In this document: one piece after another, positions 1 through 64,000 of the stretch | Layout: each line of letters starts with the position of its first letter | Position numbering within the stretch: position 1 is the stretch's first letter | NCBI GenBank assembly: GCA_034413595.1 | Contig: DAOUMC010000025.1 | Coordinates: forward strand, 999 to 64,998 | DNA length: 64,000 nucleotides | Direction of reading: 5' to 3' | Source of the DNA: Dehalococcoidales bacterium | Lineage (GTDB): Bacteria > Chloroflexota > Dehalococcoidia > Dehalococcoidales > JAUWZL01 | The notes under the pieces: model-generated | What the model was told of the DNA's origin: nothing | Database searches by the model: none | The model's input: the letters and a program-made list of their open reading frames with translations, nothing else | Made by a program: the position numbers and the translations under genes

Positions 1-800
1 GAGGCAAGGGGCGGACATCGCGGCGGACACCCCAGGAGCTGACAGCCTGGGGAGAGCTCCTGGCTGTTGACCCGGCTCCGTTGATATATGCCAGCCGCCT
101 GTCAGCCAAGGTAGACAGTGCCGCCATTCAGGATGGCTACCAGCTCTACCATCATACATTTCTTTTTACCAGAGCGGGCTCGTGGGCGGTTGTCCAGCAG
201 GGAATGAATGAAACCAGCCGCTATGCCCGCCGCTACCACTGGCTGGGTGAGTCGGTTTCCAGCTTTGTCAATGAACCTCACTCAGCCATACTGTCACAGG
301 CAATGGGGGAGGCACTCAATCTGGTCGCCAGCGAAAGTGAACCGGTCAGAAAGACCATAGCCGACATCGCCTCAGGAGAGAAGCCGGATAGCACCATCTC
401 CGAGCTTAGAAAACTAAAGACGCTGAACCTGCCTCGCCGGCACCACCTGTCTGCCGCTGACCTTCACCCGGATAGCCTGAGCAAGATTCTGACGAGCACC
501 TACGAACGCCAGCCCAAGGACTTTGAAGGATTACTGGGGCTAAAAGGGGTCGGCCCCAAGACTATCCGCGCCCTGAGCCTCATCTCTGAGCTGGTTTACG
601 GAGTCGCCCCCAGCTACCGCGACCCGGCCCGCTACAGCTTTGCTCACGGCGGCAAAGACGGCATCCCCTATCCGGTTGACAGAGAGACCTACGACCAGTC
701 AATTGAGCTTCTGTCCCGGGCCATAAACAAGAGCAGGCTGGGTATCGGAGAGAAGAGGCAGGCCTTAAGCCGGCTGGACCGGATGAGGCTCAACGGCTGA
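1..800 (+). CDS. DUF763 domain-containing protein (5'-truncated by window edge)
   Basis: Frame is open from position 3 (GKGRTSRRTPQEL...). Motifs YQLYHH, WAVVQQGM, ARRYHW and FAHGGKDG are typical of DUF763. Confidence 0.85.
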   Translation, partial: GKGRTSRRTPQELTAWGELLAVDPAPLIYASRLSAKVDSAAIQDGYQLYHHTFLFTRAGSWAVVQQGMNETSRYARRYHWLGESVSSFVNEPHSAILSQAMGEALNLVASESEPVRKTIADIASGEKPDSTISELRKLKTLNLPRRHHLSAADLHPDSLSKILTSTYERQPKDFEGLLGLKGVGPKTIRALSLISELVYGVAPSYRDPARYSFAHGGKDGIPYPVDRETYDQSIELLSRAINKSRLGIGEKRQALSRLDRMRLNG

Positions 801-965
801 GGTTATCGGCATCCATCCCCTCTGTGTCCAGCCTCTCTAATCCTAAAAAATGTAACAACTTTTTAATTTTTTTTGCCCGCTTGTTATGATTAATTTATAA
901 GTGATTCTCTATTATTTAAGACAGAAGCAACTCAATAATTGTAAAGGCAAGGCAGGAGGTACAAA

Positions 966-1196
966 ATGTGGTACTGGGACGGTATGGGCTGGGGCGGATG
1001 GGTAGTTATGGGCATTTTTATGGTTTTGTTCTGGGGGGCGATAATCGCCCTGGTTGTCTGGGGAATAAAGAAGCTGACCGAGCGCGGCCCTGAAGCCGGA
1101 GGCCGGAAGGAGCCGCTGGACATAGCCAGGGAGCGCTATGCCCGGGGCGAAATCACCAAGGAAGAGTTCGACAGGATAAAGAAAGACCTTTCCTAG
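966..1196 (+). CDS. SHOCT domain small membrane protein
   Basis: SD GGAGG before ATG; Gly/Trp-rich N-terminal TM segment; C-terminal LDIARERYARGEITKEEFDRIKKDL SHOCT motif. Confidence 0.85.
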   Translation: MWYWDGMGWGGWVVMGIFMVLFWGAIIALVVWGIKKLTERGPEAGGRKEPLDIARERYARGEITKEEFDRIKKDLS

Positions 1197-1234
1197 CTGT
1201 AGGATAGAGGGTAGCCAACTGAAGGCTTGGTATC

Positions 1235-1648
1235 ATGAAGAACAGGGGCTTTACTATCTTGATTTTGGCGGCCTTGTTACTGGTCGGTTCTGCCTGCCAG
1301 CCCGGAGTGAAAGCCGGGCTGGGTGAGGAGGTCTCTCTGGCTATCGGCCAGTCTGTCAGCATAACTGGCGAGAATCTGCGGGTCAGCTTTAAAGGCGTCT
1401 CGGAAGACAGCCGCTGCCCTACGGGAGCCACCTGTGTCTGGCAGGGCAGAGTCATCTGTCTGGTGAAAGTCAGCCAGGGCGGGGCTGCTTACCTCCTATC
1501 ATTCATTCAGCCCGGCCTTACCGACCAGAGTGCCGAGCAAGACTTTCTGGGATATAGATTTGCCTTTAGCGTTGAGCCTTATCCCGAGGTGGGTAAGGAG
1601 ATAGCCAGCAGTCAATACCGGCTGCTGCTGACCGTGAGCAAACGGTGA
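1235..1648 (+). CDS. Putative lipoprotein (EDSRCPxxxxCVWxG family, unknown function)
   Basis: Signal peptide ending in lipobox-like VGSAC; conserved DSRCP...CVWQG motif. Confidence 0.7.
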   Translation: MKNRGFTILILAALLLVGSACQPGVKAGLGEEVSLAIGQSVSITGENLRVSFKGVSEDSRCPTGATCVWQGRVICLVKVSQGGAAYLLSFIQPGLTDQSAEQDFLGYRFAFSVEPYPEVGKEIASSQYRLLLTVSKR

Positions 1649-1728
1649 AGACCGGCCATTTGGCCTAACGTTTGTCGGATAACTTCGTTATAGATTTTGG
1701 ATGCACAATATGAAAAAGGAGAGGGCAA

Positions 1729-1848
1729 ATGGGCGGGATAGTCAGCCAATTCAGGAAAGTCTGGTTCCAGATAAGGTGGCTCTTGATGTCCCGAGAAGAC
1801 AGGTATGTCTATCTGTGGAACCGAACCAATCCTCGCCGCAGGTACTAG
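1729..1848 (+). CDS. Small 39-aa basic/aromatic protein (below ORF-track cutoff)
   Basis: AAGGAG SD then ATG at 1729; translates MGGIVSQFRKVWFQIRWLLMSREDRYVYLWNRTNPRRRY* (TAG 1846-1848). Confidence 0.5.
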   Translation: MGGIVSQFRKVWFQIRWLLMSREDRYVYLWNRTNPRRRY

Positions 1849-2012
1849 CCTTTGAGGTCTATCGGTGCCGCAAAGCTGTCGGCCTGATTCTGATAGGTAG
1901 CCGAGGTCTGCCATAAAACCTGTTCCTTGGCACCGGGAAGGTCTTGACATTATGTTAAAATAATGGAATACTCAAACACAGTTTCTAATAATAACAAAGG
2001 GGGTTACACAGT

Positions 2013-2450
2013 ATGGCCAAGGAAGAACTGGTAAAGATGCTGAATCAGGCTCTAGAGCTGGAACACGCCGCCATAAACCAGTATTTATCCCATGCCGAGC
2101 TCGTAGGTGGGCTTGAAGCCGAGCCAATAATGGCCCGCCTGAGAGACACCGCCGGGGATGAGCAGAAGCACGCCGCCATGTTCCGGGAGCTTATCGGGGA
2201 TTATCTGGGTGGAGTCCCGTCTATGGGTATTGCCGAGACACACCCCGCCAGGAACATAACCGAGATTCTGGAGGTTAACCTGGCCGATGAAAAGCACGCT
2301 GTTGACGTCTATTTGAATATACTCAAGAAGATAAACGACATGAAGGACGAGCTAAAATACGAGTATTTTCAACTGGAGCACAGCGTCAGGCATGTCATCC
2401 AGGAAGAGCAGGAGCACATAGCCGAAATCAACGTTCTTCTGGGGCGGTAG
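2013..2450 (+). CDS. Ferritin-like / bacterioferritin family protein
   Basis: Di-iron ExxH motifs (ELEHAA..QY, DEQKH, DEKHA, EEQEH) in a four-helix pattern. Confidence 0.85.
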   Translation: MAKEELVKMLNQALELEHAAINQYLSHAELVGGLEAEPIMARLRDTAGDEQKHAAMFRELIGDYLGGVPSMGIAETHPARNITEILEVNLADEKHAVDVYLNILKKINDMKDELKYEYFQLEHSVRHVIQEEQEHIAEINVLLGR

Positions 2451-3153
2451 AGCTGTTCATAAGTCTGGCTTTCCTTCGCGAGGCCAGCAAATAACCACCG
2501 GCCGCTCCCGATAGAACTACTGCCATCCCCACCATGAGCAGGACGCAGAACATGGTGACGTCGTACCAGAAGCCCTCGGGGAAGAGCATTATGAGGTAGT
2601 CTTTGGTCGGGTCAAGCAGCCAGAAGTTGTTGGCAAAGCTGATAAGGTGGAGCTGTAGAAAGAAGCCGTCAAAGTCTACCAGCGCCCAGAGTCCCAGGAA
2701 GAGTATCAGGCCAAGAGTGACGCCGCCGCCGGTAATCACCGCCCGAGCCAGCCGGCGGCGTTCTTTTTTCCTAAAGAACAGCTCAGTCACGGCATAGACC
2801 AGGACGAAAATGCCTGTCCCCAGCAGCACCCGGTAGTCCAGCTGAATCAGCCCCTTGAAGTCCTTTAGATGGATTATCTCGCGTTCGTTGAAAAGGGCAA
2901 AGGGCTTGCCATCCTTGATCACCGTAAGGTTAATGAACTCTTCACCCGAGTTAAAGTAGCTAATCAGCCCGCTAGCGGCTTTGTGCAGTTCGGAGCTGGC
3001 CAGACCGGTGGTCTGGCTGACACCGTACTTCTCAAAGCCGTACTCATAGAACCACTGGCTGTTCACCGCCCAGGCGATGCTGGCGGTGAAAATCATCACC
3101 GGCAGGCACAAAACAAACAGCCACCGGACGGCAATATCGACAAATCTCATCAT
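2428..3153 (-). CDS. TIGR01906/DUF1461 integral membrane protein (Lit, lipoprotein intramolecular transacylase-like)
   Basis: Four TM segments; EIIHLKD and LHLISFANNFWLLDPTKDYLIMLFPEGFW motifs. Confidence 0.8.
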   Translation of the reverse strand: MMRFVDIAVRWLFVLCLPVMIFTASIAWAVNSQWFYEYGFEKYGVSQTTGLASSELHKAASGLISYFNSGEEFINLTVIKDGKPFALFNEREIIHLKDFKGLIQLDYRVLLGTGIFVLVYAVTELFFRKKERRRLARAVITGGGVTLGLILFLGLWALVDFDGFFLQLHLISFANNFWLLDPTKDYLIMLFPEGFWYDVTMFCVLLMVGMAVVLSGAAGGYLLASRRKARLMNSSTAPEER

Positions 3154-3200
3154 TTTAATTTTACACCTCGGGGATTAAAAAGCATAATGTTGTATATTCC

Positions 3201-3257
3201 TTCTCCCTTTTAAAAGCAGGAGAAAACAGTGGAGGACTTCACCCCTCTCGGGCACCC
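3201..3257. repeat. Degenerate copy of the purine/pyrimidine-rich double-hairpin REP-like element
   Basis: TTCTCC-cttttaaaag-ca-GGAGAA then GGAGG-acttca-CCCCTCTCGGGCACCC; resembles copies at 25268, 30131 and 47724. Confidence 0.4.
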
Positions 3258-3388
3258 GGTGATAAAGCGGTTTGCCCCAGAAATTCTTAATCAATTTTTT
3301 CTGGCTCTTTATCGCTTAGCCTTAAAAATAGAGGCTCAATAAGTCCGTCTGTGCTATAATTGTGGCGACTCTCTGCCGGTGAGGTACC

Positions 3389-6300
3389 GTGTTCACTCAT
3401 CTCCACGTTCACACCGAATACAGTCTGCTTGACGGTATGTGCCGTATTCCCCAGCTGGTGGCCAAGGCCAAAGAGCTGGGGATGGATGCTCTGGCGGTGA
3501 CCGACCACGGGGCGATGTACGGCGCCATCCAGTTCTATGCCGCCGCCAGAGCGGCGGGTATAAAGCCCATCATCGGCTGTGAGGCCTATGTCGCCCGGGG
3601 CAGCCGACTGAGCCGCAACGCCGGTGATAAGAGCAGCTATCACCTCACTCTGCTGGCCAGAGACCAGACCGGCTACCAGAACCTGATTCAGCTTGTCACC
3701 AGGGCCAATCTTGAAGGCTTCTACTACCGTCCCAGGACGGACAGAGAGCTTCTGAGCCAGTACCACCAGGGACTTATCGCCCTTTCCGGATGCCTGGCGG
3801 GTGAGGTGCCGTCCCTGATACTGGAGGGCCGCCTTGAGGAAGCAAAGCAGGCTGCCCTGTGGTACCAGCAGACCTTTGGTGATTTCTACCTGGAGATACA
3901 GAGGCACCCCACCCCGGAGCTGGAGCAGCTAAACCCGGTTCTTATCTCCATGGGCCAGGAGCTGGGCATTCCCCTGGTGGCGACCAACGATGTGCATTAT
4001 GTAAACAAGGAAGACGCCCCGGCCCATGACCTCCTGCTGTGCATCGGGACCAACTCCTCCATCTATGATGAAAAGAGGAAGAAGATGGCCGGCGACTTCT
4101 ACTACCTCAAGGGTTCCCGGGAGATGGCTGAGCTGTATGGCGATATACCCCAGGCTCTGGAGAATACGGCCAGAATTGCCGATATGTGCCAGCTTGAGCT
4201 TGAGTTCGGCCGTCTCCATCTGCCCGAGATAGACCTGCCCGAGGGCAAAACAGCCGACCAGTTCCTGGCCGACCTGTGCCGTGAGGGGCTGCCCCTCTTC
4301 TATCATCGGCCCGGCCCGGAGATAACCAGCCGGCTTGACTATGAGCTCGAGGTCATCCAGAAAACCCAGTTTGCTAACTACTTTCTGGTGGTCTGGGACA
4401 TCATCTCCTATGTCAAAAAGAATGACGTCCTGTTTAATGTCCGGGGCAGCGCCGCCTCAAGCATAGTGCTCCGCTGCCTGGGAATCACCGAGATTGACCC
4501 TATCACTAACGGGCTGGTCTTTGAGCGCTTCCTTAACCTGGAGCGCCGGGAGATGCCCGATATAGACCTGGACTTTCAGGATGACCGCCGCGATGAGGTC
4601 ATCGCCTACGTCTCTCATAAGTACGGTCAGGACCACGTGGCCCAGATAATCACCTTCGGCACCATGGGTGCCAGGGCGGCCATCAGAGACGTAGGGCGGG
4701 CTCTGGGTATGCCCTACAGCGACGTTGACCGCGTCGCCCGTCTGGTTCCGTTTGCCCTGGGCATGACCCTCGACCAGGCGCTGGAAGAGAACGGTGAACT
4801 CAGAAATGTCTACCACGAAAATGTTTCGGTCAAGAATCTGGTCGACTCGGCCAGAGAGGTTGAAGGCATTTCCCGCCACGCCTCAACCCACGCCGCCGGG
4901 GTGGTCATATCCAGAGAGCCCCTTACCCGTTACACGCCCCTGCAGCGGCTGATAAAGGGCAGTAGCCAGGGCCTGGTGATGACCCAGTTCGCCATGGATG
5001 ACATCGCCCGCATCGGTCTTCTCAAGATGGACTTTCTGGGGCTGGTAAACCTGACCGTTCTGGGTAAGGCCAGGGAGACCATTCTGGAAAACCGTGGCCT
5101 TGAAATTGACCTGCGCCACATCCCTATGGATGACAGGCCCACCTTTGAGCTTCTGTCTGCCGGCGAGACGGCCGGTGTCTTTCAGTTAGAAGGCAGCGGC
5201 ATGCGCCGTTACATCAAAGAGCTCAGGCCGACCACCTTCAGTGACATCGCGGCTATGGTCGCCCTCTACCGGCCGGGCCCTATGGAACAGATTCCGCGTT
5301 TTATTAAGGCCAAGCACGGCCTGGAGCCCATCAAGTATCCTCATCCGACTCTGGCCGAAATCCTTAAGGAAACCTACGGCGTCATCGTCTATCAGGAACA
5401 GGTGTTATTCATCGTCCAGGCCTTTGCCGGTTACAGTCTGGGACAGGCTGACGTCTTCCGCAAGGCCATGGGCAAGAAGATACCTGAGGTGATGAAGAAG
5501 GAGAAGCGGAACTTTCTTGCCGGCGCCAGAAAAAGAGGCTTCTCCACTGAAGTGGCCGAGGAGGTCTTCGCACTGATTGAACCCTTTGCCGGCTATGCCT
5601 TCAACAAAGCCCACGCCGTAAGCTATGCCCTCATCGCCTATCAGACCGCCTATCTCAAGGCGAACTACCCGGTGGAGTACATGACCGCTTTGCTCACCGC
5701 CCATGTTGACCAGTCGGAGAAGATAGCCACCACCGTCGCCGACTGCCGCCGTCTGGGTATCAGGGTACAGCCACCAGATATCAACCACAGCCAGGTCAAC
5801 TTTTCCATAGAGAAGCTGTCCGATGGCAGCCAGGCCATCCGCTTCGGGCTGTCTGCCATCAAGAACGTGGGCCCGGGGGCTATCGAACCGGTTGTTAACG
5901 AGCGCAGGGCCCGGGGTGACTACAAGTCTATTGAGGACCTGTGCCGGCGGGTTGACCTGGCGGGTGTTAACAAAAGGGTGATGGAGAGCCTGGTAAAGGC
6001 CGGTGCTCTGGACTCTCTGGGTGAACGGGGTACTCTGCTGGGCAATGTCGGCCTCATCCTGTCCCTGGCCCAGCGAGAGCAGCGCCTGCGGCAGACAGGA
6101 CAGTCCACCATGTTTGACCTGTGGGGCAAGACGGTTGATGTCCCCCTGCCCAGCCTTGACATGGTAGCGTCAGAGGTCTCCACCATGGAGAAGCTGAACT
6201 GGGAAAAAGAGCTCCTGGGGGTCTATCTCTCAGAGCACCCCTTCAGCCCCTTTGCCAGTAAGGCAGCCTCGGAGAACACCACCCTCTGCGGTCAGGTTGA

Positions 6301-6901
6301 TGTCGAGATGGAAGGGCAGGCACTAACCATCGCCGGAATGGTGGCCTCTATCCGCAACTTGCTGACTAAAGACGGCCAGCCCTCGATAAGTGCCGTACTG
6401 GAAGACCTTGATGGCAAACTTGAGGTTATGGTCTGGTCCCGGGTCTATGCCACGACCAGGGAGCTATGGCAGGAAGGGAAGGCGCTGCTGGTTAAGGGGA
6501 AGGTGAGGCTGAGAGGTGACCAGGTGCAGCTCGTGTGTGAAAATGCCTGGCCCTACCGGCTGGAGGAGACCAGGATTGAGGAGCCCCCGCCCCCCCGGTC
6601 TGTTGAAACAAAGCCGGCCTTGAAGGGACCTGAACCAGCACCCACCAGGGCTCGTCACCTGGTCATCAGCCTGAGTCAGACCAGCGATGAAGCGCAGGAC
6701 AAAGCCCATCTGCACCATATTATCGCCGCCTTGAGAGACTACCCGGGAGAGGATGAAGTCAGCCTTAATGTGGCCAATGAGAAGAAGGTCTTCAAGCTCA
6801 GGCTGCCCGGTGTGCGTATCAGCTACTGCCCGGGGCTTCACCAGCGGCTGGCAGAGCTGGTGGGGGAGGAGGGTGTAGTCCTAGTGGAGATAGGTGGCTA
6901 G
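3389..6901 (+). CDS. dnaE: DNA polymerase III subunit alpha
   Basis: PHP domain HLHVHTEYSLLDG, polymerase motif MPDIDLDF, GLLKMDFLGL, FAGYAFNKAHA, OB-fold C-terminus. Confidence 0.98.
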   Translation: MFTHLHVHTEYSLLDGMCRIPQLVAKAKELGMDALAVTDHGAMYGAIQFYAAARAAGIKPIIGCEAYVARGSRLSRNAGDKSSYHLTLLARDQTGYQNLIQLVTRANLEGFYYRPRTDRELLSQYHQGLIALSGCLAGEVPSLILEGRLEEAKQAALWYQQTFGDFYLEIQRHPTPELEQLNPVLISMGQELGIPLVATNDVHYVNKEDAPAHDLLLCIGTNSSIYDEKRKKMAGDFYYLKGSREMAELYGDIPQALENTARIADMCQLELEFGRLHLPEIDLPEGKTADQFLADLCREGLPLFYHRPGPEITSRLDYELEVIQKTQFANYFLVVWDIISYVKKNDVLFNVRGSAASSIVLRCLGITEIDPITNGLVFERFLNLERREMPDIDLDFQDDRRDEVIAYVSHKYGQDHVAQIITFGTMGARAAIRDVGRALGMPYSDVDRVARLVPFALGMTLDQALEENGELRNVYHENVSVKNLVDSAREVEGISRHASTHAAGVVISREPLTRYTPLQRLIKGSSQGLVMTQFAMDDIARIGLLKMDFLGLVNLTVLGKARETILENRGLEIDLRHIPMDDRPTFELLSAGETAGVFQLEGSGMRRYIKELRPTTFSDIAAMVALYRPGPMEQIPRFIKAKHGLEPIKYPHPTLAEILKETYGVIVYQEQVLFIVQAFAGYSLGQADVFRKAMGKKIPEVMKKEKRNFLAGARKRGFSTEVAEEVFALIEPFAGYAFNKAHAVSYALIAYQTAYLKANYPVEYMTALLTAHVDQSEKIATTVADCRRLGIRVQPPDINHSQVNFSIEKLSDGSQAIRFGLSAIKNVGPGAIEPVVNERRARGDYKSIEDLCRRVDLAGVNKRVMESLVKAGALDSLGERGTLLGNVGLILSLAQREQRLRQTGQSTMFDLWGKTVDVPLPSLDMVASEVSTMEKLNWEKELLGVYLSEHPFSPFASKAASENTTLCGQVDVEMEGQALTIAGMVASIRNLLTKDGQPSISAVLEDLDGKLEVMVWSRVYATTRELWQEGKALLVKGKVRLRGDQVQLVCENAWPYRLEETRIEEPPPPRSVETKPALKGPEPAPTRARHLVISLSQTSDEAQDKAHLHHIIAALRDYPGEDEVSLNVANEKKVFKLRLPGVRISYCPGLHQRLAELVGEEGVVLVEIGG

Positions 6902-6933
6902 AGACTAGCCCTTAGCGCCCCCTTGGTGCTAGA

Positions 6934-7743
6934 ATGGGTGTTAGTTCTGCTTCTAAGGGGAGTCAAATGCCTTTAGATAGAACTCTTGACGGGCACAGGA
7001 AAAGGCTCAGAGAGAAGTTTATAAAGTCAGGGCTTGATGGCTTTGCTGACTACGAGATTGTTGAGCTGCTGCTGACGCTGGGTGCGCCCCGCCGGGACTG
7101 CAAAAAGCAGGCCAAAGAGGCTATCAAAAGCTTCAAGAGCCTGAGGGGAGTTCTGGAAGCGCTGCCGGAAGAGTTGCAGCAGATACCTGGCATCGGACCC
7201 CATAACATCTTTGGCATCAGGCTGGTGCAGGAAGTGGCCCGGAAATTTCTCAAAGAGAAGCTCATTGACCAGCCTGTCTACCGCTCCTCGCAGGAGATTT
7301 TTGATTATCTCTACCACTCAATGCGAGACCTGAAGAAAGAGCTGTTCAAAGTCCTTTATCTAAATAGCCAGAACCAGATTATTGATGCCGTTGACCTTTT
7401 TGAAGGTACGGTCAGCAATGACGCTATCTCGCCCCGGGAGGTTATTGAGAGTGCCATCAGGCGCAACGCCGCCTGCCTGATTTTTGCTCATAACCACCCT
7501 TCGGGTAACCCCGAGCCCAGCCAGAATGACAAAGACATAACCCGCGACCTGGTCTACGCTGCAGCGGTCGTGCAGATAAAGGTGCTAGACCACATCGTCG
7601 TCGGTGACAACAGGTACTATAGCTTTGCCGCCGAGGGGCTGATTGAGCAGTACGAGCTTGATTTCCTGGGCCTGAAGATTAAAGGGGTATCTGAGGCCAG
7701 GAGGAGGCTTTACCGGGCCAAGCTCTTTGGCGGGCTTGGCTGA
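6934..7743 (+). CDS. radC: RadC-family JAB domain protein
   Basis: GHRKRLREKF N-terminus, HhH IPGIG, AHNHPSGNPEPSQND..T and LDHIVVG JAB motif. True start may be ATG 6967. Confidence 0.92.
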   Translation: MGVSSASKGSQMPLDRTLDGHRKRLREKFIKSGLDGFADYEIVELLLTLGAPRRDCKKQAKEAIKSFKSLRGVLEALPEELQQIPGIGPHNIFGIRLVQEVARKFLKEKLIDQPVYRSSQEIFDYLYHSMRDLKKELFKVLYLNSQNQIIDAVDLFEGTVSNDAISPREVIESAIRRNAACLIFAHNHPSGNPEPSQNDKDITRDLVYAAAVVQIKVLDHIVVGDNRYYSFAAEGLIEQYELDFLGLKIKGVSEARRRLYRAKLFGGLG

Positions 7744-8224
7744 TGCAGCCGGCAGAAACTGTCCCGGCCGCCTCCAGCTCTAGCAGCCGTCTTTTCATCT
7801 CCAGCCCGTCGGCAAAACCGCCGAGTCTGCCATCGCTCCTGACCACTCTGTGGCAGGGTATGACAACCGGCAGCGGGTTTCTGGCTAGGGCCTGCCCCAC
7901 CGCCCGCACTGCCCCAGGTTTGTCCATCTGCTTGGCCACCCAGCTATAGCTTCTGGTCTCACCGTGAGGGATGAGCCTAGTTGCGCGGCACACCTCTGCC
8001 TGAAACGGGGTGAGCCCGGACAGGTCAGGCTCGTTAGGAAAACTCACCCTGTAGCCCGAGAAGTAAGCCCTGAGGCGGCTGGCTATATCATAAAGACCTT
8101 CTGCCGACAGAGTGGCCTGATGTGGTGTATTGCCTAGCAGCCTTAGCGCTTCCTCGGCCGATTCCTGAGGCAGAGTGACCTTCGTCAGCCCTCTGGACGA
8201 AGCCAGCAATCCCACCCAGCCCAT
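7679..8224 (-). CDS. ogt: Methylated-DNA--protein-cysteine methyltransferase (5' end appears frameshifted)
   Basis: Active-site IPCHRVV, RAVGQALARNP. The conserved YYTFNTDMGW lies upstream of ATG 8224; the SD-associated ATG at 8256 is one base out of frame. Confidence 0.9.
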   Translation of the reverse strand: MGWVGLLASSRGLTKVTLPQESAEEALRLLGNTPHQATLSAEGLYDIASRLRAYFSGYRVSFPNEPDLSGLTPFQAEVCRATRLIPHGETRSYSWVAKQMDKPGAVRAVGQALARNPLPVVIPCHRVVRSDGRLGGFADGLEMKRRLLELEAAGTVSAGCISQARQRAWPGKASSWPQIPL

Positions 8225-8332
8225 ATCAGTATTGAAAGTATAGTAATAGTATTCATTATTGCTCCTTTTAATCGGCTAGATTTTGACCACAGTGGCTCTG
8301 GTGATAGCCCGAAAATCTACCGGACACAGGAA

Positions 8333-8883
8333 TTAATCCCACTCCGGTTCAATAAGGCCGTAGTTGCCGTCCTTTCGCCGGTACAGCAGGTTTAATCTGT
8401 CGTTCTCAACATTATGAAACAGGAAGAAATCTGGCCCAGAAGCTCCATCTGGTCGGCGGCTTCAGTCACTGACATCGGTTTCAGAACAAAACGCTTGATC
8501 TTGACCACCTTTCTGGGATTGGGTATCGGCTCAATTGGCTGGCTTGACTCAGTTTTGGGAGGTGGGCTTCCCTTTCCCTTATCCCGCAGCTTTCCCTTCT
8601 GGTGCTCGATCTGCCGTTCTATAACCCGGGTCACCCTGTCAACGGCGCTGAGCACGCTCTCCGCCCTCTCCTCACCGTGCAAAAGGGTCTGGCCGCTGTC
8701 TATGTTTATCCGGGCTATAAAGCGGTGCTCGGGGGACTTCGTTCTCTCCTCGGCTAGTTCTACCTTGGTCTCGATAACGTTGCCCAGGCGACGGCTGAGC
8801 CGGTTCAGTTTGCGCTCTATGCGGCGGCGCACCTCAGGTGGCAGCTCTATATCTCTGCTGGTTAGGTTTGCTTCCACATTCAT
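8333..8883 (-). pseudogene. hpf: Long-type ribosome hibernation promoting factor with a 1-nt deletion near 8431-8432 (frameshift or sequencing error)
   Basis: N-terminal HPF domain plus KIKRFVLKPMSVTEAADQMELLG. The conserved tail DFFLFHNVENDRLNLLYRRKDGNYGLIEPEWD* continues in the adjacent frame to TAA at 8335-8333. Confidence 0.85.
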
Positions 8884-8892
8884 CTCCTGACT

Positions 8893-9600
8893 TCAGATTT
8901 CTCGGGCCACTATCAGCCCCCACACCGAACCCGCCCCGGACGCTTTCAGGGCAGTGGCACAGGCGTCAAGGGTGGCCCCGGAGGTAGCCACATCATCTAT
9001 CAGCAGCACCTTTTTGCCCTTGAGGCTCTGGTCGCGACAGCTGAAAGCATCAACGACGTTGCTCCGCCTTTGGCCGACGGTGGCGGTTCTGGCCTGAGGC
9101 GGACTGTGCCGCTTTCGGGCAAGGCAGTCAGCCACCACCGGAAGACCTGTCAGTCTGCCCAGTTCTCGGCACAGCAGCTCGGACTGATTATAGCCGCGCT
9201 CCCTCATTCTTTTGGGATGCAGGGGCACGGGCACCAGCGCCTCCGCCGGCAGCGGGTTATCCTCAAGATACCGGCCGAGCAGCTCGGCCAGGGGCCTGGC
9301 CGCGGCTCTCAGGTTTTTGTATTTTAGCTCGTGGATAGCCCGGCGTATTACCGCCTCAAAGCGGAACGGGGAGCGAATGCCGTCTATCCTGCGGGGTTGG
9401 CCGGAGCAGGCAGGGCAGATTGTAGCATCGGGTCGAGACGTTCCACAGCAGGGGCAGATTGGGGGCACAATCCCGGGCAGTTTATCCCGGCAGGAAGGGC
9501 AGATAAGCCCACCTTCCTGGCCACAGCCCAGGCACCATAGCGGAAATAGCAGGTCAAGTGCTGTCCTCCCCAATCTGGTTAATTGAGGCAGCACCTTCAC
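8893..9600 (-). CDS. comF: ComF family competence protein (double Zn ribbon + PRTase)
   Basis: LLFPLWCLGC, CPCC/CPAC, VPVPLHPKRMRERGYNQ, VLLIDDVATSGATL. Confidence 0.92.
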   Translation of the reverse strand: MKVLPQLTRLGRTALDLLFPLWCLGCGQEGGLICPSCRDKLPGIVPPICPCCGTSRPDATICPACSGQPRRIDGIRSPFRFEAVIRRAIHELKYKNLRAAARPLAELLGRYLEDNPLPAEALVPVPLHPKRMRERGYNQSELLCRELGRLTGLPVVADCLARKRHSPPQARTATVGQRRSNVVDAFSCRDQSLKGKKVLLIDDVATSGATLDACATALKASGAGSVWGLIVAREI

Positions 9601-9631
9601 CTCCTAAAGTGAACTTGAAAGAACCCTTGCT

Positions 9632-9856
9632 TTACGTGTTGTTCTGCCGGGAGCGGCTACCCCCGCTCATAATAGGCTCGTTAATATAGATATCACCATT
9701 CCTTATCTTCAGGTTGAAGCCGCAACCAGGATTGGTGCACACCCATGCCTTGTAGTGGATAGGCGCTCCCTGGCTGCCAAAATCAGACAGGGGTACCAGG
9801 TCTCCACTATCACACTTGCGACACTTGGGAAAGCTAAACTGTTCCACTAGGTCCAC
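9632..9856 (-). CDS. Small zinc-ribbon protein, unknown function
   Basis: GGAGG SD; CRKC...CTNPGC; 74 aa. Confidence 0.7.
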   Translation of the reverse strand: MDLVEQFSFPKCRKCDSGDLVPLSDFGSQGAPIHYKAWVCTNPGCGFNLKIRNGDIYINEPIMSGGSRSRQNNT

Positions 9857-9957
9857 CTCCCAGCCAGATTTTATCTAAGGAGTATACACTAAATAATCGG
9901 CTCTTGGCAATAGGCGAAGATGACTTTGCTATCTTAAACACAAATTTTGGCCGTGTC

Positions 9958-10548
9958 TTAAGACGGGAGATTCCTGTCAAGCTCGGCCAAACCGATGCGG
10001 CTGTAGACAGCGCCGGTACCGGTCAGCTGGCTTCTCATCAGGCTCAGGGCTTCCACCCTGATACTACAGTCTAGCTCGAGTCTGGTGCTGGCTATAAGCT
10101 CACCGAAGCGCTGGCGCTCGCTAGGTGATGCCTCGTTGCCCAGGCGGGCCAGGGTCAGGTGTGGCGTGAACGGGCGCTCTTCGGCAGCAAAGCCGAGGTG
10201 GGCCAGGTTGGTCTCAAGAAGCTGACAGAGATGTTTCAGCTTGTCTACTTCTCCACCCAGACCGACCCAGAGCACCTGAACCCGCTGCAGACTGGGGAAG
10301 GCGCCTAGCTGCCGGACATCCAGGTCGAAGGGCGGCGTTCTCCGGGCGGCTTCGGTCATAGCCTGGGTGATGGGGGCAATTATGCTCGTGTCAATATCGC
10401 CCAGAAACTTCAGCGTCAGGTGGATGCCCTCCGGCCTTACCCACTTTACCCTGGGCCTGTCCACCCTCATCTTTTTCTGGACTCTGCCCAGTTCCTGTCT
10501 CAGGTCGTCGGGCAGCTCAATGGCGATAAAGGAGCGAACTTTTCCCAT
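9958..10548 (-). CDS. thpR: RNA 2',3'-cyclic phosphodiesterase (2H family)
   Basis: RSFIAIEL start, two HxT motifs (HLTLKFLG, PHLTLAR). Confidence 0.93.
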   Translation of the reverse strand: MGKVRSFIAIELPDDLRQELGRVQKKMRVDRPRVKWVRPEGIHLTLKFLGDIDTSIIAPITQAMTEAARRTPPFDLDVRQLGAFPSLQRVQVLWVGLGGEVDKLKHLCQLLETNLAHLGFAAEERPFTPHLTLARLGNEASPSERQRFGELIASTRLELDCSIRVEALSLMRSQLTGTGAVYSRIGLAELDRNLPS

Positions 10549-10572
10549 TATCCCTCGCCCTTGCCAGTAGCC

Positions 10573-11418
10573 TTATCCGTTGATGCCCAGCAATTTCCGG
10601 GCATTACTGCCTAGAATCTGACTTTTTGCCTCATCGGTAAGCTCAAGAGAGGTTATCTCCTTGACGAAACTCTCCTGAGCCAGCAGGGGGTAGTCGCTGC
10701 CGAAGACAACCTTATCACTGCCGATAAGCCGGCTGACCTGCTTATATATCTGAGGGTCATAGAGAAGCGGTGAGGCCGCGGTATCAAAATAGACATTCCC
10801 TAAGGCCTTTCTTACCTCGGGCATTAAGGCATAAAAGGGCAGACCGCCACCCCAATGGGCACAGACCATGGTCAAATCAGGGTAGTCGGCGATAAAAGGA
10901 TATAGTATCTCCGGGGTGACCGCGCCCTTGCCCTGGTAGATGTGGCCCACCGGCTCGGAGGCATGAGTTAACATAATTAACTTATGTTTTATCATCGTGT
11001 CAACAAACGGTTTCATTATTTCCTCATCCCTCAGGTCAAAGAGCTGGATGTCCGGTCTTACCTCACCAACCCCTCTTATGCCCGCCTGAGCACAGCGTTC
11101 AATCTCATCCAGCGCCGCTTCGGGTGATTGTGGCTGGACGCTGCAGAAGCCGATGAGCCGCTTGGGGTAACGGGCTATTGACTCCAGTATATAATCATTG
11201 GTTTCCATGCATAGCTCATGGGTAACCCAGCTGATGTTCAGAATAACGGAGACATCCACTCCGGCCCGGTCCATGCTGGATATCAGTTCGTCTGTGGTCG
11301 CCAGCTTGGCCTCTTTCTTGGAGTAGAGGATGGCAAAGCACGGGTCGCTGTCAATGTATTTGTTGCGGTTTTTCTTTATCTGAGGCGGGAAGACATGGGT
11401 ATGAAAGTCAATAATCAT
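10573..11418 (-). CDS. Amidohydrolase family protein (Amidohydro_2)
   Basis: IIDFHTH, GVGE, AHWGGG, YFDTAA, FGSDYP. Confidence 0.88.
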   Translation of the reverse strand: MIIDFHTHVFPPQIKKNRNKYIDSDPCFAILYSKKEAKLATTDELISSMDRAGVDVSVILNISWVTHELCMETNDYILESIARYPKRLIGFCSVQPQSPEAALDEIERCAQAGIRGVGEVRPDIQLFDLRDEEIMKPFVDTMIKHKLIMLTHASEPVGHIYQGKGAVTPEILYPFIADYPDLTMVCAHWGGGLPFYALMPEVRKALGNVYFDTAASPLLYDPQIYKQVSRLIGSDKVVFGSDYPLLAQESFVKEITSLELTDEAKSQILGSNARKLLGING

Positions 11419-11449
11419 CCTGATTATGCCAGAACCTTATATCCGAGGC

Positions 11450-12112
11450 TTACTCCTCTCTTGCTTCCTCTGCGGCCGGCGCCTTAGCCTCCGCCTTTCC
11501 CTCGGCTTCGGCCGTTACCTCTTCGGCCGCAACCGCTTTTACTTCCTCTTCAACGGCTATCTGGCTGACCTTGACCACCAGTTGGTCCGGGTCAGTGGTA
11601 ACAGTAACCGCCGGGTCAAGGGCGATATCCTTAACATAGATTGCCTGGTCGGCTTCTTCCAGAGGGCTTATGTCAATCTCTATCCGGGGGGGCAGTTTTT
11701 CCGGCAGGCACTCAACTCCCAGCTGGGACAGCAACTGTTCAATGATATTTCCCTTTAACCTGGTGGCCGGGGCTTCACCTAGTAAGACAATGGGAATATT
11801 GGCCGTCATCTTCTCCGTCTTCTTTACCTGATAGAAGTCAACATGCAGTAGCTGCCGGCCGAGTGTATCCCTCTGGATTTCTCGTATGAACACGCTCCTA
11901 GGTTGCTTCTCGGCCTCAACCTCTACGTCAATAAGCCTGGTAGTTCCTGCCTGGAGAATAACGTGCTGTAGCTCGGCAGTGTCACACTGCAGCGCCAGCG
12001 ACCCGATACCGTGTCCAAAGAGATGGGTGGGGGTGATGCCCTGCCGGCGCAAAAACCTGGTCTTCTTGCCCAGGATGTCCCTTTTGGCTGCCTTTAAAGT
12101 CAGAATAGCCAC
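11450..12112 (-). CDS. rplY: 50S ribosomal protein L25/Ctc
   Basis: LRRQG.TP..LFG, IQRD......HVDFY, acidic Ala/Glu-rich tail. Confidence 0.93.
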   Translation of the reverse strand: MAILTLKAAKRDILGKKTRFLRRQGITPTHLFGHGIGSLALQCDTAELQHVILQAGTTRLIDVEVEAEKQPRSVFIREIQRDTLGRQLLHVDFYQVKKTEKMTANIPIVLLGEAPATRLKGNIIEQLLSQLGVECLPEKLPPRIEIDISPLEEADQAIYVKDIALDPAVTVTTDPDQLVVKVSQIAVEEEVKAVAAEEVTAEAEGKAEAKAPAAEEAREE

Positions 12113-12199
12113 TTAAGCTCCTTTCACAGCTTATTTAAACAGATTGAACCTCAAAAATCAATGGCCTGAGGTTCGGGCGGTCTGCATCTGGTTGTTTGG

Positions 12200-12221
12200 T
12201 GTCATCGCAGGCGAAGCAATC
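12200..12221. repeat. Degenerate TGTCATTGCGAG...AAGCAATC REP-like palindrome
   Basis: TGTCATCGCAG-GCG-AAGCAATC, an internally shortened version of the copies at 43805, 44134 and 47575. Confidence 0.55.
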
Positions 12222-12225
12222 GCTC

Positions 12226-12627
12226 TTAGACGAGCCCCCAGTCTATATAGCCTTGCCGAATAACGGCCAGATATTTCGGTGATGGCTTGGCTTCCTCTGA
12301 CTGCCGGTTCTTGATATAGGTCACGGCTTCTGCGGCTTCACCCGTGTCCCGGTATACCACAACCTTCAGTCTGCTGTAAGTATCGGGGCAGCCCTCGTAT
12401 TTGTCCAGGCGGGCGAGGTCGGTGTCCGGGACTTCATAGATAGCCCCCAGGACCTTATCACCCCGGGAGGACTTGATGCTGGCGACTCCGCCACGCCACT
12501 GCCGTGACCAGCCGGTGAATATCAGCCTGTAGTTGGGCAGTTCGGCGGAGAACCTGGGCTGGCATCCGGGGCAGCGCTCCGCCATCTGCCGGCGATTCAG
12601 ATTTGAGCCATAAGCAAAATAATACAT
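12226..12627 (-). CDS. Gamma-glutamylcyclotransferase family protein
   Basis: YFAYGSNL start, LDKYEG, PSPKYL..IRQG. Confidence 0.9.
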   Translation of the reverse strand: MYYFAYGSNLNRRQMAERCPGCQPRFSAELPNYRLIFTGWSRQWRGGVASIKSSRGDKVLGAIYEVPDTDLARLDKYEGCPDTYSRLKVVVYRDTGEAAEAVTYIKNRQSEEAKPSPKYLAVIRQGYIDWGLV

Positions 12628-12757
12628 ACTTTTCAGAATGTTATTAATGGTGCCGCCGGTAACTACGGCCCGGTGTAATTATACCCAAATGCCGCCTGTA
12701 AAGGAAGCGAAAATGTCCAGGTAATCAAGACGGGCAAGGGTCAGGCTGGCAGGAAAA

Positions 12758-12786
12758 TTGACAATAATCTTCAGGCAGGCTATAGT
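12758..12786 (+). promoter_or_regulatory. Sigma70-type promoter for the 12834 gene
   Basis: TTGACA-17 nt-TATAGT. Confidence 0.7.
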
Positions 12787-12833
12787 AGCATTGATTCGCG
12801 GCGGCAAGGCGGGTTAGCCAGAGGGGCTAGGCA

Positions 12834-13817
12834 ATGAAGGCGCACGATGAGCTGGTTGAAATTGAGCACCTAACCCGGCTGAATGAGTTTGGCCCCGATG
12901 ACCTTTTTATCTGCTGCGCCAGCTTTGAGGACAGGTGCATCTCAGGTGGATTGAAAGCCGGAGCCGGCTTCCGGGTCAAGTTCAGCATCATTTTTGTCAT
13001 TGAGGAAGCTTTCTTTCAGAGGCAGGTTGAAGCCAATCTTTTCAAGCTGCAGACCGAGCTGAGTAAAAAAACCTCTGAGGGCGTCTTTGTTATCCGATGC
13101 CAGAGGGATGACCCGGTTGAGGGCATCAGTCAGCTGAAGGCCATCTGGCCCAGGTGCCGGCCCAAAGACCCTGATGAGCCGTTCATCACCATTGATATCA
13201 GTGGCTTCAGCAAAATCTACCTGCTGGAGCTGCTCCATTTCCTGGTGGCCGAACAGAGCCTGGGAATACCCCGTATCATTCACACCACGCAGACATATTC
13301 CCCGACCAGGCTTACCCGTGGCGTCGAGCAGATCACCACGGTGCCCAACTTCTTTGGCACCATCTCCTTCGACAAACAGAATCTCCTCGTCCTGTTTCTG
13401 GGATTTGAGCCCGAGCGTGCCCTTACGGTGTGGAAGCACTTCAACCCCACAAGAACAATCGCCTTGATAACCAACCCGCCACGTAACGGGAATCTAGACT
13501 ATCTGGAATATGCCCGGAAAAACAACTCCCATCTGCTGGCACAGCCTGCCGTGGAGGTAAGGGATGTACCGGCTGATGACCCCCACGCCGTCAGGAACGT
13601 ACTTGAGGCCATCTATCACGAGGTCAGGGATTCCTTTAACGTGATAATCGGCCCCTTTGGGACAAAACCACAGACGGTGGGCATCTTCCTCTTCTGTCTT
13701 GAGCACCCCAAAGCCCAGGTTGTCTACTCCTTCCCGGTAGACTATACCAAGTCCTACCTTCAGCGTAAGCCGGGGCGCACCCTGCTGCTCCCACTGGCCC
13801 CGGTAGTCAAACTCTAG
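12834..13817 (+). CDS. Hypothetical protein, two Rossmann-like alpha/beta units (CARF/DUF6293-like by inference)
   Basis: 327 aa with own promoter; motifs ASFEDR, DISGFSK, LGFEPER, GPFGTKPQ, QVVYSFP. Confidence 0.65.
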   Translation: MKAHDELVEIEHLTRLNEFGPDDLFICCASFEDRCISGGLKAGAGFRVKFSIIFVIEEAFFQRQVEANLFKLQTELSKKTSEGVFVIRCQRDDPVEGISQLKAIWPRCRPKDPDEPFITIDISGFSKIYLLELLHFLVAEQSLGIPRIIHTTQTYSPTRLTRGVEQITTVPNFFGTISFDKQNLLVLFLGFEPERALTVWKHFNPTRTIALITNPPRNGNLDYLEYARKNNSHLLAQPAVEVRDVPADDPHAVRNVLEAIYHEVRDSFNVIIGPFGTKPQTVGIFLFCLEHPKAQVVYSFPVDYTKSYLQRKPGRTLLLPLAPVVKL

Positions 13818-13826
13818 TCAAACCCC

Positions 13827-13855
13827 TTGACAAAAACCTGTTTTGGCCATACACT
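13827..13855 (+). promoter_or_regulatory. Sigma70-type promoter for the HTH gene
   Basis: TTGACA-17 nt-TACACT. The ORF-track TTG start at 13827 is the -35 box, so the real start is ATG 13866 or 13881. Confidence 0.6.
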
Positions 13856-13865
13856 GTCTATACCT

Positions 13866-14258
13866 ATGTCAGGGCAGGGTATGAGCATCAATCAGGCAGC
13901 CAAGACACTGGGGGTATCAGCCAGGACCATCAGGCGTTACATTAAGTCGGGCAGGATACGGGCTGAGCTAGTGAGCGGCCACTTCGGTGAAGAGTATCAG
14001 ATTTTGGAGCTGCCGGCGGAGCTTTACCCGACGAGACTCAAGGGCAAAAAGCCTGGTCAAGACTCTGGTCAGACCTCTGGACAGACCCCTGGTCAGGCCA
14101 TGGACATTATCCGGGAGCTTCAGGAGAAAAACCTGGCTCTGGCGGCCCAGCTTGGGGCCGCCAGTGAGCGCATCAGGAACCTGGAAACACAGGTAAAGCT
14201 GTTGGCTGCTGCCCGAAGGCCGTGGTGGCAGCGATTGTTCCTGAGACGGGCCGGATAA
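13866..14258 (+). CDS. MerR/excisionase-type HTH + coiled coil + C-terminal amphipathic PWWQRLF protein
   Basis: SINQAAKTLGVSARTIRRYIKSG HTH; heptad segment; RRPWWQRLF tail. Confidence 0.75.
   Translation: MSGQGMSINQAAKTLGVSARTIRRYIKSGRIRAELVSGHFGEEYQILELPAELYPTRLKGKKPGQDSGQTSGQTPGQAMDIIRELQEKNLALAAQLGAASERIRNLETQVKLLAAARRPWWQRLFLRRAG
14052..14099 (+). repeat. 4 x 12-bp tandem repeat (consensus YCTGGWCAGACC) encoding the GQxS/P linker
   Basis: cctggtcaagac tctggtcagacc tctggacagacc cctggtcaggcc. Confidence 0.8.
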
Positions 14259-14280
14259 TCAGATAGCAGGGGCTCAGTCC

Positions 14281-14850
14281 TTAGCTGGCTGGGTGGGCTA
14301 TTCTCTGTCTCGTCCTGATGTAGTGGGTAAAGCCGACCAGGGCTGGCAGGAGCATGCTGTAGGCAACAAGCGACCCGGAATACCCGTACCACCAGCAGAG
14401 TAACGGTAGAGGTATGAAAAGTGCAGCGCTGGCTTTGGTGACATTCTTGGTCTTGAGCAGTACCGCAATGGCCACCCCGCCCACTATCAGCATGGGCACT
14501 ATGACCAGGGTTGCCAGTATGCCGATGGTGGTGGACTCACCACGTCCACCCTTGAAGCCGAGGAATACGGGCCAGTTGTGGCCGACAACGGCCGCCGTGC
14601 CCGAGATGAGTATCAGGATATGAGGCATGCCGGCTGCCTGGGCGATAAGAATGACCAGGGCCCCCTTGGTGGCGTCAACCATACCAACGGCAACTCCTGT
14701 CTTTGCCCCGAGCTGGCGAAAGGCGTTCTGGGCGCCCATATTGCCATCACCCATGTGCCGGATGTCCCTGCCCTTGGCAAGCCGCCCGGCGATATAGGCG
14801 GTGGGGATGGAGCCCATCAGATAACCCATAATAGCTATTAGCCAGGGCAT
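14281..14850 (-). CDS. plsY: Glycerol-3-phosphate acyltransferase PlsY
   Basis: YLMGSIPT, DIR..GDGN.GA.N, DATKG, GHNWPVFLGFKGGRG. Start set at ATG 14850 because the longer ORF runs into tRNA-Leu. Confidence 0.9.
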   Translation of the reverse strand: MPWLIAIMGYLMGSIPTAYIAGRLAKGRDIRHMGDGNMGAQNAFRQLGAKTGVAVGMVDATKGALVILIAQAAGMPHILILISGTAAVVGHNWPVFLGFKGGRGESTTIGILATLVIVPMLIVGGVAIAVLLKTKNVTKASAALFIPLPLLCWWYGYSGSLVAYSMLLPALVGFTHYIRTRQRIAHPAS

Positions 14851-14867
14851 AAAACCCTCCGAGTTTG

Positions 14868-14949
<82 letters not shown>

Positions 14950-15019
14950 GGCAACAAGAGTATTTTATCCTTTGGCGAGCAAGGTTTCAACTGTGTCCGA
15001 ACCAGTGAGGTATGATATT

Positions 15020-15424
15020 ATGTGCATTGTGAGGAAAATTCTCGCCTTTGGCGGAGTGGCCTTGGGCACAGCCGTTGTCGGCATTGCATTCGGGGTTCTG
15101 GGTGCAATCGTAGGGTCAGCCATATTGGCGGAAGACTATGCCGGCTGGGGTATTCTGGTTGGGGCTGTTATGGGTGGGGCAATCGGATATCCCGTTGGCG
15201 TTTTTATCGGGCTGGTCATAATCAACAAGCTAATACGTTACAGCGGGTCGCTGTTACTTAGTTTTATCGGAGTAGCCATAGGAGGTGTGATACCCTTCCT
15301 GGCTGAGCATCTAGGCACGAATATCGGCTCGGGGTTGCTCCTTATTTTGCCGCCGGTTTTGGGGGCAATCGGTTACCATCTGAAAGACAGGCCCTGGAGG
15401 CGACGAGCGGATTCGAACCGCTGA
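15020..15424 (+). CDS. Gly-rich multi-pass membrane protein, unknown function
   Basis: Four hydrophobic GxxxG-rich segments. Start ATG 15020 or GTG 15029; the 3' end reads antisense into tRNA-Cys. Confidence 0.6.
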   Translation: MCIVRKILAFGGVALGTAVVGIAFGVLGAIVGSAILAEDYAGWGILVGAVMGGAIGYPVGVFIGLVIINKLIRYSGSLLLSFIGVAIGGVIPFLAEHLGTNIGSGLLLILPPVLGAIGYHLKDRPWRRRADSNR

Positions 15425-15469
15425 ATAGGGGTTTTGCAGACCCCCGCCTTGCCACTTGGCTACGTCGCC
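15395..15469 (-). tRNA. tRNA-Cys(GCA)
   Basis: GGCGACGTAGCCAAGTGGCAAGGCGGGGGTCTGCAAAACCCC...GGTTCGAATCCGCTCGTCGCCTCCA. Confidence 0.95.
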
Positions 15470-15475
15470 CTAAAT

Positions 15476-15550
15476 TGGAGCGGAAGACGAGATTCGAACT
15501 CGCGATCTCCTCCTTGGCAAGGAGGCATTCTACCGCTGAACTACTTCCGC
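15476..15550 (-). tRNA. tRNA-Gly(GCC)
   Basis: GCGGAAGTAGTTCAGCGGTAGAATGCCTCCTTGCCAAGGAGG...GTTCGAATCTCGTCTTCCGCTCCA. Confidence 0.95.
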
Positions 15551-15555
15551 CCATC

Positions 15556-15641
15556 TGGTGCCGAGAGGGAGATTTGAACTCCCACGAGCCAATGCTCACT
15601 AGCCCCTCAAGCTAGCGTGTCTGCCATTCCACCATCTCGGC
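15556..15641 (-). tRNA. tRNA-Leu(GAG)
   Basis: GCCGAGATGGTGGAATGGCAGACACGCTAGCTTGAGGGGCTAG...GTTCAAATCTCCCTCTCGGCACCA. Confidence 0.93.
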
Positions 15642-15643
15642 TG

Positions 15644-15720
15644 TGGCAGGAGTGGGAGGACTCGAACCCCCGACCGGCGGTTTTGGAGACCGCTGCTCTA
15701 CCAGACTGAGCTACACTCCT
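15644..15720 (-). tRNA. tRNA-Trp(CCA)
   Basis: AGGAGTGTAGCTCAGTCTGGTAGAGCAGCGGTCTCCAAAACCGC...GGTTCGAGTCCTCCCACTCCTGCCA. Confidence 0.95.
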
Positions 15721-15876
15721 AGCAATGACTATATTACCACACAATGCCTAAAAATTTAAGTCCTTAGCAGTGGCTATTATAATCCAAAGGACTCTTTTAT
15801 GTCCATCTGTGGTTGTGATTGACACCCACCCTGGCTCTCGCTAGAATGTCAGGCAATATCTAAAAGGGGTGAGCTG

Positions 15877-17142
15877 TTGCATCAAAAAACAGTCCTGGAC
15901 AGCGGACTTAGGGTTGTCACCGAGACCATGCCCCATACCCAGACAGTATCCATCTGCGTCTTTATCGGCACTGGCTCCCGCTATGAGACCGATGAAATTG
16001 CCGGCATTTCGCACTTTATTGAGCACATGGTCTTTCGTGGAACACAGAAGCGGCCAACCTCCAGGGAAATCTCGGAGGTTATCGAAGGGGTGGGTGGCAT
16101 CCTTAACGGGGGCACCGACCGTGAGGCCACCATCTACTGGTGCAAGGTGGCCCGCTCTCACTTTTCGCTGGCCCTGGAGCTGCTGGCTGATATGCTGCTC
16201 CACTCCAGGTTTGAGCCTCAGGACATGGAGAAGGAGCGCCGGGTCATTATCGAAGAGATTAATATGAGCTATGATTCCCCCTCGCAGAGAGTCAGCCAGC
16301 TCGTTGATGAGGTCTTGTGGCCAGGTCATCCTCTGGGACGTGATATCGCCGGTAGCAAGGAGTCGGTTACGGCTGTAACCAGAGGTGACATGCTCAACTA
16401 CCTTGAGGCTCAGTATCTGCCGACCGGCACCGTCATATCGGTCGCCGGCAATATAAAACACCAGAGAGCGGTGGACACCGCCAGCCGGGTGATGGCCGGC
16501 TGGACGAGCCAGGGGCAGCCTCTGGGATATGACGCCTACAGGGAAAAACCGGCCCGCCGGCTTTGTGTCGAAGAGCGGGACATAGAGCAGGCTCATCTGT
16601 GCCTGGCGCTGCCTGGCCTGTCACTCTTCCACCCCAGGCGTTTCGCCCTTGACCTGCTCAATGTCGTCCTCGGTGAGGGGATGAGCAGTCGTCTTTTTGG
16701 CGAAATTCGTGACCGGCTCGGCCTGGCCTACAGTATCAACAGCTTCGTCGAGCACCTGTCCGACACCGGCTCCGTTGTTGTTTATGCCGGTGTTGAGCCC
16801 AAAAACCTCAGGGTAGCTCTTAGGGCCATTCTGGAACAACTGTCCCTGCTCAAGGAGAAAGCGGTCTCTGAGGTGGAACTATCCAAAGCCAAGGAACTGT
16901 CCAAGGGCCGGCTGCTGCTCCGGATGGAGGACAGCCGCAACGTCGCTGGCTGGCTCGGGGGGCAGGAAGTGCTCACCGGCGATATTCTCAGTGTTGACCA
17001 GGTGCTGTCCATCGTCGATGCCATTACATCCGATGAGATTAAAAAGCTAGCCCGGGAGCTACTGGTGACCAATCGGCTGAGACTGGCGGTGGTTGGCCCC
17101 ATTTCTGAAGATGAACCCCTGGACGAACTGCTGAAGCTATAA
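15877..17142 (+). CDS. M16 (pitrilysin) family zinc peptidase
   Basis: GISHFIEHMVFRGT (HxxEH), GSRYE, EIRDRLGLAYS. Confidence 0.93.
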   Translation: MHQKTVLDSGLRVVTETMPHTQTVSICVFIGTGSRYETDEIAGISHFIEHMVFRGTQKRPTSREISEVIEGVGGILNGGTDREATIYWCKVARSHFSLALELLADMLLHSRFEPQDMEKERRVIIEEINMSYDSPSQRVSQLVDEVLWPGHPLGRDIAGSKESVTAVTRGDMLNYLEAQYLPTGTVISVAGNIKHQRAVDTASRVMAGWTSQGQPLGYDAYREKPARRLCVEERDIEQAHLCLALPGLSLFHPRRFALDLLNVVLGEGMSSRLFGEIRDRLGLAYSINSFVEHLSDTGSVVVYAGVEPKNLRVALRAILEQLSLLKEKAVSEVELSKAKELSKGRLLLRMEDSRNVAGWLGGQEVLTGDILSVDQVLSIVDAITSDEIKKLARELLVTNRLRLAVVGPISEDEPLDELLKL

Positions 17143-17171
17143 AAAAGCCGCCGTCTTTTGACGGCGGCTTT
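17141..17171. terminator. Bidirectional intrinsic terminator between the M16 peptidase gene and groL
   Basis: AAAGCCGCCGTC-TTTT-GACGGCGGCTTT perfect 12-bp stem with A/T tails. Confidence 0.85.
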
Positions 17172-17193
17172 CTGGTTTACCAGTGGTTCAAAA

Positions 17194-18834
<1,641 letters not shown>

Positions 18835-18846
18835 TTAACTCCTGAC

Positions 18847-19146
18847 TCATTTCTTGGACTTCTTGGCCAAAACATCGCTCTCTCGCAGAATCATCAAATC
18901 CTCGCCGTCAATCTTAATCTCGGTGCCGCCATACTTGGCATAGATAATAATGTCACCGACCTGAATTTCCATAGCTATCCGTTTACCATCTTCGGCCAGT
19001 CTGCCCGGCCCCACCGCCAGTACCTCACCTTCCTGGGGCCTCTCCTTGACAGTATCGGGCAAGACGATGCCCCCCTTGGTCACCTCCTCCCGCTCTAATG
19101 GCCGAACCACCAGACGGTCGGCCAAAGGTTGAAGTCTAACCGCCAT
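18847..19146 (-). CDS. groES: Co-chaperonin GroES
   Basis: LQPLADRLVV, TKGGIVLPD, VGPG, YAKYGGTEIK. Confidence 0.98.
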   Translation of the reverse strand: MAVRLQPLADRLVVRPLEREEVTKGGIVLPDTVKERPQEGEVLAVGPGRLAEDGKRIAMEIQVGDIIIYAKYGGTEIKIDGEDLMILRESDVLAKKSKK

Positions 19147-19203
19147 TCTTTTCCTCCTTCTGCTCTTGGTTCAATCAAAAAGACTTTTGATTGGGATTAA
19201 TTT

Positions 19204-19230
19204 TTAGCAATCTCGGTTAGAGATTGCTAA
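19204..19230. promoter_or_regulatory. CIRCE (HrcA operator) upstream of groES
   Basis: TTAGCAATC-N9-GATTGCTAA; consensus TTAGCACTC-N9-GAGTGCTAA with one symmetric substitution per arm. Confidence 0.9.
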
Positions 19231-19440
19231 TATCATAATAGCCCAGTCTGGTCTGGGCTGCAACTCAATAAATAACAGTTTAGAGATGTTGTCAGCAACA
19301 TTTAGGAGATGAGGGACTGTAATTATTATTTATCTATAAATTGCTCTCTAGAATTAAATATCAATTTATTTTCCTTATTAATCTAATTCTTTGGCTTGCG
19401 GGTTAAACGATGTAAAATCCGGGCAGGGGGTTGTCAGGCA

Positions 19441-19959
19441 GTGATTAATGTTGAAATCCACGGTGGTGACATCACCCGGCTTGAGCTTGATGCCCTGGTG
19501 AACGCCGCCAATAACCACCTGTGGATGGGGGGAGGGGTGGCTGGTGCCATAAGACGGGCCGGCGGCGAAGAGATTGAGACCGAGGCGGTGAGTAAGGGTC
19601 CTGTAGCTGTCGGACAGGCAGTGGCTACCGGTGCCGGCAGGCTCAAAGCGAAATACGTTATACACGCCGCGGTAATGGGGCAGGACCTGACTACGAACGC
19701 CGACAAAATCCGGCGGGCTACCAGAAACAGCCTTGTCAAGGCCGATGAGCTGGGCATAGAGAGCCTGGCCTTCCCGGCGCTGGGCACCGGTGTCGGCGGC
19801 TTTCCCGTTGATGAGTGCGCCCGCATCATGATTGCCGAGGTGTTGGGATACTCGGCCAGGAAGTCCGGTCTTAAAAGGGTGGTCTTTGCCCTGCTCGATG
19901 AACGGAGCTACCGGATATTCAGGCAGGAGCTTGACAGGCAAATGGCTAGGCCAGCTTAA
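19441..19959 (+). CDS. Macro domain protein (ADP-ribose binding / O-acetyl-ADP-ribose deacetylase)
   Basis: [37 protein letters not shown]. Start uncertain (GTG 19441 chosen). Confidence 0.9.
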
Positions 19960-20923
19960 GGCCGGGTTTGACATCCATATCCAGGCCGTCTATCTTTCCG
20001 GACTTAAGGTGGAAGTAGCCACAGGCGGCGACCATGGCGGCGTTATCGGTGCATAGTATTGGCTCTGGCATCAGTACCGGCACGGGTGAGTTCTCAATAA
20101 GGCTCTGCCGCAACCTCCGGTTAGCCGCCACCCCTCCTGAAAGGAGTATCTGCCTTACCCGATGCTCTCTGGCCAGGGCTATGGTTTTGCCAACCAGGAC
20201 GTCAACCACCGCCTGCTGGAAGCTGACGGCGGCATCAGCCACATCGCTTACCTTACCCTTCTCCACCAGTCTTAAGAGGGCGGTCTTTAGGCCGCTGAAG
20301 CTGAAATCACTGCTTCCCTTCAGCCAGGCATGGGGCAGTCTGATGGAAGCGACGCCGTTTTCAGCCACCCGGTCGATGGCCGGACCGCCGGGGTAGCCCA
20401 GCCCCAGTATTCGGGCGGCCTTGTCAAAGGCCTCGCCGGCGGCGTCATCTCGTGTCCTGCCTAGCAGAGTATAGTCACCATGGTCTCGCATCAGCACCAG
20501 GTCGCTGTGCCCGCCAGAGACGATAAGGCACAGCAGGGGAAAGGTCGGCTTCTTATCGCCAAGCCAGTTGGCGTAGATGTGGGCCTCAAGGTGATTGACT
20601 CCGGTAAGGGGCAGTCTGTGGACGGCGGCTATGGCCTTGGCAACGCTTACCCCCACCAGCAGTGAGCCGGCCAGCCCCGGGCCGATGGTAACGGCAATGC
20701 CATCAATATCGCACCAGCCGGCCCTGGCCCTGGCCATCGCCTGCTCAATTATGGGAATGATGGCCAGGATGTGCTGTCTTGAGGCTACCTCGGGGACAAT
20801 CCCACCGTAGCGGGCATGGATTTTAACCTGTGAGGCAATCTCGCTGGATAGAATCTTGGCTCCATCTTCAACCACGGCCGAAGCGGTTTCGTCGCAGGAG
20901 GTTTCAACACCCAGGATTTTCAT
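19946..20923 (-). CDS. tsaD: tRNA N6-threonylcarbamoyladenosine synthase TsaD
   Basis: [46 protein letters not shown]. Confidence 0.97.
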
Positions 20924-21050
20924 GCTCTGGAGATTATAGCACAGGTGAGCTTACACCTTTGACACGCCTGCTGGCTGATGTTATGATGAGCTCGGAACCT
21001 GCTCTGGATTTATAAACTTTTCTGGTCTGGTAAAGTGAGGTGAATTAGGA

Positions 21051-22331
21051 ATGCCTGTTGAAGCGCTGTATCTGGTGCTTCTTATTCTTTGCATTTTTTT
21101 GTCCGCCTTTTTCTCCAGCTCGGAGACGGCCTTTGTTTCGCTGGAGAGGTTCCGGGTACAACATCTGATCGAGACCAAGGTCAGGGGGGCAAAACGGGTG
21201 GCCAAAATTCTTGAGCGACCTGAGAAGTTTCTGTCTGCCATCCTGCTGGGTAACAACTTGGTCAATACCGCCGCCGCCGCCATAGGCACCATTTTAGCCA
21301 TATCTGTCTGGGGGCAGGAGAGGGGGGTTCTTATTGCCACCTTCGGCATCGCTTTTGTTCTTTTGATATTCGCTGAGACTGTGCCCAAGACCTTTGCCAA
21401 TCGGCACGCCGAGAAGCTGTCCCTCCTCTTTGTGCGGCCGGTAGAAGTGGTTTCCTTTATTTTTAACCCCTTCGTGGCGGGCTTAAGCTGGCTGGCTTCT
21501 GCCGTCACCCGGCTGGTTGGTGGAGTGCCTATGCGCAGGTCTCTGGTCAGCGAGGAGGAAATCCGCACCATGATAACCGTGGGGCACAAAGAGGGCACGG
21601 TGGAAGAGGCGGAGGCTGATATGCTGCGCGCCGTCTTTGACTTTGGTGACCGGCCGGTCAGCGAGGTCCTGGTGCCCCGCCCCGAGGTCGTCGGGGTGGA
21701 GAAGGGTACCAAGCTGGCCGATTTTCTGGCCCTCTACGCCGGTTCTCCCATGTCCCGCTTCCCTGTGTACGAGGAGAACATGGACAATGTGGTGGGTATT
21801 CTGTCCATCAAAGACGTGCTGATGGCGCTGGCCAAGGGGACAATAACCAGCGACGGCCCCATCGATGAGCTTATCCGTCCGGCCTATTTTGCCCCTGAGA
21901 CCAAGCCTATAGGTGAGCTTTTTACCGAGATGCGGGACGGGAATTACCGCATGAGCATTATCGTTGATGAGTACGGCGGCACCTCCGGCGTAGTCAGCCT
22001 GAGCCGCTTGATGGAGGAGATAGTCGGCCCGGTGGGCGATGAGCTGGCGGCGGCCGAGAAGGAATACGAGACGATAAACGAGTACACCTTCCAGGTTGAT
22101 GGCAGCATGCGGATTGAGGAAGTCAATGAGGAGCTAGGGCTGGAGTTGCCTGAGGGTGATTACGAGACCATGGCCGGTTTTATCCTCCATCTTCTGGGAC
22201 GTATACCCAAGCAGGGTCAGCAGTTGAAATACAAGGACTTAAAGATGGTCATTACCAAGATGAAGGGACTTAAAATAGAGGAGATTCTGCTGACCAAGGA
22301 AAAGCCAAAAGATGTACCGCCTGCGGGTTAG
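21051..22331 (+). CDS. HlyC/CorC (CNNM + CBS + CorC_HlyC) family transporter
   Basis: SAFFSSSETA, ILLGNNLVN, ETVPKT, SRFPVY, VDEYGGTSG. Confidence 0.92.
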   Translation: MPVEALYLVLLILCIFLSAFFSSSETAFVSLERFRVQHLIETKVRGAKRVAKILERPEKFLSAILLGNNLVNTAAAAIGTILAISVWGQERGVLIATFGIAFVLLIFAETVPKTFANRHAEKLSLLFVRPVEVVSFIFNPFVAGLSWLASAVTRLVGGVPMRRSLVSEEEIRTMITVGHKEGTVEEAEADMLRAVFDFGDRPVSEVLVPRPEVVGVEKGTKLADFLALYAGSPMSRFPVYEENMDNVVGILSIKDVLMALAKGTITSDGPIDELIRPAYFAPETKPIGELFTEMRDGNYRMSIIVDEYGGTSGVVSLSRLMEEIVGPVGDELAAAEKEYETINEYTFQVDGSMRIEEVNEELGLELPEGDYETMAGFILHLLGRIPKQGQQLKYKDLKMVITKMKGLKIEEILLTKEKPKDVPPAG

Positions 22332-22956
22332 GTTTAAGCGCGGAGCCAGCCTTAAGTTCATCTCTCACCTGGATATTATACGGCTGTGGCACCGGGCTTT
22401 CCGCCGCGCCGGAGTAGAGCTGACCTACTCCCAGGGCTTTAACCCTCATCCCAGAATAGCTCTGGCATCTCCTCTGGCCCTGGGTGTTACCAGCCAGGCC
22501 GAGCTGATGGACGTCTATCTTAGCCGGTTTATATCACCCCAGTCTTTCGCCGCCTGTGTCAGCCGCCAGCTACCGTTGGGAATTGAGATAGCACAGGTCT
22601 GTCAGGTAGCACCGACCCTGCCCTCTCTTCAGTCACAGGTTCGCTTTGCCGAATACGAAGTTGAGGTGGAAGCAAGGGAGGGAGCCAGCCGTGTCACCCG
22701 GGCGCTTGCCTCTTTGCTGTCAAAGGAGCACCTGCCCTGGCAGCACCAGAGAGATACCGGCTCAAGGAGCTATGACCTGAGGGCACTGATTGACGACCTG
22801 CGGCTGGTCGGCTGGCGGGATGGCTGGGGCACTATCGGTATGAGGCTGCGCTGTGATAGCCGCGGGTCGGGAAGGCCAGAGCAGGTGATGAAAGCTCTGG
22901 GGTTGGGCGAGCCGCGCTCAATCTGCCGCACCAGACTGGTATTGGAGACGAGTTGA
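22312..22956 (+). CDS. TIGR03936 / DUF2344 radical SAM-associated protein
   Basis: FISHLD, YSQGFNPHPRI, LALG..S.AE. Confidence 0.88.
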   Translation: MYRLRVRFKRGASLKFISHLDIIRLWHRAFRRAGVELTYSQGFNPHPRIALASPLALGVTSQAELMDVYLSRFISPQSFAACVSRQLPLGIEIAQVCQVAPTLPSLQSQVRFAEYEVEVEAREGASRVTRALASLLSKEHLPWQHQRDTGSRSYDLRALIDDLRLVGWRDGWGTIGMRLRCDSRGSGRPEQVMKALGLGEPRSICRTRLVLETS

Positions 22957-24116
22957 CCGCTTTGGTAATCTCAGATGAAGCTCCTTTGACACAGCCGACA
23001 CCAGACCCGGAAAGGCAGCACCAGGCCAGGAGGTATGCAAGGACAGGGCGTTACCTTGGCTGGGCTGAACTGGTGATAACCGCCGGCCTGCTTGTTCTCC
23101 TGGTCTTCAGCGGCCTGTCTTCCCGAATTGCCGCTCTTCTGAATCTGCCGGTAGTCCCGGCGGCCGTGGTCTACTTCGTTATTCTCATCCTGGCTTACGG
23201 GGTGATTATGATGCCGCTAACCTACTATCGCGGCTTTGTCCTGCCCCGGCGCTACGGGCTGTCCAAACAAGATGTTACTGACTGGCTGTCCGACCTCATC
23301 AAATCCGGCGCCCTGATGCTTTTCCTGGGCGCTGGCGTAGTTGCCGCCGGCTACTGGTTCATAACTGCCGCGTCACAGACCTGGTGGCTGTTTGCCTGGA
23401 TATTTTTTGCCATTGTCAGCCTGTTATTGAGTGTCCTGGCACCGGTTGTCATTGTGCCCATTTTCTTTAAGATGAAACCCCTGGATGACGCCGGACTCAG
23501 GGTACGGCTTGAGCGCCTGACCGAGCGGGCGGGAATAAAGGTCGGCGGTATCTATAGCATAGAGTTTAGCAGCCGTGGGACCGCCGCCAATGCCGCTGTT
23601 ATGGGGGCCGGCAGAACCAAGAGGATTGTCCTGAGCGACACCCTGCTAAACCAGTACTCGGCGCCAGAGATAGAGGTCGTCATGGCCCATGAGCTGGGCC
23701 ACAACCGCCACCGTGATATGCTGCGGCTATTTGTCTTTCAGTCCATGGTGCTGCTCATCGGCTTTTATTTTACCAGTCTGATACTGAAGGCGATTGTACT
23801 GCCCTCCGGTTTTAGCGGTCTTTCTGATGTAGCCGCCCTGCCCCTGCTAGTCCTGACATTCGGTGGTGTGAGTATGCTGCTGTCTCTGCCGGCCACCAGC
23901 TATACGCGCCGTGTAGAAACCGAGGCCGACGGTTACGCCCTGGGGCTTACCGATGACCCGGCCTCGTTTGTCAGCGCCATGACCAGGCTCACCGACCAGA
24001 ACCTGGCCGAGGCCGAGCCCGGCCGCTGGATTGAGCTTCTGTTTGATGACCACCCCAGCTACCGCAGCCGGGTGGAGCACGCCAGGCACTATCTGGCCCA
24101 CCGGGCGAATAATTGA
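22953..24116 (+). CDS. M48 (Ste24-like) membrane metallopeptidase
   Basis: ANAAVMG, IVLSDTLL, AHELGH, ETEADGYA, DDHPS...R. Confidence 0.9.
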   Translation: MTALVISDEAPLTQPTPDPERQHQARRYARTGRYLGWAELVITAGLLVLLVFSGLSSRIAALLNLPVVPAAVVYFVILILAYGVIMMPLTYYRGFVLPRRYGLSKQDVTDWLSDLIKSGALMLFLGAGVVAAGYWFITAASQTWWLFAWIFFAIVSLLLSVLAPVVIVPIFFKMKPLDDAGLRVRLERLTERAGIKVGGIYSIEFSSRGTAANAAVMGAGRTKRIVLSDTLLNQYSAPEIEVVMAHELGHNRHRDMLRLFVFQSMVLLIGFYFTSLILKAIVLPSGFSGLSDVAALPLLVLTFGGVSMLLSLPATSYTRRVETEADGYALGLTDDPASFVSAMTRLTDQNLAEAEPGRWIELLFDDHPSYRSRVEHARHYLAHRANN

Positions 24117-25636
24117 GGCTTCGCTATCGAGGGGTTAAAGTGACGAGGGGAAAGCAACCGCCCGCATTAGAGGAGCGAGTGCTCCGCTTTGTTCGGGAGC
24201 ATCGGCTGGTGCCCGCCGGCTCTATTCTGCTGGTGGCGGTGTCCGGTGGCGCCGATTCAATCTGCCTGCTCCATCTTCTGGTCAGACTCAGTAGTGAACT
24301 TGACATAAGGCTTCATGTGGCCCACCTTGACCACATGCTGCGGGGCGCTGAATCGAAGGCTGATGCTGACTATGTCGCCCGGCTGGCCCGAGAGCTCGGT
24401 GTACCGGCGACTGTAGAGAAGCGTGATGTAGCGGCCTATAGGAAGGAAAAACGTATCTCGCTGGAAGAGGCAGCCCGGGAGGTGCGTTACCGTTTTCTGG
24501 CCGATACCGCTAGCTCGGTTGGTGCCGGCCGGATATCCACCGGCCACACCCAGGACGACCAGCTAGAAACGATACTGATGCACCTGGTGAGAGGCACGGG
24601 AACCAGGGGGCTCATCGGGCTGAAGCCGGTAAGCCAGTGGAAGTTAAACGGCTGGAGTGTCACCATAGTCCGGCCGCTGCTTGAAGTGAGCCGCCAGGAG
24701 ACCGCCGAATACTGCCAGAGCCACAAGCTCAACCCCAGAATGGACACCTCCAATCTTGAGCTGTCGCCACTGAGGAACAGAATCCGCCAGCAGCTATTAC
24801 CACTGCTGAAGAGCTACAACCCTGGCGTGGCCCAGGCCCTTCTCCGCGCCTCTGCCATTGCCGGCGGCGAGATTGCCTTCCTGGATGGCGAGGTGTCCCG
24901 TCTGTGGAATGAGGTTGTTCAGAAACAGGAGGGCGTGATTATCCTGGACAAGGAAAGATTTTCCCGGTTACCTCCTGCTTTGAAGCGACACCTGCTGAGG
25001 ACGGCTATTGAAGGGCTCTGGGGTAGCCTTAAGGACATAGAGGCGCGCCACATACAAGGGATAATGGCTGCCCTGGACAAACCGGCAGGCAAGCAGATCG
25101 GCCTGCCCGGTGGGCTGGTCTTCTCCATAGAATACGACAGGTACCTGCTGGGGCTGGAGCCGGCCAGCCTTTGCCCCTTTCCCGAGCTGACTGGTGAGTC
25201 TGCCCTCAAGATACCGGGAGAGACCAGACTTCCGGGTTGGCAGGTTGAGGCGACTGTCGGGAAGCCTGAGGGGACGTTAGCCCTTTTAAAAACTCCGGTT
25301 CCCCTTCCCTTTAGCAAAGGGAAGGGGGTAAAAGGAGTAGGATTAACTGATAACCTTACTGCCTGTTTTGATTTTGATAAGACCGGCGATGAGATTATGG
25401 TGAGAACCAGAAAACGCGGCGACAGCTTCCGGCCGTTGGGCTCAGTCGGGTCCAAGAAGCTAAACGAGTTTATGATTGACGCCAGAATCCCCCGCACCTG
25501 GCGGGAACGGATTCCGGTTGTCTTTTCCCCGGAGCACATCCTGTGGCTGGTCGGCTATCGCATAGACGAGAAAGTAAAGGTTACCGAAGCCACCAGGCAG
25601 GTTTTAAAATTGGATTTCAGGCGGACTGAAGATTGA
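24113..25636 (+). CDS. tilS: tRNA(Ile)-lysidine synthetase TilS with an in-frame palindromic insert
   Basis: VAVSGGADS PP-loop, HLDHMLR, EEAARxxRY, GHTQDDQLET, RNRIR; C-terminal KKLNEFMIDARIP...RERIP. Confidence 0.95.
   Translation: MRLRYRGVKVTRGKQPPALEERVLRFVREHRLVPAGSILLVAVSGGADSICLLHLLVRLSSELDIRLHVAHLDHMLRGAESKADADYVARLARELGVPATVEKRDVAAYRKEKRISLEEAAREVRYRFLADTASSVGAGRISTGHTQDDQLETILMHLVRGTGTRGLIGLKPVSQWKLNGWSVTIVRPLLEVSRQETAEYCQSHKLNPRMDTSNLELSPLRNRIRQQLLPLLKSYNPGVAQALLRASAIAGGEIAFLDGEVSRLWNEVVQKQEGVIILDKERFSRLPPALKRHLLRTAIEGLWGSLKDIEARHIQGIMAALDKPAGKQIGLPGGLVFSIEYDRYLLGLEPASLCPFPELTGESALKIPGETRLPGWQVEATVGKPEGTLALLKTPVPLPFSKGKGVKGVGLTDNLTACFDFDKTGDEIMVRTRKRGDSFRPLGSVGSKKLNEFMIDARIPRTWRERIPVVFSPEHILWLVGYRIDEKVKVTEATRQVLKLDFRRTED
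25268..25345. repeat. REP-like double hairpin embedded in the tilS coding sequence
   Basis: Perfect CCCCTTCCCTTT-AGC-AAAGGGAAGGGG stem (25301-25327), preceded by GAGGGG-acgttag-CCCTTTTAAAAACTCC. Boundaries approximate. Confidence 0.7.
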
Positions 25637-25641
25637 ATTTG

Positions 25642-26403
25642 CTATGTTACGTGAAAAAGTTCTATGGGATTTATTTTAAATTGCAGCATTTTTGATGTCT
25701 CTCTGCCCCCGTCCCCACCCTTTCTTTGCATGGTAATCTTCCCGATTTTCAGGCTTCCTCTATCTGTGATTCTAACCTCGCCACCACCAAAAATATTCAG
25801 GACATGATTTATATGCTTTAATGACCATTCAGGATTTGTGTTTTTCTTTTTTAAGACCACCATCATCCAATCAACAGGAAATTCATCGCTACCTTTTAGA
25901 ATATCCGAGACGATCAAAATCTTGTTTTCACTAAAGAAGTTAACAATAAGTTTTTGGGTCTGGGCATCCATTTCATCCAAGAACATCCTTCGCGGGTCTC
26001 TTAGGTTTCCTTTTTTAGGTTTTATCTCTCCAGTGAATAGTTTTAGCGCCTCGGTAATGCTTTGTGGGATATTCCACATTTCAACATACTTATCAATCCA
26101 GCGCTTGTCTATCTGATTGAAGCCTTGTGGGTTGCTCACCAATTTGACTGATAAGTTTTCTCTGGCGATAGCCTCTTTGAGATAGATGGTTATTTGGGCT
26201 TGAACGTCTGTTTTGTGACTGCCAGTTATAATTATTGCTTTAACATTTTCAATTTTCGCTAAATCATAACCCATAATGGTAAGCCACAATTGGGCATCTT
26301 CATCAACTCGCCAGTTATTAAACTTTTTGGCTATGTCCTTTTCGGTCTTAAAACCGCTTTTTGCTGTTTTAGAGCCAAGTTTTATCAAATCACTTCTATC
26401 CAA
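25642..26403 (-). CDS. Type II restriction endonuclease, HinP1I family
   Basis: GSKTAKSGFKTEKDIA, KTD..., VKLVSNPQGFNQIDKRW, DPRRMF, TMQRKGGDGGRETSKMLQFKINP closely follow R.HinP1I as I recall it; AT-rich. Confidence 0.85.
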   Translation of the reverse strand: MDRSDLIKLGSKTAKSGFKTEKDIAKKFNNWRVDEDAQLWLTIMGYDLAKIENVKAIIITGSHKTDVQAQITIYLKEAIARENLSVKLVSNPQGFNQIDKRWIDKYVEMWNIPQSITEALKLFTGEIKPKKGNLRDPRRMFLDEMDAQTQKLIVNFFSENKILIVSDILKGSDEFPVDWMMVVLKKKNTNPEWSLKHINHVLNIFGGGEVRITDRGSLKIGKITMQRKGGDGGRETSKMLQFKINPIELFHVT

Positions 26404-27217
26404 GATTAATTACCTCAAATGTAGCACTATTGAACATGTCATCCTGTTTGATTTCCACCTTTTCCTCAATCCTTTTCAAATAATCAGAGTTTAACTCTAT
26501 GCCTACAGAGTTCCTCCCCAAGTCTTTTGCTGCTTTTATGGTTGTTCCGCTGCCCAGGAACGGGTCTAGTATCCAATCCTCTACATAGGAATACATTTTT
26601 ATTAATCTAGCTGGCAATTCTAAAGGATAGGCAGCACAGTGCTTATCTTCAACCCCGTTTATATCGTTCCAGATGGCATCTCTGAATTTTCTAAAGTCCT
26701 CCGGCGTAACTTTTGACCTTTCTTTTATTTCTTTTGGCACTGATCTCTTACCGACTTTTCTGAAAACATGGATTGGTTCAACCGCATTAGAAATCATGAA
26801 ATTGGCTGGATAAGGATAGCTGCCAAACAGAACTGCACCATCCCTTGATGTTGTTTTTTGCCAGTAAATTGTACCCATAAATCTTAGATTGTTGAAACTA
26901 TTTAGTTGTTGCCATGTTAAAAGTGATAGGTTGGCCGTTGTTCTTCGTTTTTCATCAGGTTCGGAGTAATAAATGTTTCCAATATTTAGGGCTATCTTTC
27001 CATCGGGCAGCAAAGTCCTTACTACTTCTTTCCAGACCCTGTTTAGTCTATCTAAGTATTCTTCTAATGTATCATTTAGCCCGATTTGGTCTTTATGTCC
27101 ATAATCTCTAACATTCCAATAAGGGGGAGATGTAACCATCAACTGGAAGAAGTTATCGGGCAAACTCTTTAGTATTGTTTCGGTATCGCCAATGTAGATT
27201 TTATGCGTTGTCGTCAT
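26396..27217 (-). CDS. Beta-class amino-methyltransferase, probably N4-cytosine
   Basis: Motif IV TSPPY near the N-terminus precedes motif I LDPFLGSGTT (beta order); 8-nt overlap with the REase start; AT-rich. Confidence 0.88.
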   Translation of the reverse strand: MTTTHKIYIGDTETILKSLPDNFFQLMVTSPPYWNVRDYGHKDQIGLNDTLEEYLDRLNRVWKEVVRTLLPDGKIALNIGNIYYSEPDEKRRTTANLSLLTWQQLNSFNNLRFMGTIYWQKTTSRDGAVLFGSYPYPANFMISNAVEPIHVFRKVGKRSVPKEIKERSKVTPEDFRKFRDAIWNDINGVEDKHCAAYPLELPARLIKMYSYVEDWILDPFLGSGTTIKAAKDLGRNSVGIELNSDYLKRIEEKVEIKQDDMFNSATFEVINLG

Positions 27218-27279
27218 ATTACCAATTTATCACCTTTTTAACACGACTTACAACCATTTCTTAATTATCCATTTGAATT

Positions 27280-28089
27280 TTAGATTTGTGGTTTTACCCC
27301 CGAGACCTTTATGCTGGTCACCGAGTTCTCGATGCCCTTGATATCCTCTTCTGTTACCTTTAGCTTGTTGATGATTGCCTTGGCGGTCGGGTCGTTAATC
27401 ATGCAGTCAATCGGAAAATAAGTTTCATCTACTACCCTGACCTCCTGAAAACCGGCCCCGGTTATCGCTTCCAGATAATCGTTCTTGGGCAGTGCCCCTG
27501 AAATGCAGCCGACATAGGCGGCGACAGACTGTTTGATGAACTCAGGCAGCTCTTTTAATAAAACAATGTCAGACACCATCAGCCTGCCGCCGGGTTTGAG
27601 CACCCGGAAGGCCTCTTTAAAAACCTGTTTCTTGTCCGGCGAGAGGTTGATTACACAGTTGGAGATTACAACATCAACCGACTTGTCGGCGCAGGGTATA
27701 TTTTCAATCTCGCCCAGCCTGAAGTCAACGTTCTTATAGCCACCCTTCTGAGCGTTGGTCCTGGCCTTGGCAATCATATCCGGCGTCATATCAACACCGA
27801 TGACTTTCCCCTTCTCGCCGACCTGGTTGGCCGCCAGGAAAGCATCAAAACCGGCGCCCGAGCCCAGGTCAAGGACGGTCTCGCCCTCTTTGAGGGATGC
27901 CAACGCGGTCGGGTTGCCACAGCCAAGGCCGAGGTTGGCGCCTTCGGGGACAGAGCCCAGCTCTTCCTCCGAGTAGCCTATCTTCTTACCTATGTCTTCG
28001 GCCAGGGATGGCTGGCAGCAAGAGCCCCCTCTTTTGGCTATCTGGGCGTAGCCCTCTCTGACTACCTGCTTAATTTCTTTTTCTTTCAT
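27280..28089 (-). CDS. arsM: Arsenite methyltransferase
   Basis: [39 protein letters not shown]; the conserved As-binding cysteines are present. Confidence 0.9.
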
Positions 28090-28110
28090 TTTTGAAAACC
28101 CCCATTATTT

Positions 28111-28365
28111 TTATTGCAGTATGCCTTTCATCATTGGCCCCAGCATGCCCTTTATTGTCTCGGCAAAGTCATCGGCTTTGACCAGTGAGATACAACACAC
28201 TTTTCCCCCGGATTCACAACTTATTACGGCAAATTTGTCACCCGCTCTCACTTTGGCTTTCTCTCTCACCTCTTTAGGGAGAACTATCTGCCCCCTCTCA
28301 TCAATCGTCACTATTGCATCAACTTTGCAGCACTCCATATCTTTTCCCTCCCTTCTTTTGTCCAT
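28111..28365 (-). CDS. AbrB/SpoVT-fold protein with Cys-Cys pairs (HgcAB-associated HgcC-like)
   Basis: ECCKVDAIVTIDERGQIVLPKEVREKA...VCCISLVK; sits directly upstream of arsM. Confidence 0.75.
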   Translation of the reverse strand: MDKRREGKDMECCKVDAIVTIDERGQIVLPKEVREKAKVRAGDKFAVISCESGGKVCCISLVKADDFAETIKGMLGPMMKGILQ

Positions 28366-28401
28366 GGCTCACCTCTTGAATATTTCAGATAATTGTGATT
28401 T

Positions 28402-28443
28402 TACTGATAATTCAGTATAGACTTCCAAATACGCATCTGTCAA
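28402..28443 (-). promoter_or_regulatory. Promoter of the hgcC-like/arsM operon with an overlapping inverted repeat
   Basis: Minus strand TTGACA(28443-28438)-18 nt-TATACT(28419-28414); palindrome TACTGA-TAAT-TCAGTA at 28402-28417. Confidence 0.6.
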
Positions 28444-28524
28444 GTCATTTTTGGAAAATTTTGCCGCGTCAGAGAGGAATGGAGTCAACTAAAATCCAAA
28501 AGTGCTAGGGCCGCAGCGGGTTGA

Positions 28525-29517
28525 CTACATTGTTCTCTTGAGCCTGGGGTTGGGGGTGATGCCCGGTATCCTGCCCCGCTTGGCTATCGGCTTGCCTTCG
28601 ATCTCATGAAGGTCGGCGGTGAAGTCTATCGGGCTGGCGCTGGTGATATAACTGCCGACGCCAAAACCGTCAACCGGCGCCCCTTGGCTGACAAACTGCC
28701 TGATTCGCTCAGCATCAATACCGCCGCTGACAAAAATCTTGACCTTACTGAAGCCGGCCAGGTCCAGCCGGGCCCTGACCTCCTTGACTAAGTCAGCGGT
28801 AACCCTTCCCCTCTCCGGCGGAGTGTCGAGCCGGACGCTTGATAGCCTGTCTCCCAGGGCTTGGGCCACCAGCAGGCTCTCCTCGGCCTCATCCTTGAAG
28901 GTGTCCACCAGGGATACCCGGGGCACCTCTGGTGGCATGTGTTTATCAAAGGCCAGGGTCGCTTTGACGGTAGAACCCATGGCTATAATCAGGGAATGGG
29001 GTATTGTTCCCGAAGGTTGTGTGCCGGCCAGCCGGGCACCGGCGACGCTGGAGCACCCCTGGCAGCCGCCGACCGTAGCCGAGTAGTCCATTATGCCGGC
29101 CACCGAGGGGTGGACATGGCGGGCGCCGAAGCTTATTACTGGTGTGCTCCCGGCGGCATCAACGCACTCTCTGGCGGCGGTGGCCCAGCCGCTACAGTGG
29201 GCTAAAATGCCCAGGTAAGCCGTCTCGTAGAGAGCATAGCTCTGGTAAGGGGCGGTGATGCGTAGCACCACCTCCTTCCTGCCCATGGTATCGCCTTCCC
29301 CGAGAGACCAGACCTCTCGGTTATTCTCAGGCAACACTTTGGTGAGTAGCGCCTTGACTTCCTCTATGCCGCAGATTATTCCCGCCCGGCTGGAGAAGAC
29401 CTCCATGGTGGCCACCGGATTAAGCTTTTCTTCGCGCAGAATCTCCAGAGTGCGGGCAAAATAAACATCGGCGCTGTCCCCGGACAGCACCTCTTGTGAG
29501 GGTTCAAATTTCGCCAT
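28525..29517 (-). CDS. pncB: Nicotinate phosphoribosyltransferase
   Basis: ADVYF, SFGARH, GTIPH, LVDT, SVRLDTP, FVSGG, FGVGS; adjacent to a nicotinamidase-like gene. Confidence 0.85.
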   Translation of the reverse strand: MAKFEPSQEVLSGDSADVYFARTLEILREEKLNPVATMEVFSSRAGIICGIEEVKALLTKVLPENNREVWSLGEGDTMGRKEVVLRITAPYQSYALYETAYLGILAHCSGWATAARECVDAAGSTPVISFGARHVHPSVAGIMDYSATVGGCQGCSSVAGARLAGTQPSGTIPHSLIIAMGSTVKATLAFDKHMPPEVPRVSLVDTFKDEAEESLLVAQALGDRLSSVRLDTPPERGRVTADLVKEVRARLDLAGFSKVKIFVSGGIDAERIRQFVSQGAPVDGFGVGSYITSASPIDFTADLHEIEGKPIAKRGRIPGITPNPRLKRTM

Positions 29518-29522
29518 ATTTT

Positions 29523-30053
29523 CTATGCCTCCTTAAATCTGACCAGCTTTGCCCCGAGCACCTTTTCCATGTGTTCCAGGGCGAACCGGTGCGCCCTCTC
29601 ATCAGGGGAGGCGACACAGTCAACCGGAACCTCAACACGGTAATCGCGGTTCCTGGCGTCGGCTACGGTGTGCATCACACAGATATTGGTCAGCACGCCG
29701 CATCCAATAATCTTATCCGGCTTGAGCTCTTTCAGCCTGGCATCAAGCGGCGTGTTGAAAAAGGCGCTGTAGCGTTTTTTGGGGATTATTTCCCCGGTAT
29801 ATGTGGCAAGCTCGGGAATCACTTCGGCTTCGGGGGTGCCGGCGATGCAGTGCGGAGGAAACATCTCAAACTCAAGGTCATCCGGGTCATGGTTGTCGCA
29901 GATGAAAAAGACCGTTGAACCCAGTTCAAGCTCCCTTTCCAGAAGCCCCTGAATGTTTGGTATTATCTGGCGGGCGTTGTCACCCACATAAAGCGGGTGA
30001 CCCGCTTCCAGAAAACCCCTGAGCATGTCAATTACCAGAACTGCGTTAGCCAT
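29523..30053 (-). CDS. pncA: Cysteine hydrolase, probably nicotinamidase
   Basis: VIDM..GF, DxH, PPHC, K, TNICV catalytic triad; neighbour of pncB. Confidence 0.75.
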   Translation of the reverse strand: MANAVLVIDMLRGFLEAGHPLYVGDNARQIIPNIQGLLERELELGSTVFFICDNHDPDDLEFEMFPPHCIAGTPEAEVIPELATYTGEIIPKKRYSAFFNTPLDARLKELKPDKIIGCGVLTNICVMHTVADARNRDYRVEVPVDCVASPDERAHRFALEHMEKVLGAKLVRFKEA

Positions 30054-30078
30054 ACATCCTTTTGAGGTTGCTTGCCAA

Positions 30079-30162
30079 CCTCACCCCCTTTAATCCCCCT
30101 ATCCTTCTCAAGGGAAGGGGAAATAGATGGAAGAGGGGGCTAATGCCCCTCTTAGACACCCC
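30079..30162. repeat. REP-like double-hairpin element between pncA and purH
   Basis: CCCCTaTCCTT-CTC-AAGGgAAGGGG and AAGAGGGG-gctaatg-CCCCTCTTAGACACCCC. Confidence 0.7.
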
Positions 30163-30163
30163 A

Positions 30164-31699
30164 CTAGTGCAAGAAGTGCCTGATACCGGTAAAGACCATG
30201 GCTATGTTGTGCTTGTCGGCGGCCCTGATAGAGTCCTCGTCCCTTATGGAGCCTCCGGGCTGGATGATGGCCGTCACTCCGCCCTCGGCCGCCTGCTCCA
30301 CGCTGTCCGGAAAGGGGAACATGGCGTCAGAAGCCATAACGCTGCCCTTGGACTTCTCCCCGGCCTTGGCTTTGGCGATAAAGACACTGACCACGCGGTT
30401 GGGCTGCCCGGCACCCATCCCCACCAGAGTCTTGTCCTTGACCAGTGCGATGGCATTGGACTTGACGTGCTTTACCGCCCGCCAGGCAAACATCAGGTCT
30501 TCGAGCTCATCCTGGGTTGGCGCCCGCCTGGTGACCGTTCTCAGGTTGCTTATATCCTCGTCTAAAATGTCCGCGGTCTGGACGAGAAGTCCACCCTTTA
30601 CCCGGCGATAATCAAGGTAGCCGGTTGAGGTGGCGGGGGGTAATTCGGTCTTGAGAATGCGCAGGTTTTTCTTCCTTTTCAACTCCTCAAGGGCGGCGGT
30701 TTCGTAATCGGGCGCAATCACTATTTCATAAAAGTTCTGGCTCATCTCCTGGGCCATACCCAGGTTGACCATCCGGTTGCAGGCGACGATGCCACCGAAG
30801 GCCGACACCGGGTCACCGCTGAAAGCCCGCCGGTAAGCCTCGTCGATGTCGGGGTGACTGGCCAGACCGCAGGGGTTGGTATGCTTGACGATGGCCACTG
30901 TGGCCTGGGCAAAGTCAGTGGCGGCTCTCCAGGCGGCGTCTGCGTCCAGGATATTGTTGAAAGACAGCTCCTTACCCCATAGCTGTTCTGCCCAGGTTAT
31001 GCCGGTGTCCTGTCTATCGGTGACAGTCTGCTCGGCATAGAAGGCAGCCTGCTGGTGGGGGTTCTCGCCGTAGCGCAGGTCTTGGCGCTTCTTCAGGGCT
31101 ATGGTCATCTCCTCAGGGAATCTGTCCATACCCTGTCTAAGGTACTGGGAGATGGCGGTGTCATAGCCGGCGACATGCTGGAAAGCCTTCTGGGCCAGCT
31201 GTTTCCGGCTGTCAAGGTCCAGGTCTCCCTGCTTCAGCTTCTCCAGGACTGGCTGATAGTCGGCCGGGTCGACTATCACAATAACGCCGGAGAAGTTCTT
31301 AGCCGCCGCTCGGAGCATGGTCGGGCCGCCGATATCAATGTTTTCCAGCGCCTCGTCAAGGGTTACGCCCTCCCGGGACACCGTCTCCAGGAAGGGGTAA
31401 AGATTGACCGCCACCAGGTCTATCGGCTTGATTTTGTTCTTGTCCAGCTCTTTCATGTGCTCTGGTTGGTTGCGCCTGGCCAGCAGCCCGCCGTGAATAG
31501 CCGGGTGCAGGGTCTTTACTCTGCCGCCCAGGATTTCGGGGAAGCCGGTGATTTCGGAGACACTTTTTACCGCTACCTTGGCTTCTGATAGCACTTTCTT
31601 GGTGCCGCCGGTGCTGAAAATTTTAAATCCCATCTGGCTCAGGTCGCGGGCAAAGTCGGTTACCCCGGTCTTGTTGGATACGCTGATGATGGCTCTCAT
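30164..31699 (-). CDS. purH: Bifunctional AICAR transformylase / IMP cyclohydrolase
   Basis: STGGT, GGRVKTLHP, ENIDIGG, LRYGENPHQ, KHTNPCG, KSNAI, GAGQ, SDAMFPFPD. Confidence 0.98.
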   Translation of the reverse strand: MRAIISVSNKTGVTDFARDLSQMGFKIFSTGGTKKVLSEAKVAVKSVSEITGFPEILGGRVKTLHPAIHGGLLARRNQPEHMKELDKNKIKPIDLVAVNLYPFLETVSREGVTLDEALENIDIGGPTMLRAAAKNFSGVIVIVDPADYQPVLEKLKQGDLDLDSRKQLAQKAFQHVAGYDTAISQYLRQGMDRFPEEMTIALKKRQDLRYGENPHQQAAFYAEQTVTDRQDTGITWAEQLWGKELSFNNILDADAAWRAATDFAQATVAIVKHTNPCGLASHPDIDEAYRRAFSGDPVSAFGGIVACNRMVNLGMAQEMSQNFYEIVIAPDYETAALEELKRKKNLRILKTELPPATSTGYLDYRRVKGGLLVQTADILDEDISNLRTVTRRAPTQDELEDLMFAWRAVKHVKSNAIALVKDKTLVGMGAGQPNRVVSVFIAKAKAGEKSKGSVMASDAMFPFPDSVEQAAEGGVTAIIQPGGSIRDEDSIRAADKHNIAMVFTGIRHFLH

Positions 31700-31730
31700 T
31701 AAAAACCTCCGTTTTTATATTGAATTAGCT

Positions 31731-32711
31731 CTATGCAACGACTGCCCTTGTCTTCCCCTTCTGCTTCACCACCTCACCAATAATTTTTGCCTCGGGCAGT
31801 TGTCTGGTTATCTCATCAACACTGGCCTGTGAGCAGATGAGCACCATCCCTATGCCCATATTAAATACGCGGTACATCTCATCTGTGTCTACCTTGCCTT
31901 GATTCTGGACTAGCTGGAAGATGGGTGGCACCACCCACGACTTGGAGTCAAATCTGGCTGTCAAACCCTCAGGCAGAATGCGGGGCACGTTGCCCGGCAG
32001 ACCGCCTCCGGTGATGTGCGCCATTCCCTTAATCAGTGGTAACAATGGTTTTAACTGGCGGTAGTAACAGCGGTGGGGCTCAAGAAGCTCTTCGCCCAGA
32101 GCCCGCCCCAGTTCGGGATAGAATGTGGCCAGTGGCTCCGGGCTGGTGCCGAATATTTTGCGTACCAGGGAGTAACCGTTGGTGTGCAGCCCGCTTGAAG
32201 CCAAGCCGATGATAGCGTCTCCAGCCGCAATCGTCTTTCCGGTAATGACCCTGTCCTTTTCCACGGCACCGATGATAAAGCCCGCCAGGTCGTAGTCCTC
32301 GCCGACATAAAGCCCGGGCATCTCGGCGGTCTCGCCGCCGATGAGGGCACAGCCGACCTCCCGGCAAGCCCTTGACAACCCCTGGACAATAGCCTCTACC
32401 CTTTCCGGTATCAGCCGGCCCATGGCGATGTAGTCCAGAAAGAAGAGCGGCTCGGCGCCACAGGTGAGGATGTCATTGACGCAGTGGTTGACGATGTCAA
32501 TGCCTATGGTGTCATGCCTTCCCAGGGCACCGGCAATCTTGAGCTTGGTGCCGACGCCGTCAACACTGGATACCAGCACCGGCTGGCTAAAGCCTTTAAG
32601 CTCGAAGATGCCGCCGAAGGGCCCGGGGCCGACCAGGACCTCGGGACGCAGGGTGCTCTGGGCGTGTCGCTTAATCAACTCCTTGACTTTATCGGCGGCA
32701 TCAATGTTCAC
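31731..32711 (-). CDS. purM: Phosphoribosylformylglycinamidine cyclo-ligase
   Basis: DGVGTK, HCVND, EPLFFLDY, GGETAEMP, SSGLHTNGYSL, HITGGG, FNMGIG. Start may lie slightly upstream. Confidence 0.97.
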   Translation of the reverse strand: MNIDAADKVKELIKRHAQSTLRPEVLVGPGPFGGIFELKGFSQPVLVSSVDGVGTKLKIAGALGRHDTIGIDIVNHCVNDILTCGAEPLFFLDYIAMGRLIPERVEAIVQGLSRACREVGCALIGGETAEMPGLYVGEDYDLAGFIIGAVEKDRVITGKTIAAGDAIIGLASSGLHTNGYSLVRKIFGTSPEPLATFYPELGRALGEELLEPHRCYYRQLKPLLPLIKGMAHITGGGLPGNVPRILPEGLTARFDSKSWVVPPIFQLVQNQGKVDTDEMYRVFNMGIGMVLICSQASVDEITRQLPEAKIIGEVVKQKGKTRAVVA

Positions 32712-32759
32712 GCCAGCGGCGGCATAGGTCTCTTTGATTGGCTCACCTCCTGAAGATGC

Positions 32760-32969
32760 TCACCACTTGCCAAACCACTTCCCCCGGCTGGCGGCGGCGG
32801 CCAGGGGGGCTATGATAATCCAGAGGCTGATAGTTATCAACATGGCCATGGCGTAGCTTATTGTTCCTCCGCCGAATTTGGGAGCGATGACACCCCACAA
32901 CAGCATGGTGAAGAGAGAACTCAAAAAGAAGCCGGGTATGGCTGCCCCGAATATCAGTCCACAGCCCAT
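32760..32969 (-). CDS. Small two-TM membrane protein (69 aa)
   Basis: AGGAGG SD before ATG 32969; MGCGLIFGAAIPGFFLSSLF...; two hydrophobic helices. Confidence 0.65.
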   Translation of the reverse strand: MGCGLIFGAAIPGFFLSSLFTMLLWGVIAPKFGGGTISYAMAMLITISLWIIIAPLAAAASRGKWFGKW

Positions 32970-33095
32970 AGCAAACCTCCTCTTGCTGACGTTTGGCGAG
33001 TCTATGAGTTTTAATAATAGCACCCAGCAGATTGTGTTGGCAACAGTGCTGTTGTTTAATGGTAATGTGCCTATTGACACTTTTTATGACTATAC

Positions 33096-33124
33096 TTGAC
33101 AAATGAGCATATAATTGTTATAAA
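33096..33124 (+). promoter_or_regulatory. Sigma70-type promoter for the 33178 gene
   Basis: TTGACA-17 nt-TATAAA, followed by AAGGAGG SD. Confidence 0.65.
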
Positions 33125-33177
33125 ATATATTTACGCGATTTCAGTCTGCGTAAATTCGCTAAAGGAGGGTCTGAGCG

Positions 33178-33912
33178 ATGGACTTCAATGAACTTTCTTG
33201 GGCGGCGGTCTGCTTCTATTACCGGTCGGCCGGCGATAAGAAGTATGCCCGGATTATGAGGGATACCAAATTTATTTCCAAACTCAGGCAAAAACCACAT
33301 GAGCTCAGCCCCAAGGAATTTGAAGAAAGAGTGCTTTTGGACCATGTCAACATCCAAAACTACGACCTGCTTATCGGGAACCGCCTGGCCGAGAGTGTTC
33401 TGACCAAGATAGTCGAACTACAGCCAGAGATATCAGCTCTGCAGAGTGTTGCCCTGTTGGATTGTGACCTTGATGACGAACATTTTACCCAGAAAATAAG
33501 AAAGATATACGCCGGCCTTTATTCAATTCCTGGTTTGTGGCTGACCGGTGTCTCAAAAATCGCCCATCTCTTAAACGAAAGGCTGCTGGCGATACTGAAT
33601 TTAGACATATCGGACTACTTCGGGCTTCTGGAAGACAATACCAACCTGGTCGCCTGGCTCAAACTGGTGAAGAAAAACGCCCGGGAAGTCACCGCAGACT
33701 TTCATGAACTGGGGATTCCCGGCACACCCGAGAAATTCCTTTCCCAGAAATTAGGGTACATTGATGATGGGTATGAGAAATCGCTGGTAAAGTTTTTGGA
33801 CGAATACTTCTGGTTACGCTTCGGGGACGGCCTGCCTATTCCACCCCGGTGGGTACCACCGCTTTCGCAGTTGTCAGAGCTGGGGATGAAGGGTGGAGAT
33901 GGGGTTACCTAG
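33178..33912 (+). CDS. Hypothetical protein, possibly HhH-glycosylase-like fold
   Basis: 244 aa with own promoter and SD; helical; IPGLWLTGVSKIAHLLN motif. Confidence 0.65.
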   Translation: MDFNELSWAAVCFYYRSAGDKKYARIMRDTKFISKLRQKPHELSPKEFEERVLLDHVNIQNYDLLIGNRLAESVLTKIVELQPEISALQSVALLDCDLDDEHFTQKIRKIYAGLYSIPGLWLTGVSKIAHLLNERLLAILNLDISDYFGLLEDNTNLVAWLKLVKKNAREVTADFHELGIPGTPEKFLSQKLGYIDDGYEKSLVKFLDEYFWLRFGDGLPIPPRWVPPLSQLSELGMKGGDGVT

Positions 33913-35309
33913 CTGGTCTTCGGCTGGGCTGTCTCCAGCGCCAGCTTGTCCATCTCCAGCTGCACCGGCATGGGGTATTCGCCGGTGAAGCAGGCGAGGC
34001 AGAAGATGTCCCTGGGCAGGGCCACCGCCTTAATCAGCCCGTCGATGCTGAGATAGCCCAGTGAATCGGCGCCGATAAAGTCCCTTATCCCGGGAACGCT
34101 CTTCTGGGCGGCGATGAGTTCCCAGCGGGTAGCCATGTCTACCCCAAGGAAACAGGGGTAGCGGATGGGTGGAGCGCAGACACGCATGTGGACTTCCTTA
34201 GCCCCGCCTTTCCTGAGTAGCCTGATTACCTTGGGCGTGGTGGTGCCGCGGACGATGCTGTCATCCACCAGGACCACCCGCTTGCCGTCCAGTAGCTGCC
34301 GCAGGGGATTAAACTTCAGCTTAACGCCCAGGTCTCTTATCCGCTGGTCGGGCTCAATGAAGGTGCGCCCCATGTAGCGGTTCTTAATCAAGCCCTCGCC
34401 CGGCGGTATGCCCGACTTCAGGGCATAGCCAACGCCGGCTACGGTAGCCGAATCAGGCACCCCGACGACCAGGTCGGCCTCCACCGGGTACTCTTCCGCC
34501 AGTCCGGCGCCCATAGCCTGCCTGGCCGAGTAGAGCAGGCGGCCATTGATTATGCTATCGGGGCGGGAGAAGTAGATATACTCAAAGATACACAGCGCCC
34601 TTTTCTCTGTTTCCGTCTGGCAGCTGTCAATGCCATTCTTATTGACGGTGACTATCTCACCGGGTTCAATCTCCCGGACAAAATCGGCGCCGATATGGTT
34701 TAAGGCACAGCTCTCCGAGGCTATCACCCGGCTGCCGTTGCCAATCTTTCCCAGGCACAGCGGGCGGACACCAAAGGGGTCACGAACGCCGAAGAGGGTA
34801 TCCTTCACCATGATGACCAGCGAGTAGGCCCCCTGGAGCCGGCGCATGGCGTACCTTATCCTGCCCAGCCATTCCTTCTCGGTTGAGGACAGGATGAGGT
34901 TAGCGATAACTTCGGTGTCGGTAGAGGTGTGGAAGGTGTACCCCTGGTCTGATAGCTCTTTATACAAGGGTTCGGCATTGGTGATGTTGCCATTGTGGGC
35001 GATGGCCAGAGCATTTGAGCCCTCGCCGACAATGAGGGGCTGGACGTTGCCAATCCGGCTGGAGCCCCGGGTGGAGTAACGGTTGTGGCCGATAGCTATG
35101 TGCCCGGTGAGCTTAGCCAGTGACTCCTCGTCAAACACCTGGGATACCAGCCCCATCCTGGCATAGACCTGGAGCCTCTTGCCGTCTGTGGTGGCGATAC
35201 CGGCGCTCTCCTGCCCCCGGTGCTGGAGGGCAAATAGAGCAAAAAAGGTAAGCCTGGCTATATCTTCGTTGGGAGCATAGATGCCAAAGACACCACAAGC
35301 TTCGCGCAA
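33909..35309 (-). CDS. purF: Amidophosphoribosyltransferase
   Basis: REACGVFG, LQHRGQESAG, GHNRYST, HNGNI, CIFEYIYFSRPDS, LVDDSIVRGTT, CLAC. Confidence 0.98.
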   Translation of the reverse strand: MREACGVFGIYAPNEDIARLTFFALFALQHRGQESAGIATTDGKRLQVYARMGLVSQVFDEESLAKLTGHIAIGHNRYSTRGSSRIGNVQPLIVGEGSNALAIAHNGNITNAEPLYKELSDQGYTFHTSTDTEVIANLILSSTEKEWLGRIRYAMRRLQGAYSLVIMVKDTLFGVRDPFGVRPLCLGKIGNGSRVIASESCALNHIGADFVREIEPGEIVTVNKNGIDSCQTETEKRALCIFEYIYFSRPDSIINGRLLYSARQAMGAGLAEEYPVEADLVVGVPDSATVAGVGYALKSGIPPGEGLIKNRYMGRTFIEPDQRIRDLGVKLKFNPLRQLLDGKRVVLVDDSIVRGTTTPKVIRLLRKGGAKEVHMRVCAPPIRYPCFLGVDMATRWELIAAQKSVPGIRDFIGADSLGYLSIDGLIKAVALPRDIFCLACFTGEYPMPVQLEMDKLALETAQPKTS

Positions 35310-35411
35310 ATCTTCTCCTCTTAAATCCCCGGTGAGTAAGCTAGCTCAGCCAGTATCATTATAGGCAATAAACTACTCACAGTCAAACCATCTCGCCTTG
35401 TCAAAAACGCT

Positions 35412-36107
35412 TTAGAGGTTTATGCCCAGGGCATTGAATATACCCCGCAGGCCGAAGTAGCCGGCATAGGCGATGCTGGTGACCTTGATAAACTTGCCGG
35501 CAAAGGTGATGAACATATATCTCCAGATGCCGAAGCGGATGGCACCGCAGGCCAGGGCCGCCGGGTAATAAAAGGGGTTCATTATGGCCGATAGTGCGAA
35601 AAGTGCCCACGAACCCCTTCTCTTCATCAGGCGCATCAGCCACAGATAGGCTCTCTTTGTCCTGCCAGCCTCGGCGTTGGCCAGAGGCGTGCCACTGGTG
35701 TAGCCGGTGAGGTATATAGCCAGGCCGCCCAGGGTCTCGCCCAGGCCGCAGATGAGACCTACAAATACCGGGCCGGCGAGGTTGGGCCCGAACAGTGGCC
35801 TCAGCACCCCGCCCAGAGCGAACTGCACCGCCAGCATGGGTACCGGGATAACGATGGTGGCCCCGCCCAGGGCACTGATGAAAAAACCTCCTAGGTAACC
35901 ATAGCCAGCCAGTTTCTGGATAGACTCCCAGCTGAAGATGATGATTATGGCTAGGCCAAAGGTTATGGCAACAGTTATGATGCCAACCCAGAATTCCCAT
36001 CTCTTGAGGGCAGACTTAAACTTGCTTGGGCGGCTGAAAGTATTATTATCCACTTCTACCTGCTCTGACAGCCCGGCTTTTAGCTGCTCTGGTTTTCTTG
36101 ATGGCAA
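35412..36107 (-). CDS. VTT/DedA-like (SNARE-associated) membrane protein
   Basis: GYLGGFFIS, ATIVIPVP, GETLGG..IY..G, NPFY...AL..GA, GKFIK. Start uncertain; overlaps the clpC 3' end. Confidence 0.75.
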   Translation of the reverse strand: MPSRKPEQLKAGLSEQVEVDNNTFSRPSKFKSALKRWEFWVGIITVAITFGLAIIIIFSWESIQKLAGYGYLGGFFISALGGATIVIPVPMLAVQFALGGVLRPLFGPNLAGPVFVGLICGLGETLGGLAIYLTGYTSGTPLANAEAGRTKRAYLWLMRLMKRRGSWALFALSAIMNPFYYPAALACGAIRFGIWRYMFITFAGKFIKVTSIAYAGYFGLRGIFNALGINL

Positions 36108-38526
36108 AAGTCAAACCATCAGGCCCGCGGTCGACGATGATAGTATCACCCGGGCTAAACTCACCTCTCAGGAGCTTGCTGGACAGAGGATTTTCTACAT
36201 TCTGCTCAATGGCCCGTCTCAGCGGCCGGGCGCCATAGGTCGGGTCATAGCCGACTTCAGCCAGCCACGATTTGGCCCCATCGGTTATCTCGATGGTCAG
36301 CTTGCGGTCGGACAGACGTCTCTGTAACTCCTGTATCATCAGGTCAACCACCTGCCTGAGCTGCTCCTGGGTCAGCTCGTGGAAGACTATGATTTCGTCT
36401 ATGCGGTTGAGGAACTCGGGGCGGAAGGTTTTTCTGACCTCGGCTATCACCTTTTCCTTCATCCGCTCATAGCTTGACTTACGGGCTTTGCCTACATCCT
36501 TTTGGACGGCGAAACCCAAGGTGGTCTCCCGCTTGATGAGCTCCACTCCGGCGTTTGAGGTCATAATGACCACGGCGTTCTTGAAGTCCACCGTCCGCCC
36601 GTGACCGTCGGTCAGGCGCCCGTCGTCAAGCACCTGAAGCAGAGTATTAAACACCTCGGGGTGCGCCTTTTCAATCTCATCCAGCAGAATCACCCGGTAT
36701 GGACGTCGCCTCACCAGCTCGGTGAGCTGTCCTCCCTCATCGTAGCCGACGTAGCCCGGCGGGGCGCCAATCAGGCGTGAAACAGTGTGCCTCTCCTGGT
36801 ATTCTGACATGTCTAGGCGCACCATGGCGTTCTCATCACCGAAGAGAAACCATGCCAGTGTCCTCGCCAGCTCGGTCTTGCCGACGCCGGTGGGACCGAG
36901 GAACATGAAGCTGCCGATGGGCCGGCGCGGGTCTTTAAATCCAGCCCGGCTCCTTCTGATAGCCTCTGACACAGCTTTGACGGCTTCTTCCTGGTCTATC
37001 AGGCGCTCGTGAATGCGCTCTTCCATATGGACGAGTTTTTCGGCTTCTCCCTCCATCATCTGAGACACCGGGATACCCGTCCAGTTAGCCACCAGCCGGG
37101 CGATGTCTTCCTCTCTGACCACCTTTTCAATCTTCTCCTTCTGGAGCCACTGGCTCTTGGCCCGATTGTACTCCTCGTCTAGGCGCAGCCTTTCCGCCCG
37201 CAGCTGGGCCGCCTGCTCGTAATCTTGTCTCTGCGAGGCCGCCTCTTCTTCGTTGGTCAGCTGCTTGAGGTGGTTTTCCAGCGACCTGACCTCTGGTGGC
37301 GCGCTCTCGGTCTCCAGGCGTATCTTTGAGGCGGCCTCGTCAATGAGGTCAATGGCCTTATCCGGCAGGTGCCGGTCGGCGATGTAGCGCTGGCTGAGAT
37401 AGACGGCCGCCTCCAGGGCTTCGTCGCTGATCTGAATCTTGTGATGAGCCTCGTATCTCGGCCTGAGGCCGCGCAGTATCTCAATGGTCGCTTTGGCATC
37501 GGGCTCGTTGATGAAGACCGGCTGAAGGCGCCGCTCCAGGGCCTTGTCCTTCTCAATGAACTTGCGGTAGTCGTCCAGGGTGGTGGCGCCGATACACTGC
37601 AACTCGCCGTGAGCCAGGGCCGGTTTGAGCATATTTGAGGCGTCCACCGAGCCCTCGGCGGCTCCGGCACCGACCACGGTGTGAATCTCGTCAATGAAGA
37701 GTATTACCTCTCCCTGGGCCTCCCTTACCTCGTCCATTACCGCCTTGAGCCGCTCCTCAAACTCGCCGCGGAACTTGCTGCCGGCTACCAACGCCCCCAT
37801 ATCCAGAGCCATCACCTTTCTTCCTCTTAACGACTCGGGGACATCACCGGCGGCGATCTTCTGGGCCACTCCCTCGGCGATGGCCGTCTTGCCGACCCCG
37901 GCTTCGCCGACTATTACCGGGTTATTCTTGGTCCTGCGGGTGAGTATCTGCATCACCCGCTTGATCTCCTCCTCCCTTCCGATAACCGGGTCAAGCTTGC
38001 CTGCCCGGGCCAGCTCGGTCAGGTCACGGCTGTATTTGGCCAGGGAGCGGTACTTGCTCTCGGCCCTGGAGTCGGTAACCCGGTGGCCGCCCCTGATTTT
38101 TTGCAGGGCAAGATAGACCTTCTCCTGGTCAACACCGGCGGCGTGAAGTATCCTGGCGGCCTCACCACCCTGCTCTGCGCTGATGGCAATCAGCAGGTGC
38201 TCGGTGCCAATAAACTCGTCCTTGAGCCGGTTGGCTTCACTGGCTGCCGTCTCCAGGAGCTTGGCGACGCGCGGCGTGGCGTAAATCTGGATTGTCTCAT
38301 AGGTGACCTTGGCTGCTTTCTCCAGGGTGTCGGTCACCTGTCCTTTTATGTGGTCAACATCGGCGCCCAGTTCTTGCAAAATGTCGCCGACCAGCCCCTT
38401 CTCCTGCTGGAGCAGGGCTAGAAGTATATGTTCAACGTCCCACTGGGTGTGGTGAAACTGGCGCACCAGCTGCTGGGAATTAGCCAGCGCCTCCTGCGCC
38501 TGTTCGGTAAATCTCTCTTGCATCAT
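36046..38526 (-). CDS. clpC: ATP-dependent Clp protease ATP-binding subunit (ClpC type)
   Basis: Clp_N repeats, [14 protein letters not shown], short UVR-type middle domain, [23 protein letters not shown]. Confidence 0.93.
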
Positions 38527-38846
38527 GTTTTCTCCTTCTTTCCTAGCCTTGATAGTTCTGCCGCCAGCTCGTCCCTTTCGCTCTGTAGCTGGGTGATCTG
38601 CTGCAACATCCTCAGGATGACTTCTACACCGGCCAGGTTGACGCCCAGGTCTTCCATCAGCGTCCTCACCCGGCGTAGCAGCACCAGGTCTACGTCTGAA
38701 TAGAGCCGGATATTGCCCCGTGACCGGGCTGGCTTTATTATGCCCACCCTTTCATAGTAGCGCAAGGTGTAAGTCCGGGTGCCGAGCATCTCGGCGGCGA
38801 CACTTATTACATAGCGCGGTCTGGTATCCATAGTAACCCCCACCAA
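38523..38846 (-). CDS. hspR: MerR-family heat-shock repressor (HspR-like)
   Basis: YVISVAAEM, TLRYYERVG, RLYS..D, LGVNLAGV; sits between dnaJ and clpC. Confidence 0.75.
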   Translation of the reverse strand: MVGVTMDTRPRYVISVAAEMLGTRTYTLRYYERVGIIKPARSRGNIRLYSDVDLVLLRRVRTLMEDLGVNLAGVEVILRMLQQITQLQSERDELAAELSRLGKKEKT

Positions 38847-38850
38847 TCTT

Positions 38851-39849
38851 CTACTTGCTTCTTAGCTGGCTGAGTTTCTCGAATAGCTCTTTCTCTTCGG
38901 CAGACAGGCTGGTTGGCAGCACTACTTTCACCCTGGCTTTCAGGGCACCCCGGGTGGTCTTGCCCAGCAGGGGCATACCCTGACCGGCGAGGCGGAAGGT
39001 GCGTCCGTTCTGGGTCTCCGGCGGAATCTTCAGTGCCAGCTTCCCCTTCAGGGTGGGCACGCTGACCTCACCGCCAAGCATGGCCGTCACCAGCGGGACA
39101 TCCACGCTGACCAGCAGGTCGTCCTCCTGGCGCTCAAAAGTGGGGTGTGGCCTGACCGTGATGACCAGATAAAGGTCTCCCCTGGTGCCGCCATAACCCT
39201 CGCCACCCTTACCGGCGATACGCACTCGCGAGCCGGTTTTGACTCCGGCCGGAATCTTGACCTCAAGCTGTTTTACCCGGCTAACCACCCCCGACCCGCG
39301 ACATACCGAGCAGGCTGTGTTTTGTATCCGGCCGGTGCCGTGGCAGGTGGGGCAGGGCTCTTCAGCCTGAAGACCCAGGACCCGCCTGGTACCGGAGAAC
39401 GCCTCCTCCAACGTTACCTCAACCGGGTGCTCTATATCCTGTCCCCGCCTGGGACGGACACGGCGGGTGAAGGCGCCGGTCCTGCCACGCAGCAGCTCGT
39501 CAAGCAGGCTGCCAGCACTTTCATCACCAAAGTGGAAGGTCGTGGAGCCACCGCCAAAGATGTCCCTGAAATCAAAACCCTGGAAGGATGCCCCACCAGC
39601 ACCGGCTCCGGCGAACTGGTCGGCGTACTGCCACTGGTCGCCGAACTGGTCGTACTTCTTCCGCTTTTCCTTGTCGGAGAGAACTTCATAAGCTTCGTTT
39701 ATCTGCTTGAACTTCTCCTCGGCCGATTTATCACCCGGGTTGACATCGGGGTGGTACTTGCGGGCCAGCCTGCGGAAAGCCTGCTTTATCTCCTTATCAT
39801 CCGCATTGCGGTTAATACCTAGTATTCTATAGTAGTCTTTGGCTGCCAT
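38851..39849 (-). CDS. dnaJ: DnaJ-family (CbpA-like) co-chaperone with a half zinc finger
   Basis: KDYY, HPD motif, G/F region, two CxxCxGxG repeats, DnaJ_C. Start set at ATG 39849. Confidence 0.88.
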
Positions 39850-39858
39850 CTCTATACC

Positions 39859-39912
39859 TGTCTGATTCAGACAAAACAGAATTATTATAATACCTTTTCT
39901 AATATCTGTCAA
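39859..39912 (-). promoter_or_regulatory. Consensus promoter of dnaJ-hspR-clpC with a downstream inverted repeat
   Basis: Minus strand TTGACA(39912-39907)-17 nt-TATAAT(39889-39884); palindrome TGTCTGA-T-TCAGACA at 39859-39873. Confidence 0.75.
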
Positions 39913-40008
39913 ATAATATTTAAGAATGTTAATAAAATATTGTAAAGAAAGTTTTATTGTTTTGACTGAGTCTGACATCGGCTCAGGGCAAACACCCTTC
40001 CCGGATAC

Positions 40009-40066
40009 TTGACAAGCAAAAATCGCCTGCTTATACTTGACAACCGGACAGTTGCCTGAATATAAT
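40009..40066 (+). promoter_or_regulatory. Tandem sigma70-type promoters upstream of pyrG
   Basis: TTGACA-17-TATACT (40009-40037) abutting TTGACA-18-TATAAT (40037-40066). Confidence 0.6.
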
Positions 40067-40164
40067 AAAAGAAACCTGTTCCTATCCCCTCCGACAGGCT
40101 TTGTTCAGATTTGTTCCAGATTTTGTGCTTGACCACTTTCTAGATATGAAATCGGATTTTCCGT

Positions 40165-41799
40165 ATGTCAAAGTACATCTTTGTTACTGGTGGCGTAGTT
40201 AGTTCGGTAGGCAAGGGTATCACCGTTGCCTCTATCGGCACCCTGCTCAAGAGCCGGGGAATCAGTGTCTCTGTTCAGAAACTAGACCCCTACCTCAATG
40301 TTGACCCGGGAACCATGTCCCCTTATCAGCACGGCGAGGTCTTTGTTACCAGAGATGGCGCCGAGACTGACCTTGACCTGGGGAACTATGAGCGTTTCAT
40401 AGACACCGAGCTGACCGCAGATTCCAACGTCACCTCGGGTCAGATTTACAGCGCCGTTATCGCTAAGGAGAGGCGGGGGGACTTTTTGGGTGGCACCATT
40501 CAGGTGGTACCCCATGTAACCACCGAGATTAAGAAAAGGTTCCGGCGGCTGGCGGAAAAGTCCGGGGCGGACGTGGTCATTATTGAGGTCGGTGGCACGG
40601 TGGGTGATATTGAGGGGCAGCCCTTCCTGGAAGCCATCAGGCAGATGAGGAATGATGTCGGCCGCGACAACGTGCTCTACATCCACGTCACCCTTCTGCC
40701 CTACATAGGTTGCACCAAGGAGCTGAAGACCAAGCCCACCCAGCACAGCGTTAACGAACTCCGGCGTATCGGTATCCAGCCGGATGTTATCATCTGTCGC
40801 AGCGATTATCCCATCTCAGACGGGATAAGGGACAAGATATCCCTATTCTGCGATGTTGAGCGACAGGCGGTCATTCCATTGCCCACGGTGCCCACCATAT
40901 ATGAGGTGCCTCTTATCCTGGAAGAAGAAGGTCTGGGGAAGCTCCTGTTAAGCAAGCTCGACTTGAAAGAGAATAAGGCAGACCTGAGCTCGTGGCAGAA
41001 GATGGTGGGATGCCTTAAAGAGCCCTGTGAACCGGTCAACATTGCTCTGGTGGGCAAATACGTGGAACTGGAGGACGCCTACTACTCGGTTCGCGAAGCC
41101 CTGTGCCACGCCGTCCTGCACCACAACAGGGACATCAATCTTATCTGGGTTCACTCTGAGGAGATGGAGCAGTCGGGCGGTGAGACCCTGCTGAGGCAGG
41201 CCCAGGGTATCATAATCCCCGGCGGTTTTGGCATCAGGGGGATAGAGGGCATGATAAAGGCGGTAAGGTACGCCCGGGAGAACCGGATTCCCTATCTCGG
41301 CTTGTGCCTGGGGATGCAGGTGATGGTTATTGAGTTCGCCCGCCACGTTCTGGGCTCTGAGAGGGCCAACTCCACCGAGTTTGACCCTGACACCCCTTAT
41401 CCTGTTATTGACCTTCTCCCGGAACAGCGGGCGGTAAAGAGCAAGGGGGGCACCATGCGCCTCGGGGTTTATCCCTGCCAGCTGGTTCCGGGCAGCCGGG
41501 CGGCGACGGCCTACAGTCAGAGCCTGGTCTACGAGCGCCACCGGCACCGCTATGAGTTCAATAACGACTATCGGGAGCGGCTTGGGCGGGAGGGAATGGT
41601 CTACAGCGGTCTTTCCCCCGATGGAGTGCTGGTAGAAATCTGTGAACTGGCAGACTACCCCTGGATGGTCAGCTGCCAGTTTCACCCTGAATTTGGCTCC
41701 CGCCCCAACCGCCCCCATCCCCTGTTCTGCGGCTTTATTGCCGCGGCTAAAGATGTACTGCGTGAGGGTGCTCAGCCGTCGCTACCCCTTAAATCTTGA
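40165..41799 (+). CDS. pyrG: CTP synthase
   Basis: [33 protein letters not shown]-like [22 protein letters not shown]. Confidence 0.99.
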
Positions 41800-41813
41800 T
41801 AGGGAGGCCCCAG

Positions 41814-42473
41814 GTGCGTATTTTTCTGGATACAGCCAATGTTGAACGGATAAAACACGGCGTCAGCCTCGGTGTTGTCACCGGGGTGACCACCAACCCG
41901 ACGCTGGTGGCCAAAGAGGGGATTAAGGACTATAAAGCGGTGGTTAAAGAAATCTGCTCTATAGTCCCCGGGCCGGTTTCGGCTGAGGTAACGGTGAACG
42001 AGCCCCAGGCCATGCTGGAGCAGGCGAGGGAGATTGCTGGCTGGGCAAACAATGTGATGGTCAAAATCCCGGCCACCACCGACGGGCTGGAGGTGATAAC
42101 CAAACTGGCTAAGGTGAACATAAAGGTCAACATGACCCTCTGTTTCTCGGTTAACCAGGCCCTTCTCGGGGCCCTGGCTGGTGCCACTTTTGTCAGCCCG
42201 TTTGTCGGCCGCCTTGATGATGTCGGCCATGACGGTATGGCTTTGGTTAAGGATATCGTTGATGTCTTTAGATATTACCAATTAAAGACCGAGGTTCTTG
42301 CCGCCAGCATTCGCCACCCGCTTCACTGCGTAGCGGCGGCTAAAGCCGGGGCTCACATCGCCAGCGTCCCCTACAATGTTCTCATACAGATGATGAAGCA
42401 CCCGCTGACCGATGCTGGCATTGAGCGCTTTTTGGCCGACTGGCGGCGTGTCTCGGGCGAGGATAGGGGATAG
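41814..42473 (+). CDS. fsa: Transaldolase / fructose-6-phosphate aldolase family
   Basis: IFLDTAN, GVTTNPTL, VKIP, NMTLCFS, SPFVGRLDD, AASIRHP; GGAGG SD before GTG 41814. Confidence 0.92.
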   Translation: MRIFLDTANVERIKHGVSLGVVTGVTTNPTLVAKEGIKDYKAVVKEICSIVPGPVSAEVTVNEPQAMLEQAREIAGWANNVMVKIPATTDGLEVITKLAKVNIKVNMTLCFSVNQALLGALAGATFVSPFVGRLDDVGHDGMALVKDIVDVFRYYQLKTEVLAASIRHPLHCVAAAKAGAHIASVPYNVLIQMMKHPLTDAGIERFLADWRRVSGEDRG

Positions 42474-42490
42474 AAAAGCGAGGAAAGAAT

Positions 42491-43753
<1,263 letters not shown>

Positions 43754-43804
43754 AAAAAAGTAATCCCTCTTTGGTAATGGGCTTTTCTTTGGTTATCTCA
43801 TTTT

Positions 43805-43840
43805 TGTCATTGCGAGGAGCGTCAGCGACGAAGCAATCTC
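43805..43840 (+). repeat. REP-like element, left flank of the GIY-YIG gene
   Basis: TGTCATTGCGAG-gagcgtcagcgacg-AAGCAATCTC. Confidence 0.85.
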
Positions 43841-43846
43841 AGGTCT

Positions 43847-44134
43847 ATGGATAAGCTCTATTACGTCTACATAATGACTAATAAAACAAATAAGGTGCTC
43901 TACACAGGCGTAACCAATGGGCTGAAACGGAGAGTCTACGAGCACAAGAATAAACTAGCTGAAGGATTCACCAAGAAGTATAACATTGACAAGCTCGTCT
44001 ACTATGAAGTGTGTGAGCAAGCAGAGAGTGCGATTCTGAGGGAGAAACAGATTAAAGGTGGTTCAAGGGAAAGGAAGATTAAACTGGTTAATAGTATGAA
44101 TAAAGAGTGGCGTGACCTTTATGATGAGTTGTAG
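43847..44134 (+). CDS. Stand-alone GIY-YIG nuclease (YhbQ-like)
   Basis: YYVYIM, LYTGVT..LKRRVYEH, EKQIKG, N.EWRDL; lower GC than neighbours. Confidence 0.9.
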   Translation: MDKLYYVYIMTNKTNKVLYTGVTNGLKRRVYEHKNKLAEGFTKKYNIDKLVYYEVCEQAESAILREKQIKGGSRERKIKLVNSMNKEWRDLYDEL

Positions 44135-44162
44135 AGATTGCTTTACTACGCTCGCAATGACA
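44134..44162 (-). repeat. REP-like element, right flank of the GIY-YIG gene (inverted)
   Basis: GAGATTGCTT-tactacg-CTCGCAATGACA; its reverse complement has the same arms as the left copy and overlaps the stop codon. Confidence 0.85.
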
Positions 44163-44273
44163 AGGCCCAAAGGGCTGGAAATGACTGGCCACCAGATAGC
44201 ACTTAAGCTAAGCCTGACCTTTTGGCTTTTTGAGCGTTTTACTTTAAAAGGGAAAAATCAGCCGGAAAACCTC

Positions 44274-44322
44274 TTGACAGGGCGTGATATAATGTTAAAC
44301 TGTAAACAAAGAAGGAGGTGAT
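44274..44322 (+). promoter_or_regulatory. Promoter and leader SD-like element of the S-layer-like gene
   Basis: TTGACA-16-TGn-extended TAAACT (44296-44301); AAGGAGGTGAT at 44312-44322, about 150 nt upstream of the CDS. Confidence 0.55.
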
Positions 44323-44473
44323 GCCATGGCAGGAGCCCGAAAGGGGAGGGAGTAATCTTACTCCACTGCGGATTATTAGAAGTTACCTTGGTCTCTATGT
44401 AAGCAGGGCTGAAAGGTTAGTTTTGTTTACATGGGGACGCAGAATATAAAAAGAGGAGAATTTTTTAAGGTCG

Positions 44474-47400
44474 ATGAAAAGTAAAATATCTAGAATCCTG
44501 GGAGTGGCACTGACGCTGGCAGTCCTTTCCAGCCTGTGCATCGTGGCCGCACCGGCAAGTGCCGCCACGCAGGCCTGGGACGCTTTCACCACGCCATCAA
44601 CGACCGGCATGATGCTCAATACCACCATAACCGCCGGCGGGCCAATTGCCCAGTCCCCGGTTGACGGTGCTCTGTATGCCTATGTCCTTGATGGAGGCAC
44701 TAACAAGCTCATCAAGTCCACCGATGGTGGGCGCACCTGGAAGGTCAGCGGTTCGGTCGGGCAGCCCACTGCCGCGGTAGTGGCCATCGCCCCGTCACCG
44801 GTAGAGGCCAACGTGGTCTTCTACGCCACCGCTAGCACTCTCTACCGCTCCAACGACGGCGGCGCCAACTTCACCACCGTGTTGAACGGGCCTACTAGCG
44901 AAGTTATCACCGCGCTGGACGTGACCAAGTACGGCGGCCGCTATGTGGCCGTAGTCGGCACCGATAATGCTACCGCTTCTGGCGGTGTCCTCTTCTGGGA
45001 TGAGAACGACATCTTCAACAACCTCAACCCGGTGGGCACCACCTCCTTCGGCTACCCGGTGCTGGCTCTGGCGCTGGCTCCAACTTTCACCACCGACCGG
45101 GCTCTGGTAGCCATCGGAATAGATGGCACAAATAACATGGCCATAGTGAGGACCAATGTCAACGGCGGCGCCTGGGATGCGGTTGTTGGGCCGGTTAGAC
45201 TGACCACAACTTCACCAATAGCACCGTCTCTTACTGCCCCGACGGCGGCTGACATCGCCTTCCCCAGCGACTACAACGCCACCACCAACCCCGTCTATTT
45301 CGCGTGTGTCTCCGACGCTGATGCGGCAGACGGCGGTGTTTACCGCCTCATCGGCACCACTGCCACCCGCATTGACACCGGTCTCACCTGGACTAACCTG
45401 GCGGTCAACGGCGCCTTCGGGCCGGGCAATACCACCATACTGGTCGGCTCTTCCGCAGGCGCGGTCATCAAGAGCACCAACGCCGGCTTCTCCTTCTCCA
45501 GCGTCACTTTACGCTCCAGTGTCGCAGCCCCGGCCTGGGTGCTTCTGGACAAGGACTACGCCACCAACGGAAAGGCCTATGTGCTTAACCTCGGTGCCGC
45601 CGGCGGCGCCCTCAATGTCAGCATTGATGGCATGGTCTTCTTCAACCAGTGGAGCCTCATCAACGTCACCATCACCGGCATCACTGACCTGGCCGTGGCC
45701 GCAAACGGCGATATGTTCATGATTACCGCTGGTAGCAACACCAGCATCTTCCGCTACTACGGCGGCGTCTGGGAGCGCGTGAACCAGGGCACCACCAACA
45801 ACATGGTGCGCGTTTCCCCCACCTACGCCACCGACAAGGCGGTAATGCTGGCCACCAACGGCTCGGCTGCCGCCATACTTATCTCCACCAACAACGCCAA
45901 CAGCTTCACGGCTATGGCAAGCGCGCCGGGCAGCATTGTTCTTCCGGCTGATGCCGTTTACTCACTGCTGCCGCTCTCTTCTTCCACCGTTGTCGTCGGC
46001 AGCGCTGCCGGCATCATCACCACCAACACCAGCTCTTACTGGTGGGTTGAGAGCAGCCCGTTCGGCGCCGGCTACACCGTCACCGACATCCGCCAGGCCT
46101 CCAACGGCGACCTGCTGGCGGTTGCCCAGAACGGTGCCACGGTCAAGGCCGCCAAGTCCATTGACGGCGGCGCAAGCTGGACCGTTTTCACCGCTTCTCT
46201 CACCAGTACCTCCACCAACGCCTTTATCGCCCCGGCTGCGGACTATGCCGCCACCGGTAATGTCTTCTTAGCCGTTGACGGCGGCGTCTATCGCGCCACC
46301 GCCACCGCTACCAGCTGGACACTGGTTGATGGCGGCGGCCTCGTTGCGGCGGCCGGTCTGATAACCACTCCGGGTGGACCCGGCAGCAGCGCTGAGGGTT
46401 CGGGTATGGTCTATATGACCGATGGTAACACTCTTTCTACAGCCCGTGTCGGCCGAATCCGCGGCCTCAGCACCACGGCGGAGACGGTTCTACCCGTCGG
46501 CAGCGTCACCACGTACTTCTTGAGTCTGGCGGCGGCCCCGGCGACCGTGGGCAACGTCCAGCTGTTTGCCGTTGGCAACGATGCCAAGATTTACACATAC
46601 ACGGACACCCTGAATGTGGCCGGTAGCGGCGTTGCTGTCTCGGCGGTCACCCAGACCACGGCGACAGTGAAGTGGAACAAACTGACCAGCGCCACTGCCT
46701 ATCAGGTGTTTGTCTCTGCCACGGCACAGAACAACTTCTACACGGCGGCTTCTGATGCTGGTATCACCGTGGCCGTAAACAGCACCACGCAGACGGCTAC
46801 GGTCAGCGGCCTGATACCCAACACCCAGTACTACGTCAGTGTCTGGGCGTCAACGCCTGTCTCCAGCTTCCTGTTTGGCGGCGTGGCCAAATCGTTCCAG
46901 ACGCTACCGGCAGCCCCGGTGGCACCTCCGGTCAACCTGATACCGAACAACGGCGCCCAGAATCAGCCCATCAACGACCTGGCATTCGCCTGGTCGGCAC
47001 CGTCTGGCGGCGCTGACAGCTACACGTGGCAGCTGACCACTGACCCGACGTTCGGTACCATAACCGAGGGTGAGCAGAACACCACGCTGACTTATCTGGT
47101 GTGGGCGGGCCCGCTTGAATACGACACCTCCTACTACTGGAGGGTAAGCTCTCACACCACTGCTGGCGACAGCCCCTGGGTGACCAGTGTCTTCAGCACT
47201 GTGGCTGAGCCGACACCACCGGTAACAGTTCCGCCAGCACCGACACCGACTATCGTCCTACCGACACCAACGGTAACCGTGGTGCCTCCGATAGTAACCG
47301 AAACAGTTCTACCGACACCAACGGTAACCGTAGTGCCTCCAGAGGTAACCTCGACAATTCTACCGACACCGATAATTCAGTTACCGAAAGAGGCGACTCC

Positions 47401-47488
47401 GGTCTACATCTGGGCGATTGTCGCCATCGGTGCCGTACTCACCATAGCGGTGGTTATCCTTATCGTGAGAACGAGAAGGGTAGTCTAA
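44474..47488 (+). CDS. Large secreted, C-terminally anchored surface (S-layer-like) protein with Asp-box/BNR propeller and FN3-like domains
   Basis: Signal peptide MKSKISRILGVALTLAVLSSL; SxDGGxxW Asp-boxes; FN3-like YxVxV/WxV segments; Pro/Thr linker; C-terminal TM + RTRRVV; highly biased codon usage. Confidence 0.85.
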   Translation: MKSKISRILGVALTLAVLSSLCIVAAPASAATQAWDAFTTPSTTGMMLNTTITAGGPIAQSPVDGALYAYVLDGGTNKLIKSTDGGRTWKVSGSVGQPTAAVVAIAPSPVEANVVFYATASTLYRSNDGGANFTTVLNGPTSEVITALDVTKYGGRYVAVVGTDNATASGGVLFWDENDIFNNLNPVGTTSFGYPVLALALAPTFTTDRALVAIGIDGTNNMAIVRTNVNGGAWDAVVGPVRLTTTSPIAPSLTAPTAADIAFPSDYNATTNPVYFACVSDADAADGGVYRLIGTTATRIDTGLTWTNLAVNGAFGPGNTTILVGSSAGAVIKSTNAGFSFSSVTLRSSVAAPAWVLLDKDYATNGKAYVLNLGAAGGALNVSIDGMVFFNQWSLINVTITGITDLAVAANGDMFMITAGSNTSIFRYYGGVWERVNQGTTNNMVRVSPTYATDKAVMLATNGSAAAILISTNNANSFTAMASAPGSIVLPADAVYSLLPLSSSTVVVGSAAGIITTNTSSYWWVESSPFGAGYTVTDIRQASNGDLLAVAQNGATVKAAKSIDGGASWTVFTASLTSTSTNAFIAPAADYAATGNVFLAVDGGVYRATATATSWTLVDGGGLVAAAGLITTPGGPGSSAEGSGMVYMTDGNTLSTARVGRIRGLSTTAETVLPVGSVTTYFLSLAAAPATVGNVQLFAVGNDAKIYTYTDTLNVAGSGVAVSAVTQTTATVKWNKLTSATAYQVFVSATAQNNFYTAASDAGITVAVNSTTQTATVSGLIPNTQYYVSVWASTPVSSFLFGGVAKSFQTLPAAPVAPPVNLIPNNGAQNQPINDLAFAWSAPSGGADSYTWQLTTDPTFGTITEGEQNTTLTYLVWAGPLEYDTSYYWRVSSHTTAGDSPWVTSVFSTVAEPTPPVTVPPAPTPTIVLPTPTVTVVPPIVTETVLPTPTVTVVPPEVTSTILPTPIIQLPKEATPVYIWAIVAIGAVLTIAVVILIVRTRRVV
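47258..47370 (+). repeat. 51-bp tandem repeat (about 2.2 copies) encoding LPTPTVTVVPPxVTxTx
   Basis: CTACCGACACC recurs at 47258, 47309 and 47360. Confidence 0.85.
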
Positions 47489-47519
47489 TCCGGGCGGCTG
47501 ATGCCGTAACCAGATAGCA

Positions 47520-47557
47520 AAGAGCCCCCCGAATTTCGGGGGGCTCTTCCTTTTTTT
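47520..47557 (+). terminator. Intrinsic terminator of the S-layer-like gene
   Basis: AAGAGCCCCCCGAA-T-TTCGGGGGGCTCTT followed by ccT7. Confidence 0.9.
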
Positions 47558-47574
47558 GGCAATGGCCCCTCCTC

Positions 47575-47609
47575 TGTCATTGCGAGGCACAGAGTGCCGA
47601 AGCAATCTC
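47575..47609 (+). repeat. Dispersed copy of the GIY-YIG-associated REP
   Basis: TGTCATTGCGAG-gcacagagtgccg-AAGCAATCTC. Confidence 0.85.
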
Positions 47610-47617
47610 TTGGTTGA

Positions 47618-47752
47618 AATCCCCCTTAGTCCCGCTTTGGCAAAGGGGGAACCAAACTTCCTTTTTTAAAGGGAGAGCGAGAGGGATTTTAGGGGCAGAG
47701 ATAAAGCTCGCGTCACCGGGCGTCCAAGAGGGGGTGCAGACCTCTCTTAGAC
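47618..47752. repeat. Cluster of purine/pyrimidine-rich REP-like hairpins
   Basis: AATCCCCCTTAGTCCCGCTTTGGCAAAGGGGGA, CTTCCTTTTTTAAAGGGAGAGCGAGAGGGATTT and AAGAGGGGG-tgcaga-CCTCTCTTAGAC (overlaps the htpX stop). Confidence 0.7.
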
Positions 47753-48943
47753 CGGGTTGATGCGCCCGCAGTGGGGGCACTTGACGGCCGGCTCTTTGAA
47801 GTTGGGCGGTAACCGCAGCTTGGTACCGCACTGGCAGACTATGGTCTTGTAGTTTGAGAGCCGCCACATCAGGTCTCCGGTCTGGCGGGCCTGTGTCAGT
47901 TTGTCCGGTTCCTGGACTGGCTCCGGCCGGGCTTCTCTCAGCGGCACCGTTCCGGCGGCCAGAGCGGAGGTCGGTATTACACCGCCGCCTCCGCGGTGGA
48001 CTTTGCGGTAAGCCTGCTCATAGTCACTAAAGGAGGCCCCGCTGGCCATCTGCCGCAGAATGCGTATCCTCTCCGAGATGGGCGGGTGGGTGCTGGTCAG
48101 GTCGCTGGCGGAGAAGCCCTTTTTGCGGAAGGGATTGACGATGTACATCGGCGCTGTTGCCCGGTTGGCCGATTTTAGCTCTCCGGTGGCAGCCCCCAGC
48201 TTTTCCAGAGCCGAGGCCAGCCCCTCGGGGTATCTGGTGTAAAGGGCCCCCGAAGCGTCAGCCAGATATTCTCTCTTCCGGGAGAGGGCAAAGTAGATAA
48301 GCTGGGCAAAGATGGGCGCCAGTATCATCAGGACGATGCCCACCGCCAGTATTATTATCTGTGCCTGCCCGCCTCCGGAACTCCTCCTGCCCCTGCCGGC
48401 GCCAGTGAAGAAGAGCATCCTGGTGGCATACCAGGCCAGGATGACGATGCTGCCTAGCAGAACGGCACTCAAAGCCATAAGCAGCACATCGCGGTTCTTT
48501 ATGTGCGATATTTCGTGGGCGATGACGCCCTGGAGCTCGTCGCGGTTGAGCTTGGCCAGCAGGCCCGAGGTGATGGCCACCGAAGCTCTTTCAGGGTTCC
48601 GCCCGGTGGCGAAGGCGTTTAGCGCCGGGTCATCAATGATGTAGACATCGGGCATCTTGGGCAGGCCTGAGGCGATTTTCATCTCTTCAACTATGTTGTA
48701 CAGCCGGGGGTGGTCCTCGCGGCTGATTTTTCTCGCCCGGGAAACCGCCAGCAGGATGCTGTCCCCCTGGAAGAAGGCCAGCAGGGTCATCACCGTCCAG
48801 ACGACAAGGGCGATGATAAGCCCGCCGACGGCGCTGTTAAAAAAATACAAGCCCAGGAAATAGCCGACAACAAGCAGCAACGCCGCCATTGCGCCCACCA
48901 GTATCACAGACCTTATCTGGTTAGACCTGATCTGCTCCCACAT
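47747..48943 (-). CDS. htpX: HtpX-family M48 zinc protease with a C-terminal zinc ribbon
   Basis: NAFATG, ELQGVIAHEISH, SRKREYLAD, THPPISERI; CQC...CPHC tail; downstream of lemA. Confidence 0.88.
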   Translation of the reverse strand: MWEQIRSNQIRSVILVGAMAALLLVVGYFLGLYFFNSAVGGLIIALVVWTVMTLLAFFQGDSILLAVSRARKISREDHPRLYNIVEEMKIASGLPKMPDVYIIDDPALNAFATGRNPERASVAITSGLLAKLNRDELQGVIAHEISHIKNRDVLLMALSAVLLGSIVILAWYATRMLFFTGAGRGRRSSGGGQAQIIILAVGIVLMILAPIFAQLIYFALSRKREYLADASGALYTRYPEGLASALEKLGAATGELKSANRATAPMYIVNPFRKKGFSASDLTSTHPPISERIRILRQMASGASFSDYEQAYRKVHRGGGGVIPTSALAAGTVPLREARPEPVQEPDKLTQARQTGDLMWRLSNYKTIVCQCGTKLRLPPNFKEPAVKCPHCGRINPV

Positions 48944-48960
48944 AAAAGAGCTATCTCCTA

Positions 48961-49524
48961 CTAAGCGAAGCTGACCTTGGGCGCCGCCCTTTCCTCGGGT
49001 GGGGTGACCTCAAAGAACTCTCCGGCCTTAAAACCGGTCATGCCGGCGACCATGTTGGAGGGGAACATCTGAATCTGGTTGTTAAGCCTCAGGACAGAGT
49101 CGTTATAGAACTGGCGGGAGAAGCTTATCCTGTTCTCGGTTGAGGTCAGCTCTTCCTGCAGGGCCAGGAAGTTCTGGTTGGCCTTGAGGTCGGGGTAGTT
49201 CTCAACCACCGCCAGCAGACGGGCCAGGGCGCCGCTGAGCTCGCCCTCAGCCTTGGCCCGCTCGCCGACGCCAGCCCCGGTTGCCTTCTGGGCCAGGTTA
49301 CGGGCGTTGGTTACCGCCTCCAGAGTCGCCCGCTCATACTTCATGTACCCCTTGACGGTCTCTACCAGATTGGGGATGAGGTCATGGCGCCTCTTTAGCT
49401 GGACGTCTATCTGTGCCCAGGCGTTCTTGACCTGATTGCGCAACCTGACCAGTCCGTTATAGATGACGATGAACATCAGAATCATAAGAGCCAGGATACC
49501 GATGATAATCCATAGCGCTAGCAT
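48961..49524 (-). CDS. lemA: LemA family protein
   Basis: YNGLV.LRN, AWAQIDVQLKRRHDLIPNLV, ENYPDLKAN.NF, YN..V. Confidence 0.96.
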   Translation of the reverse strand: MLALWIIIGILALMILMFIVIYNGLVRLRNQVKNAWAQIDVQLKRRHDLIPNLVETVKGYMKYERATLEAVTNARNLAQKATGAGVGERAKAEGELSGALARLLAVVENYPDLKANQNFLALQEELTSTENRISFSRQFYNDSVLRLNNQIQMFPSNMVAGMTGFKAGEFFEVTPPEERAAPKVSFA

Positions 49525-49554
49525 TTGATACCTCCTAATTTATTTTTTGCTGAT

Positions 49555-49974
49555 TTACTCCTGAGCCTGGAAGACCTCTCGCAGGAAGTCCGTCACCTGT
49601 CGCTCGGAGTTTCCCTTTTTCGATGGTCTTTCGGCCACCTGCTTCAGCAAACGGCTGACCTCGCCGCCGTCAAACCACAGCCCGTCCCCCTTAGGGCAGG
49701 CGTCAATCAATACTTCTGTTTCGTGCCCCAGAGCTACCTTCTTCATCTTAAGGCTACAGATGGGGCACTTGCGTCTCTCCTCCGCGGTCCTGGCTTCAGG
49801 GGTATGCATAATGTTGTCCAGGGACAGGCCTTGGTCGGTAAAGCCCATGCTGCCCAGCAAAAGAAACAGCTCGTCGGCGTCAAACCATACCCCCCGGCAA
49901 TTGGTGCAGTAATCAAGCTCAATCCGGTGGTACTCTATGTCTATCATGACGTGCTTACAGACGGGGCATATCAT
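49555..49974 (-). CDS. Double zf-TFIIB zinc-ribbon protein
   Basis: CPVC..ELDYC..CRGVWFDADEL and CPIC..IDACPKGDGLWFDGGE. Confidence 0.85.
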   Translation of the reverse strand: MICPVCKHVMIDIEYHRIELDYCTNCRGVWFDADELFLLLGSMGFTDQGLSLDNIMHTPEARTAEERRKCPICSLKMKKVALGHETEVLIDACPKGDGLWFDGGEVSRLLKQVAERPSKKGNSERQVTDFLREVFQAQE

Positions 49975-50100
49975 GGATAAAACCTTGCCATAAGTTTATT
50001 AATAGTGTAAATTTATCGGGTGCCTGTGTCAAGGTGTTGCCAGTACTAAATTCTGGTTACTAATTAACAGTGGTTATAGTATAATAACCTACAAAGAAGA

Positions 50101-50439
50101 ATGGCCGAAGGAGGCATAATGTCTGAAGAGATAAAGACCAAGAAGATAATGACCAAGCCGCTACCCCAGATTCTTGACGAGATTGAGGACAGCATCGGGC
50201 TGGCCGATGAAGCGGCTAAGAACGCCAGGGAGGCAGCCGAGGAAGCCCGCAGGGCCGGCGAGAAGGCGGCCAACGAGGCTGCCAGGGTGGCTGCCGAGGC
50301 CATTGCCCGCGTTGACCAGAAAGCAAAGAGCGCTCTTGAGCTGGCTCAGCTGTTGAGATTGTCGATTATGGATGCCACTGCTGCCCTTGAGAAAAGGCTT
50401 TCCGGGGAAACCAGGGAACGCCCGAGGAAAGCGACTTAA
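50101..50439 (+). CDS. Ala/Glu-rich coiled-coil protein, unknown function
   Basis: GGAGG SD before ATG 50119 (alternative start); long alanine heptad helix. Confidence 0.65.
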   Translation: MAEGGIMSEEIKTKKIMTKPLPQILDEIEDSIGLADEAAKNAREAAEEARRAGEKAANEAARVAAEAIARVDQKAKSALELAQLLRLSIMDATAALEKRLSGETRERPRKAT

Positions 50440-50952
50440 ATACACTTATCAAAGACTGTTTTCGCTCTTGGCGCAGACTTGACGGTAGATACGGTGAATC
50501 TGGCAAAGCGATTGACTCTAAACCACAGACGCTCCGAGTCTGCTCTCCTAAATGTTGGGCCCGGGAAGACAAGCCGATAGGGTATTACTGGAAATGGTAG
50601 CGCCTCCCGCGTTTGGAAAAGAGGGTTGTTGCCTTTAGCTGTGTTTTGGTGAGCCTCCAGCTCTTCCTGGGTGCCCTTCTTTATTTAATGAGAGAGCCCT
50701 GAGTCAAAAATAGGCGGTTTAAAGTGAGAAAACAACCCCCCCCCTTATTGCCCATTTGTCGTATTTTGTCTCTTGATGGCTGCTGCTGTACTGTAAGGGA
50801 GTCGTTCTGTCTGGAGAAGGCTCCGTTTGTTGTGGTGACCAGACAATCAGCCCGGGAGTTTAATCTGGCTGTGGGCAGAGGTCTATGCCGGCTTTAAGCC
50901 AACGGCGATTCACACCGCTAAGAGGTGGAGCTAATAGCCTTCTCTCTCCCAC

Positions 50953-52395
50953 TTAAGTCATGTCTTTGTGGCTCGGGCGCCTGATAAGGTGCAGGACGGT
51001 GATTAGCAGAGCCAGGTCTGTGGCATATATGCCCCCCACCAGCCACCAGTTGGTCGTCCCAGGGCTGGTCATTCCGGTTGGTGCTGCTGTCGGTGTTGAT
51101 GTCAGGCTGGGGGTCGGAGCCGGGATGGCCTCCCGCTTGACCACGAAAGAGCCCGTAAGACCGTTCAGGTTAAGCAGGTAGAAATCGGCCGTCTCCGGGG
51201 ACAGGTTGAAGGTGACCAGACTGCTGGCACCGCCCTCCAGGGTGATGCTTCTGGTCTCCTCTGCATCGTTGTTGAGCATAAGGGCCAGTTCGTAGCTGCC
51301 GGGAAGGTCTCCGGTGTTCTCCACCAGGGCGGTTACGGTTACCGTGTCTCCCACCCTGGCCTCGGTCGGGGATACGGAGAGCCCGGAGATGGTAAAGGCC
51401 GGGGGTGCCGTGTGGGCTATAACGGCAAAGGTGGTCAGGTGATGCACCGGGGCGGTTATGGTATCGGCCGTCGGGTCGACAACGGAGAGCTCAAGCTCAT
51501 GCCATTGGCTGTCCACCTCATCCCAGGAGGCGATAGCCAGTTTCTCCTGGCTTACTCCTTCCGGTATTTGTGTCTCGTCATAGGTCAGGGTAAGAACCGC
51601 CGGCGGGTCAAAGGTAGCACCATCGGGGTCAATGTCGTAGACAGGGCCGATGATGCCGCAGTTTTCGGGTGGCGCCTGAGGCTCTTTAATATCAACTATC
51701 CTTATCTCTTGCAGCGGGGAGCCGTATTCGTCCAGAGCTTTTGTTCCCTCATAAAGTGTCAGGGTGCACCTGGAGTCTTCAGAGGCGGCAGTAATTTCCT
51801 GGGTGATTGTCCCCTGCCAGTCAATCTTGCCGGCAATAGCGGTGGTTCCGGTGGGGATGGGTTGGGCAGTGACCTGCCTGTAGGTCACCTGGCCCAGTGA
51901 CTGGTACTGAGGCAAATAAGAGGTAACGGTGAACCACAGCACGGCTTTGACCCTGGCCTCGACCAGCTCACCGGAAACGTTGTAGCTGCCGGGGTTGCTG
52001 CCGGTGGGAAATTCCAGGGCCACCGTCTGGGATGCCTGGGCGACCTCTCCCGCTTTATTGGGAAAGGGGCTTATTGACAGGGTGTAGTCAGAACTCAGCA
52101 CTGCCTTGGCGCCGGTGGCGGTGTTTTCGGCTGTGACACGGCCGGTGACGCGAGCTTCGCTTACCGATAGCGGCAGGTCTTTGACGCAGCTTGCCGTGCC
52201 GGTGATGGTGGCGTAGAAAATTTCGCCCTCCTGGACGTCAGTGCTGCTGAACTGCACCGAGTAGTCTATCTTGAAATAATCGTCCACGCTCAGGGCGGTT
52301 GCTGGTGCCGGTCTTATGGAGATTAGACACAGCGCCAGCGCCAGAGCCATCGCTAGGCGGCATAACACGCCTGGCCCGAATGTTTTACCTATCAT
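50953..52395 (-). CDS. Secreted, membrane-anchored surface protein (Ig-like, ZU5-like and CARDB-like domains)
   Basis: Signal peptide; GPVYDI.PDGATFDPP..L.L.Y, W.......HLTTFA; CARDB-like V.NTG...GSY; PT linker; NWWLVGG TM. Confidence 0.75.
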   Translation of the reverse strand: MIGKTFGPGVLCRLAMALALALCLISIRPAPATALSVDDYFKIDYSVQFSSTDVQEGEIFYATITGTASCVKDLPLSVSEARVTGRVTAENTATGAKAVLSSDYTLSISPFPNKAGEVAQASQTVALEFPTGSNPGSYNVSGELVEARVKAVLWFTVTSYLPQYQSLGQVTYRQVTAQPIPTGTTAIAGKIDWQGTITQEITAASEDSRCTLTLYEGTKALDEYGSPLQEIRIVDIKEPQAPPENCGIIGPVYDIDPDGATFDPPAVLTLTYDETQIPEGVSQEKLAIASWDEVDSQWHELELSVVDPTADTITAPVHHLTTFAVIAHTAPPAFTISGLSVSPTEARVGDTVTVTALVENTGDLPGSYELALMLNNDAEETRSITLEGGASSLVTFNLSPETADFYLLNLNGLTGSFVVKREAIPAPTPSLTSTPTAAPTGMTSPGTTNWWLVGGIYATDLALLITVLHLIRRPSHKDMT

Positions 52396-52475
52396 CTCTT
52401 GCCTGCTGTCCCCGGGATATGCTCGTCGGTGACTTTACCGGGCGCCGAGGTCTGGTGTCAAACAGGAACAGTTAG

Positions 52476-54701
52476 CTATTTCTTGTCCGGTGAGCTCTTG
52501 GTTATGGTAAAGCCGGCACCGTGGGGCGTTTCCTGATAGTCAATAACCATCCCCTCCAGCGATGGCACCAGTTCCGGGCTGATGACCAGAATCTTCATCC
52601 CGCCGCTTTCCACCACCTGGTCCTCTTTCTTAGCTCTATCCAGAGCCATCTTTAGCTGGTTCGGCTTATCAGGAGAACGGGTGATGCGGAAGCTCGCATC
52701 GGGGTCTTGAGTTTTGGCCCGGATTCCCTCTCTTAATTTTTCGGCGGCCAGCGCCGTTACGGTCAGCACGCCGGCAGCCAGTCTCTGCCCCTCCACAGGA
52801 CGGACCTGCTTGGCTTCGGCTCCCACAGCCCACGCCTCCCTGGCTTCGGCGGCGGTCATTCTGGCCTTCTCTTCGGCTTCCGAAACTTTTTTGTATTCAG
52901 CCTCCTGCCTGGCCCGGCCGCTGACTTCCCTTCTTACGCTCTCCTCGGCGGTTCTGGCCTCCTGCCTGGCCCTGGCCAGACTCTCGGTGACGTCCTGGCT
53001 GGGTTTGGCTCTCAGGGGTGCTGGCACTAAAGCCTTTATCCTATCTCTTCTGGCCAACAGAACGATGCCCAGGGTCAGCAGGACTGAGCCGGCGGCGACA
53101 CCTAAAATGAGCCACCAGTTAATACCCTGGTGTGGCGGTGGTGGCGGAGCGGCTTCTTCCTTTACCTCAAACGAGAAACTCAGCCCGCCGACCGACACCA
53201 AGTAAGTGCCGGCGGCGCTCTTGGTGGTGGTGAAGTCTACCGTTTCACTATCACCGGCGGTCAGGTTCAGTTCTTCTGTCGACTCAGCCGTCCCGTTCAC
53301 GGTAAAGGTTGCCTGATAGCTGCCGCCAAGCTCGCCGGTGTTGGTGACCGTGAAACCGACGGTCACCTGGTCTCCGGTGTCAACCTTGCTCAGGGATATA
53401 TCCCAGCCGCTGGTAACGAAAGTGGCCGGTGTCGCCAGTGTGGTGAAGGTGAATTCGGCGGATACCGCCAGGTTGCCGGCGCCGTCCCGGGACATAACCT
53501 TGTAGTGGTATAGCGTATTCGGGTTGAGGTCGGTCAGGTGGACGAGGTGCTCGGTAACCATGGTGGCGTCCAGCGGCGTCAGCTGGCTGGGGCTGGCCCA
53601 GTACTCCACCTGGCTGTCGCCGGACTCGTCCGTCGTCCAGGCGATGTCGGCGCTGGTCCGGGTGACATTGGAGCTTGATGTCTCTGAGATGGTCGGGGGT
53701 GTGTTGTCTGGTATCAGGCTGAAGTTGGCGGTGACCGTCTTATCTGCGTCCATGGTGACGGTGGTTGTAGCCGAACTGGGGTCGGCCACGTCTCCCGTCC
53801 AGCCGTCAAACTGCCAGCCGCTGGCCGGTGTGGCCGTGATATCAACTACGGTGCCCTCGGGATAGCTGTGCGTGCCCGCCGCCGGGTCGATGGTGCCGTT
53901 GCCGTTGACCGCCATGGTCAGGACGAACTGCCCCTGGAGTTTGAAGTTGGCGGTGACTGTTTTATCTGCGTCCATGGTGACGGTAGTTGTAGCCGAGCTG
54001 AGGTCGGCCACGTCACCTTCCCAGTGGTCGAATATCCATCCCGAACTGGCGGTAGCACTGATGTTGACCTGTGTTCCCCCATCGTAGTCATGAGGGCCTA
54101 CTGCCGGGTCGATGGTGCCGTTGCCATTTACCGCCATAGTCAGGGTGCAGGTGAAGATAGCCGTGATTGTCTTGTCTGCGTCCATGGTTACCGTGGTGTC
54201 CGCCGAGCTGGGGTCGGCCACGTCACCAACCCATTGTACAAACTGGTAGCCCGGGTCGTGTGTGGCACTGATGGGGACGACTGTTCCTATATCATAGGTG
54301 CCGGCACCGGAAGCGATGCCGTTGCCAAGTGTATTTATAATAAGCGTATATTGGGTGGGTGGTGGTGAGGTTACTGATAGATTAAGCTCGGTAGCCCCCC
54401 CCTCTTGAAAGGGATATGAACTAGCCTGTATTCCATTTACATAAAATATAATCGTATCTCCCGCGTTGCCGGGAACATCAAAGTTATAACTGCCACCGCT
54501 TGTACTGGTGCTCGCTACCGGTGTTCCATTTATTTCTGCAGTTACACTGGTACCATCAGGGGCAGGTGAGCTATCTATAGTGACAGTGCCCCAAAAGGCA
54601 TGCGGCATGGTTGGTGGTGGTTGAGCCATAACAATACTTGATGACAGCAGGTAGGAGACTAGTAGTATTACCAGAATGATGGTTCCTAAAAGCCTTTTCA
54701 C
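52476..54701 (-). CDS. Adhesin-like membrane protein (3 InlB B-type repeats, FN3, CARDB-like, TM) with a cytoplasmic HesB/IscA-like C-terminal domain
   Basis: PHAFWGTVT N-domain; three W.GDVAD.SS..TTVTMDADKT repeats; WTTDESGDSQVEY FN3; TM; LTVT..AAEKL...DQVVESGGMKILV...IDY....G.GF.I tail. Confidence 0.8.
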   Translation of the reverse strand: MKRLLGTIILVILLVSYLLSSSIVMAQPPPTMPHAFWGTVTIDSSPAPDGTSVTAEINGTPVASTSTSGGSYNFDVPGNAGDTIIFYVNGIQASSYPFQEGGATELNLSVTSPPPTQYTLIINTLGNGIASGAGTYDIGTVVPISATHDPGYQFVQWVGDVADPSSADTTVTMDADKTITAIFTCTLTMAVNGNGTIDPAVGPHDYDGGTQVNISATASSGWIFDHWEGDVADLSSATTTVTMDADKTVTANFKLQGQFVLTMAVNGNGTIDPAAGTHSYPEGTVVDITATPASGWQFDGWTGDVADPSSATTTVTMDADKTVTANFSLIPDNTPPTISETSSSNVTRTSADIAWTTDESGDSQVEYWASPSQLTPLDATMVTEHLVHLTDLNPNTLYHYKVMSRDGAGNLAVSAEFTFTTLATPATFVTSGWDISLSKVDTGDQVTVGFTVTNTGELGGSYQATFTVNGTAESTEELNLTAGDSETVDFTTTKSAAGTYLVSVGGLSFSFEVKEEAAPPPPPHQGINWWLILGVAAGSVLLTLGIVLLARRDRIKALVPAPLRAKPSQDVTESLARARQEARTAEESVRREVSGRARQEAEYKKVSEAEEKARMTAAEAREAWAVGAEAKQVRPVEGQRLAAGVLTVTALAAEKLREGIRAKTQDPDASFRITRSPDKPNQLKMALDRAKKEDQVVESGGMKILVISPELVPSLEGMVIDYQETPHGAGFTITKSSPDKK

Positions 54702-54733
54702 TTCGCCTCCTCAATCGCTCATAAATTATTATA

Positions 54734-56728
54734 TCAGTTGCTGTCTATAGTCAATGTGTTTGGGTTGGTCATCTCTATCCAGTAGGCCTTGCCCTCCGTC
54801 ATTTCAGTGAGGGTCGGCGGCGGGCCACCAGGAATGTAACGAGACCAAGTATCGGTAGCACCGTCGTAATACCACACTATCTCAACATCACCAATTATTC
54901 CAGCCAGCACATCCCCGATGGCGGACGAGGTGGGAGTCTCCGGTAGCGAGATGAGGTTCCAGCCGGCTACCAGATTTATATCGTAAGGGAGCGAAGGTTC
55001 TACCCCGTCAATGATGAGTTTACAGGGATTGGAAACGTGTATCCAGTAGCCTTTGCCCTCTGTCATATTGTTTAAGGTCGGCGGCGGGCCACCAGGAATG
55101 TAACGAGACCAAGTATCGGTAGCACCGTCGTAATACCACACTATGTCAACATTACCAATTACGTCAGCCAGCACATCGCCTATGGTGGTTGAGGCTGGTG
55201 TGCGCGGCAGGCCGACGAAGTTCCAGCCCGCAACTAGGTCGACGCCCGCTTCGTAGGTGGCATATCCCAGGGGCAGGGTGTTGCCCTGCAGTAAGTCCAC
55301 AACATTCTGGGCGGTAAGTGCGTCGATGCCCTGTGTATACCACATCTCGTAGACGCCGTTGTTGTAGATGACGCAGGGGGTGCCGACGCCGCTCCACGGG
55401 CTGCCGCTGGCACCGACCAGGGCGGTGGGGTTCTGGATATCCCAGGCCACGCCGTCACCTGAGGTGGCGTGGCCGATTACTGTACCGGTGTCGGCCAGAA
55501 GGGTCTTGACGTTGCCCATCCGGTTGTCTACGAGGTCAGTGAAGTCAGTCAGGAAATCGTTCAGGTTCACCACCGGGCTCAGGTCACCCCACAGGTTAAG
55601 CAAATCGGGCGCCAGCGCCCGTATCTCATCGGCAAGGTTCCCGAAGGTGGTCAGGGTCAGGTCTGTCTGGCCCCGGGTGTACCATATCTCATAGCTTGAG
55701 CCGTTCTTGATAACGCAGGGGAAGCCGACGCTGTCCCACGCCCCGCTACCGCTGGGCAGACCCGTGGCCGGTGTTTCTGCCCAGCCTATGCCATCGCTGG
55801 AGGTGGCATAGGCGATGCCGCTGCTGGTGCTGTCCAGGATATTCCACAGCTCGTCGGAGCCGAAGGTGCCAATGTTCGCCAGATAGTTATCAAGGTCGGT
55901 TCCGGTGAGGCTGGTACTGGCCTTGGTGTACCACATCTTGTAGGTGCCGCCATCGTTGATAACGCAGGGCGTGGCCACGCTGTCCCAGAGGTTGCCGCTC
56001 TGGTCTAGGCCTGTGGTGGGAGTTTCTGCCGCCCAGTTGATGCCGTCGGCGGACGTGGTGTAGCCGATGGTCGTGGCCGTGCTGTCAGTCAGGTTCAGTA
56101 TAGCGGCTTTTCTCGTCGCCTGGTCTGTGCTGCCCAGGTCAGTCAGGATAGAGTCAAACTCGGGCCGGGTCAGACTGGTCTTGGTGTGCGTGTACCACAT
56201 CTTGTAGGTGCCACCATCGTTGATAACGCAGGGGAAGCCGACGCTGTCCCAGCCGGCGCCACCACCCGCCAGCACTTGGGAATTGACCACCGTCCAGTCC
56301 GTGCCGTTGTTTGAAGTGGCGTAGCCGATAACGGTGCTGATATTACTCAGGAAGCCCCACAGGGCGTCGCGGGCATTGGCATCCAGAAGGGATATGTCAT
56401 TGAGCAGTTGCTCCAGGTTCTGGTCGGCTATATCGTTCACTATGTTATCGTTGAGTATGTCCCTTAGATAGCCGGCGATCTGGCTGATATAGAGCCCGGT
56501 CTTGCCGTGGGTGTACCACATCTGGTAGTCGTTGGGGCCGTTCTTTACCACCCAGGCATCCATGACATAAAGTTCGTTGTTGGCACCATTGAGAAGCGAC
56601 AGAGGACTCAGGTATTTTGTCCAGGGCACCGCTGCCTGAACCAGTGATACCAGGCTGACCATGAGAACTATGGTTAGGGCTAAGATTAACGCTGCTGTCC
56701 CGACGGCCCGGTTTTTACTCCGGTTCAT
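54734..56728 (-). CDS. Secreted five-bladed beta-propeller protein with helical inserts and two C-terminal AGWN repeats
   Basis: Signal peptide; five P.V....Y.MWYT...IGYATS.DG..W blades; two LVAGWN...WYYDGATDTWSRYIPGGPPPTL..MTEGK.YWI repeats. Start ATG 56728 chosen. Confidence 0.8.
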   Translation of the reverse strand: MNRSKNRAVGTAALILALTIVLMVSLVSLVQAAVPWTKYLSPLSLLNGANNELYVMDAWVVKNGPNDYQMWYTHGKTGLYISQIAGYLRDILNDNIVNDIADQNLEQLLNDISLLDANARDALWGFLSNISTVIGYATSNNGTDWTVVNSQVLAGGGAGWDSVGFPCVINDGGTYKMWYTHTKTSLTRPEFDSILTDLGSTDQATRKAAILNLTDSTATTIGYTTSADGINWAAETPTTGLDQSGNLWDSVATPCVINDGGTYKMWYTKASTSLTGTDLDNYLANIGTFGSDELWNILDSTSSGIAYATSSDGIGWAETPATGLPSGSGAWDSVGFPCVIKNGSSYEIWYTRGQTDLTLTTFGNLADEIRALAPDLLNLWGDLSPVVNLNDFLTDFTDLVDNRMGNVKTLLADTGTVIGHATSGDGVAWDIQNPTALVGASGSPWSGVGTPCVIYNNGVYEMWYTQGIDALTAQNVVDLLQGNTLPLGYATYEAGVDLVAGWNFVGLPRTPASTTIGDVLADVIGNVDIVWYYDGATDTWSRYIPGGPPPTLNNMTEGKGYWIHVSNPCKLIIDGVEPSLPYDINLVAGWNLISLPETPTSSAIGDVLAGIIGDVEIVWYYDGATDTWSRYIPGGPPPTLTEMTEGKAYWIEMTNPNTLTIDSN
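54812..55144. repeat. Identical 69-bp direct repeat pair (54812-54880 and 55076-55144)
   Basis: ggtcggcggcgggccacc...ataccacactat occurs twice, 264 bp apart. Confidence 0.9.
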
Positions 56729-57020
56729 AATATTCCCCAATCGTAATTGGGCAATACTGACCTTTCAGTGCCCCATCCAATATCTGGAGACAATAGTATT
56801 ATTTGATGCCTGCAATTGCCCAAAGGCTAGCATAACTTCTCTTACCCGTCAAGCCCTGCCGGTGAAGAGAGGCCAGAAACTTTAGTAACCGTCTGTCTTT
56901 TGGGGGATTAAAGGTGGCAAGCGGGGTCAGTTCGGGTTTCCTTTTCCTGTGTCAGTGGAGGGTGAGATGCTATGAACGTTAGCCTGTGAAGCCAAGTCCA
57001 GCCGATGAAAGCCGAGTTAC

Positions 57021-58247
57021 TTATGCCTGCTTTAGTCTAACCTGGATTTCCTTGCCCTTGCCCACCGCTTCCTCAATGAGTGGTACCTGTTTTAATGCCT
57101 GTATTAACGGGGTAGGCTTCTCCGTGGAAACAACGACCTGGGCGCCTTCGCTCTCCTTGCTAGAACCACCAATCATTATCAGGCGCAGGTCATGGAGCTG
57201 ACGTAGGCCTTCTTCCAGTTCTTTTATATCGCTGGAATCTACCGGTGGCATTATCACCAGTCTTGTGATTCCGGTAAATAAAGCGGCTGTACCCTTAACC
57301 TCAACCTTCTCTGCCTTTTCCTTGGCTTCCTGGACAGCCTCTTCCTCCGCCTCCCTGGCCTTCTCGGCTTCTGGTGCTTGCCTTGCCTCTTCTTCAGCCT
57401 TTTTAATTTCCCTCTCTGCCTTCTCTTTGGCTGCCCTATCGGCCTCTATCTTCGCCTTCTCTTCGGTCTCCTTGGCTTTCTTGGCCTCTAGTGACTGCTG
57501 GATGGCCCTTTGCTCTGCTTCCCGAGCCTCTCTGGCAGCTTTCTCCGCAGCGATGACCCTCTTCTCCGCCTCTTCGGCTGCTTCCTTGGCTTCTTTCTTG
57601 GCCTTAGCCTCTGCTTCCTTAACCCTTTTGACTTCTAGTGCCTCCCTGTTAGCCTTTTCCTTGGCTTCCCGAATGGCTTTTGCGGCGGTCTCTCTGGCTT
57701 CCCTGATGGCCCTGCCTGCGGTTTCTTCAGCCTTCCAAACAGCTTTCTCAGCGGCTTGTATCGTTTCGCGGGCCGCCCTGTCTGTGGCCTTCTTTGCGGT
57801 CTTAGTTTTTTCCAGCTTCTCTCTGGCTTCAGCGGCCGCCTGTCTGGCTTGTTTCGCTGCCGCCTTGGCTTCCTGGACAGCCTCTTCCGCCGCTTCCCTG
57901 ACCTTCTCGGCCTCTGGTGCCTCTTCTTGTGCTTCTCCGGCTTCCGGGACACCTTTTTCGGCGGCTTCTTTAGCATCCTGGATGGCCTTCTTCTCAGCCT
58001 TTATAGTTTCGCGGGCCGCCCTGTCTGTGGCCTTCTTTGCGGTCTTATCTTTTTCCAGCTTCTCTCTGGCTTCAGCGGCCGCCTGTCTGGCTTGTTTCGC
58101 TGCCGCTCTGGCCTCAAGTATAGCTCTTCGCGCCGCTTCCCTGGCTTCCTTAATGGCTTTTTCGGCGGCTTCTTTAGCATCCTGGATGGCCTTCTTCCGG
58201 GCCATCATGATTTGGTCCGTCCTAGTGGTGCCTTTTTGCTTAGCCAT
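57021..58247 (-). CDS. Ala/Glu/Lys-rich long coiled-coil protein with a small globular C-terminal domain
   Basis: About 320 aa of AEK heptads; C-terminal LVIMPPVD...IGGS...PTPLIQAL domain. Confidence 0.75.
   Translation of the reverse strand: MAKQKGTTRTDQIMMARKKAIQDAKEAAEKAIKEAREAARRAILEARAAAKQARQAAAEAREKLEKDKTAKKATDRAARETIKAEKKAIQDAKEAAEKGVPEAGEAQEEAPEAEKVREAAEEAVQEAKAAAKQARQAAAEAREKLEKTKTAKKATDRAARETIQAAEKAVWKAEETAGRAIREARETAAKAIREAKEKANREALEVKRVKEAEAKAKKEAKEAAEEAEKRVIAAEKAAREAREAEQRAIQQSLEAKKAKETEEKAKIEADRAAKEKAEREIKKAEEEARQAPEAEKAREAEEEAVQEAKEKAEKVEVKGTAALFTGITRLVIMPPVDSSDIKELEEGLRQLHDLRLIMIGGSSKESEGAQVVVSTEKPTPLIQALKQVPLIEEAVGKGKEIQVRLKQA
57763..58106. repeat. About 101-bp near-identical direct repeats (57763-57863 and 58006-58106)
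   Basis: Encodes AAKQARQAAAEAREKLEK(D/T)KTAKKATDRAARETI twice, 243 bp apart. Confidence 0.85.
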
Positions 58248-58514
58248 TTATCGGTTCCTCCAATTACAGCTGGGAGTCAAACCTAATGTTCTCTTTAACG
58301 ACTTCGGATATTCGATTATACCCGGCTCTGCTTATTATACCAGATTGCCAAATACCGAATTACCAGATTAACCAGGCCGTCTTAGTATAAACACAGTTGG
58401 GGATAGTGTCAATCATTAGCTGCATTTTTTCTTAGAGCCGAATCAGGTGATTGCGGTTGGGGCAATTTAACGAGTATTTAGTCAATGTAAGGAGGAAATT
58501 TGTGACCGGACTGG

Positions 58515-59354
58515 CTACTTATTGATAGCCTCAAGAGCATTCTCATAGCCGGTCAGCGATACCTCAATGGCGTGCTCTAGAACTGGTTTGACCTCGTCAG
58601 GTACCGTCTCCAGCGCTTGTTGAAGAGCCTGCTGGTTGCTGGCAGCGTGTTGCCCCAAGAACCAGCCAAGGGTGTCCTGCGAGCCGTCCAGCCGGGGGGG
58701 CTCCGGGCTTTCCTGTGTCTCCGTCTTGGTGACGGCTGGTGTTGATGACAATGCCCCAAATGCCACGTTTTCCTGGTAAGATGTAGTTATGGCCAAGTCG
58801 GCCATCGCTATAAGCTGGTGCTCCAGTTGCTGGGTGGCTGCCTCTGCCAGTTCGGACTTGCCTTTGCGGGCAAGATAGATTATCTCGGCCACCCGTCTAT
58901 CGGAGAGTTTGGCATAGAGCTCTGCCTTGTCCAGGGGTGAGGAGGTCAGGCTTAGTTGCAGCTGCTCTACGGCCAGTTTTACCGGGTACAAGGGGCCATC
59001 GGGCATGCTGTTACTGGCTGCGGCCACCATACCGCTGCCGGCAAGCAACAAGATGAGAACCGTAGCTACCGCCGTCGTCCAGCGGAGTCGCCAGAAAGGT
59101 ACGGGGTGGCTTTTCTTGGCTGCCGTCTCCTGGACGGCGCTGCAGAATTCATACCTGGCTTTGGCCCTGAATCCGGCATCAGGCTCAATATTGATTACTG
59201 CTTTGGCTGAGGCCGCGGTCTGGAGCAGGGGCTTCAGAGTTTCCGCCAGTTCCGGATGACGGGCCAGGCACTGATCTACGGTCTCGCCCTTAACCAGCAG
59301 CTTTTCCAGGCACTCGTTTAGGACATCGTCAAACTGCTTATCTGTCTTTTTCAT
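58515..59354 (-). CDS. DUF5667 domain protein, putative anti-sigma factor
   Basis: N-terminal ECLE.L..G...CLA.HPE; TM; AASNSMPDGPLYPVKLAVEQLQL...RR..E motif; overlaps the sigma stop codon. Confidence 0.78.
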   Translation of the reverse strand: MKKTDKQFDDVLNECLEKLLVKGETVDQCLARHPELAETLKPLLQTAASAKAVINIEPDAGFRAKARYEFCSAVQETAAKKSHPVPFWRLRWTTAVATVLILLLAGSGMVAAASNSMPDGPLYPVKLAVEQLQLSLTSSPLDKAELYAKLSDRRVAEIIYLARKGKSELAEAATQQLEHQLIAMADLAITTSYQENVAFGALSSTPAVTKTETQESPEPPRLDGSQDTLGWFLGQHAASNQQALQQALETVPDEVKPVLEHAIEVSLTGYENALEAINK

Positions 59355-59889
59355 GGTAATCAACCGTCAACAATTTTCGCAGGGCCACGATAGCGCTGTG
59401 CTGCAGGGCTTTTACCGCCGTCTCGCTCTTACCCATGATTTTGGCTACCTGAGCAATGGGTAGTTCACTGGCAAAGCGGAGGGAGATAACCTCCTGCTGA
59501 GCTGGCGTTAGCTGCCTGGTAGCCAGCATCAGTTGTTCCACGTCCAGTTTATGCTCGGCTATCTTCTCAGGGTTACTATCGGAAACAGTTATTCGCTCGT
59601 CCAGAGGCATAGAAGGCTGCCTCGTCTTTCTCCTCAGGTAATCGACCACCTGGTTGTGGGCGATGCGATACAGCCAGGCAGAAAAGGGAATGTCCCTCCA
59701 CTGGTAGGAGGAAATGGACCGGAGTGCCTTGAGAAAGACCTGCTGGGTTACGTCCTCAGCCTCCATCTGATTCCCTATCCTGAGGGCAACATAGCGATAG
59801 ATCCTGTCGAAGTGCCTATCATATAGCTGGGCAAAAGCCTCTTGGTCAAACTGACGGGCTCGCTGGATAAGGCCCTGCTCGTCTTGCAC
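59338..59889 (-). CDS. ECF-type sigma-70 factor
   Basis: AFAQLYDRH..IYRY, AEDVTQQVFLKA, FSAWLYRIAHN, LTPAQQEVI.LRF, K..TAVKALQH. Confidence 0.93.
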   Translation of the reverse strand: MQDEQGLIQRARQFDQEAFAQLYDRHFDRIYRYVALRIGNQMEAEDVTQQVFLKALRSISSYQWRDIPFSAWLYRIAHNQVVDYLRRKTRQPSMPLDERITVSDSNPEKIAEHKLDVEQLMLATRQLTPAQQEVISLRFASELPIAQVAKIMGKSETAVKALQHSAIVALRKLLTVDYHEKDR

Positions 59890-60152
59890 CTGTTAACCCC
59901 CTGCCAGGCCTAACACTTCCGACATTCCGGATACAGCTGGCAATACGGTGTTACCACGTGCATAAATTATAACGAAGAAAGGCTGAAAAAGATAGCGAGC
60001 CGATGACACACAGGGCACATAGGACTAATTACCTATGACTATTTACCCTTCAAAATAGCCTGTTTGGGGGATTTTGTGGTCTTGGCTGGGAAGCTAAAAT
60101 CAGGTATAGTATTAAACTGTAAGTTTTAGGTAGTTTTAGAGAGGAAGAGAAT

Positions 60153-60371
60153 ATGGTACATTATAAGAATAATATTGACCCTATGCTGACCACCAGTGAG
60201 GTGGCCCGTATTCTCAGTATCCACATCAACACGGTTAGAAGGTGGAGTAATCAGGGAATACTGAAGGCGTACCGTATTGGCTCTAGAGGAGACCGCAGAT
60301 TCAGGCGGGAAGACATCACCCACTTTGTCTCCCGTGATGGTAAAAACCGGGCGAAGAATGTCTCGGTATAA
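60153..60371 (+). CDS. Excisionase-like HTH (HTH_17) DNA-binding protein
   Basis: MLTTSEVARILSIHINTVRRWSNQG.LKAYRIG.RGDRRF. Confidence 0.88.
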   Translation: MVHYKNNIDPMLTTSEVARILSIHINTVRRWSNQGILKAYRIGSRGDRRFRREDITHFVSRDGKNRAKNVSV

Positions 60372-60406
60372 AACCCGGGGTAAAAAATATCAGGGGGAGG
60401 ATTTAG

Positions 60407-61090
60407 GTGGCTAAGACTAAAGTAATGATAATTGATGAACAGTCGTTTTTTCGGGCTGGTGTGCGACAGGCGCTATCACAACACAGTGACTTTGAAATAA
60501 TGGAGTGTGACCCCAATCACGACCCTATGCGTGCCATTGAGGCGGCTCTGCCCGATGTCGTCCTGCTGGGTTCCGACTTGGCATCGCACAGCGGGCTTGA
60601 GTTGGGCAGCAAAATCGCCAGAAACTTTCCCAACACCCGGGTGATAATGTTGAGCCCCGAGCCCAGTGATGAGGAGCTTTTTGACGTTATCAGAAGCGCT
60701 GCCGTTGCTTGTCTTAGGAAGAATAGCTCGGCTCAGGAGCTGGCTGACACTATAAGACGGGCTTCGCATGGCGAATACCCGATAAACGAGAGTGTTATGA
60801 CCCGGCCTTCGGTGGCCCGGAACGTATTGAGGCAGTTCCAGAACATGGCATCGCTGGGTGAAAACATAGAGACAATAGTGGTTCCCCTGACCTACAGGGA
60901 GAGGCAGATACTCACCTATATTGCCGATGGTAACACCAATAAGCAGATTGCCCATGTTCTTAACATCAGTGAGCAGACAATCAAGAATCATGTCAGTGCT
61001 ATACTGCGCAAGTTAAACGCTAATGATAGAGCCCATGCCGTGGTTCTGGCGATAAGAAGCGGCTGGATTTCAGTTAGCGAGATGAAATAG
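60407..61090 (+). CDS. NarL/LuxR-family response regulator (atypical receiver)
   Basis: REC-like N-terminus (IIDEQ, PDVVLLG with G where the phospho-acceptor D usually lies); LTYRERQIL..IADG.TNKQIA..L.ISEQTIKNHVSAI..KL. Confidence 0.88.
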   Translation: MAKTKVMIIDEQSFFRAGVRQALSQHSDFEIMECDPNHDPMRAIEAALPDVVLLGSDLASHSGLELGSKIARNFPNTRVIMLSPEPSDEELFDVIRSAAVACLRKNSSAQELADTIRRASHGEYPINESVMTRPSVARNVLRQFQNMASLGENIETIVVPLTYRERQILTYIADGNTNKQIAHVLNISEQTIKNHVSAILRKLNANDRAHAVVLAIRSGWISVSEMK

Positions 61091-61130
61091 AAGAGGTGGT
61101 CATTTGCCAGCAGGTAGAGGATAGGGTAAA

Positions 61131-63479
61131 ATGCCACAAAGCCAGGTAAATCAATCGGGGTCTCGCCAGGAAGCAGAAAGCAGAGTTGTAGAATACCTGG
61201 AGAGCCAGGGCTTTCAGACCACTGTTGGTGCTCAACTGCAGGGTAAGTCAGGTATTGAGCACACCTTTGATGTGATTGCCCGGATGGATGACGGAATAAC
61301 AGCACAGGTTATTGCCATCTGTATTATTACGGAGAGTGATAAAGCCTCGGTCACCAATGCCGTCTTCGGCTTTGCCAATAAATCCTATGATGTTGGTATT
61401 AAGGACAGGGTGCTGATAAGTATCCCAAAACTGGACCCTGAGACCAGGCAAATCGCCGAAAAACAGCGCATAAAGGTCATTGATGAAGAAAAGATCGAGT
61501 CTTTACTGGCCCAGGAGCCGGAGCCGAAGGCCAGGCCGGCTAAGCCCTTCGCTTTTAAGACCAGGTCTCAGCTGATAGAATCCCTGTCTGATCTGGGTTA
61601 CAAGGTTGAGGAGAGAGGCAAAGTGCAGGGCAGGTCTGGTGTGGAATACACCTTTGACATACTGGCTGTCGGCGATGGCAGCCGGATTAGCCATAGTCTG
61701 GGTATAGATATCATGAGCGGAGGAAAGGAGATAGGTCTGGAAGACGTGTCTCTATTTGATACCAAGGCCTATGACGCCGCTCTTGATGATAGGATTATCG
61801 CCCTGGGACAAGCCAGTCTCAGCCCTGAAGCCAAGCAGTTTGTTCAACACCAGGGGATAAAGGTGCTGCAATTAACCGAAGAGCCGGCCCTAGATATACA
61901 AGAGATTCAGGTGGTTGAAGGGCCCGGCGAACCACGGAAGCCGGCTAAGCCAGAAAAGGCGGAGACTCCAGCCGTCAAGCACAAGATGCCATTGAGGCAG
62001 GCACCCCAGCCCGAGGTGATTCAGCTGATTCCTGAGGTGCTGGCCAGAAGATACAATGCCATACCATTGTCCAAATCGGGCAACACCCTGGAAGTGGCAA
62101 TGGCTGACCCGACCGATATCCTTGCCCTGGAGGCTTTCTCGGTCCAGAGCCGGATGAGGATTAAGCCGGTAGCCGCCGAGGCCAGGGAAATAAGGGAAGC
62201 CATTGACTTCAACTATAAAGGCTACGGCGAAATTGAAAGGCAGGTCTCCAGCATCTCGGTTTCCGGTGGATTAAGAGAGGCTCGACCGGCTTTTGATGTC
62301 GCTGTCGACGCCCCGCTGGCTCAGGCCCTCCAGCTGATAGTTGATGAAGCAGTCAAAGCTCGTGCCTCGGATATTCACATTGAACCTCAGGAAGCCAGAC
62401 TCAGGGTGCGCTATCGCATCGATGGTACCCTCCAAGATATGATGTCACTACCCCTGGATATACATTCGGCTATCATTTCTCGGGTCAAGATTCTGGCCAA
62501 CCTTAATATCGCCGACCATCATCGTGCCCAGGACGGCCAGTTTTCTACCGAGGCCAAAGGGCGGGAGATAGATGTCAGGGTGGCCACCGCTCCCTCGGTA
62601 CACGGGGAGATGGCCGTTTTGCGCCTTCTGGATAAGTCAACAGCCACTCTGGAATTGTCCGAGCTGGGGCTGCTGCCAAATAGCTGGGAGAAGCTGGAAA
62701 GGATGTTAAAGGTTCCCTACGGCATGATTCTGGTAAGCGGTCCTACCGGAGCTGGCAAGACGACCACGCTGTATGCTGCCGTAAATAACCTTGATACTAT
62801 GGGTAGAAATATTATTACCATTGAGGACCCGGCCGAGTATAGGTTTGAGGATATCAATCAGATTCAGGTTAATCCCCAGGCCGGTATCACCTTTGCCAGC
62901 GGACTCAGGTCTATACTCCGCCTTGACCCAGATGTTATACTAGTGGGCGAGATACGTGATGCTGAAACAGCCAATATAGCTGTTCAGGCGGCCTTAACTG
63001 GACACCTGATGCTGTCTTCCATCCATGCCAATGATACCATAGGTGTTCTCTACCGGCTCATTGACCTGGGGGTGGAGCCGTACCTCATATCCTCGGCGGT
63101 CATCGGCGTTGTTGCCCAGCGAATGGTGCGCCGCATTTGCCCAGATTGCACCCAGCTTATTGAGGCGCCTCTGGTGGAACAGCTGGCTTATGAGAGGGAG
63201 ATGGGAGAGAAGCGAACACAATTTTTATATGCCGCTGGTTGCAAGGCATGTGCTTATACCGGCTATCGGGGGCGGACGGGCATCTTTGAGCTCCTGGTTA
63301 TGAGCGATACCCTGAGGAGGATGCTTATCAATGGCGTCAGCTCAGGTGATATTCGCACCCAGGCGTTCAAGGAGGGTATGGTATCTATGATGAATGACGG
63401 TATGAACAAGGTAGGAGCCGGTATCACTACTCCATCTGAAGTTCTACGCAGTGCTTATTCGGCGGAACAACAGTTTTAA
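61131..63479 (+). CDS. pilB: GspE/PilB-type pilus assembly ATPase with two N-terminal restriction-endonuclease-fold domains
   Basis: N1E-like IP..LARRY.AIP...LEVAM.DP; ASDIHIEP; GPTGAGKTTT; ITIEDP; DPDVILVGEIRD; CxxC...CxxC; N-terminal GxSGxx(H/Y)TFD repeats. Confidence 0.92.
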   Translation: MPQSQVNQSGSRQEAESRVVEYLESQGFQTTVGAQLQGKSGIEHTFDVIARMDDGITAQVIAICIITESDKASVTNAVFGFANKSYDVGIKDRVLISIPKLDPETRQIAEKQRIKVIDEEKIESLLAQEPEPKARPAKPFAFKTRSQLIESLSDLGYKVEERGKVQGRSGVEYTFDILAVGDGSRISHSLGIDIMSGGKEIGLEDVSLFDTKAYDAALDDRIIALGQASLSPEAKQFVQHQGIKVLQLTEEPALDIQEIQVVEGPGEPRKPAKPEKAETPAVKHKMPLRQAPQPEVIQLIPEVLARRYNAIPLSKSGNTLEVAMADPTDILALEAFSVQSRMRIKPVAAEAREIREAIDFNYKGYGEIERQVSSISVSGGLREARPAFDVAVDAPLAQALQLIVDEAVKARASDIHIEPQEARLRVRYRIDGTLQDMMSLPLDIHSAIISRVKILANLNIADHHRAQDGQFSTEAKGREIDVRVATAPSVHGEMAVLRLLDKSTATLELSELGLLPNSWEKLERMLKVPYGMILVSGPTGAGKTTTLYAAVNNLDTMGRNIITIEDPAEYRFEDINQIQVNPQAGITFASGLRSILRLDPDVILVGEIRDAETANIAVQAALTGHLMLSSIHANDTIGVLYRLIDLGVEPYLISSAVIGVVAQRMVRRICPDCTQLIEAPLVEQLAYEREMGEKRTQFLYAAGCKACAYTGYRGRTGIFELLVMSDTLRRMLINGVSSGDIRTQAFKEGMVSMMNDGMNKVGAGITTPSEVLRSAYSAEQQF

Positions 63480-63491
63480 GGTGGGTGAAAA

Positions 63492-64000
63492 ATGGAATTT
63501 GCTTATGTAGCCTATACCAAGGACAAGAAACTGGTCAAGGGCAAGCTTTCGGCTCCCAGCAGTGCCGCCGCGACTAAGGTGCTGAATTATGGCGACTATC
63601 AGGTGCTCAGCCTTAAGCCGCGAATTTCGTTTTTCAACCTGGGAAGACTATCGACCCTTTTTGCCCGGGTAAACCCCAAGGAAATTATCATGTTCTCGCG
63701 TCAGCTGGCCTTGCTTCTAGAGTCGGGCACTGATATCGTCGCCTCTCTGGAGTTGATTCAGAAGCAGGTAACAAATCGCACCCTGCAACAGGCTATTGCC
63801 GATATTGTTTCTGAAATACGTGGCGGCAGTTCACTTTCAGCGGCGATGAGCAGGTACCCCAGGGTATTCTCCCAGATATACTCACGGGCTATAGCCGCCG
63901 GTGAGCGGAGCGGTAATCTGGAAACCGTGCTCAGGCAGATGGCTGACTTTATCGAGCGCCGGGTTGCTACCGAAAAGAAGGTTAAGGGTGCTCTAACCTA
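63492..64000 (+). CDS. pilC: GspF/PilC inner-membrane platform protein (3'-truncated by window edge)
   Basis: MEFAYVAY...G, FSRQLALLLESG, GGSSLS.AM..YP.VF, AGERSGNL..VL.QMA. Confidence 0.92.
   Translation, partial: MEFAYVAYTKDKKLVKGKLSAPSSAAATKVLNYGDYQVLSLKPRISFFNLGRLSTLFARVNPKEIIMFSRQLALLLESGTDIVASLELIQKQVTNRTLQQAIADIVSEIRGGSSLSAAMSRYPRVFSQIYSRAIAAGERSGNLETVLRQMADFIERRVATEKKVKGALT

Follow-up and report, generated by a model that had tools for sequence, protein, structure and literature searches.

Fusion of palindromic or MITE-like elements with host open reading frames (ORFs), in the same frame as the host protein, is established for the Rickettsia palindromic elements (RPEs) and for some enterobacterial elements (PMC10969869, PMC2759123). 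RPEs sit in frame in conserved genes, and according to Ogata et al. 2000, as cited in PMC10969869, close to half of the copies of three families lie in ORFs. Other short dispersed repeats offer further points of comparison. These are REP sequences, whose criteria are set out in PMC12306157 and whose association with RAYT transposases is covered in PMC2817692, the MITEs with intragenic copies (ERIC/RU, Delihas 2007, PMC2759123; PMC10969869), and the repeats of the Ssn SRM/NTS system (Chenal et al. 2025, PMC11893778).

Here, we describe a composite hairpin repeat that lies in frame within tilS, the gene for tRNA(Ile)-lysidine synthase, in a member of the Dehalococcoidales. The gene is part of the window, by which we mean the whole 64,000-nucleotide stretch of DNA that was analysed (C25:999-64998), from a metagenome-assembled genome (MAG) of 1.51 Mb in 32 contigs, 96% complete, to which we gave the working label G000. 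A first-pass annotation had pointed to a REP-like palindrome translated inside tilS and proposed that peptides are created here as they are by RPEs, with a different repeat family. Our main reading, to which we assign a probability of about 80%, is that an order-wide Dehalococcoidales hairpin repeat of ~95 nt has been fixed in frame in tilS, where it replaces a linker and is tolerated. We found no description of this repeat family, or of a tilS hotspot, in the literature that we searched.

Results

A Composite Hairpin Repeat Lies in Frame in the Linker Preceding TilS_C

The product of tilS matches the Pfam families ATP_bind_3 (1.3e-50), TilS (2.7e-4), and TilS_C (1.6e-15), with the PP-loop domain spanning residues 30-218, the substrate-binding domain 269-325, and TilS_C 419-486. 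Its nearest solved structure is that of G. kaustophilus TilS (3A2K, E 7e-63), and it keeps every invariant column in an alignment of 30 orthologues. Its reading frame contains ...EATVGKPEGTLALLKTPVPLPFSKGKGVKGVGLTDNLTAC..., and the interval between two 3A2K-aligned blocks is ~24 residues longer than in 3A2K. As listed in Table 1, this region is matched by an nhmmer profile that was built solely from tilS-embedded copies of six species. The copy encodes G374-T403 (GKPEGTLALLKTPVPLPFSKGKGVKGVGLT), the peptide in the insert being EGTLALLKTPVPLPFSKGKGVKGVGLT, and the Pfam spans place this repeat-derived segment in the linker preceding TilS_C. The next two codons, for D404 and N405, could be assigned either to the tail of the element or to tilS. 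Both the peptide and the perfect 12-bp hairpin described by the first-pass annotation match the sequence exactly, and the element is where that annotation had put it (25268-25345), except that the profile extends slightly wider on both sides.

Table 1. Features of the window discussed in the text (positions are those of the window)
Feature	Position	Strand	Evidence and remarks
tilS (tRNA(Ile)-lysidine synthase) CDS	24140..25636	+	GTG start 24140, 498 codons, TGA stop 25634-25636
In-frame composite hairpin repeat copy	25259..25353	+	nhmmer E 1.9e-23, profile of tilS-embedded copies
Module A, degenerate purine-first hairpin GAGGGGAC-GTTA-GCCCTTTT	25268..25287	+	Sequence; aligned with tilS and intergenic modules
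Outer 5-bp stem around module B, ACTCC (25292-25296) / GGAGT (25334-25338)	25292..25338	+	Minimum-free-energy and centroid folds
Module B, perfect 12-bp pyrimidine-first hairpin CCCCTTCCCTTT-AGC-AAAGGGAAGGGG	25301..25327	+	Read as PLPFSKGKG
Purine-rich tail GTAAAAGGAGTAGGATTAACTGATAA	25328..25353	+	Read as VKGVGLTD; family consensus ATTAAGGGGGTGAGGTTRATAGATAA; alignment with tilS and intergenic copies
Intergenic full-length family copy	30077..30163	-	nhmmer E 1.4e-9, model positions 10-97
Degenerate composite of family-like hairpins	47618..47752	-	Weak: nhmmer E 0.14 for 47621-47673

Two hairpin modules and a tail make up the tilS copy. Module A is weakened, still partly paired in the RNA fold, and the pattern of module B has a single exact match and 0 in 100 shuffles, and its stem subtype is also found in at least six intergenic copies of G000. 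The RNA fold of positions 25250-25360 has an energy of -43.3 kcal/mol (z = -2.9). The copy is open in only one of the three forward frames, which is the one used, and its survival in tilS therefore required the right frame. The pyrimidine arm encodes P/L/F/S and the purine arm K/G/E/R. We take the purine arm and the tail to resemble a Shine-Dalgarno (SD) sequence and the pyrimidine arm to resemble an anti-SD sequence. Neither a terminator-like nor a promoter-like signal was called on the tilS copy, which does not combine a G+C-rich stem with a T-run as an intrinsic terminator does. The insert would be translated, as judged from the intact frame and the conserved flanks.

In an AlphaFold2 model made with a 30-sequence alignment (mean pLDDT 84.6), residues 381-400 of the insert average a pLDDT of 38-49 and form a coil between strands 367-374 and 405-411, with values below 50 at residues 384-401. 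The insert is thus predicted to be a ~30-residue disordered surface loop, such as had been anticipated for this position, with the core of the enzyme modeled as intact.

P/K/G-rich linkers are common, and repeats can mis-join contigs in a 32-contig MAG; the segment might accordingly be a native low-complexity linker that resembles the repeat by chance, or an assembly chimera. We consider this wildly improbable, because the match to a profile from other species extends over 95 nt at the E value in Table 1, with hairpins, spacer, and tail in the correct order, because neither the reading frame nor the TilS sequence on either side is disrupted, and because the same arrangement is seen in independent assemblies from many studies.

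The Repeat Belongs to a Dispersed Family That Is Almost Entirely Intergenic

The family has a module A (AAGAGGGGC-loop-GCCCCTCTT, with consensus AAGAGGGGC-N3-5-GCCCCTCTT), a module B (TCCCCYTCYCCTT-loop-AAGGRGARGGGGA), and a purine-rich tail (ATTAAGGGGGTGAGGTTRAT). Pattern and hairpin scans show purine-first hairpins adjoining pyrimidine-first ones (TCCCCCTCTCC / CCCCTTCCCTT-loop-complement), which are followed by GATTAAGGGGGTGAGGTT. The units, themselves palindromes of two kinds, form arrays of 2-4 hairpins such as C1:28692-28835 and C10:41024-41136. Several intergenic module-A hairpins have A/T-run flanks, and some of the copies flanked in this way may act as terminators.

At E <= 1e-3, the profile search recovered 27 non-overlapping family copies from G000. 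All but the tilS copy, 26 in number, fall between genes, a count that rests on a crude ORF caller, and they occupy 16 tandem, 6 convergent, and 4 divergent gaps. Only in tilS is the element buried in a long ORF, which continues for 382 aa before it and 93 aa after it. Open frames also run over the copies at C30:60554 and C21:1310; these are 112-130-aa stretches without support, and we rejected them as genic copies. Since ~88% of G000 is ORF under the same crude model, the family is strongly excluded from genes. The genome holds 49 perfect-stem hairpins (21-30 nt long, with stems of 8 bp or more), among which that of tilS is the only family one deep in a long ORF. Two unrelated-looking hairpins, at C18:75348 and C29:1328, are also inside long open frames.

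The further copies that had been cited in the window were not of equal quality. The one at 30079-30162 is clear, whereas that at 47618-47752 is weak (Table 1), with a module-A hairpin found by pattern at 47727-47747 and a TAGAC flank to 47751, and the one at 3201-3257 was undetected at E <= 10 with the tilS-copy profile. That the motif recurs as a dispersed family was nevertheless borne out well beyond the window. Of 121 genomes that represent the order, 77 have matches to the peptide of one module type (T2, see below), the highest count being 63, and related genomes have 15-80 family copies each.

Among the matches listed for the T2 peptide in these 121 genomes, deep in-ORF copies were found in tilS of at least nine genomes and in ispE of two. 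In ispE of G030 and G056, the family is in frame, with RSLKGRSPFKTNTSPSPSKERGIKGERLISN at residues 218-249 of 320, and the segment is missing from IspE of G000. A scan for copies in other coding sequences, as had been proposed, thus turned up tilS and ispE of relatives, although in G000 itself tilS is the sole genic copy. Other long-frame matches are at gene 5' ends, where the predicted start either adjoins the element tail or is provided by it, as at der (L114), a dapB-like gene (L131), a truA-like gene (L130), and L132. The candidates G019:C93, G019:C115, and G027:C23 were dismissed as in-ORF copies, the element being at gene boundaries instead.

The Family Is an Analog of RPEs and Not a Strict REP or a Typical MITE

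Like RPEs, the present family is a ~100-nt dispersed palindromic repeat, intergenic and also in frame in conserved housekeeping genes, with no transposase within the element, and it would be read through as a loop peptide with the host fold kept. The tilS copy is an in-frame loop insertion in a conserved gene, with ispE as a second case. The proposal of an RPE-like route of peptide creation is supported by the reading frame, the absence of the segment from orthologues (see below), the loop prediction, the dispersed family, and the ispE case. The differences are several. The hosts here are Chloroflexota, free-living anaerobes, and the sequence is presumably unrelated, RPEs being treated as analogs; Rfam gave only a sub-threshold chance match (SNORA61, 29 bits against a 74-bit cut-off). 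The proportion of intergenic copies, 26/27, contrasts with the three RPE families with close to half of their copies in ORFs. The elements are modular arrays of purine-first and pyrimidine-first hairpins of 21-30 nt, unlike RPEs, which are one long palindrome, and in tilS the family is concentrated on one site of one gene, where modules turn over.

The label REP-like suits the family in part. As do REPs and BIMEs of Enterobacteria and Pseudomonas, it consists of short G+C-rich stem-loops, often near gene ends and almost exclusively extragenic, in mosaics of 2-4 hairpins; with respect to the criteria in PMC12306157, copies are predominantly extragenic and a stem-loop consensus is shared by multiple copies. 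It differs in having homopurine/homopyrimidine (SD-like / anti-SD-like) arms, in numbering tens of copies and not hundreds, and in that one copy is apparently translated. No match to a RAYT/Y1 transposase (Y1_Tnp, PF01797) was obtained in G000, and the family is thus no strict REP. Y1_Tnp is found in 5 of 41 relatives and is absent from the element-rich G007, G019, G020, G027, G028, G030, and G032. We therefore rejected RAYT mobilization.

The family resembles MITEs with intragenic copies in being small and non-autonomous and in fusing in frame with an ORF, to which it can add a new stretch of peptide. However, an alignment of copies revealed no terminal inverted repeats, the left end (GGGGTGTCT) and the right end (GGGGGTGAGGTT) being direct and carrying a GGGGTG motif; no parent IS was identified; and a repeat that resembles a target-site duplication (TSD) is seen in some tilS lineages only.

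The same window contains an Ssn-like GIY-YIG gene (43805-44162). As in the Ssn SRM/NTS system, the genome also harbors a dispersed family of hairpin repeats, but the repeat flanking the Ssn-like gene here differs (GTCATTGCGAG...GCAATC). We rejected a link between the tilS repeat family and Ssn, since the GIY-YIG gene is flanked by unrelated hairpins (GTCATTGCGAGGAGCGTCAGCGACGAAGCAATC).

The Repeat Has Replaced a Native Linker in the Lineage of the Window

At the position of the insert, there is a gap in most of about 100 Dehalococcoidia TilS orthologues, in the 30 of the same order as in about 80 further loci. We built a tree of 100 TilS sequences with the insert columns left out, which replaced an earlier 30-sequence tree that was an uninformative star. 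In the new tree, 38 of 97 branches are unresolved (support under 80), and this weak resolution makes the number of independent events uncertain. The window TilS falls in a seven-member clade with a support of 97, the others being L006, L018, L036, L034, and L017/L035. In these six, the closest TilS, the short native linker is still present, in the form x-EK-D-D/N-DF (type xERRKISEKDDDF), and distant clades have a homologous one (IINREQMAEKDNDF). The gap that had been predicted for an alignment of orthologues is thus real.

The window TilS has no trace of the native linker, and GKPEG...GLT stands in its place. The extra segment is present as described, but this is no pure insertion, since 30 residues have replaced the native linker of ~10 codons. 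Because a replaced linker cannot regenerate, the state of the window TilS is derived in its own lineage. Arrival of a foreign tilS segment already bearing this type of repeat, by recombination, was considered and rejected. Similarity is not raised beside the junctions, the insert-adjacent flanks being 64-71% similar to other carriers versus 69-72% to a non-carrier.

The tilS Linker Is a Hotspot of Repeat Gain, Replacement, and Loss

Modules of this family occupy the same site in at least 20 other TilS of the Dehalococcoidales, and on the TilS tree these carriers are scattered. Among the 100 sampled TilS, such modules are present in 14 and belong to three types: T1 (KGKPEGALAPSET.TPLPLDKGKGIKGIGLI; window, L002, L033, L041, L092), T2 (KGRSPFxNYSSPSPSKERGIKGVRLI; L003, L004, L010, L038, and the variant L007), and T3 (GEAPLTxxPPPFSREGDKGGGL; L032, L037, L039, L046). 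Four more carriers (G067, G107, G112, and G070) have a PP-loop motif that confirms them as TilS. T1 replaces the linker and T2 follows it, so that they must go back to no fewer than two separate events. In G044 and G043, intergenic copies contain the whole T1 module with the stretch read as PSIVKGKPEG, and this stretch, too, is therefore element-derived. Sister sequences may be of unlike state, as L033 (T1) and L040 (native linker) or L046 (T3) and L060 (none) are, and one tight clade (support 99) unites L038 with T2, L092 with T1, and L090 with a remnant.

These patterns could also go back to a single old insertion, or to a T1+T2 array, in the common ancestor of the main Dehalococcoidales clade, followed by vertical inheritance with module deletions and many complete losses; the window copy would then be a relic. 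We judge this unlikely, though it has several observations in its favor. Tandem T1+T2 arrays are known, in tilS of G083 and G114; T3 carriers form one tree group (support 89) with stepwise internal deletions from 41 to 36 to 35 aa; L090 and L008 resemble deletion remnants; the TSD-like left flank DFTT / DDAGGY recurs in T2 carriers from several clades; and in the window copy the divergence of the element is like that of the flanks (70-75% versus 67-73%). Against these, module presence needs ~14 state changes on the tree, with T1 alone requiring at least four on well-supported branches. The placement of T1 and T2 differs, with the linker replaced in one and kept in the other. T1 carriers are without the native linker, whereas their sisters L040 and L094 (for the window L017, L034, and L036) keep it; their linker, which has homologs in distant clades, could not have been restored by simple deletion. 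A vertical history of one insertion also does not account for an unrelated repeat family in the same linker of L083 and L088.

That last family, from another Dehalococcoidia clade, is a different GC-rich hairpin repeat, and its genome contains at least 10 further copies. A similar-looking insert is found in a Nitrospiria TilS; outside tilS, that genome has three copies, all weak and partial. The linker is occupied by three unrelated repeat families: the present one, that of L083/L088, and the Nitrospiria element. Within the Dehalococcoidales, the tilS linker is a hotspot of repeat gain, replacement, and loss. The further idea that, across bacterial lineages, hairpin repeats preferentially land and are retained in the linker before TilS_C, beyond mere tolerance, strikes us as very doubtful.

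The junctions hold possible traces of the insertion event. To the left of the element, L002, L004, G067, and G112 have a near-duplicate (GACTTTACCACC) of downstream native codons (CTTTACCGCC, DFTAY). This CTTTACCRCC-like duplicate is weaker in L003, L038, and G107, and there is none in the window copy or in L033. From its sequence, it looks like a target-site duplication. At the right junction, GATAAY is common to the element tail (...GGTTGATAGATAAT, in one intergenic copy) and to native tilS (GATAAY GAC TTT), where it could be a microhomology. The microhomology, together with the duplicate of some lineages, suggests an insertion that may have been host mediated or made at a staggered cut.

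The Hairpins Are Well Conserved among Carriers

In most tilS copies (at least 10), and across lineages, hairpin B has a perfect stem of 10-13 bp; where stems vary, a change in one arm is matched by one in the other, e.g., between L002 and L004. Between carriers, identity is 82-92% in the element compared with 74-85% in the flanks (T1 of L033/L041, 92% versus 76-85%; T2, 82-91% versus 74-82%). This conservation exceeds what would be expected for a purely neutral linker and could reflect selection on DNA or RNA structure instead of mere tolerance. It could stem from recent, repeated arrivals out of genomic subfamilies that are themselves conserved, from gene conversion, or from selection acting on the structure.

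We therefore weighed a reading in which the element has been co-opted in tilS, where the hairpin and the SD-like tract (AAGGAG / GGGGGTGAGG) would modulate expression and selection would explain retention. The SD-like tail could pause ribosomes between the domains or initiate a free TilS_C internally, and mRNA stabilization is another possible mode; T2 copies do have an in-frame GTG/TTG after the SD-like purine tract. Perfect B stems with paired arm differences, an element conserved as much as, or above, its coding flanks, the stable RNA fold of the window copy, tails that abut or supply predicted starts elsewhere (der, the dapB-like and truA-like genes, and L132), and a family consensus kept across the entire order all agree with such a role. 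It is hard to reconcile with most TilS orthologues, the nearest included, being without any insert, and with a site at which module content, length (about 25-60 aa), and even the repeat family vary. Moreover, module A has decayed in the window copy, in which the first in-frame GTG/TTG/ATG beyond the SD-like tract comes only some 60 nt downstream, and the element bears no terminator-like or promoter-like signal. The paired stem differences match discrete genomic subfamilies, so that replacement or conversion explains them without selection. On balance, we find co-option very unlikely, and the insert is probably near-neutral.

Discussion

The reading that we prefer, a family repeat fixed in frame in tilS as a tolerated linker replacement, would have proceeded as follows. 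A ~95-nt element would have become fixed in tilS between the substrate-binding and TilS_C domains, and the ribosome would read through it via the sole stop-free forward frame. The copy would persist because this interdomain linker tolerates changes of length and sequence. In the lineage of the window, it would be a derived acquisition, and in other Dehalococcoidales the linker would have been colonized, remodeled, and cleared repeatedly.

This is a new repeat family, without a RAYT transposase, that does a known thing; what it adds is a tilS linker that is repeatedly colonized. The creation of peptides by in-frame palindromes, best known from Rickettsia, is extended by it to the free-living, small-genome Dehalococcoidales. 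Annotators should be aware that segments of 25-60 residues rich in P/S/K/G, where they occur in TilS and IspE of these MAGs, derive from repeats. The concentration of in-frame copies in tilS raises a testable question, whether it reflects an insertion bias or tolerance only. The filled, remodeled, remnant, and empty alleles at one site of an essential enzyme provide a natural series in which the insertion and removal of such repeats can be studied.

In-Frame Hairpin Repeats in ispE and at the TilS Linker

Two related genomes, G030 and G056, carry a copy of the hairpin repeat family found in the window tilS in frame within ispE, at residues ~218-250 of ~320. The IspE of the window's own genome (G000) is without this segment. 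As for the tilS linker, between the substrate-binding domain and TilS_C, two compared loci (L083 and L088; genomes G128 and G129) hold there a translated GC-rich hairpin repeat different from the window family, with a unit of ~35 nt (TCGGTCCGAACAGAGTATCGGACTCCGCAAGGCGGAGAGTCC) and at least 10 further copies in its own genome. In another phylum, the tilS of a Nitrospiria MAG (L106) has at the same linker an insert of 20-25 aa (LPSELPSPQERGNKERELS), whose coding DNA is a CCCCTC/GAGGGG hairpin with three weak partial copies elsewhere in its genome.

Features located in the window and in compared genomes
Feature	Location	Strand	Remark
ispE (GHMP kinase), L128	G030:C113:3467-3559		in-frame copy of tilS-type family
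ispE (GHMP kinase), L129	G056:C13:2855-2950		in-frame copy of tilS-type family
IspE of G000	C19:39813-40691		
253-aa ORF and overlapping 273-aa ORF	window 25642-27217	minus	directly downstream of tilS, strand opposite tilS
Small GIY-YIG (Ssn-like) gene	window 43805-44162		hairpins of second family on both sides
Second-family hairpin entry, second site	window 47580-47610		
Internal direct repeats of 33-342 nt per unit, in large families	window 52800-58200	minus	within long coding sequence
Module-B hairpin	G000 C19:61965-61990		
Element tail at predicted gene start	L114 (der), L130, L131, L132; G000 C27:11241-11332		

Other Features of the Window

The ORF pair next to tilS is likely a restriction-modification pair, and relatives may have other genes in its place. 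Its 273-aa ORF has a DNA methyltransferase-like motif, TSPPYWN. A second repeat family, GTCATTGCGAG...GCAATC, has more copies on C21, C24, and C30, which often adjoin purine/pyrimidine hairpins. The internal direct repeats suggest repeat-rich surface-type proteins.

Repeat Elements at Gene Ends

A long ORF (594 aa 5' of the module-B, or pyrimidine-first, hairpin on C19) stops two codons past that hairpin, and its C-terminal residues are therefore repeat-encoded. At the other end of genes, several predicted start codons are immediately preceded or overlapped by the element's purine-rich 3' tail, and the element may be a portable leader or ribosome-binding region.

Follow-up and report, generated by a model that had tools for sequence, protein, structure and literature searches.

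A predicted Ssn-family GIY-YIG nuclease gene and its flanking hairpin repeats in a Dehalococcoidia bacterium

The nuclease gene and its surroundings

The window (the whole stretch of DNA that was analysed, 64 kb in length) contains a small gene for a GIY-YIG nuclease, which lies between rho and the gene for a large surface protein and is flanked by two inverted hairpin repeats. A further copy of the repeat lies beyond the surface-protein gene. The gene and the repeats resemble those of the Ssn/SRM system, which is described below, and are named accordingly in the following list.

42491-43753, rho, left neighbour of the unit
43804-43840, structured (GTC-tagged) strand +, putative left SRM-type hairpin repeat, T-TGTC-ATTGC-GA-GGAGCGTCAGCGAC-GAA-GCAAT-CTC (covariance model match 43806-43840, E 3.5e-05)
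43847-44134, + strand, putative ssn gene, 95 aa, stop codon included, single-domain GIY-YIG nuclease of the Ssn family
44134-44163, structured strand - (TTGTCATTGCGAGCGTAGTAAAGCAATCTC), putative right SRM-type hairpin repeat (covariance model match 44134-44161 on the - strand, E 4.8e-07)
44474-47488, surface-protein gene, 1004 aa, right neighbour of the unit
47575-47609, + strand, putative solo SRM-type hairpin repeat, intergenic, 3' of the surface-protein gene, core GGCAC-AGA-GTGCC (covariance model match E 3.2e-05)
12200-12223, + strand, possible decayed repeat remnant, TGTCATCGCAGGCGAAGCAATCGC, intergenic, both arm-like halves present but no core (weak)

The left element (43804-43840) has 37 bases, is composed of TTGTCATTGCGAG-GAGCGTCAGCGACG-AAGCAATCTC, and is separated from the ATG by a 6-bp gap (AGGTCT). 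The right element, given as the reverse complement of 44134-44163, reads TTGTCATTGCGAG-CGTAGTA-AAGCAATCTC and overlaps the stop codon by 1 nt, its first + strand base being the G of TAG. The flanking elements are inverted and about 30-37 nt long, with arms of 13 and 10 nt that are 100% complementary. For the arm TGTCATTGCGAG, 0.32 occurrences would be expected in the window and three are present; the arm AAGCAATCTC is found exactly at the same three sites. The solo site contains both arms, and its core differs from those of the gene-flanking copies.

A covariance model of the element was built from 17 minimal copies found outside the window, and the 64 kb was searched with the filters off. This search returned exactly three copies, with the E-values listed above, the next best match having an E-value of 4.1. 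The window contains one copy of the nuclease gene and three elements per 64 kb. The SRM-ssn-SRM unit is 358 bp long and no transposase was called in its neighbourhood. No promoter was predicted inside the unit and no terminator at the elements, and Rfam gave no match at the locus, neither at the gathering threshold nor at E <= 10.

An initial annotation of this DNA had described a stand-alone gene of this length between inverted elements with identical arms, one ending 6 bp before the ATG and the other overlapping the stop, as well as a gene-less copy at 47575-47609 and the placing of a transposase-free unit of 358 bp between rho and an S-layer gene. The sequence is as described in each of these respects. 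A degenerate copy that it placed at 12200 did not prove significant, as 12200-12223 went undetected by the covariance model at E <= 10 despite its resemblance to both arms; at most it may be the remains of a decayed repeat.

The protein encoded in the window matches the Pfam GIY-YIG family over residues 5-77 of its 95 amino acids (E 1.2e-16), and its AlphaFold model consists of one compact GIY-YIG fold (pLDDT 81). Neither Pfam nor the model reveals a DNA-binding domain outside the 95-aa catalytic core. The best matches in the PDB are 1ZG2 (BH0048; E 1.3e-3), the N-terminal domain of UvrC and Slx1. No NCBIfam family scored above its cut-off, there was no match to Y1_Tnp, and searches with PADLOC and PHROGs gave marginal matches only.

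Structure of the repeat and its association with the nuclease

The consensus of the element is 5'-(T)GTC-ATTGC-GA-(variable stem-loop)-GAA-GCAAT-CTC-3'. The 5-bp stem is found in several compensated variants. ATTGC is present in 248 copies, GTTGC in 12, GCTGC and ATTCT in 7 each, and the rarer variants ATCGC, ACCCT and ATCCT in 5, 4 and 4 copies; a reversed-sequence control gave just 23 singletons. The inner stem is hypervariable in sequence yet is paired throughout, over 2-12 bp, the smallest form being a mini-hairpin of the GCGAAGC type. The core ranges in length from 8 to more than 40 nt.

Covariation was assessed in 97 distinct copies, in an alignment fitted to the covariance model. In this alignment 99.4% of cells are paired, six of the seven modelled pairs show double changes, and none of 500 shuffles reaches the observed level. 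Cores that were located by their arms only are more stably folded than shuffled ones (mean z -1.8), and the solo copy at 47575-47609 folds as predicted (z -1.8). The folding energies of the two gene-flanking copies in the window, calculated by the nearest-neighbour method, are no better than those of shuffles (z +0.3 to +0.6), so the case for a hairpin rests on covariation and not on predicted stability.

The purine-rich loops (GA and GAA) are confined to one strand, which means that the element is oriented. In 267 elements the G of the GTC tag is conserved in 99% and a C at position +1 after the stem in 98%, neither base being required by the scan; the T and the C of the tag are present in 100%, and both were required by it. 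The position before the tag (-1) is T in 78% of the elements and C in 13%, giving mostly TGTC. Outside positions -1 and +3 of the element the information content is nil.

More than 8000 relatives of the window protein are found in the databases. The best 120 of them are 73-85% identical to it, and the few among these 120 that have a named source come from Dehalococcoidales, Aerophobetes, Deltaproteobacteria and KSB1. When one genome was scanned for each species, at least 578 relatives were obtained, and 80 loci were kept. These loci belong to at least ten phyla, which include Chloroflexota, Desulfobacterota, Planctomycetota (Brocadia, Kuenenia and Jettenia), Nitrospirota, Cyanobacteria, Omnitrophota, Elusimicrobiota and Bacillota, and across many of these phyla the homologues are 60-85% identical to the window protein.

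The initial annotation had proposed two comparative checks, namely whether homologues are also flanked by such repeats and whether the arm sequence varies with the phylogeny of the nuclease, and both came out in its favour. An element is present within 150 bp of the gene in 75 of the 80 loci, and on both sides in 60. The arrangement seen in the window, with a forward element upstream and a reverse element downstream, is found in 37. In 79 loci the elements have a density of 12.9 per kb at distances of up to 50 bp from the gene and of about 0.12 per kb at distances above 500 bp, an enrichment of about 100-fold. Across the homologous loci 4-45 nt separate the left hairpin from the ATG that follows it, and in about 20 loci the downstream element overlaps the stop codon or begins 1 nt after it.

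The type of repeat tracks the phylogeny of the nuclease. Neighbour-joining places the loci with ACCCT, ATTCT or ATCCT stems in one clade and the Anaerolineae loci, which have GTTGC or GCTGC stems and the inverted orientation, in a separate clade, and a third is formed by a proteobacterial group with the inverted orientation. The protein clades themselves largely match taxonomy. The widespread clade of putative Ssn proteins that is 60-85% identical to the window protein uses a class of hairpin whose stem is interrupted and whose core varies freely. Stems that are compensated clade by clade, beside an invariant GTC tag and 3' C, provide a natural series of enzyme/site pairs, which may be useful for the ssDNA-cutting tools envisaged by the authors of the Ssn study.

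Distant homologues on annotated replicons (40-69% identity) bear their own versions of a GTC-A...-C hairpin in their flanks:

Planktothrix, TGTC-ATTCT-GA...
Spirosoma, TGTC-ATCCC-GA-GGAAC-GA-GGGAT-CTTC
Rhizobium, CGTC-ATCCCAGGG-CTTGA-CCCTGGGAT-CC
Neisseria gonorrhoeae (the dRS3 repeat), CGTC-ATTCCCGC-GCAG-GCGGGAAT-C

Comparison with the Ssn/SRM system and other repeat families

The Ssn/SRM system was described by Chenal et al. (Nat Commun 2025, PMC11893778), who characterised SsnA of N. meningitidis, a protein of 94 aa with a single GIY-YIG domain (CDD cd10448). The repeat recognised by SsnA is the NTS (CGTCATTCCCGCGMAVGCGGGAATCYRG), a subset of dRS3, which it binds as ssDNA only and on one strand only, with cleavage a few nt upstream of the NTS; SsnA does not bind RNA and is inactive on dsDNA and RNA (PMC11893778). 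The mutations Y6A, Y17A and E64A abolish cleavage. In the NTS, three nt upstream of the palindrome determine cleavage and the C just after it determines binding (PMC11893778). Deletion of ssnA leads to about five-fold more transformation by NTS-bearing DNA (PMC11893778). The restriction of transforming ssDNA, not transposition, is the only biological role that has been demonstrated for an Ssn protein. Three further homologues bind and cut their own flanking repeats. A census with a degenerate SRM motif found repeats in 71% of homologue regions, and on both flanks in 42% (PMC11893778). The layout of the window locus had been likened in the initial annotation to that of RAYT genes and their REPs, with a GIY-YIG enzyme recognising, and preferring, the REP-like hairpins. 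For homologues this has been borne out by experiment, including the preference of the published Ssn enzymes for their own repeat (PMC11893778).

The window protein aligns without gaps to the gonococcal SsnA orthologue (our locus L089, 589-873), to which it is 45% identical over 89 aa (BLASTP E 8e-30); in a tblastn search the E-value was 1e-19. Both values are below the threshold of E < 1e-10 that the Ssn paper used to define homology to SsnA. Residues Y8, Y19 and E66 of the window protein align with Y6, Y17 and E64 of SsnA, and Y8, Y19, R29, E66 and N85 are invariant in alignments of 20 and of 32 sequences. By sequence comparison the window protein is classed as a member of the Ssn family, although its identity to a characterised member is only 45%.

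The resemblance extends to the repeats. Both SsnA and the window protein are about 94 aa long, consist of a single GIY-YIG domain and have the catalytic Tyr, Tyr and Glu, and both genes are flanked by repeats on both sides. In both cases the repeats are oriented, begin with (C/T)GTC-A and finish with a C immediately behind the stem, occur as dispersed solo copies and clusters, and bracket a surface-protein gene. The window repeat differs from NTS in its 5-bp stem (ATTGC/GCAAT), its purine internal loop (GA/GAA) and its freely variable second stem-loop. The tagged ends point outward in the window, whereas they point toward the gene at the Neisseria ssnA locus. There are three copies in the 64-kb window, compared with hundreds in Neisseria, and the host is a Dehalococcoidia bacterium rather than Neisseria.

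The published search sequence for SRMs, HGTCWYN(0-2)YYVSBRHN(0-5)WNVSBRGN(0-2)RNCYNB (PMC11893778), matches none of the three window elements, and any match is found in only 6 of the 80 loci; in the same scan it matches the Neisseria and Rhizobium loci. The functional determinants of an SRM are present in the 267 elements, namely a hairpin palindrome with GTC directly 5' and C directly 3' of it, and the conserved tag and C are the positions that were critical in the mutagenesis of NTS (PMC11893778). Because the published motif misses the interrupted-stem class, current censuses probably undercount Ssn/SRM pairs.

We consider it probable that the gene encodes an ssDNA-specific GIY-YIG endonuclease of the Ssn family and that the flanking elements are its cognate SRMs. 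Judged by its sequence, the locus is of the Ssn/SRM kind with a divergent class of repeat, and the system to which it is assigned has had an explanation since 2025. As an annotation of the window the outcome, one ssn gene and three SRMs, is ordinary. A system characterised only in 2025 was here re-derived independently, to which the class of repeat and the comparisons that delimit the unit are additions.

For the window protein, cleavage of ssDNA, its position and its biological role are predicted as follows. DNA would become single-stranded during uptake of transforming DNA, conjugation, replication or repair, and the strand 5'-TGTC-ATTGC-GA-(variable stem-loop)-GAA-GCAAT-CTC-3' would then form a hairpin. 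Ssn, acting as a monomer, would bind the hairpin by its sequence and shape, with the GTC tag and the C after the stem as the key contacts, and would cut the same strand a few nt 5' of the tag. In the window two cuts are predicted on the + strand, immediately left of 43805 and of 47575, and one on the - strand, immediately right of 44162. The cuts at 43805 and 44162 would fall at the outer edges of the 358-bp unit, and together the three would enclose ssn as well as the neighbouring surface-protein gene. As in Neisseria, incoming or exposed ssDNA that bears SRMs would probably be fragmented, which would limit or shape the recombination of the bracketed segments. The SRM-ssn-SRM segment itself is probably an IS-like unit, which this lineage would have acquired by insertion between rho and the surface-protein gene.

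The element is also related to the CGTC-tagged REPs, which comprise families CGTC-1 to -4 and include dRS3 and the rickettsial RPE-4/-6 (Di Nocera et al., BMC Genomics 2013, PMC3733652). The tag of these REPs is often TGTC, their stems start with A-T, and they apparently lack a dedicated transposase (PMC3733652). CGTC-1 to -4 have continuous stems of 8-9 bp, loops of 4-5 nt and a CCA tail, and among their dimers HH is predominant and TT rare, in the authors' own head/tail terms (PMC3733652). The window element has the features of this super-family, an unpaired CGTC/TGTC tag, an A-T stem start and a short unpaired tail (here TGTC, ATTGC and CTC), and like these REPs it is extragenic, often found in inverted dimers and distributed over many phyla. 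It is unlike CGTC-1 to -4 in that its stem is interrupted (5 bp, a GA/GAA loop and a second stem of 2-12 bp), its core varies from 8 to more than 40 nt and its tail is CTC.

In its layout the unit resembles the RAYT (TnpA_REP) genes with their REPs and REPINs. In both, a single-copy nuclease gene lies between its own hairpin repeats, there are many dispersed solo or inverted-doublet copies and BIME-like arrays, inheritance is mostly vertical, and hairpins are recognised in ssDNA, which for Ssn has been shown in other family members. RAYT, as an HUH/Y1 transposase, acts through a covalent 5'-phosphotyrosine intermediate, whereas Ssn is a hydrolytic GIY-YIG nuclease, and the tag is GTAG in the REPs of RAYTs and GTC in the Ssn elements. 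The RAYT/REP system is an analogue and not a homologue of Ssn/SRM. The IS200/IS605 elements (TnpA Y1, 'peel and paste') are likewise of minimal size, have subterminal ssDNA hairpins and are cut a few nt away from the foot of these, and lack a target-site duplication. Their hairpins share one strand and their HUH enzyme rejoins DNA, whereas the Ssn hairpins lie on opposite strands and the enzyme is non-ligating.

The fold and catalytic core of the window protein are shared with the UPF0213/COG2827 proteins (Bacillus halodurans BH0048, PDB 1ZG2), the UvrC N-terminal domain and Slx1. In sequence its similarity to these proteins is only weak (E 0.003), and no cognate repeats have been reported for them. 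UvrC and Slx1, unlike the window protein, require extra domains or partners. An integron cassette with attC-like ends was also considered as a candidate and was rejected, since cassette arrays are absent and the arms are different.

Unit boundaries and mobility

In BLAST comparisons of the window with loci of unrelated context, the aligned part was 559-916 of the extracted segment, which corresponds to 43805-44162 of the window. At both limits the similarity stops exactly where the flanking element ends on its outer side. Among representative genomes, the closest homologue (81% amino acid identity, from a Dehalococcoidaceae bacterium) lies after carA and not rho, and in none of the 80 homologous loci is rho or the surface-protein gene beside the nuclease. 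Two Kuenenia loci (L029 and L032) are identical and represent a 6.3-kb duplicate, which is uninformative on the ends of the unit.

Empty sites, which the initial annotation had suggested looking for in relatives, were found on five syntenic contigs (three distinct sequences). Their Rho proteins are about 88-90% identical to that of the window and the order of genes is CTP synthase, transaldolase, rho and a large surface protein. The nuclease gene and the element are both absent from the spacer between rho and the surface-protein gene on all five contigs. This spacer is 269-341 bp in the relatives, compared with 720 bp in the window, or 362 bp without the unit. The insertion point and the pre-insertion sequence cannot be defined because the spacer of the relatives is too diverged.

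Elements are also found away from the gene. In 120 metagenome loci there are 139 elements with exact arms, of which none is within 150 bp of an ssn homologue. The elements are depleted from long ORFs, where 36% of them lie compared with 75% of random positions. Gene-less inverted doublets occur (in L125 and others), mostly tails-inward and with the same geometry as the unit, while solo copies and arrays are found in both orientations. Arrays of the element are present in some genomes (L011, L048 and L063).

Several explanations other than an ssDNA nuclease with its cognate repeats were considered. The hairpins might act at the level of RNA as attenuators, terminators or stabilisers that control the expression of ssn, the dispersed copies being ordinary 3'-UTR hairpins. 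An RNA role has been proposed for many REPs by Di Nocera et al. (PMC3733652), the left hairpin, at its position upstream of the ATG, would fall in the 5' UTR, and no promoter is predicted inside the unit. However, a T-tract is absent after both elements, as is a predicted terminator; the flanking copies are on opposite strands, so that only one of them would be purine-looped in the mRNA, and solo copies and arrays occur in both orientations. There is no match in Rfam and SsnA does not bind RNA (PMC11893778), and we consider such a role very unlikely. A free-standing GIY-YIG homing endonuclease, which would make double-strand breaks at hairpin-repeat sites and spread by gene conversion, is slightly less probable still. 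It would account for the patchy distribution, and the protein weakly matches the group I intron endonuclease family TIGR01453 (E 0.0015) and the phage homing endonuclease phrog_314 (E 5e-4), but with scores far under the curated cut-offs. Outside its catalytic core it lacks a DNA-binding domain, the elements on either side of the gene are two complete inverted copies and not the halves of one split target, and the characterised homologues do not cut dsDNA (PMC11893778). Chance adjacency of a REP family to an unrelated small gene might be expected in genomes where the repeats are abundant and form arrays; it is rejected, with a negligible residual probability, by the roughly 100-fold density near the gene in 79 loci from many phyla, by the elements that overlap or directly follow the stop codon in about 20 loci and by the stem variants that follow the nuclease clades.

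Mobility of the unit would be compatible with an Ssn nuclease that cuts its cognate SRMs. The initial annotation suggested that the enzyme mobilises the repeats, or that the repeats carry the nuclease as a minimal selfish unit. The SRM-ssn-SRM unit would then be an active autonomous transposon in which Ssn is the 'transposase' and nicks each strand at the outer hairpin feet, and the solo hairpins and gene-less inverted doublets would be non-autonomous derivatives similar to REPINs or MITEs. This agrees with Ssn enzymology, to which it adds movement driven by Ssn. The authors of the Ssn study raise an IS-like hypothesis too, describing NTS-ssnA-NTS as IS-like and comparing it with IS200/IS605 and RAYT/REP (PMC11893778).

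The sharp boundaries of the unit, which are also the predicted Ssn cut sites, the empty sites in syntenic relatives and the varied contexts of homologues speak for this part of the initial annotation. Yet matches that could represent target-site duplications are no commoner in 31 units than in shuffled pairings, which also sets the unit apart from classical IS and MITE elements. Protein identity of 60-85% over many phyla would suit a mobile unit; against this, the clades are largely taxonomic, as they are for domesticated RAYTs, and no identical proteins were seen in differing contexts, those on 23 contigs and those on 14 contigs having a single genomic context each. Solo copies far exceed gene-linked ones and are depleted from long ORFs, and the gene-less doublets repeat the tails-inward geometry of the unit, all of which favours mobility. 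Against it, the window has a single copy of the gene, and a search of 2.9 million viral contigs gave no relatives. A further difficulty is chemical. GIY-YIG enzymes hydrolyse DNA with no covalent intermediate and so cannot rejoin it, and each strand offers only one cleavable end per unit. We regard an active autonomous transposon as a possible but doubtful explanation.

A self-mobilising element would be of a chemically new kind, in which the GIY-YIG enzyme nicks at the hairpin feet and host replication or repair completes the copying, leaving solo hairpins and doublets as progeny; this too we hold to be rather unlikely. If it were correct, Ssn would be the long-missing 'transposase' of the super-family of CGTC/TGTC-tagged REPs, including dRS3 and the rickettsial RPEs, and the interrupted-stem class would be the most widespread form of that super-family outside Proteobacteria. 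The unit edges, which are predicted cut positions, together with the empty sites and the gene-less doublets, provide substrates with which mobilisation by Ssn can be addressed.

Hairpin doublets, arrays and composite ends

Inverted doublets of the hairpin element (SRM) that do not enclose a gene are present at several other loci (L125, positions 3980-4053; also L112, L120, L132, L147 and L176). In these doublets the tails, the CTC ends of the element, face each other across a spacer of 6-45 nt, which is the same geometry as that of the hairpin pair around the nuclease gene ssn. In L125 the two copies match perfectly as inverted repeats of 34 nt, with 6 nt between them. The gene-less doublets resemble REPINs or MITEs.

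Regularly spaced hairpin arrays adjoin ssn in the gene flanks of some genomes (L011, L026, L048, L060 and L063), these arrays have periods of about 73, 90, 121, 150 or 219 bp and their orientation often alternates. They are similar to BIMEs. In a Kuenenia MAG (L029) the inverted repeat around ssn reaches 85 nt past the inner hairpins with 92% identity (2845-2929 versus 3296-3380), this unit has long composite terminal inverted repeats that include several hairpin copies.

Directly outside the right element of the window, at 44163-44200, part of the element end is repeated (CGCAATGACAAGGCCCAAAGGGCTGGAAATGAC). Similar AATGAC echoes are found at the flanks of the L024 and L079 units, in which the 20-60 nt after the upstream reverse-form element reappear behind the downstream element. 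Such echoes may have been left behind when hairpin copies recombined.

The surface-protein gene and its leader

Two SRMs of the window, at 44134-44163 (-) and 47575-47609 (+), enclose the gene for a 1004-aa surface (S-layer-like) protein at 44474-47488, and the tagged (TGTC/GTC) ends of both point toward this gene. An SRM-gene-SRM configuration has been described for Neisseria surface-protein genes (Chenal et al., Nat Commun 2025, PMC11893778), the layout in the window is the same. Given just three SRMs in the 64 kb, this bracketing may or may not be meaningful.

The gene is preceded by the following features:

44274-44301: promoter TTGACA-16-TAAACT, strongly conserved
44270-44473: promoter and 5' leader region (counterparts L082 6385-6535, L084 4590-4770, L086 6430-6607)

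Comparison of the window with L082, L084 and L086 reveals an invariant block in the leader, GCCCGAAAGGGGAG..GAGT.AT...ACTC, together with small conserved hairpins. The promoter and leader are common to the syntenic relatives despite divergence of the remaining spacer. The region (44270-44473) has no match in Rfam.

Translated hairpins

The "long" database versions of the nuclease (105-155 aa) are read-through of the upstream hairpin, MSLRGAQRRSNLQQAK-MNKQYY.... Translation of the repeat gives the recurrent pseudo-peptides SLRGA.RRSNL, CHCE..SDEAIS and EIASSL..LAMT, which probably seed spurious ORFs. Examples are:

L001 2056-2391: long, read-through version of the nuclease
window 43793-43945 (-): probably spurious ORF of 50 aa

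Other ssn loci and further features of the window

An ssn homologue (69% identical) is present on a Planktothrix agardhii plasmid (L087, NZ_LR882964.1 18847-19131), its hairpins are of the ATTCT/ATCCT type. Its neighbours are a type IIL MmeI restriction-modification gene on one side and the DISARM helicase gene drmA on the other, so that its setting is a defence island.

The identical nuclease is encoded in a public assembly (L081; GCA_964580355.1, contig CAZOKD010000001.1), on a 168.6-kb contig that begins just 392 nt upstream of ssn, within the end of rho. The identical Rho protein is recorded on another contig, of 157 kb.

The window also includes these features:

50520-50639 (+): riboswitch of the Moco (molybdenum cofactor) class, 43.8 bits, E 3.7e-07
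14868-15720 (-): cluster of five tRNA genes

Follow-up and report, generated by a model that had tools for sequence, protein, structure and literature searches.

A cysteine-free HesB/IscA-like domain tethered through a transmembrane helix to a surface ectodomain in Dehalococcoidales

The A-type Fe–S carriers contain three conserved cysteines, one in the GGCSG loop and two in the C-terminal CxC motif. The RsgI-type anti-sigma factors of Clostridium thermocellum are single-pass proteins that expose extracellular binding domains. The nearest described counterparts of the domain reported here are two soluble proteins. DsrR from Allochromatium vinosum is a cysteine-free IscA-like regulator, as relayed in PMC11406059 from the work of Grimm, Cort and Dahl (2010), while PdhI/YneR from Bacillus subtilis does not act through Fe–S but binds and inhibits the E1 component of PDH (PMC10090944). 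Using an IscA-like fold without its cysteine ligands outside Fe–S chemistry is not new in itself, and the claim of the earlier note that no example had been described must be narrowed to the architecture, in which an ectodomain, a transmembrane (TM) helix and a cysteine-free HesB-like domain share one chain. Our literature search returned no description of it, and nothing relevant on HesB in Dehalococcoidia, HesB-like proteins and cold shock, or IscA-like transmembrane proteins. The arrangement appears to be undescribed.

The gene lies in a window of 64,000 nt (positions 999–64,998, forward strand, of contig DAOUMC010000025.1 from assembly GCA_034413595.1) that originates from an uncultured Dehalococcoidales bacterium (GTDB lineage Bacteria; Chloroflexota; Dehalococcoidia; Dehalococcoidales; JAUWZL01). 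As had been claimed, it is one uninterrupted ORF of 741 aa on the minus strand, at 52476–54701 of the window, with the stop codon at 52476–52478. The GTG start codon at 54701 is preceded at 5 nt by the Shine-Dalgarno sequence GGAGG, a strong ribosome-binding site. Hydropathy and AF2 both indicated two hydrophobic helices, a signal helix (2–26) and a TM helix (530–550). The signal peptide comprises aa 1–26 (54624–54701; hydropathy 8–26, AF2 helix 2–19) and is followed by a domain with the motif PHAFWG (aa 30–112, 54366–54614). The latter was modelled as a confident β-sandwich (AF2 strands 34–110, pLDDT ~ 86) and is 49–53% identical among orthologues, but no Pfam family matched it. Three InlB B-type repeats (Flg_new_2, PF18998, E 7e-41, three stretches) occupy aa 113–333 (53703–54365). 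Being only 71–74% identical as DNA, they are unlikely to have been collapsed in assembly, and their number ranges from one to five across orthologues. The best conserved part of the ectodomain among orthologues is the FN3/Pur_ac_phosph_N-like domain (aa 337–421, 53439–53693; PF16656, 37.1 bits; PF00041, 25.2 bits). It is followed by a CARDB-like domain with AF2 β-strands over aa 428–513 (53163–53420), whose match to PF07705 (aa 438–504, 22.3 bits) falls just under the Pfam cut-off of 22.7, which several orthologues pass. A Pro-rich stalk and the single TM helix (INWWLILGV...LLA, then RRDR) complete this part of the chain (53052–53162). The order proposed from the sequence, i.e. signal peptide, three B-repeats, FN3, CARDB-like domain and one TM helix, was thereby borne out by Pfam, hydropathy and AF2. 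The protein has the signal peptide, the repeats above the Pfam cut-off and the C-terminal TM helix of a surface protein; the signal peptide, taken together with the positive-inside rule, leads us to infer a cytoplasmic C-terminus.

The make-up of the ectodomain and the TM anchor behind it are like those of other InlB B-repeat/FN3/CARDB surface proteins of Chloroflexota. Ordinary members of that group, such as the 480-aa protein encoded next to it, stop a few residues past the TM helix, whereas the fused family adds 150–260 residues, the last of which form a folded domain. The first segment of this extension is a linker (aa 551–645, 52767–53051), an ER/K/A-rich helix in the AF2 model (570–629, pLDDT 50–60). 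It had been read as a charged coiled coil, a reading that we rejected. The heptads are weak, with only 35% hydrophobic residues at the a/d positions in the best register, and the orthologous linkers differ in length (52–162 aa) and in composition, being acidic, Pro-rich or ER/K-rich. Apart from the close relative P0003 (74%), linker identity among orthologues is 8–36%. Such poor conservation and variable length argue against conformational signalling across the membrane.

The C-terminal domain (aa 646–737, 52491–52766; hereafter, the tail) gave matches to carrier families, all of them below the curated cut-offs of the IscA/HesB models. PF01521 (Fe-S_biosyn) scored 24.3 bits (cut-off 26.3, E 3.8e-5) against aa 646–734 scanned alone, the NCBIfam model IscA_HesB_Se (NF038090) 36.5 bits (cut-off 85, E 4.7e-9), and TIGR00049 31.1 bits (cut-off 58.8, E 2e-7). 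The AF2 model of the tail (pLDDT 84.7) matched IscA, SufA, HI1723, Aq_1857 and DsrR with a Foldseek probability of 1.00, and the characteristic α/β fold of the A-type carriers was recovered with the same probability against 1r94, 1s98, 2d2a, 1x0g, 2apn and 1nwb. As modelled, the tail has the IscA/SufA/HesB fold, in agreement with the earlier assignment of the last ~ 95 aa (the domain measures ~ 92 aa). With the A-type carriers IscA, SufA, ErpA and HesB (PF01521, TIGR00049) it also shares core positions, namely T/A in helix 1, Arg in strand 2, the Asp of the GD motif, a Gly, and the Asp of the IDY motif. It differs from them in its sub-cut-off scores, its membrane tether, and the lack of the three Cys ligands and the CxC segment. 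The tail contains no Cys at all, and an Asp aligns with the cysteine of the carrier GGCSG loop. The chain ends 6 residues past the last aligned position, while the aligned Aq_1857 extends for 22 residues more, a stretch that we take to hold the C-terminal CxC motif. The earlier observation that every Fe–S-binding cysteine is missing was therefore correct.

DsrR (PDB 2k4z) is like the tail in having an IscA fold without Fe–S ligands and a Pro/Asp/Gly-rich loop in place of the first-Cys loop (Foldseek probability 1.00, TM-score 0.66). The sequence relationship is weak (single-sequence E 0.027), and a profile of 91 family members, run against the PDB, matched DsrR (E 1e-4) less well than the IscA-type proteins Aq_1857 (7.9e-8) and HI1723 (1.3e-5). 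Moreover, DsrR is a soluble, stand-alone protein from the dsr operon of sulfur oxidisers, unlike the membrane-tethered tail from Dehalococcoidales, and we found no dsr genes near the fused gene. PdhI/YneR, also small and soluble, was matched only weakly by the tail model (9a4q_B, E 0.013, TM-score 0.51). In overall layout, the 741-aa protein can be compared with the RsgI-type factors, as known in general: in both, a binding-type domain outside the cell is joined by a single TM helix to a small domain for protein binding in the cytoplasm (putative in our case). The orientation is nevertheless opposite (the N-terminus is outside here), the cytoplasmic domain bears no relation to the known anti-sigma domains, and the linker is poorly conserved.

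The same architecture occurs in 7 of the 301 genomes of the order, spanning five families. Besides the source genome, six genomes from four other families (G003, G007, G050, G059, G137 and G210) have frames of 469–953 aa that end in the tail domain. The fusion is also present on an independent JGI metagenome contig (79% identity), and ten clusters at 50% identity contain long proteins that combine B-repeats, a TM helix and a HesB-like domain, most of them together with FN3 and CARDB. The tail had a dN/dS ratio of 0.078, compared with 0.20 in the linker and 0.26 in the ectodomain, and among orthologues the tail is as well conserved as the best ectodomain part. The TM-fused domains formed one clade (36 rows, SH-aLRT 86), suggesting a single origin. 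Judged from these sequence comparisons, the fusion is genuine and conserved, and its tail is under strong purifying selection.

The fused gene lies between two genes on the same strand. Upstream, at 54734–56740, is the gene for a secreted propeller-like protein of 668 aa with a weak GH130 match; downstream, at 50953–52395, is that for the 480-aa surface protein, which has CARDB, a C-terminal NWW-TM anchor and a short tail. The earlier statement that the neighbouring surface proteins end right after their TM helix holds for the 480-aa protein, but the 668-aa protein has no C-terminal TM helix. Homologues of both directly flank the fused gene in G003 and G007 (46–47% identity for the 668-aa protein), and on the JGI contig the fused gene is also followed by a gene. 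The trio of propeller, fused and 480-aa genes is thus conserved, as far as three relatives define it. The wider neighbourhood includes genes for surface proteins, sigma and anti-sigma factors, LemA and HtpX; the ECF sigma/anti-sigma pair lies upstream of the fused gene on the same strand, at 58515–59889, and a 408-aa coiled-coil protein is encoded at 57021–58247.

The tail belongs to a large, unnamed family of cysteine-free HesB-like domains centred on the class Dehalococcoidia (125.5 bits, E 7.8e-37, for the tail against the A1 family-alignment profile). The family consensus, LTVT..A..KL...R...S....L...LD...GDQVV...G.K.LL......LEG.V.DY.ET..G.GF, is devoid of Cys. An exhaustive search recovered 335 cluster representatives at E ≤ 1e-3; a word-based search with the 104-aa domain found only four proteins, and a single-sequence scan for related loci only three loci. 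Most members are stand-alone proteins of ~ 95–96 aa, 71 of 98 without any Cys. At 9 of 15 loci, from several families, a cold-shock-domain (CSD) gene is directly upstream of the stand-alone gene on the same strand, and G127 encodes one such protein, 59% identical to the tail and among its closest stand-alone relatives. The two G127 genes occupy 3034–3273 (CSD) and 3286–3576 (stand-alone) of locus L034. Fusions of the family domain with thioredoxin came from at least three sources, and those with a CSD and with a receiver domain were each found once, on a single contig. In three genomes, tandem arrays of family genes follow genes for sigma-70 and LuxR-type regulators. These contexts are regulatory-looking and point to regulation or protein binding. 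The source genome has a CSD gene away from the fused gene (39552–39740 of contig C24), only 44% identical to the operon-type CSD, and neither another PF01521-like gene nor a true A-type carrier was found in it. No family match appeared, at the thresholds used, among the genomes sampled from genus g10. We also asked whether fused and stand-alone copies exclude each other, as six of the seven fused-gene genomes have no family match at E ≤ 1e-5 besides the fused copy, and set the idea aside: about 70% of all genomes of the order lack a second match anyway, which makes that count uninformative.

We consider it probable that the 741-aa protein carries a membrane-tethered protein-binding module on a surface protein and is not an Fe–S carrier. 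It would be a type I single-pass protein with the β-sandwich, three B-repeats, FN3 and CARDB outside the cell, in which the flexible, poorly conserved linker would hold the ~ 92-aa A-type-fold tail at the inner face of the membrane. By analogy with DsrR and PdhI/YneR, the tail would carry no Fe–S cargo and would bind proteins, either docking a cytoplasmic partner at the membrane beneath the surface complex or binding copies of itself. Among classes of partner, CSD proteins may be the best candidates, since the closest stand-alone relatives are encoded directly behind a CSD gene and one fusion with a CSD was found. If extracellular events are coupled to the tail at all, this would have to proceed via clustering or proteolysis, conformational signalling being unlikely with so variable a tether. 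The earlier idea of a transmembrane receptor that reuses an Fe–S-carrier fold for oligomerisation or signalling is thus partly supported. Reuse of the fold for interaction or signalling is favoured by the fold itself, the lost ligands, the conserved fusion under purifying selection and the family contexts, the receptor role is putative, and the variable linker speaks against conformational signalling across the membrane.

We must also note that the data would be explained just as well if the tail simply bound itself, A-type carriers being homo-oligomers in crystals. In a purely structural version of this explanation, which we regard as possible though rather unlikely, the tail would dimerise or tetramerise and hold copies of the surface protein in a lattice or cluster beneath the membrane, with no other partner or regulatory role. 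The tail fold does match the dimeric or tetrameric IscA/SufA crystal structures 2d2a, 1x0g and 1s98, the gene is one of a conserved trio encoding surface proteins, and a fused copy that is the sole family match in six of seven genomes requires no paralogous partner. The closest stand-alone relatives, on the other hand, are soluble and either CSD-operon-encoded or thioredoxin-fused, which points to hetero-partners, and the 480-aa neighbour, with its paralogous anchor, manages without a tail.

It is very unlikely that the tail still acts, by way of Asp/Glu/His ligands, as an iron or Fe–S carrier or sensor that couples the surface protein to cellular metal status. Its best profile matches are Fe–S carrier families, no other PF01521-like gene was found in the source genome, and redox chemistry is hinted at by the family members fused to thioredoxin. 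However, besides the absence of Cys in the tail and its early end, no Cys column is conserved in the relatives (no single column has Cys in more than 3 of the 24 fused or 10 of the 95 stand-alone sequences), nor is any His column in the same sets, and the column aligned with the first carrier Cys varies within the fused clade. We give an equally slim chance to the NWW-TM-basic segment being a C-terminal sorting signal of the LPXTG/PGF-CTERM-like kind, cleaved by a dedicated protease to leave a separate membrane-tethered HesB-like fragment. In the 480-aa neighbour and the orthologues, too, the TM helix begins with (N/S)WW(L/V)I and is followed by basic residues, but genome-wide the strict pattern of motif, TM helix and basic residues was found in the fused gene alone, and the neighbour has the looser NWWLV. 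As the anchors of the two proteins are paralogous, the shared motif reflects paralogy and not a general signal, and a genome-wide sorting signal was rejected. Finally, an assembly chimera or a recent stop-codon loss, leaving the tail outside the functional protein, has next to no probability, given that the public gene call at the locus, although merely 437 aa long from an internal start, still reads in a single frame from the TM helix through the linker into the tail, and that the comparative data (the six other genomes, the JGI contig, the ten long cluster representatives and the low dN/dS of the tail) already refute an artefact or lost stop seen nowhere else.

A more specific form of the protein-binding reading casts HesB-like domains without cysteines as dedicated partners of CSD RNA chaperones, with the present one tethered under a surface complex. 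We hold this to be improbable, but if it were true, a CSD protein would be sequestered or released at the membrane, so that the state of the surface (adhesion, clustering or envelope damage) would feed into post-transcriptional control, and such CSD tethering would be a signalling route without a described parallel. Public records name these proteins “fibronectin type III domain-containing protein” (as for the orthologue MFC2022585.1 at NCBI) or “IscA”. With automatic annotation calling the domain IscA or missing it, the capacity for Fe–S assembly can be mis-scored in reduced genomes. After DsrR and PdhI, the family would be a third and much larger case of an A-type fold shedding its metal ligands, with hundreds of sequence clusters and fusions of its own. 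The tethered form, the cold-shock operon and the thioredoxin fusions provide concrete functional clues in a hard-to-culture clade of environmental importance.

The earlier note described a single uninterrupted frame, and 52476-54701 on the minus strand was indeed open over 741 codons. Its GTG start codon was preceded by a GGAGG box 5 nt upstream, and no terminator-like site was located on either side, towards the upstream 668-aa gene (54734-56740) or the downstream 480-aa gene (50953-52395). The proposed layout of signal peptide, three InlB B-type repeats, FN3, CARDB-like domain and TM helix was recovered by Pfam, hydropathy and AF2. Pfam detected the three repeats (Flg_new_2, E 7e-41), an FN3/Pur_ac_phosph_N domain (aa 337-421), and a CARDB-like domain (aa 438-504) lying 0.4 bits below the cut-off, which orthologues of the protein passed. 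Hydropathy indicated two hydrophobic helices, 8-26 and 531-549. The full-length AF2 model, based on 17 orthologues (mean pLDDT 79), comprised an N-terminal signal helix, confident beta domains from aa 34 to 513, a TM helix (aa 530-550), a low-confidence helix (aa 570-629), and a compact alpha/beta domain (aa 646-735, pLDDT 80-86). The signal peptide, together with an RRDR cluster after the TM helix, predicts a cytoplasmic location for the last 190 residues. The public protein collection holds the same gene as P0002, a 437-aa protein (52476-53789) with an internal GTG start; this call is probably truncated, since a signal peptide and, at 54701, a strong Shine-Dalgarno sequence support the longer frame of 741 aa.

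The C-terminal domain (hereafter, the tail) was scanned using the last 104 residues alone. It scored 24.3 bits against Pfam Fe-S_biosyn (cut-off 26.3, E 3.8e-5), and its matches to NCBIfam IscA_HesB_Se (E 4.7e-9) and TIGR00049 (E 2e-7) were also below the curated cut-offs. A profile built from the tail and 90 stand-alone relatives matched the IscA-type proteins Aq_1857 (7.9e-8) and HI1723 (1.3e-5) as well as the cysteine-free DsrR (1e-4). The AF2 model of the domain alone (pLDDT 84.7) matched IscA, SufA, HI1723, Aq_1857 and DsrR with a Foldseek probability of 1.00 and TM-scores of 0.57-0.66; the match to the PdhI/YneR model 9a4q_B was weaker than those to IscA, SufA and DsrR. These matches uphold the HesB/IscA-like assignment, as does the alignment the reported absence of Fe-S-binding cysteines: the tail contains no cysteine, and Asp occupies the position of the carrier loop cysteine. 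The protein stops six residues past the last aligned position, whereas Aq_1857 continues for 22 residues, a stretch which we take to contain the CxC motif of A-type carriers. The profile and structure matches show an A-type carrier fold, but without the defining ligands the tail does not belong to the carrier family. An A-type carrier was accordingly rejected, with ligands absent and scores under the cut-offs. Orthology to DsrR was also rejected: no dsr genes lie nearby, and true carriers score higher than DsrR against the profile.

The fusion is not confined to this contig. Frames of 469-953 aa ending in the domain were found, among 301 genomes of the order, in G003, G007, G050, G059, G137 and G210 besides the own genome, together spanning five families. 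A 79%-identical copy, again ending in TM helix, linker and domain, is present on a JGI metagenome contig (sample 3300049473), where another gene follows it. Across 1.84 billion cluster representatives, an exhaustive search returned ~25 with a TM helix before a C-terminal copy of the domain; B-repeats, 1 to 5 in number, were present in all ten long representatives scanned with Pfam, most of which also had FN3 and CARDB. Tail identity among orthologues was 34-86%, equal to that of the best ectodomain, with linkers of 52-162 aa and 8-36% identity, except in the close relative P0003 (74%). Compared with the JGI copy, the tail had a dN/dS of 0.078, the linker 0.20 and the ectodomain 0.26. In the domain tree, the TM-fused domains formed one clade (36 rows, SH-aLRT 86), which would fit a single fusion event. 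This strong comparative evidence indicates that the fusion is real and old.

In G003 and G007, as in the window, the fused gene sits between homologues of the 668-aa and 480-aa genes. Between window 50953-59889 and L016 1-11744, from G007 of a different family, most of the neighbourhood is shared: this covers the fused gene, the genes for the propeller and 480-aa surface proteins, the anti-sigma gene and the gene for the AEK coiled-coil protein. The HtpX, LemA and zinc-ribbon genes adjoin them, as a block that is inverted in G007. G003 retains only the surface-protein trio.

The tail is a member of an as yet unnamed family of HesB-like proteins, cysteine-free and centred on Dehalococcoidia. 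At E ≤ 1e-3 the family numbers 335 cluster representatives, the majority stand-alone and of 90-105 aa. Cysteine is absent from 71 of 98 stand-alone members, and the family alignment has no conserved Cys column. The family occurs in 95 of the 301 genomes, with no match in the sampled genomes of genus g10 at the thresholds used, and its strong matches are nearly confined to the class Dehalococcoidia. A domain 53% identical to the tail (L018 218-493), on a contig binned as 'Candidatus Bathyarchaeia archaeon', reflects either horizontal transfer or a binning error. Weaker order-wide matches (E ~1e-8) with one in-frame TGA, e.g. G017:C2:16017-16283, G033:C8:3445-3711 and G211:C95:5838-6110, probably represent HesB/IscA in its selenocysteine form (NCBIfam IscA_HesB_Se) and do not belong to the cysteine-free family. 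The tail is the sole PF01521 (Fe-S_biosyn) match in the own genome (1.51-Mb, 96% complete), which therefore seems to have no A-type carrier.

In 9/15 stand-alone loci from several Dehalococcoidales families (L034 3034-3576; also L006, L032, L033, L035-L038 and L041), the HesB-like gene directly follows a cold-shock-domain (CSD) gene of the same strand, after a gap of 10-45 nt. One singleton contig (P0032) fuses the two, and the tail shares 59% identity with the CSD-linked protein of G127. Fusions of an N-terminal HesB-like domain to a C-terminal thioredoxin (WCGPC/WCAPC motif) came from at least three independent sources (L020 3478-4092 and L021 3384-4031, both minus strand; P0150). In three genomes, tandem arrays of 4-6 stand-alone genes (L024 3445-7377, L025 2340-4602, L026 2958-4631) lie downstream of a sigma-70-family gene encoding regions 2, 3 and 4, itself preceded by a LuxR-type response regulator gene in L024 and L026. 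Also part of the array block are proteins of 89 aa and 112 aa (the latter 'MFWKKK...KKIEG.LW'), neither with a Pfam match above cut-off. P0007 (228 aa), from a single 2.9 kb ENA contig, fuses a response-regulator receiver domain to a HesB-like domain; the latter is 60% identical to the tail and nests within the TM-fused clade.

The observation on the 741-aa protein is sound: it is a surface protein whose IscA-fold tail lacks cysteine, is conserved and is under selection. In the literature searched, no description of the ectodomain-TM-tail architecture turned up, and within that scope the statement that no described example was known holds; public records name such proteins 'fibronectin type III domain-containing protein' or 'IscA'. 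The earlier note proposed an oligomerisation or signalling module. Conformational signalling through the membrane is unlikely, because the length and chemistry of the tether vary freely. A protein-binding module anchored at the inner face of the membrane is suggested. Two described cysteine-free or non-carrier relatives act in this way; PdhI/YneR, a non-carrier IscA-like protein, binds and blocks PDH E1 (PMC10090944). The tail could bind itself, given that carriers form oligomers in crystals, or else a protein of the cytoplasm. Operon and fusion evidence makes CSD proteins the best candidate partner class; the CSD gene of the own genome, however, sits elsewhere, and its product is only 44% identical to the operon type. 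Clustering or proteolytic release would be plausible routes for coupling ectodomain and tail, and the conserved HtpX and LemA neighbours in G007 offer only a hint in this respect. The family context provides testable leads on the role that we infer for the tail.
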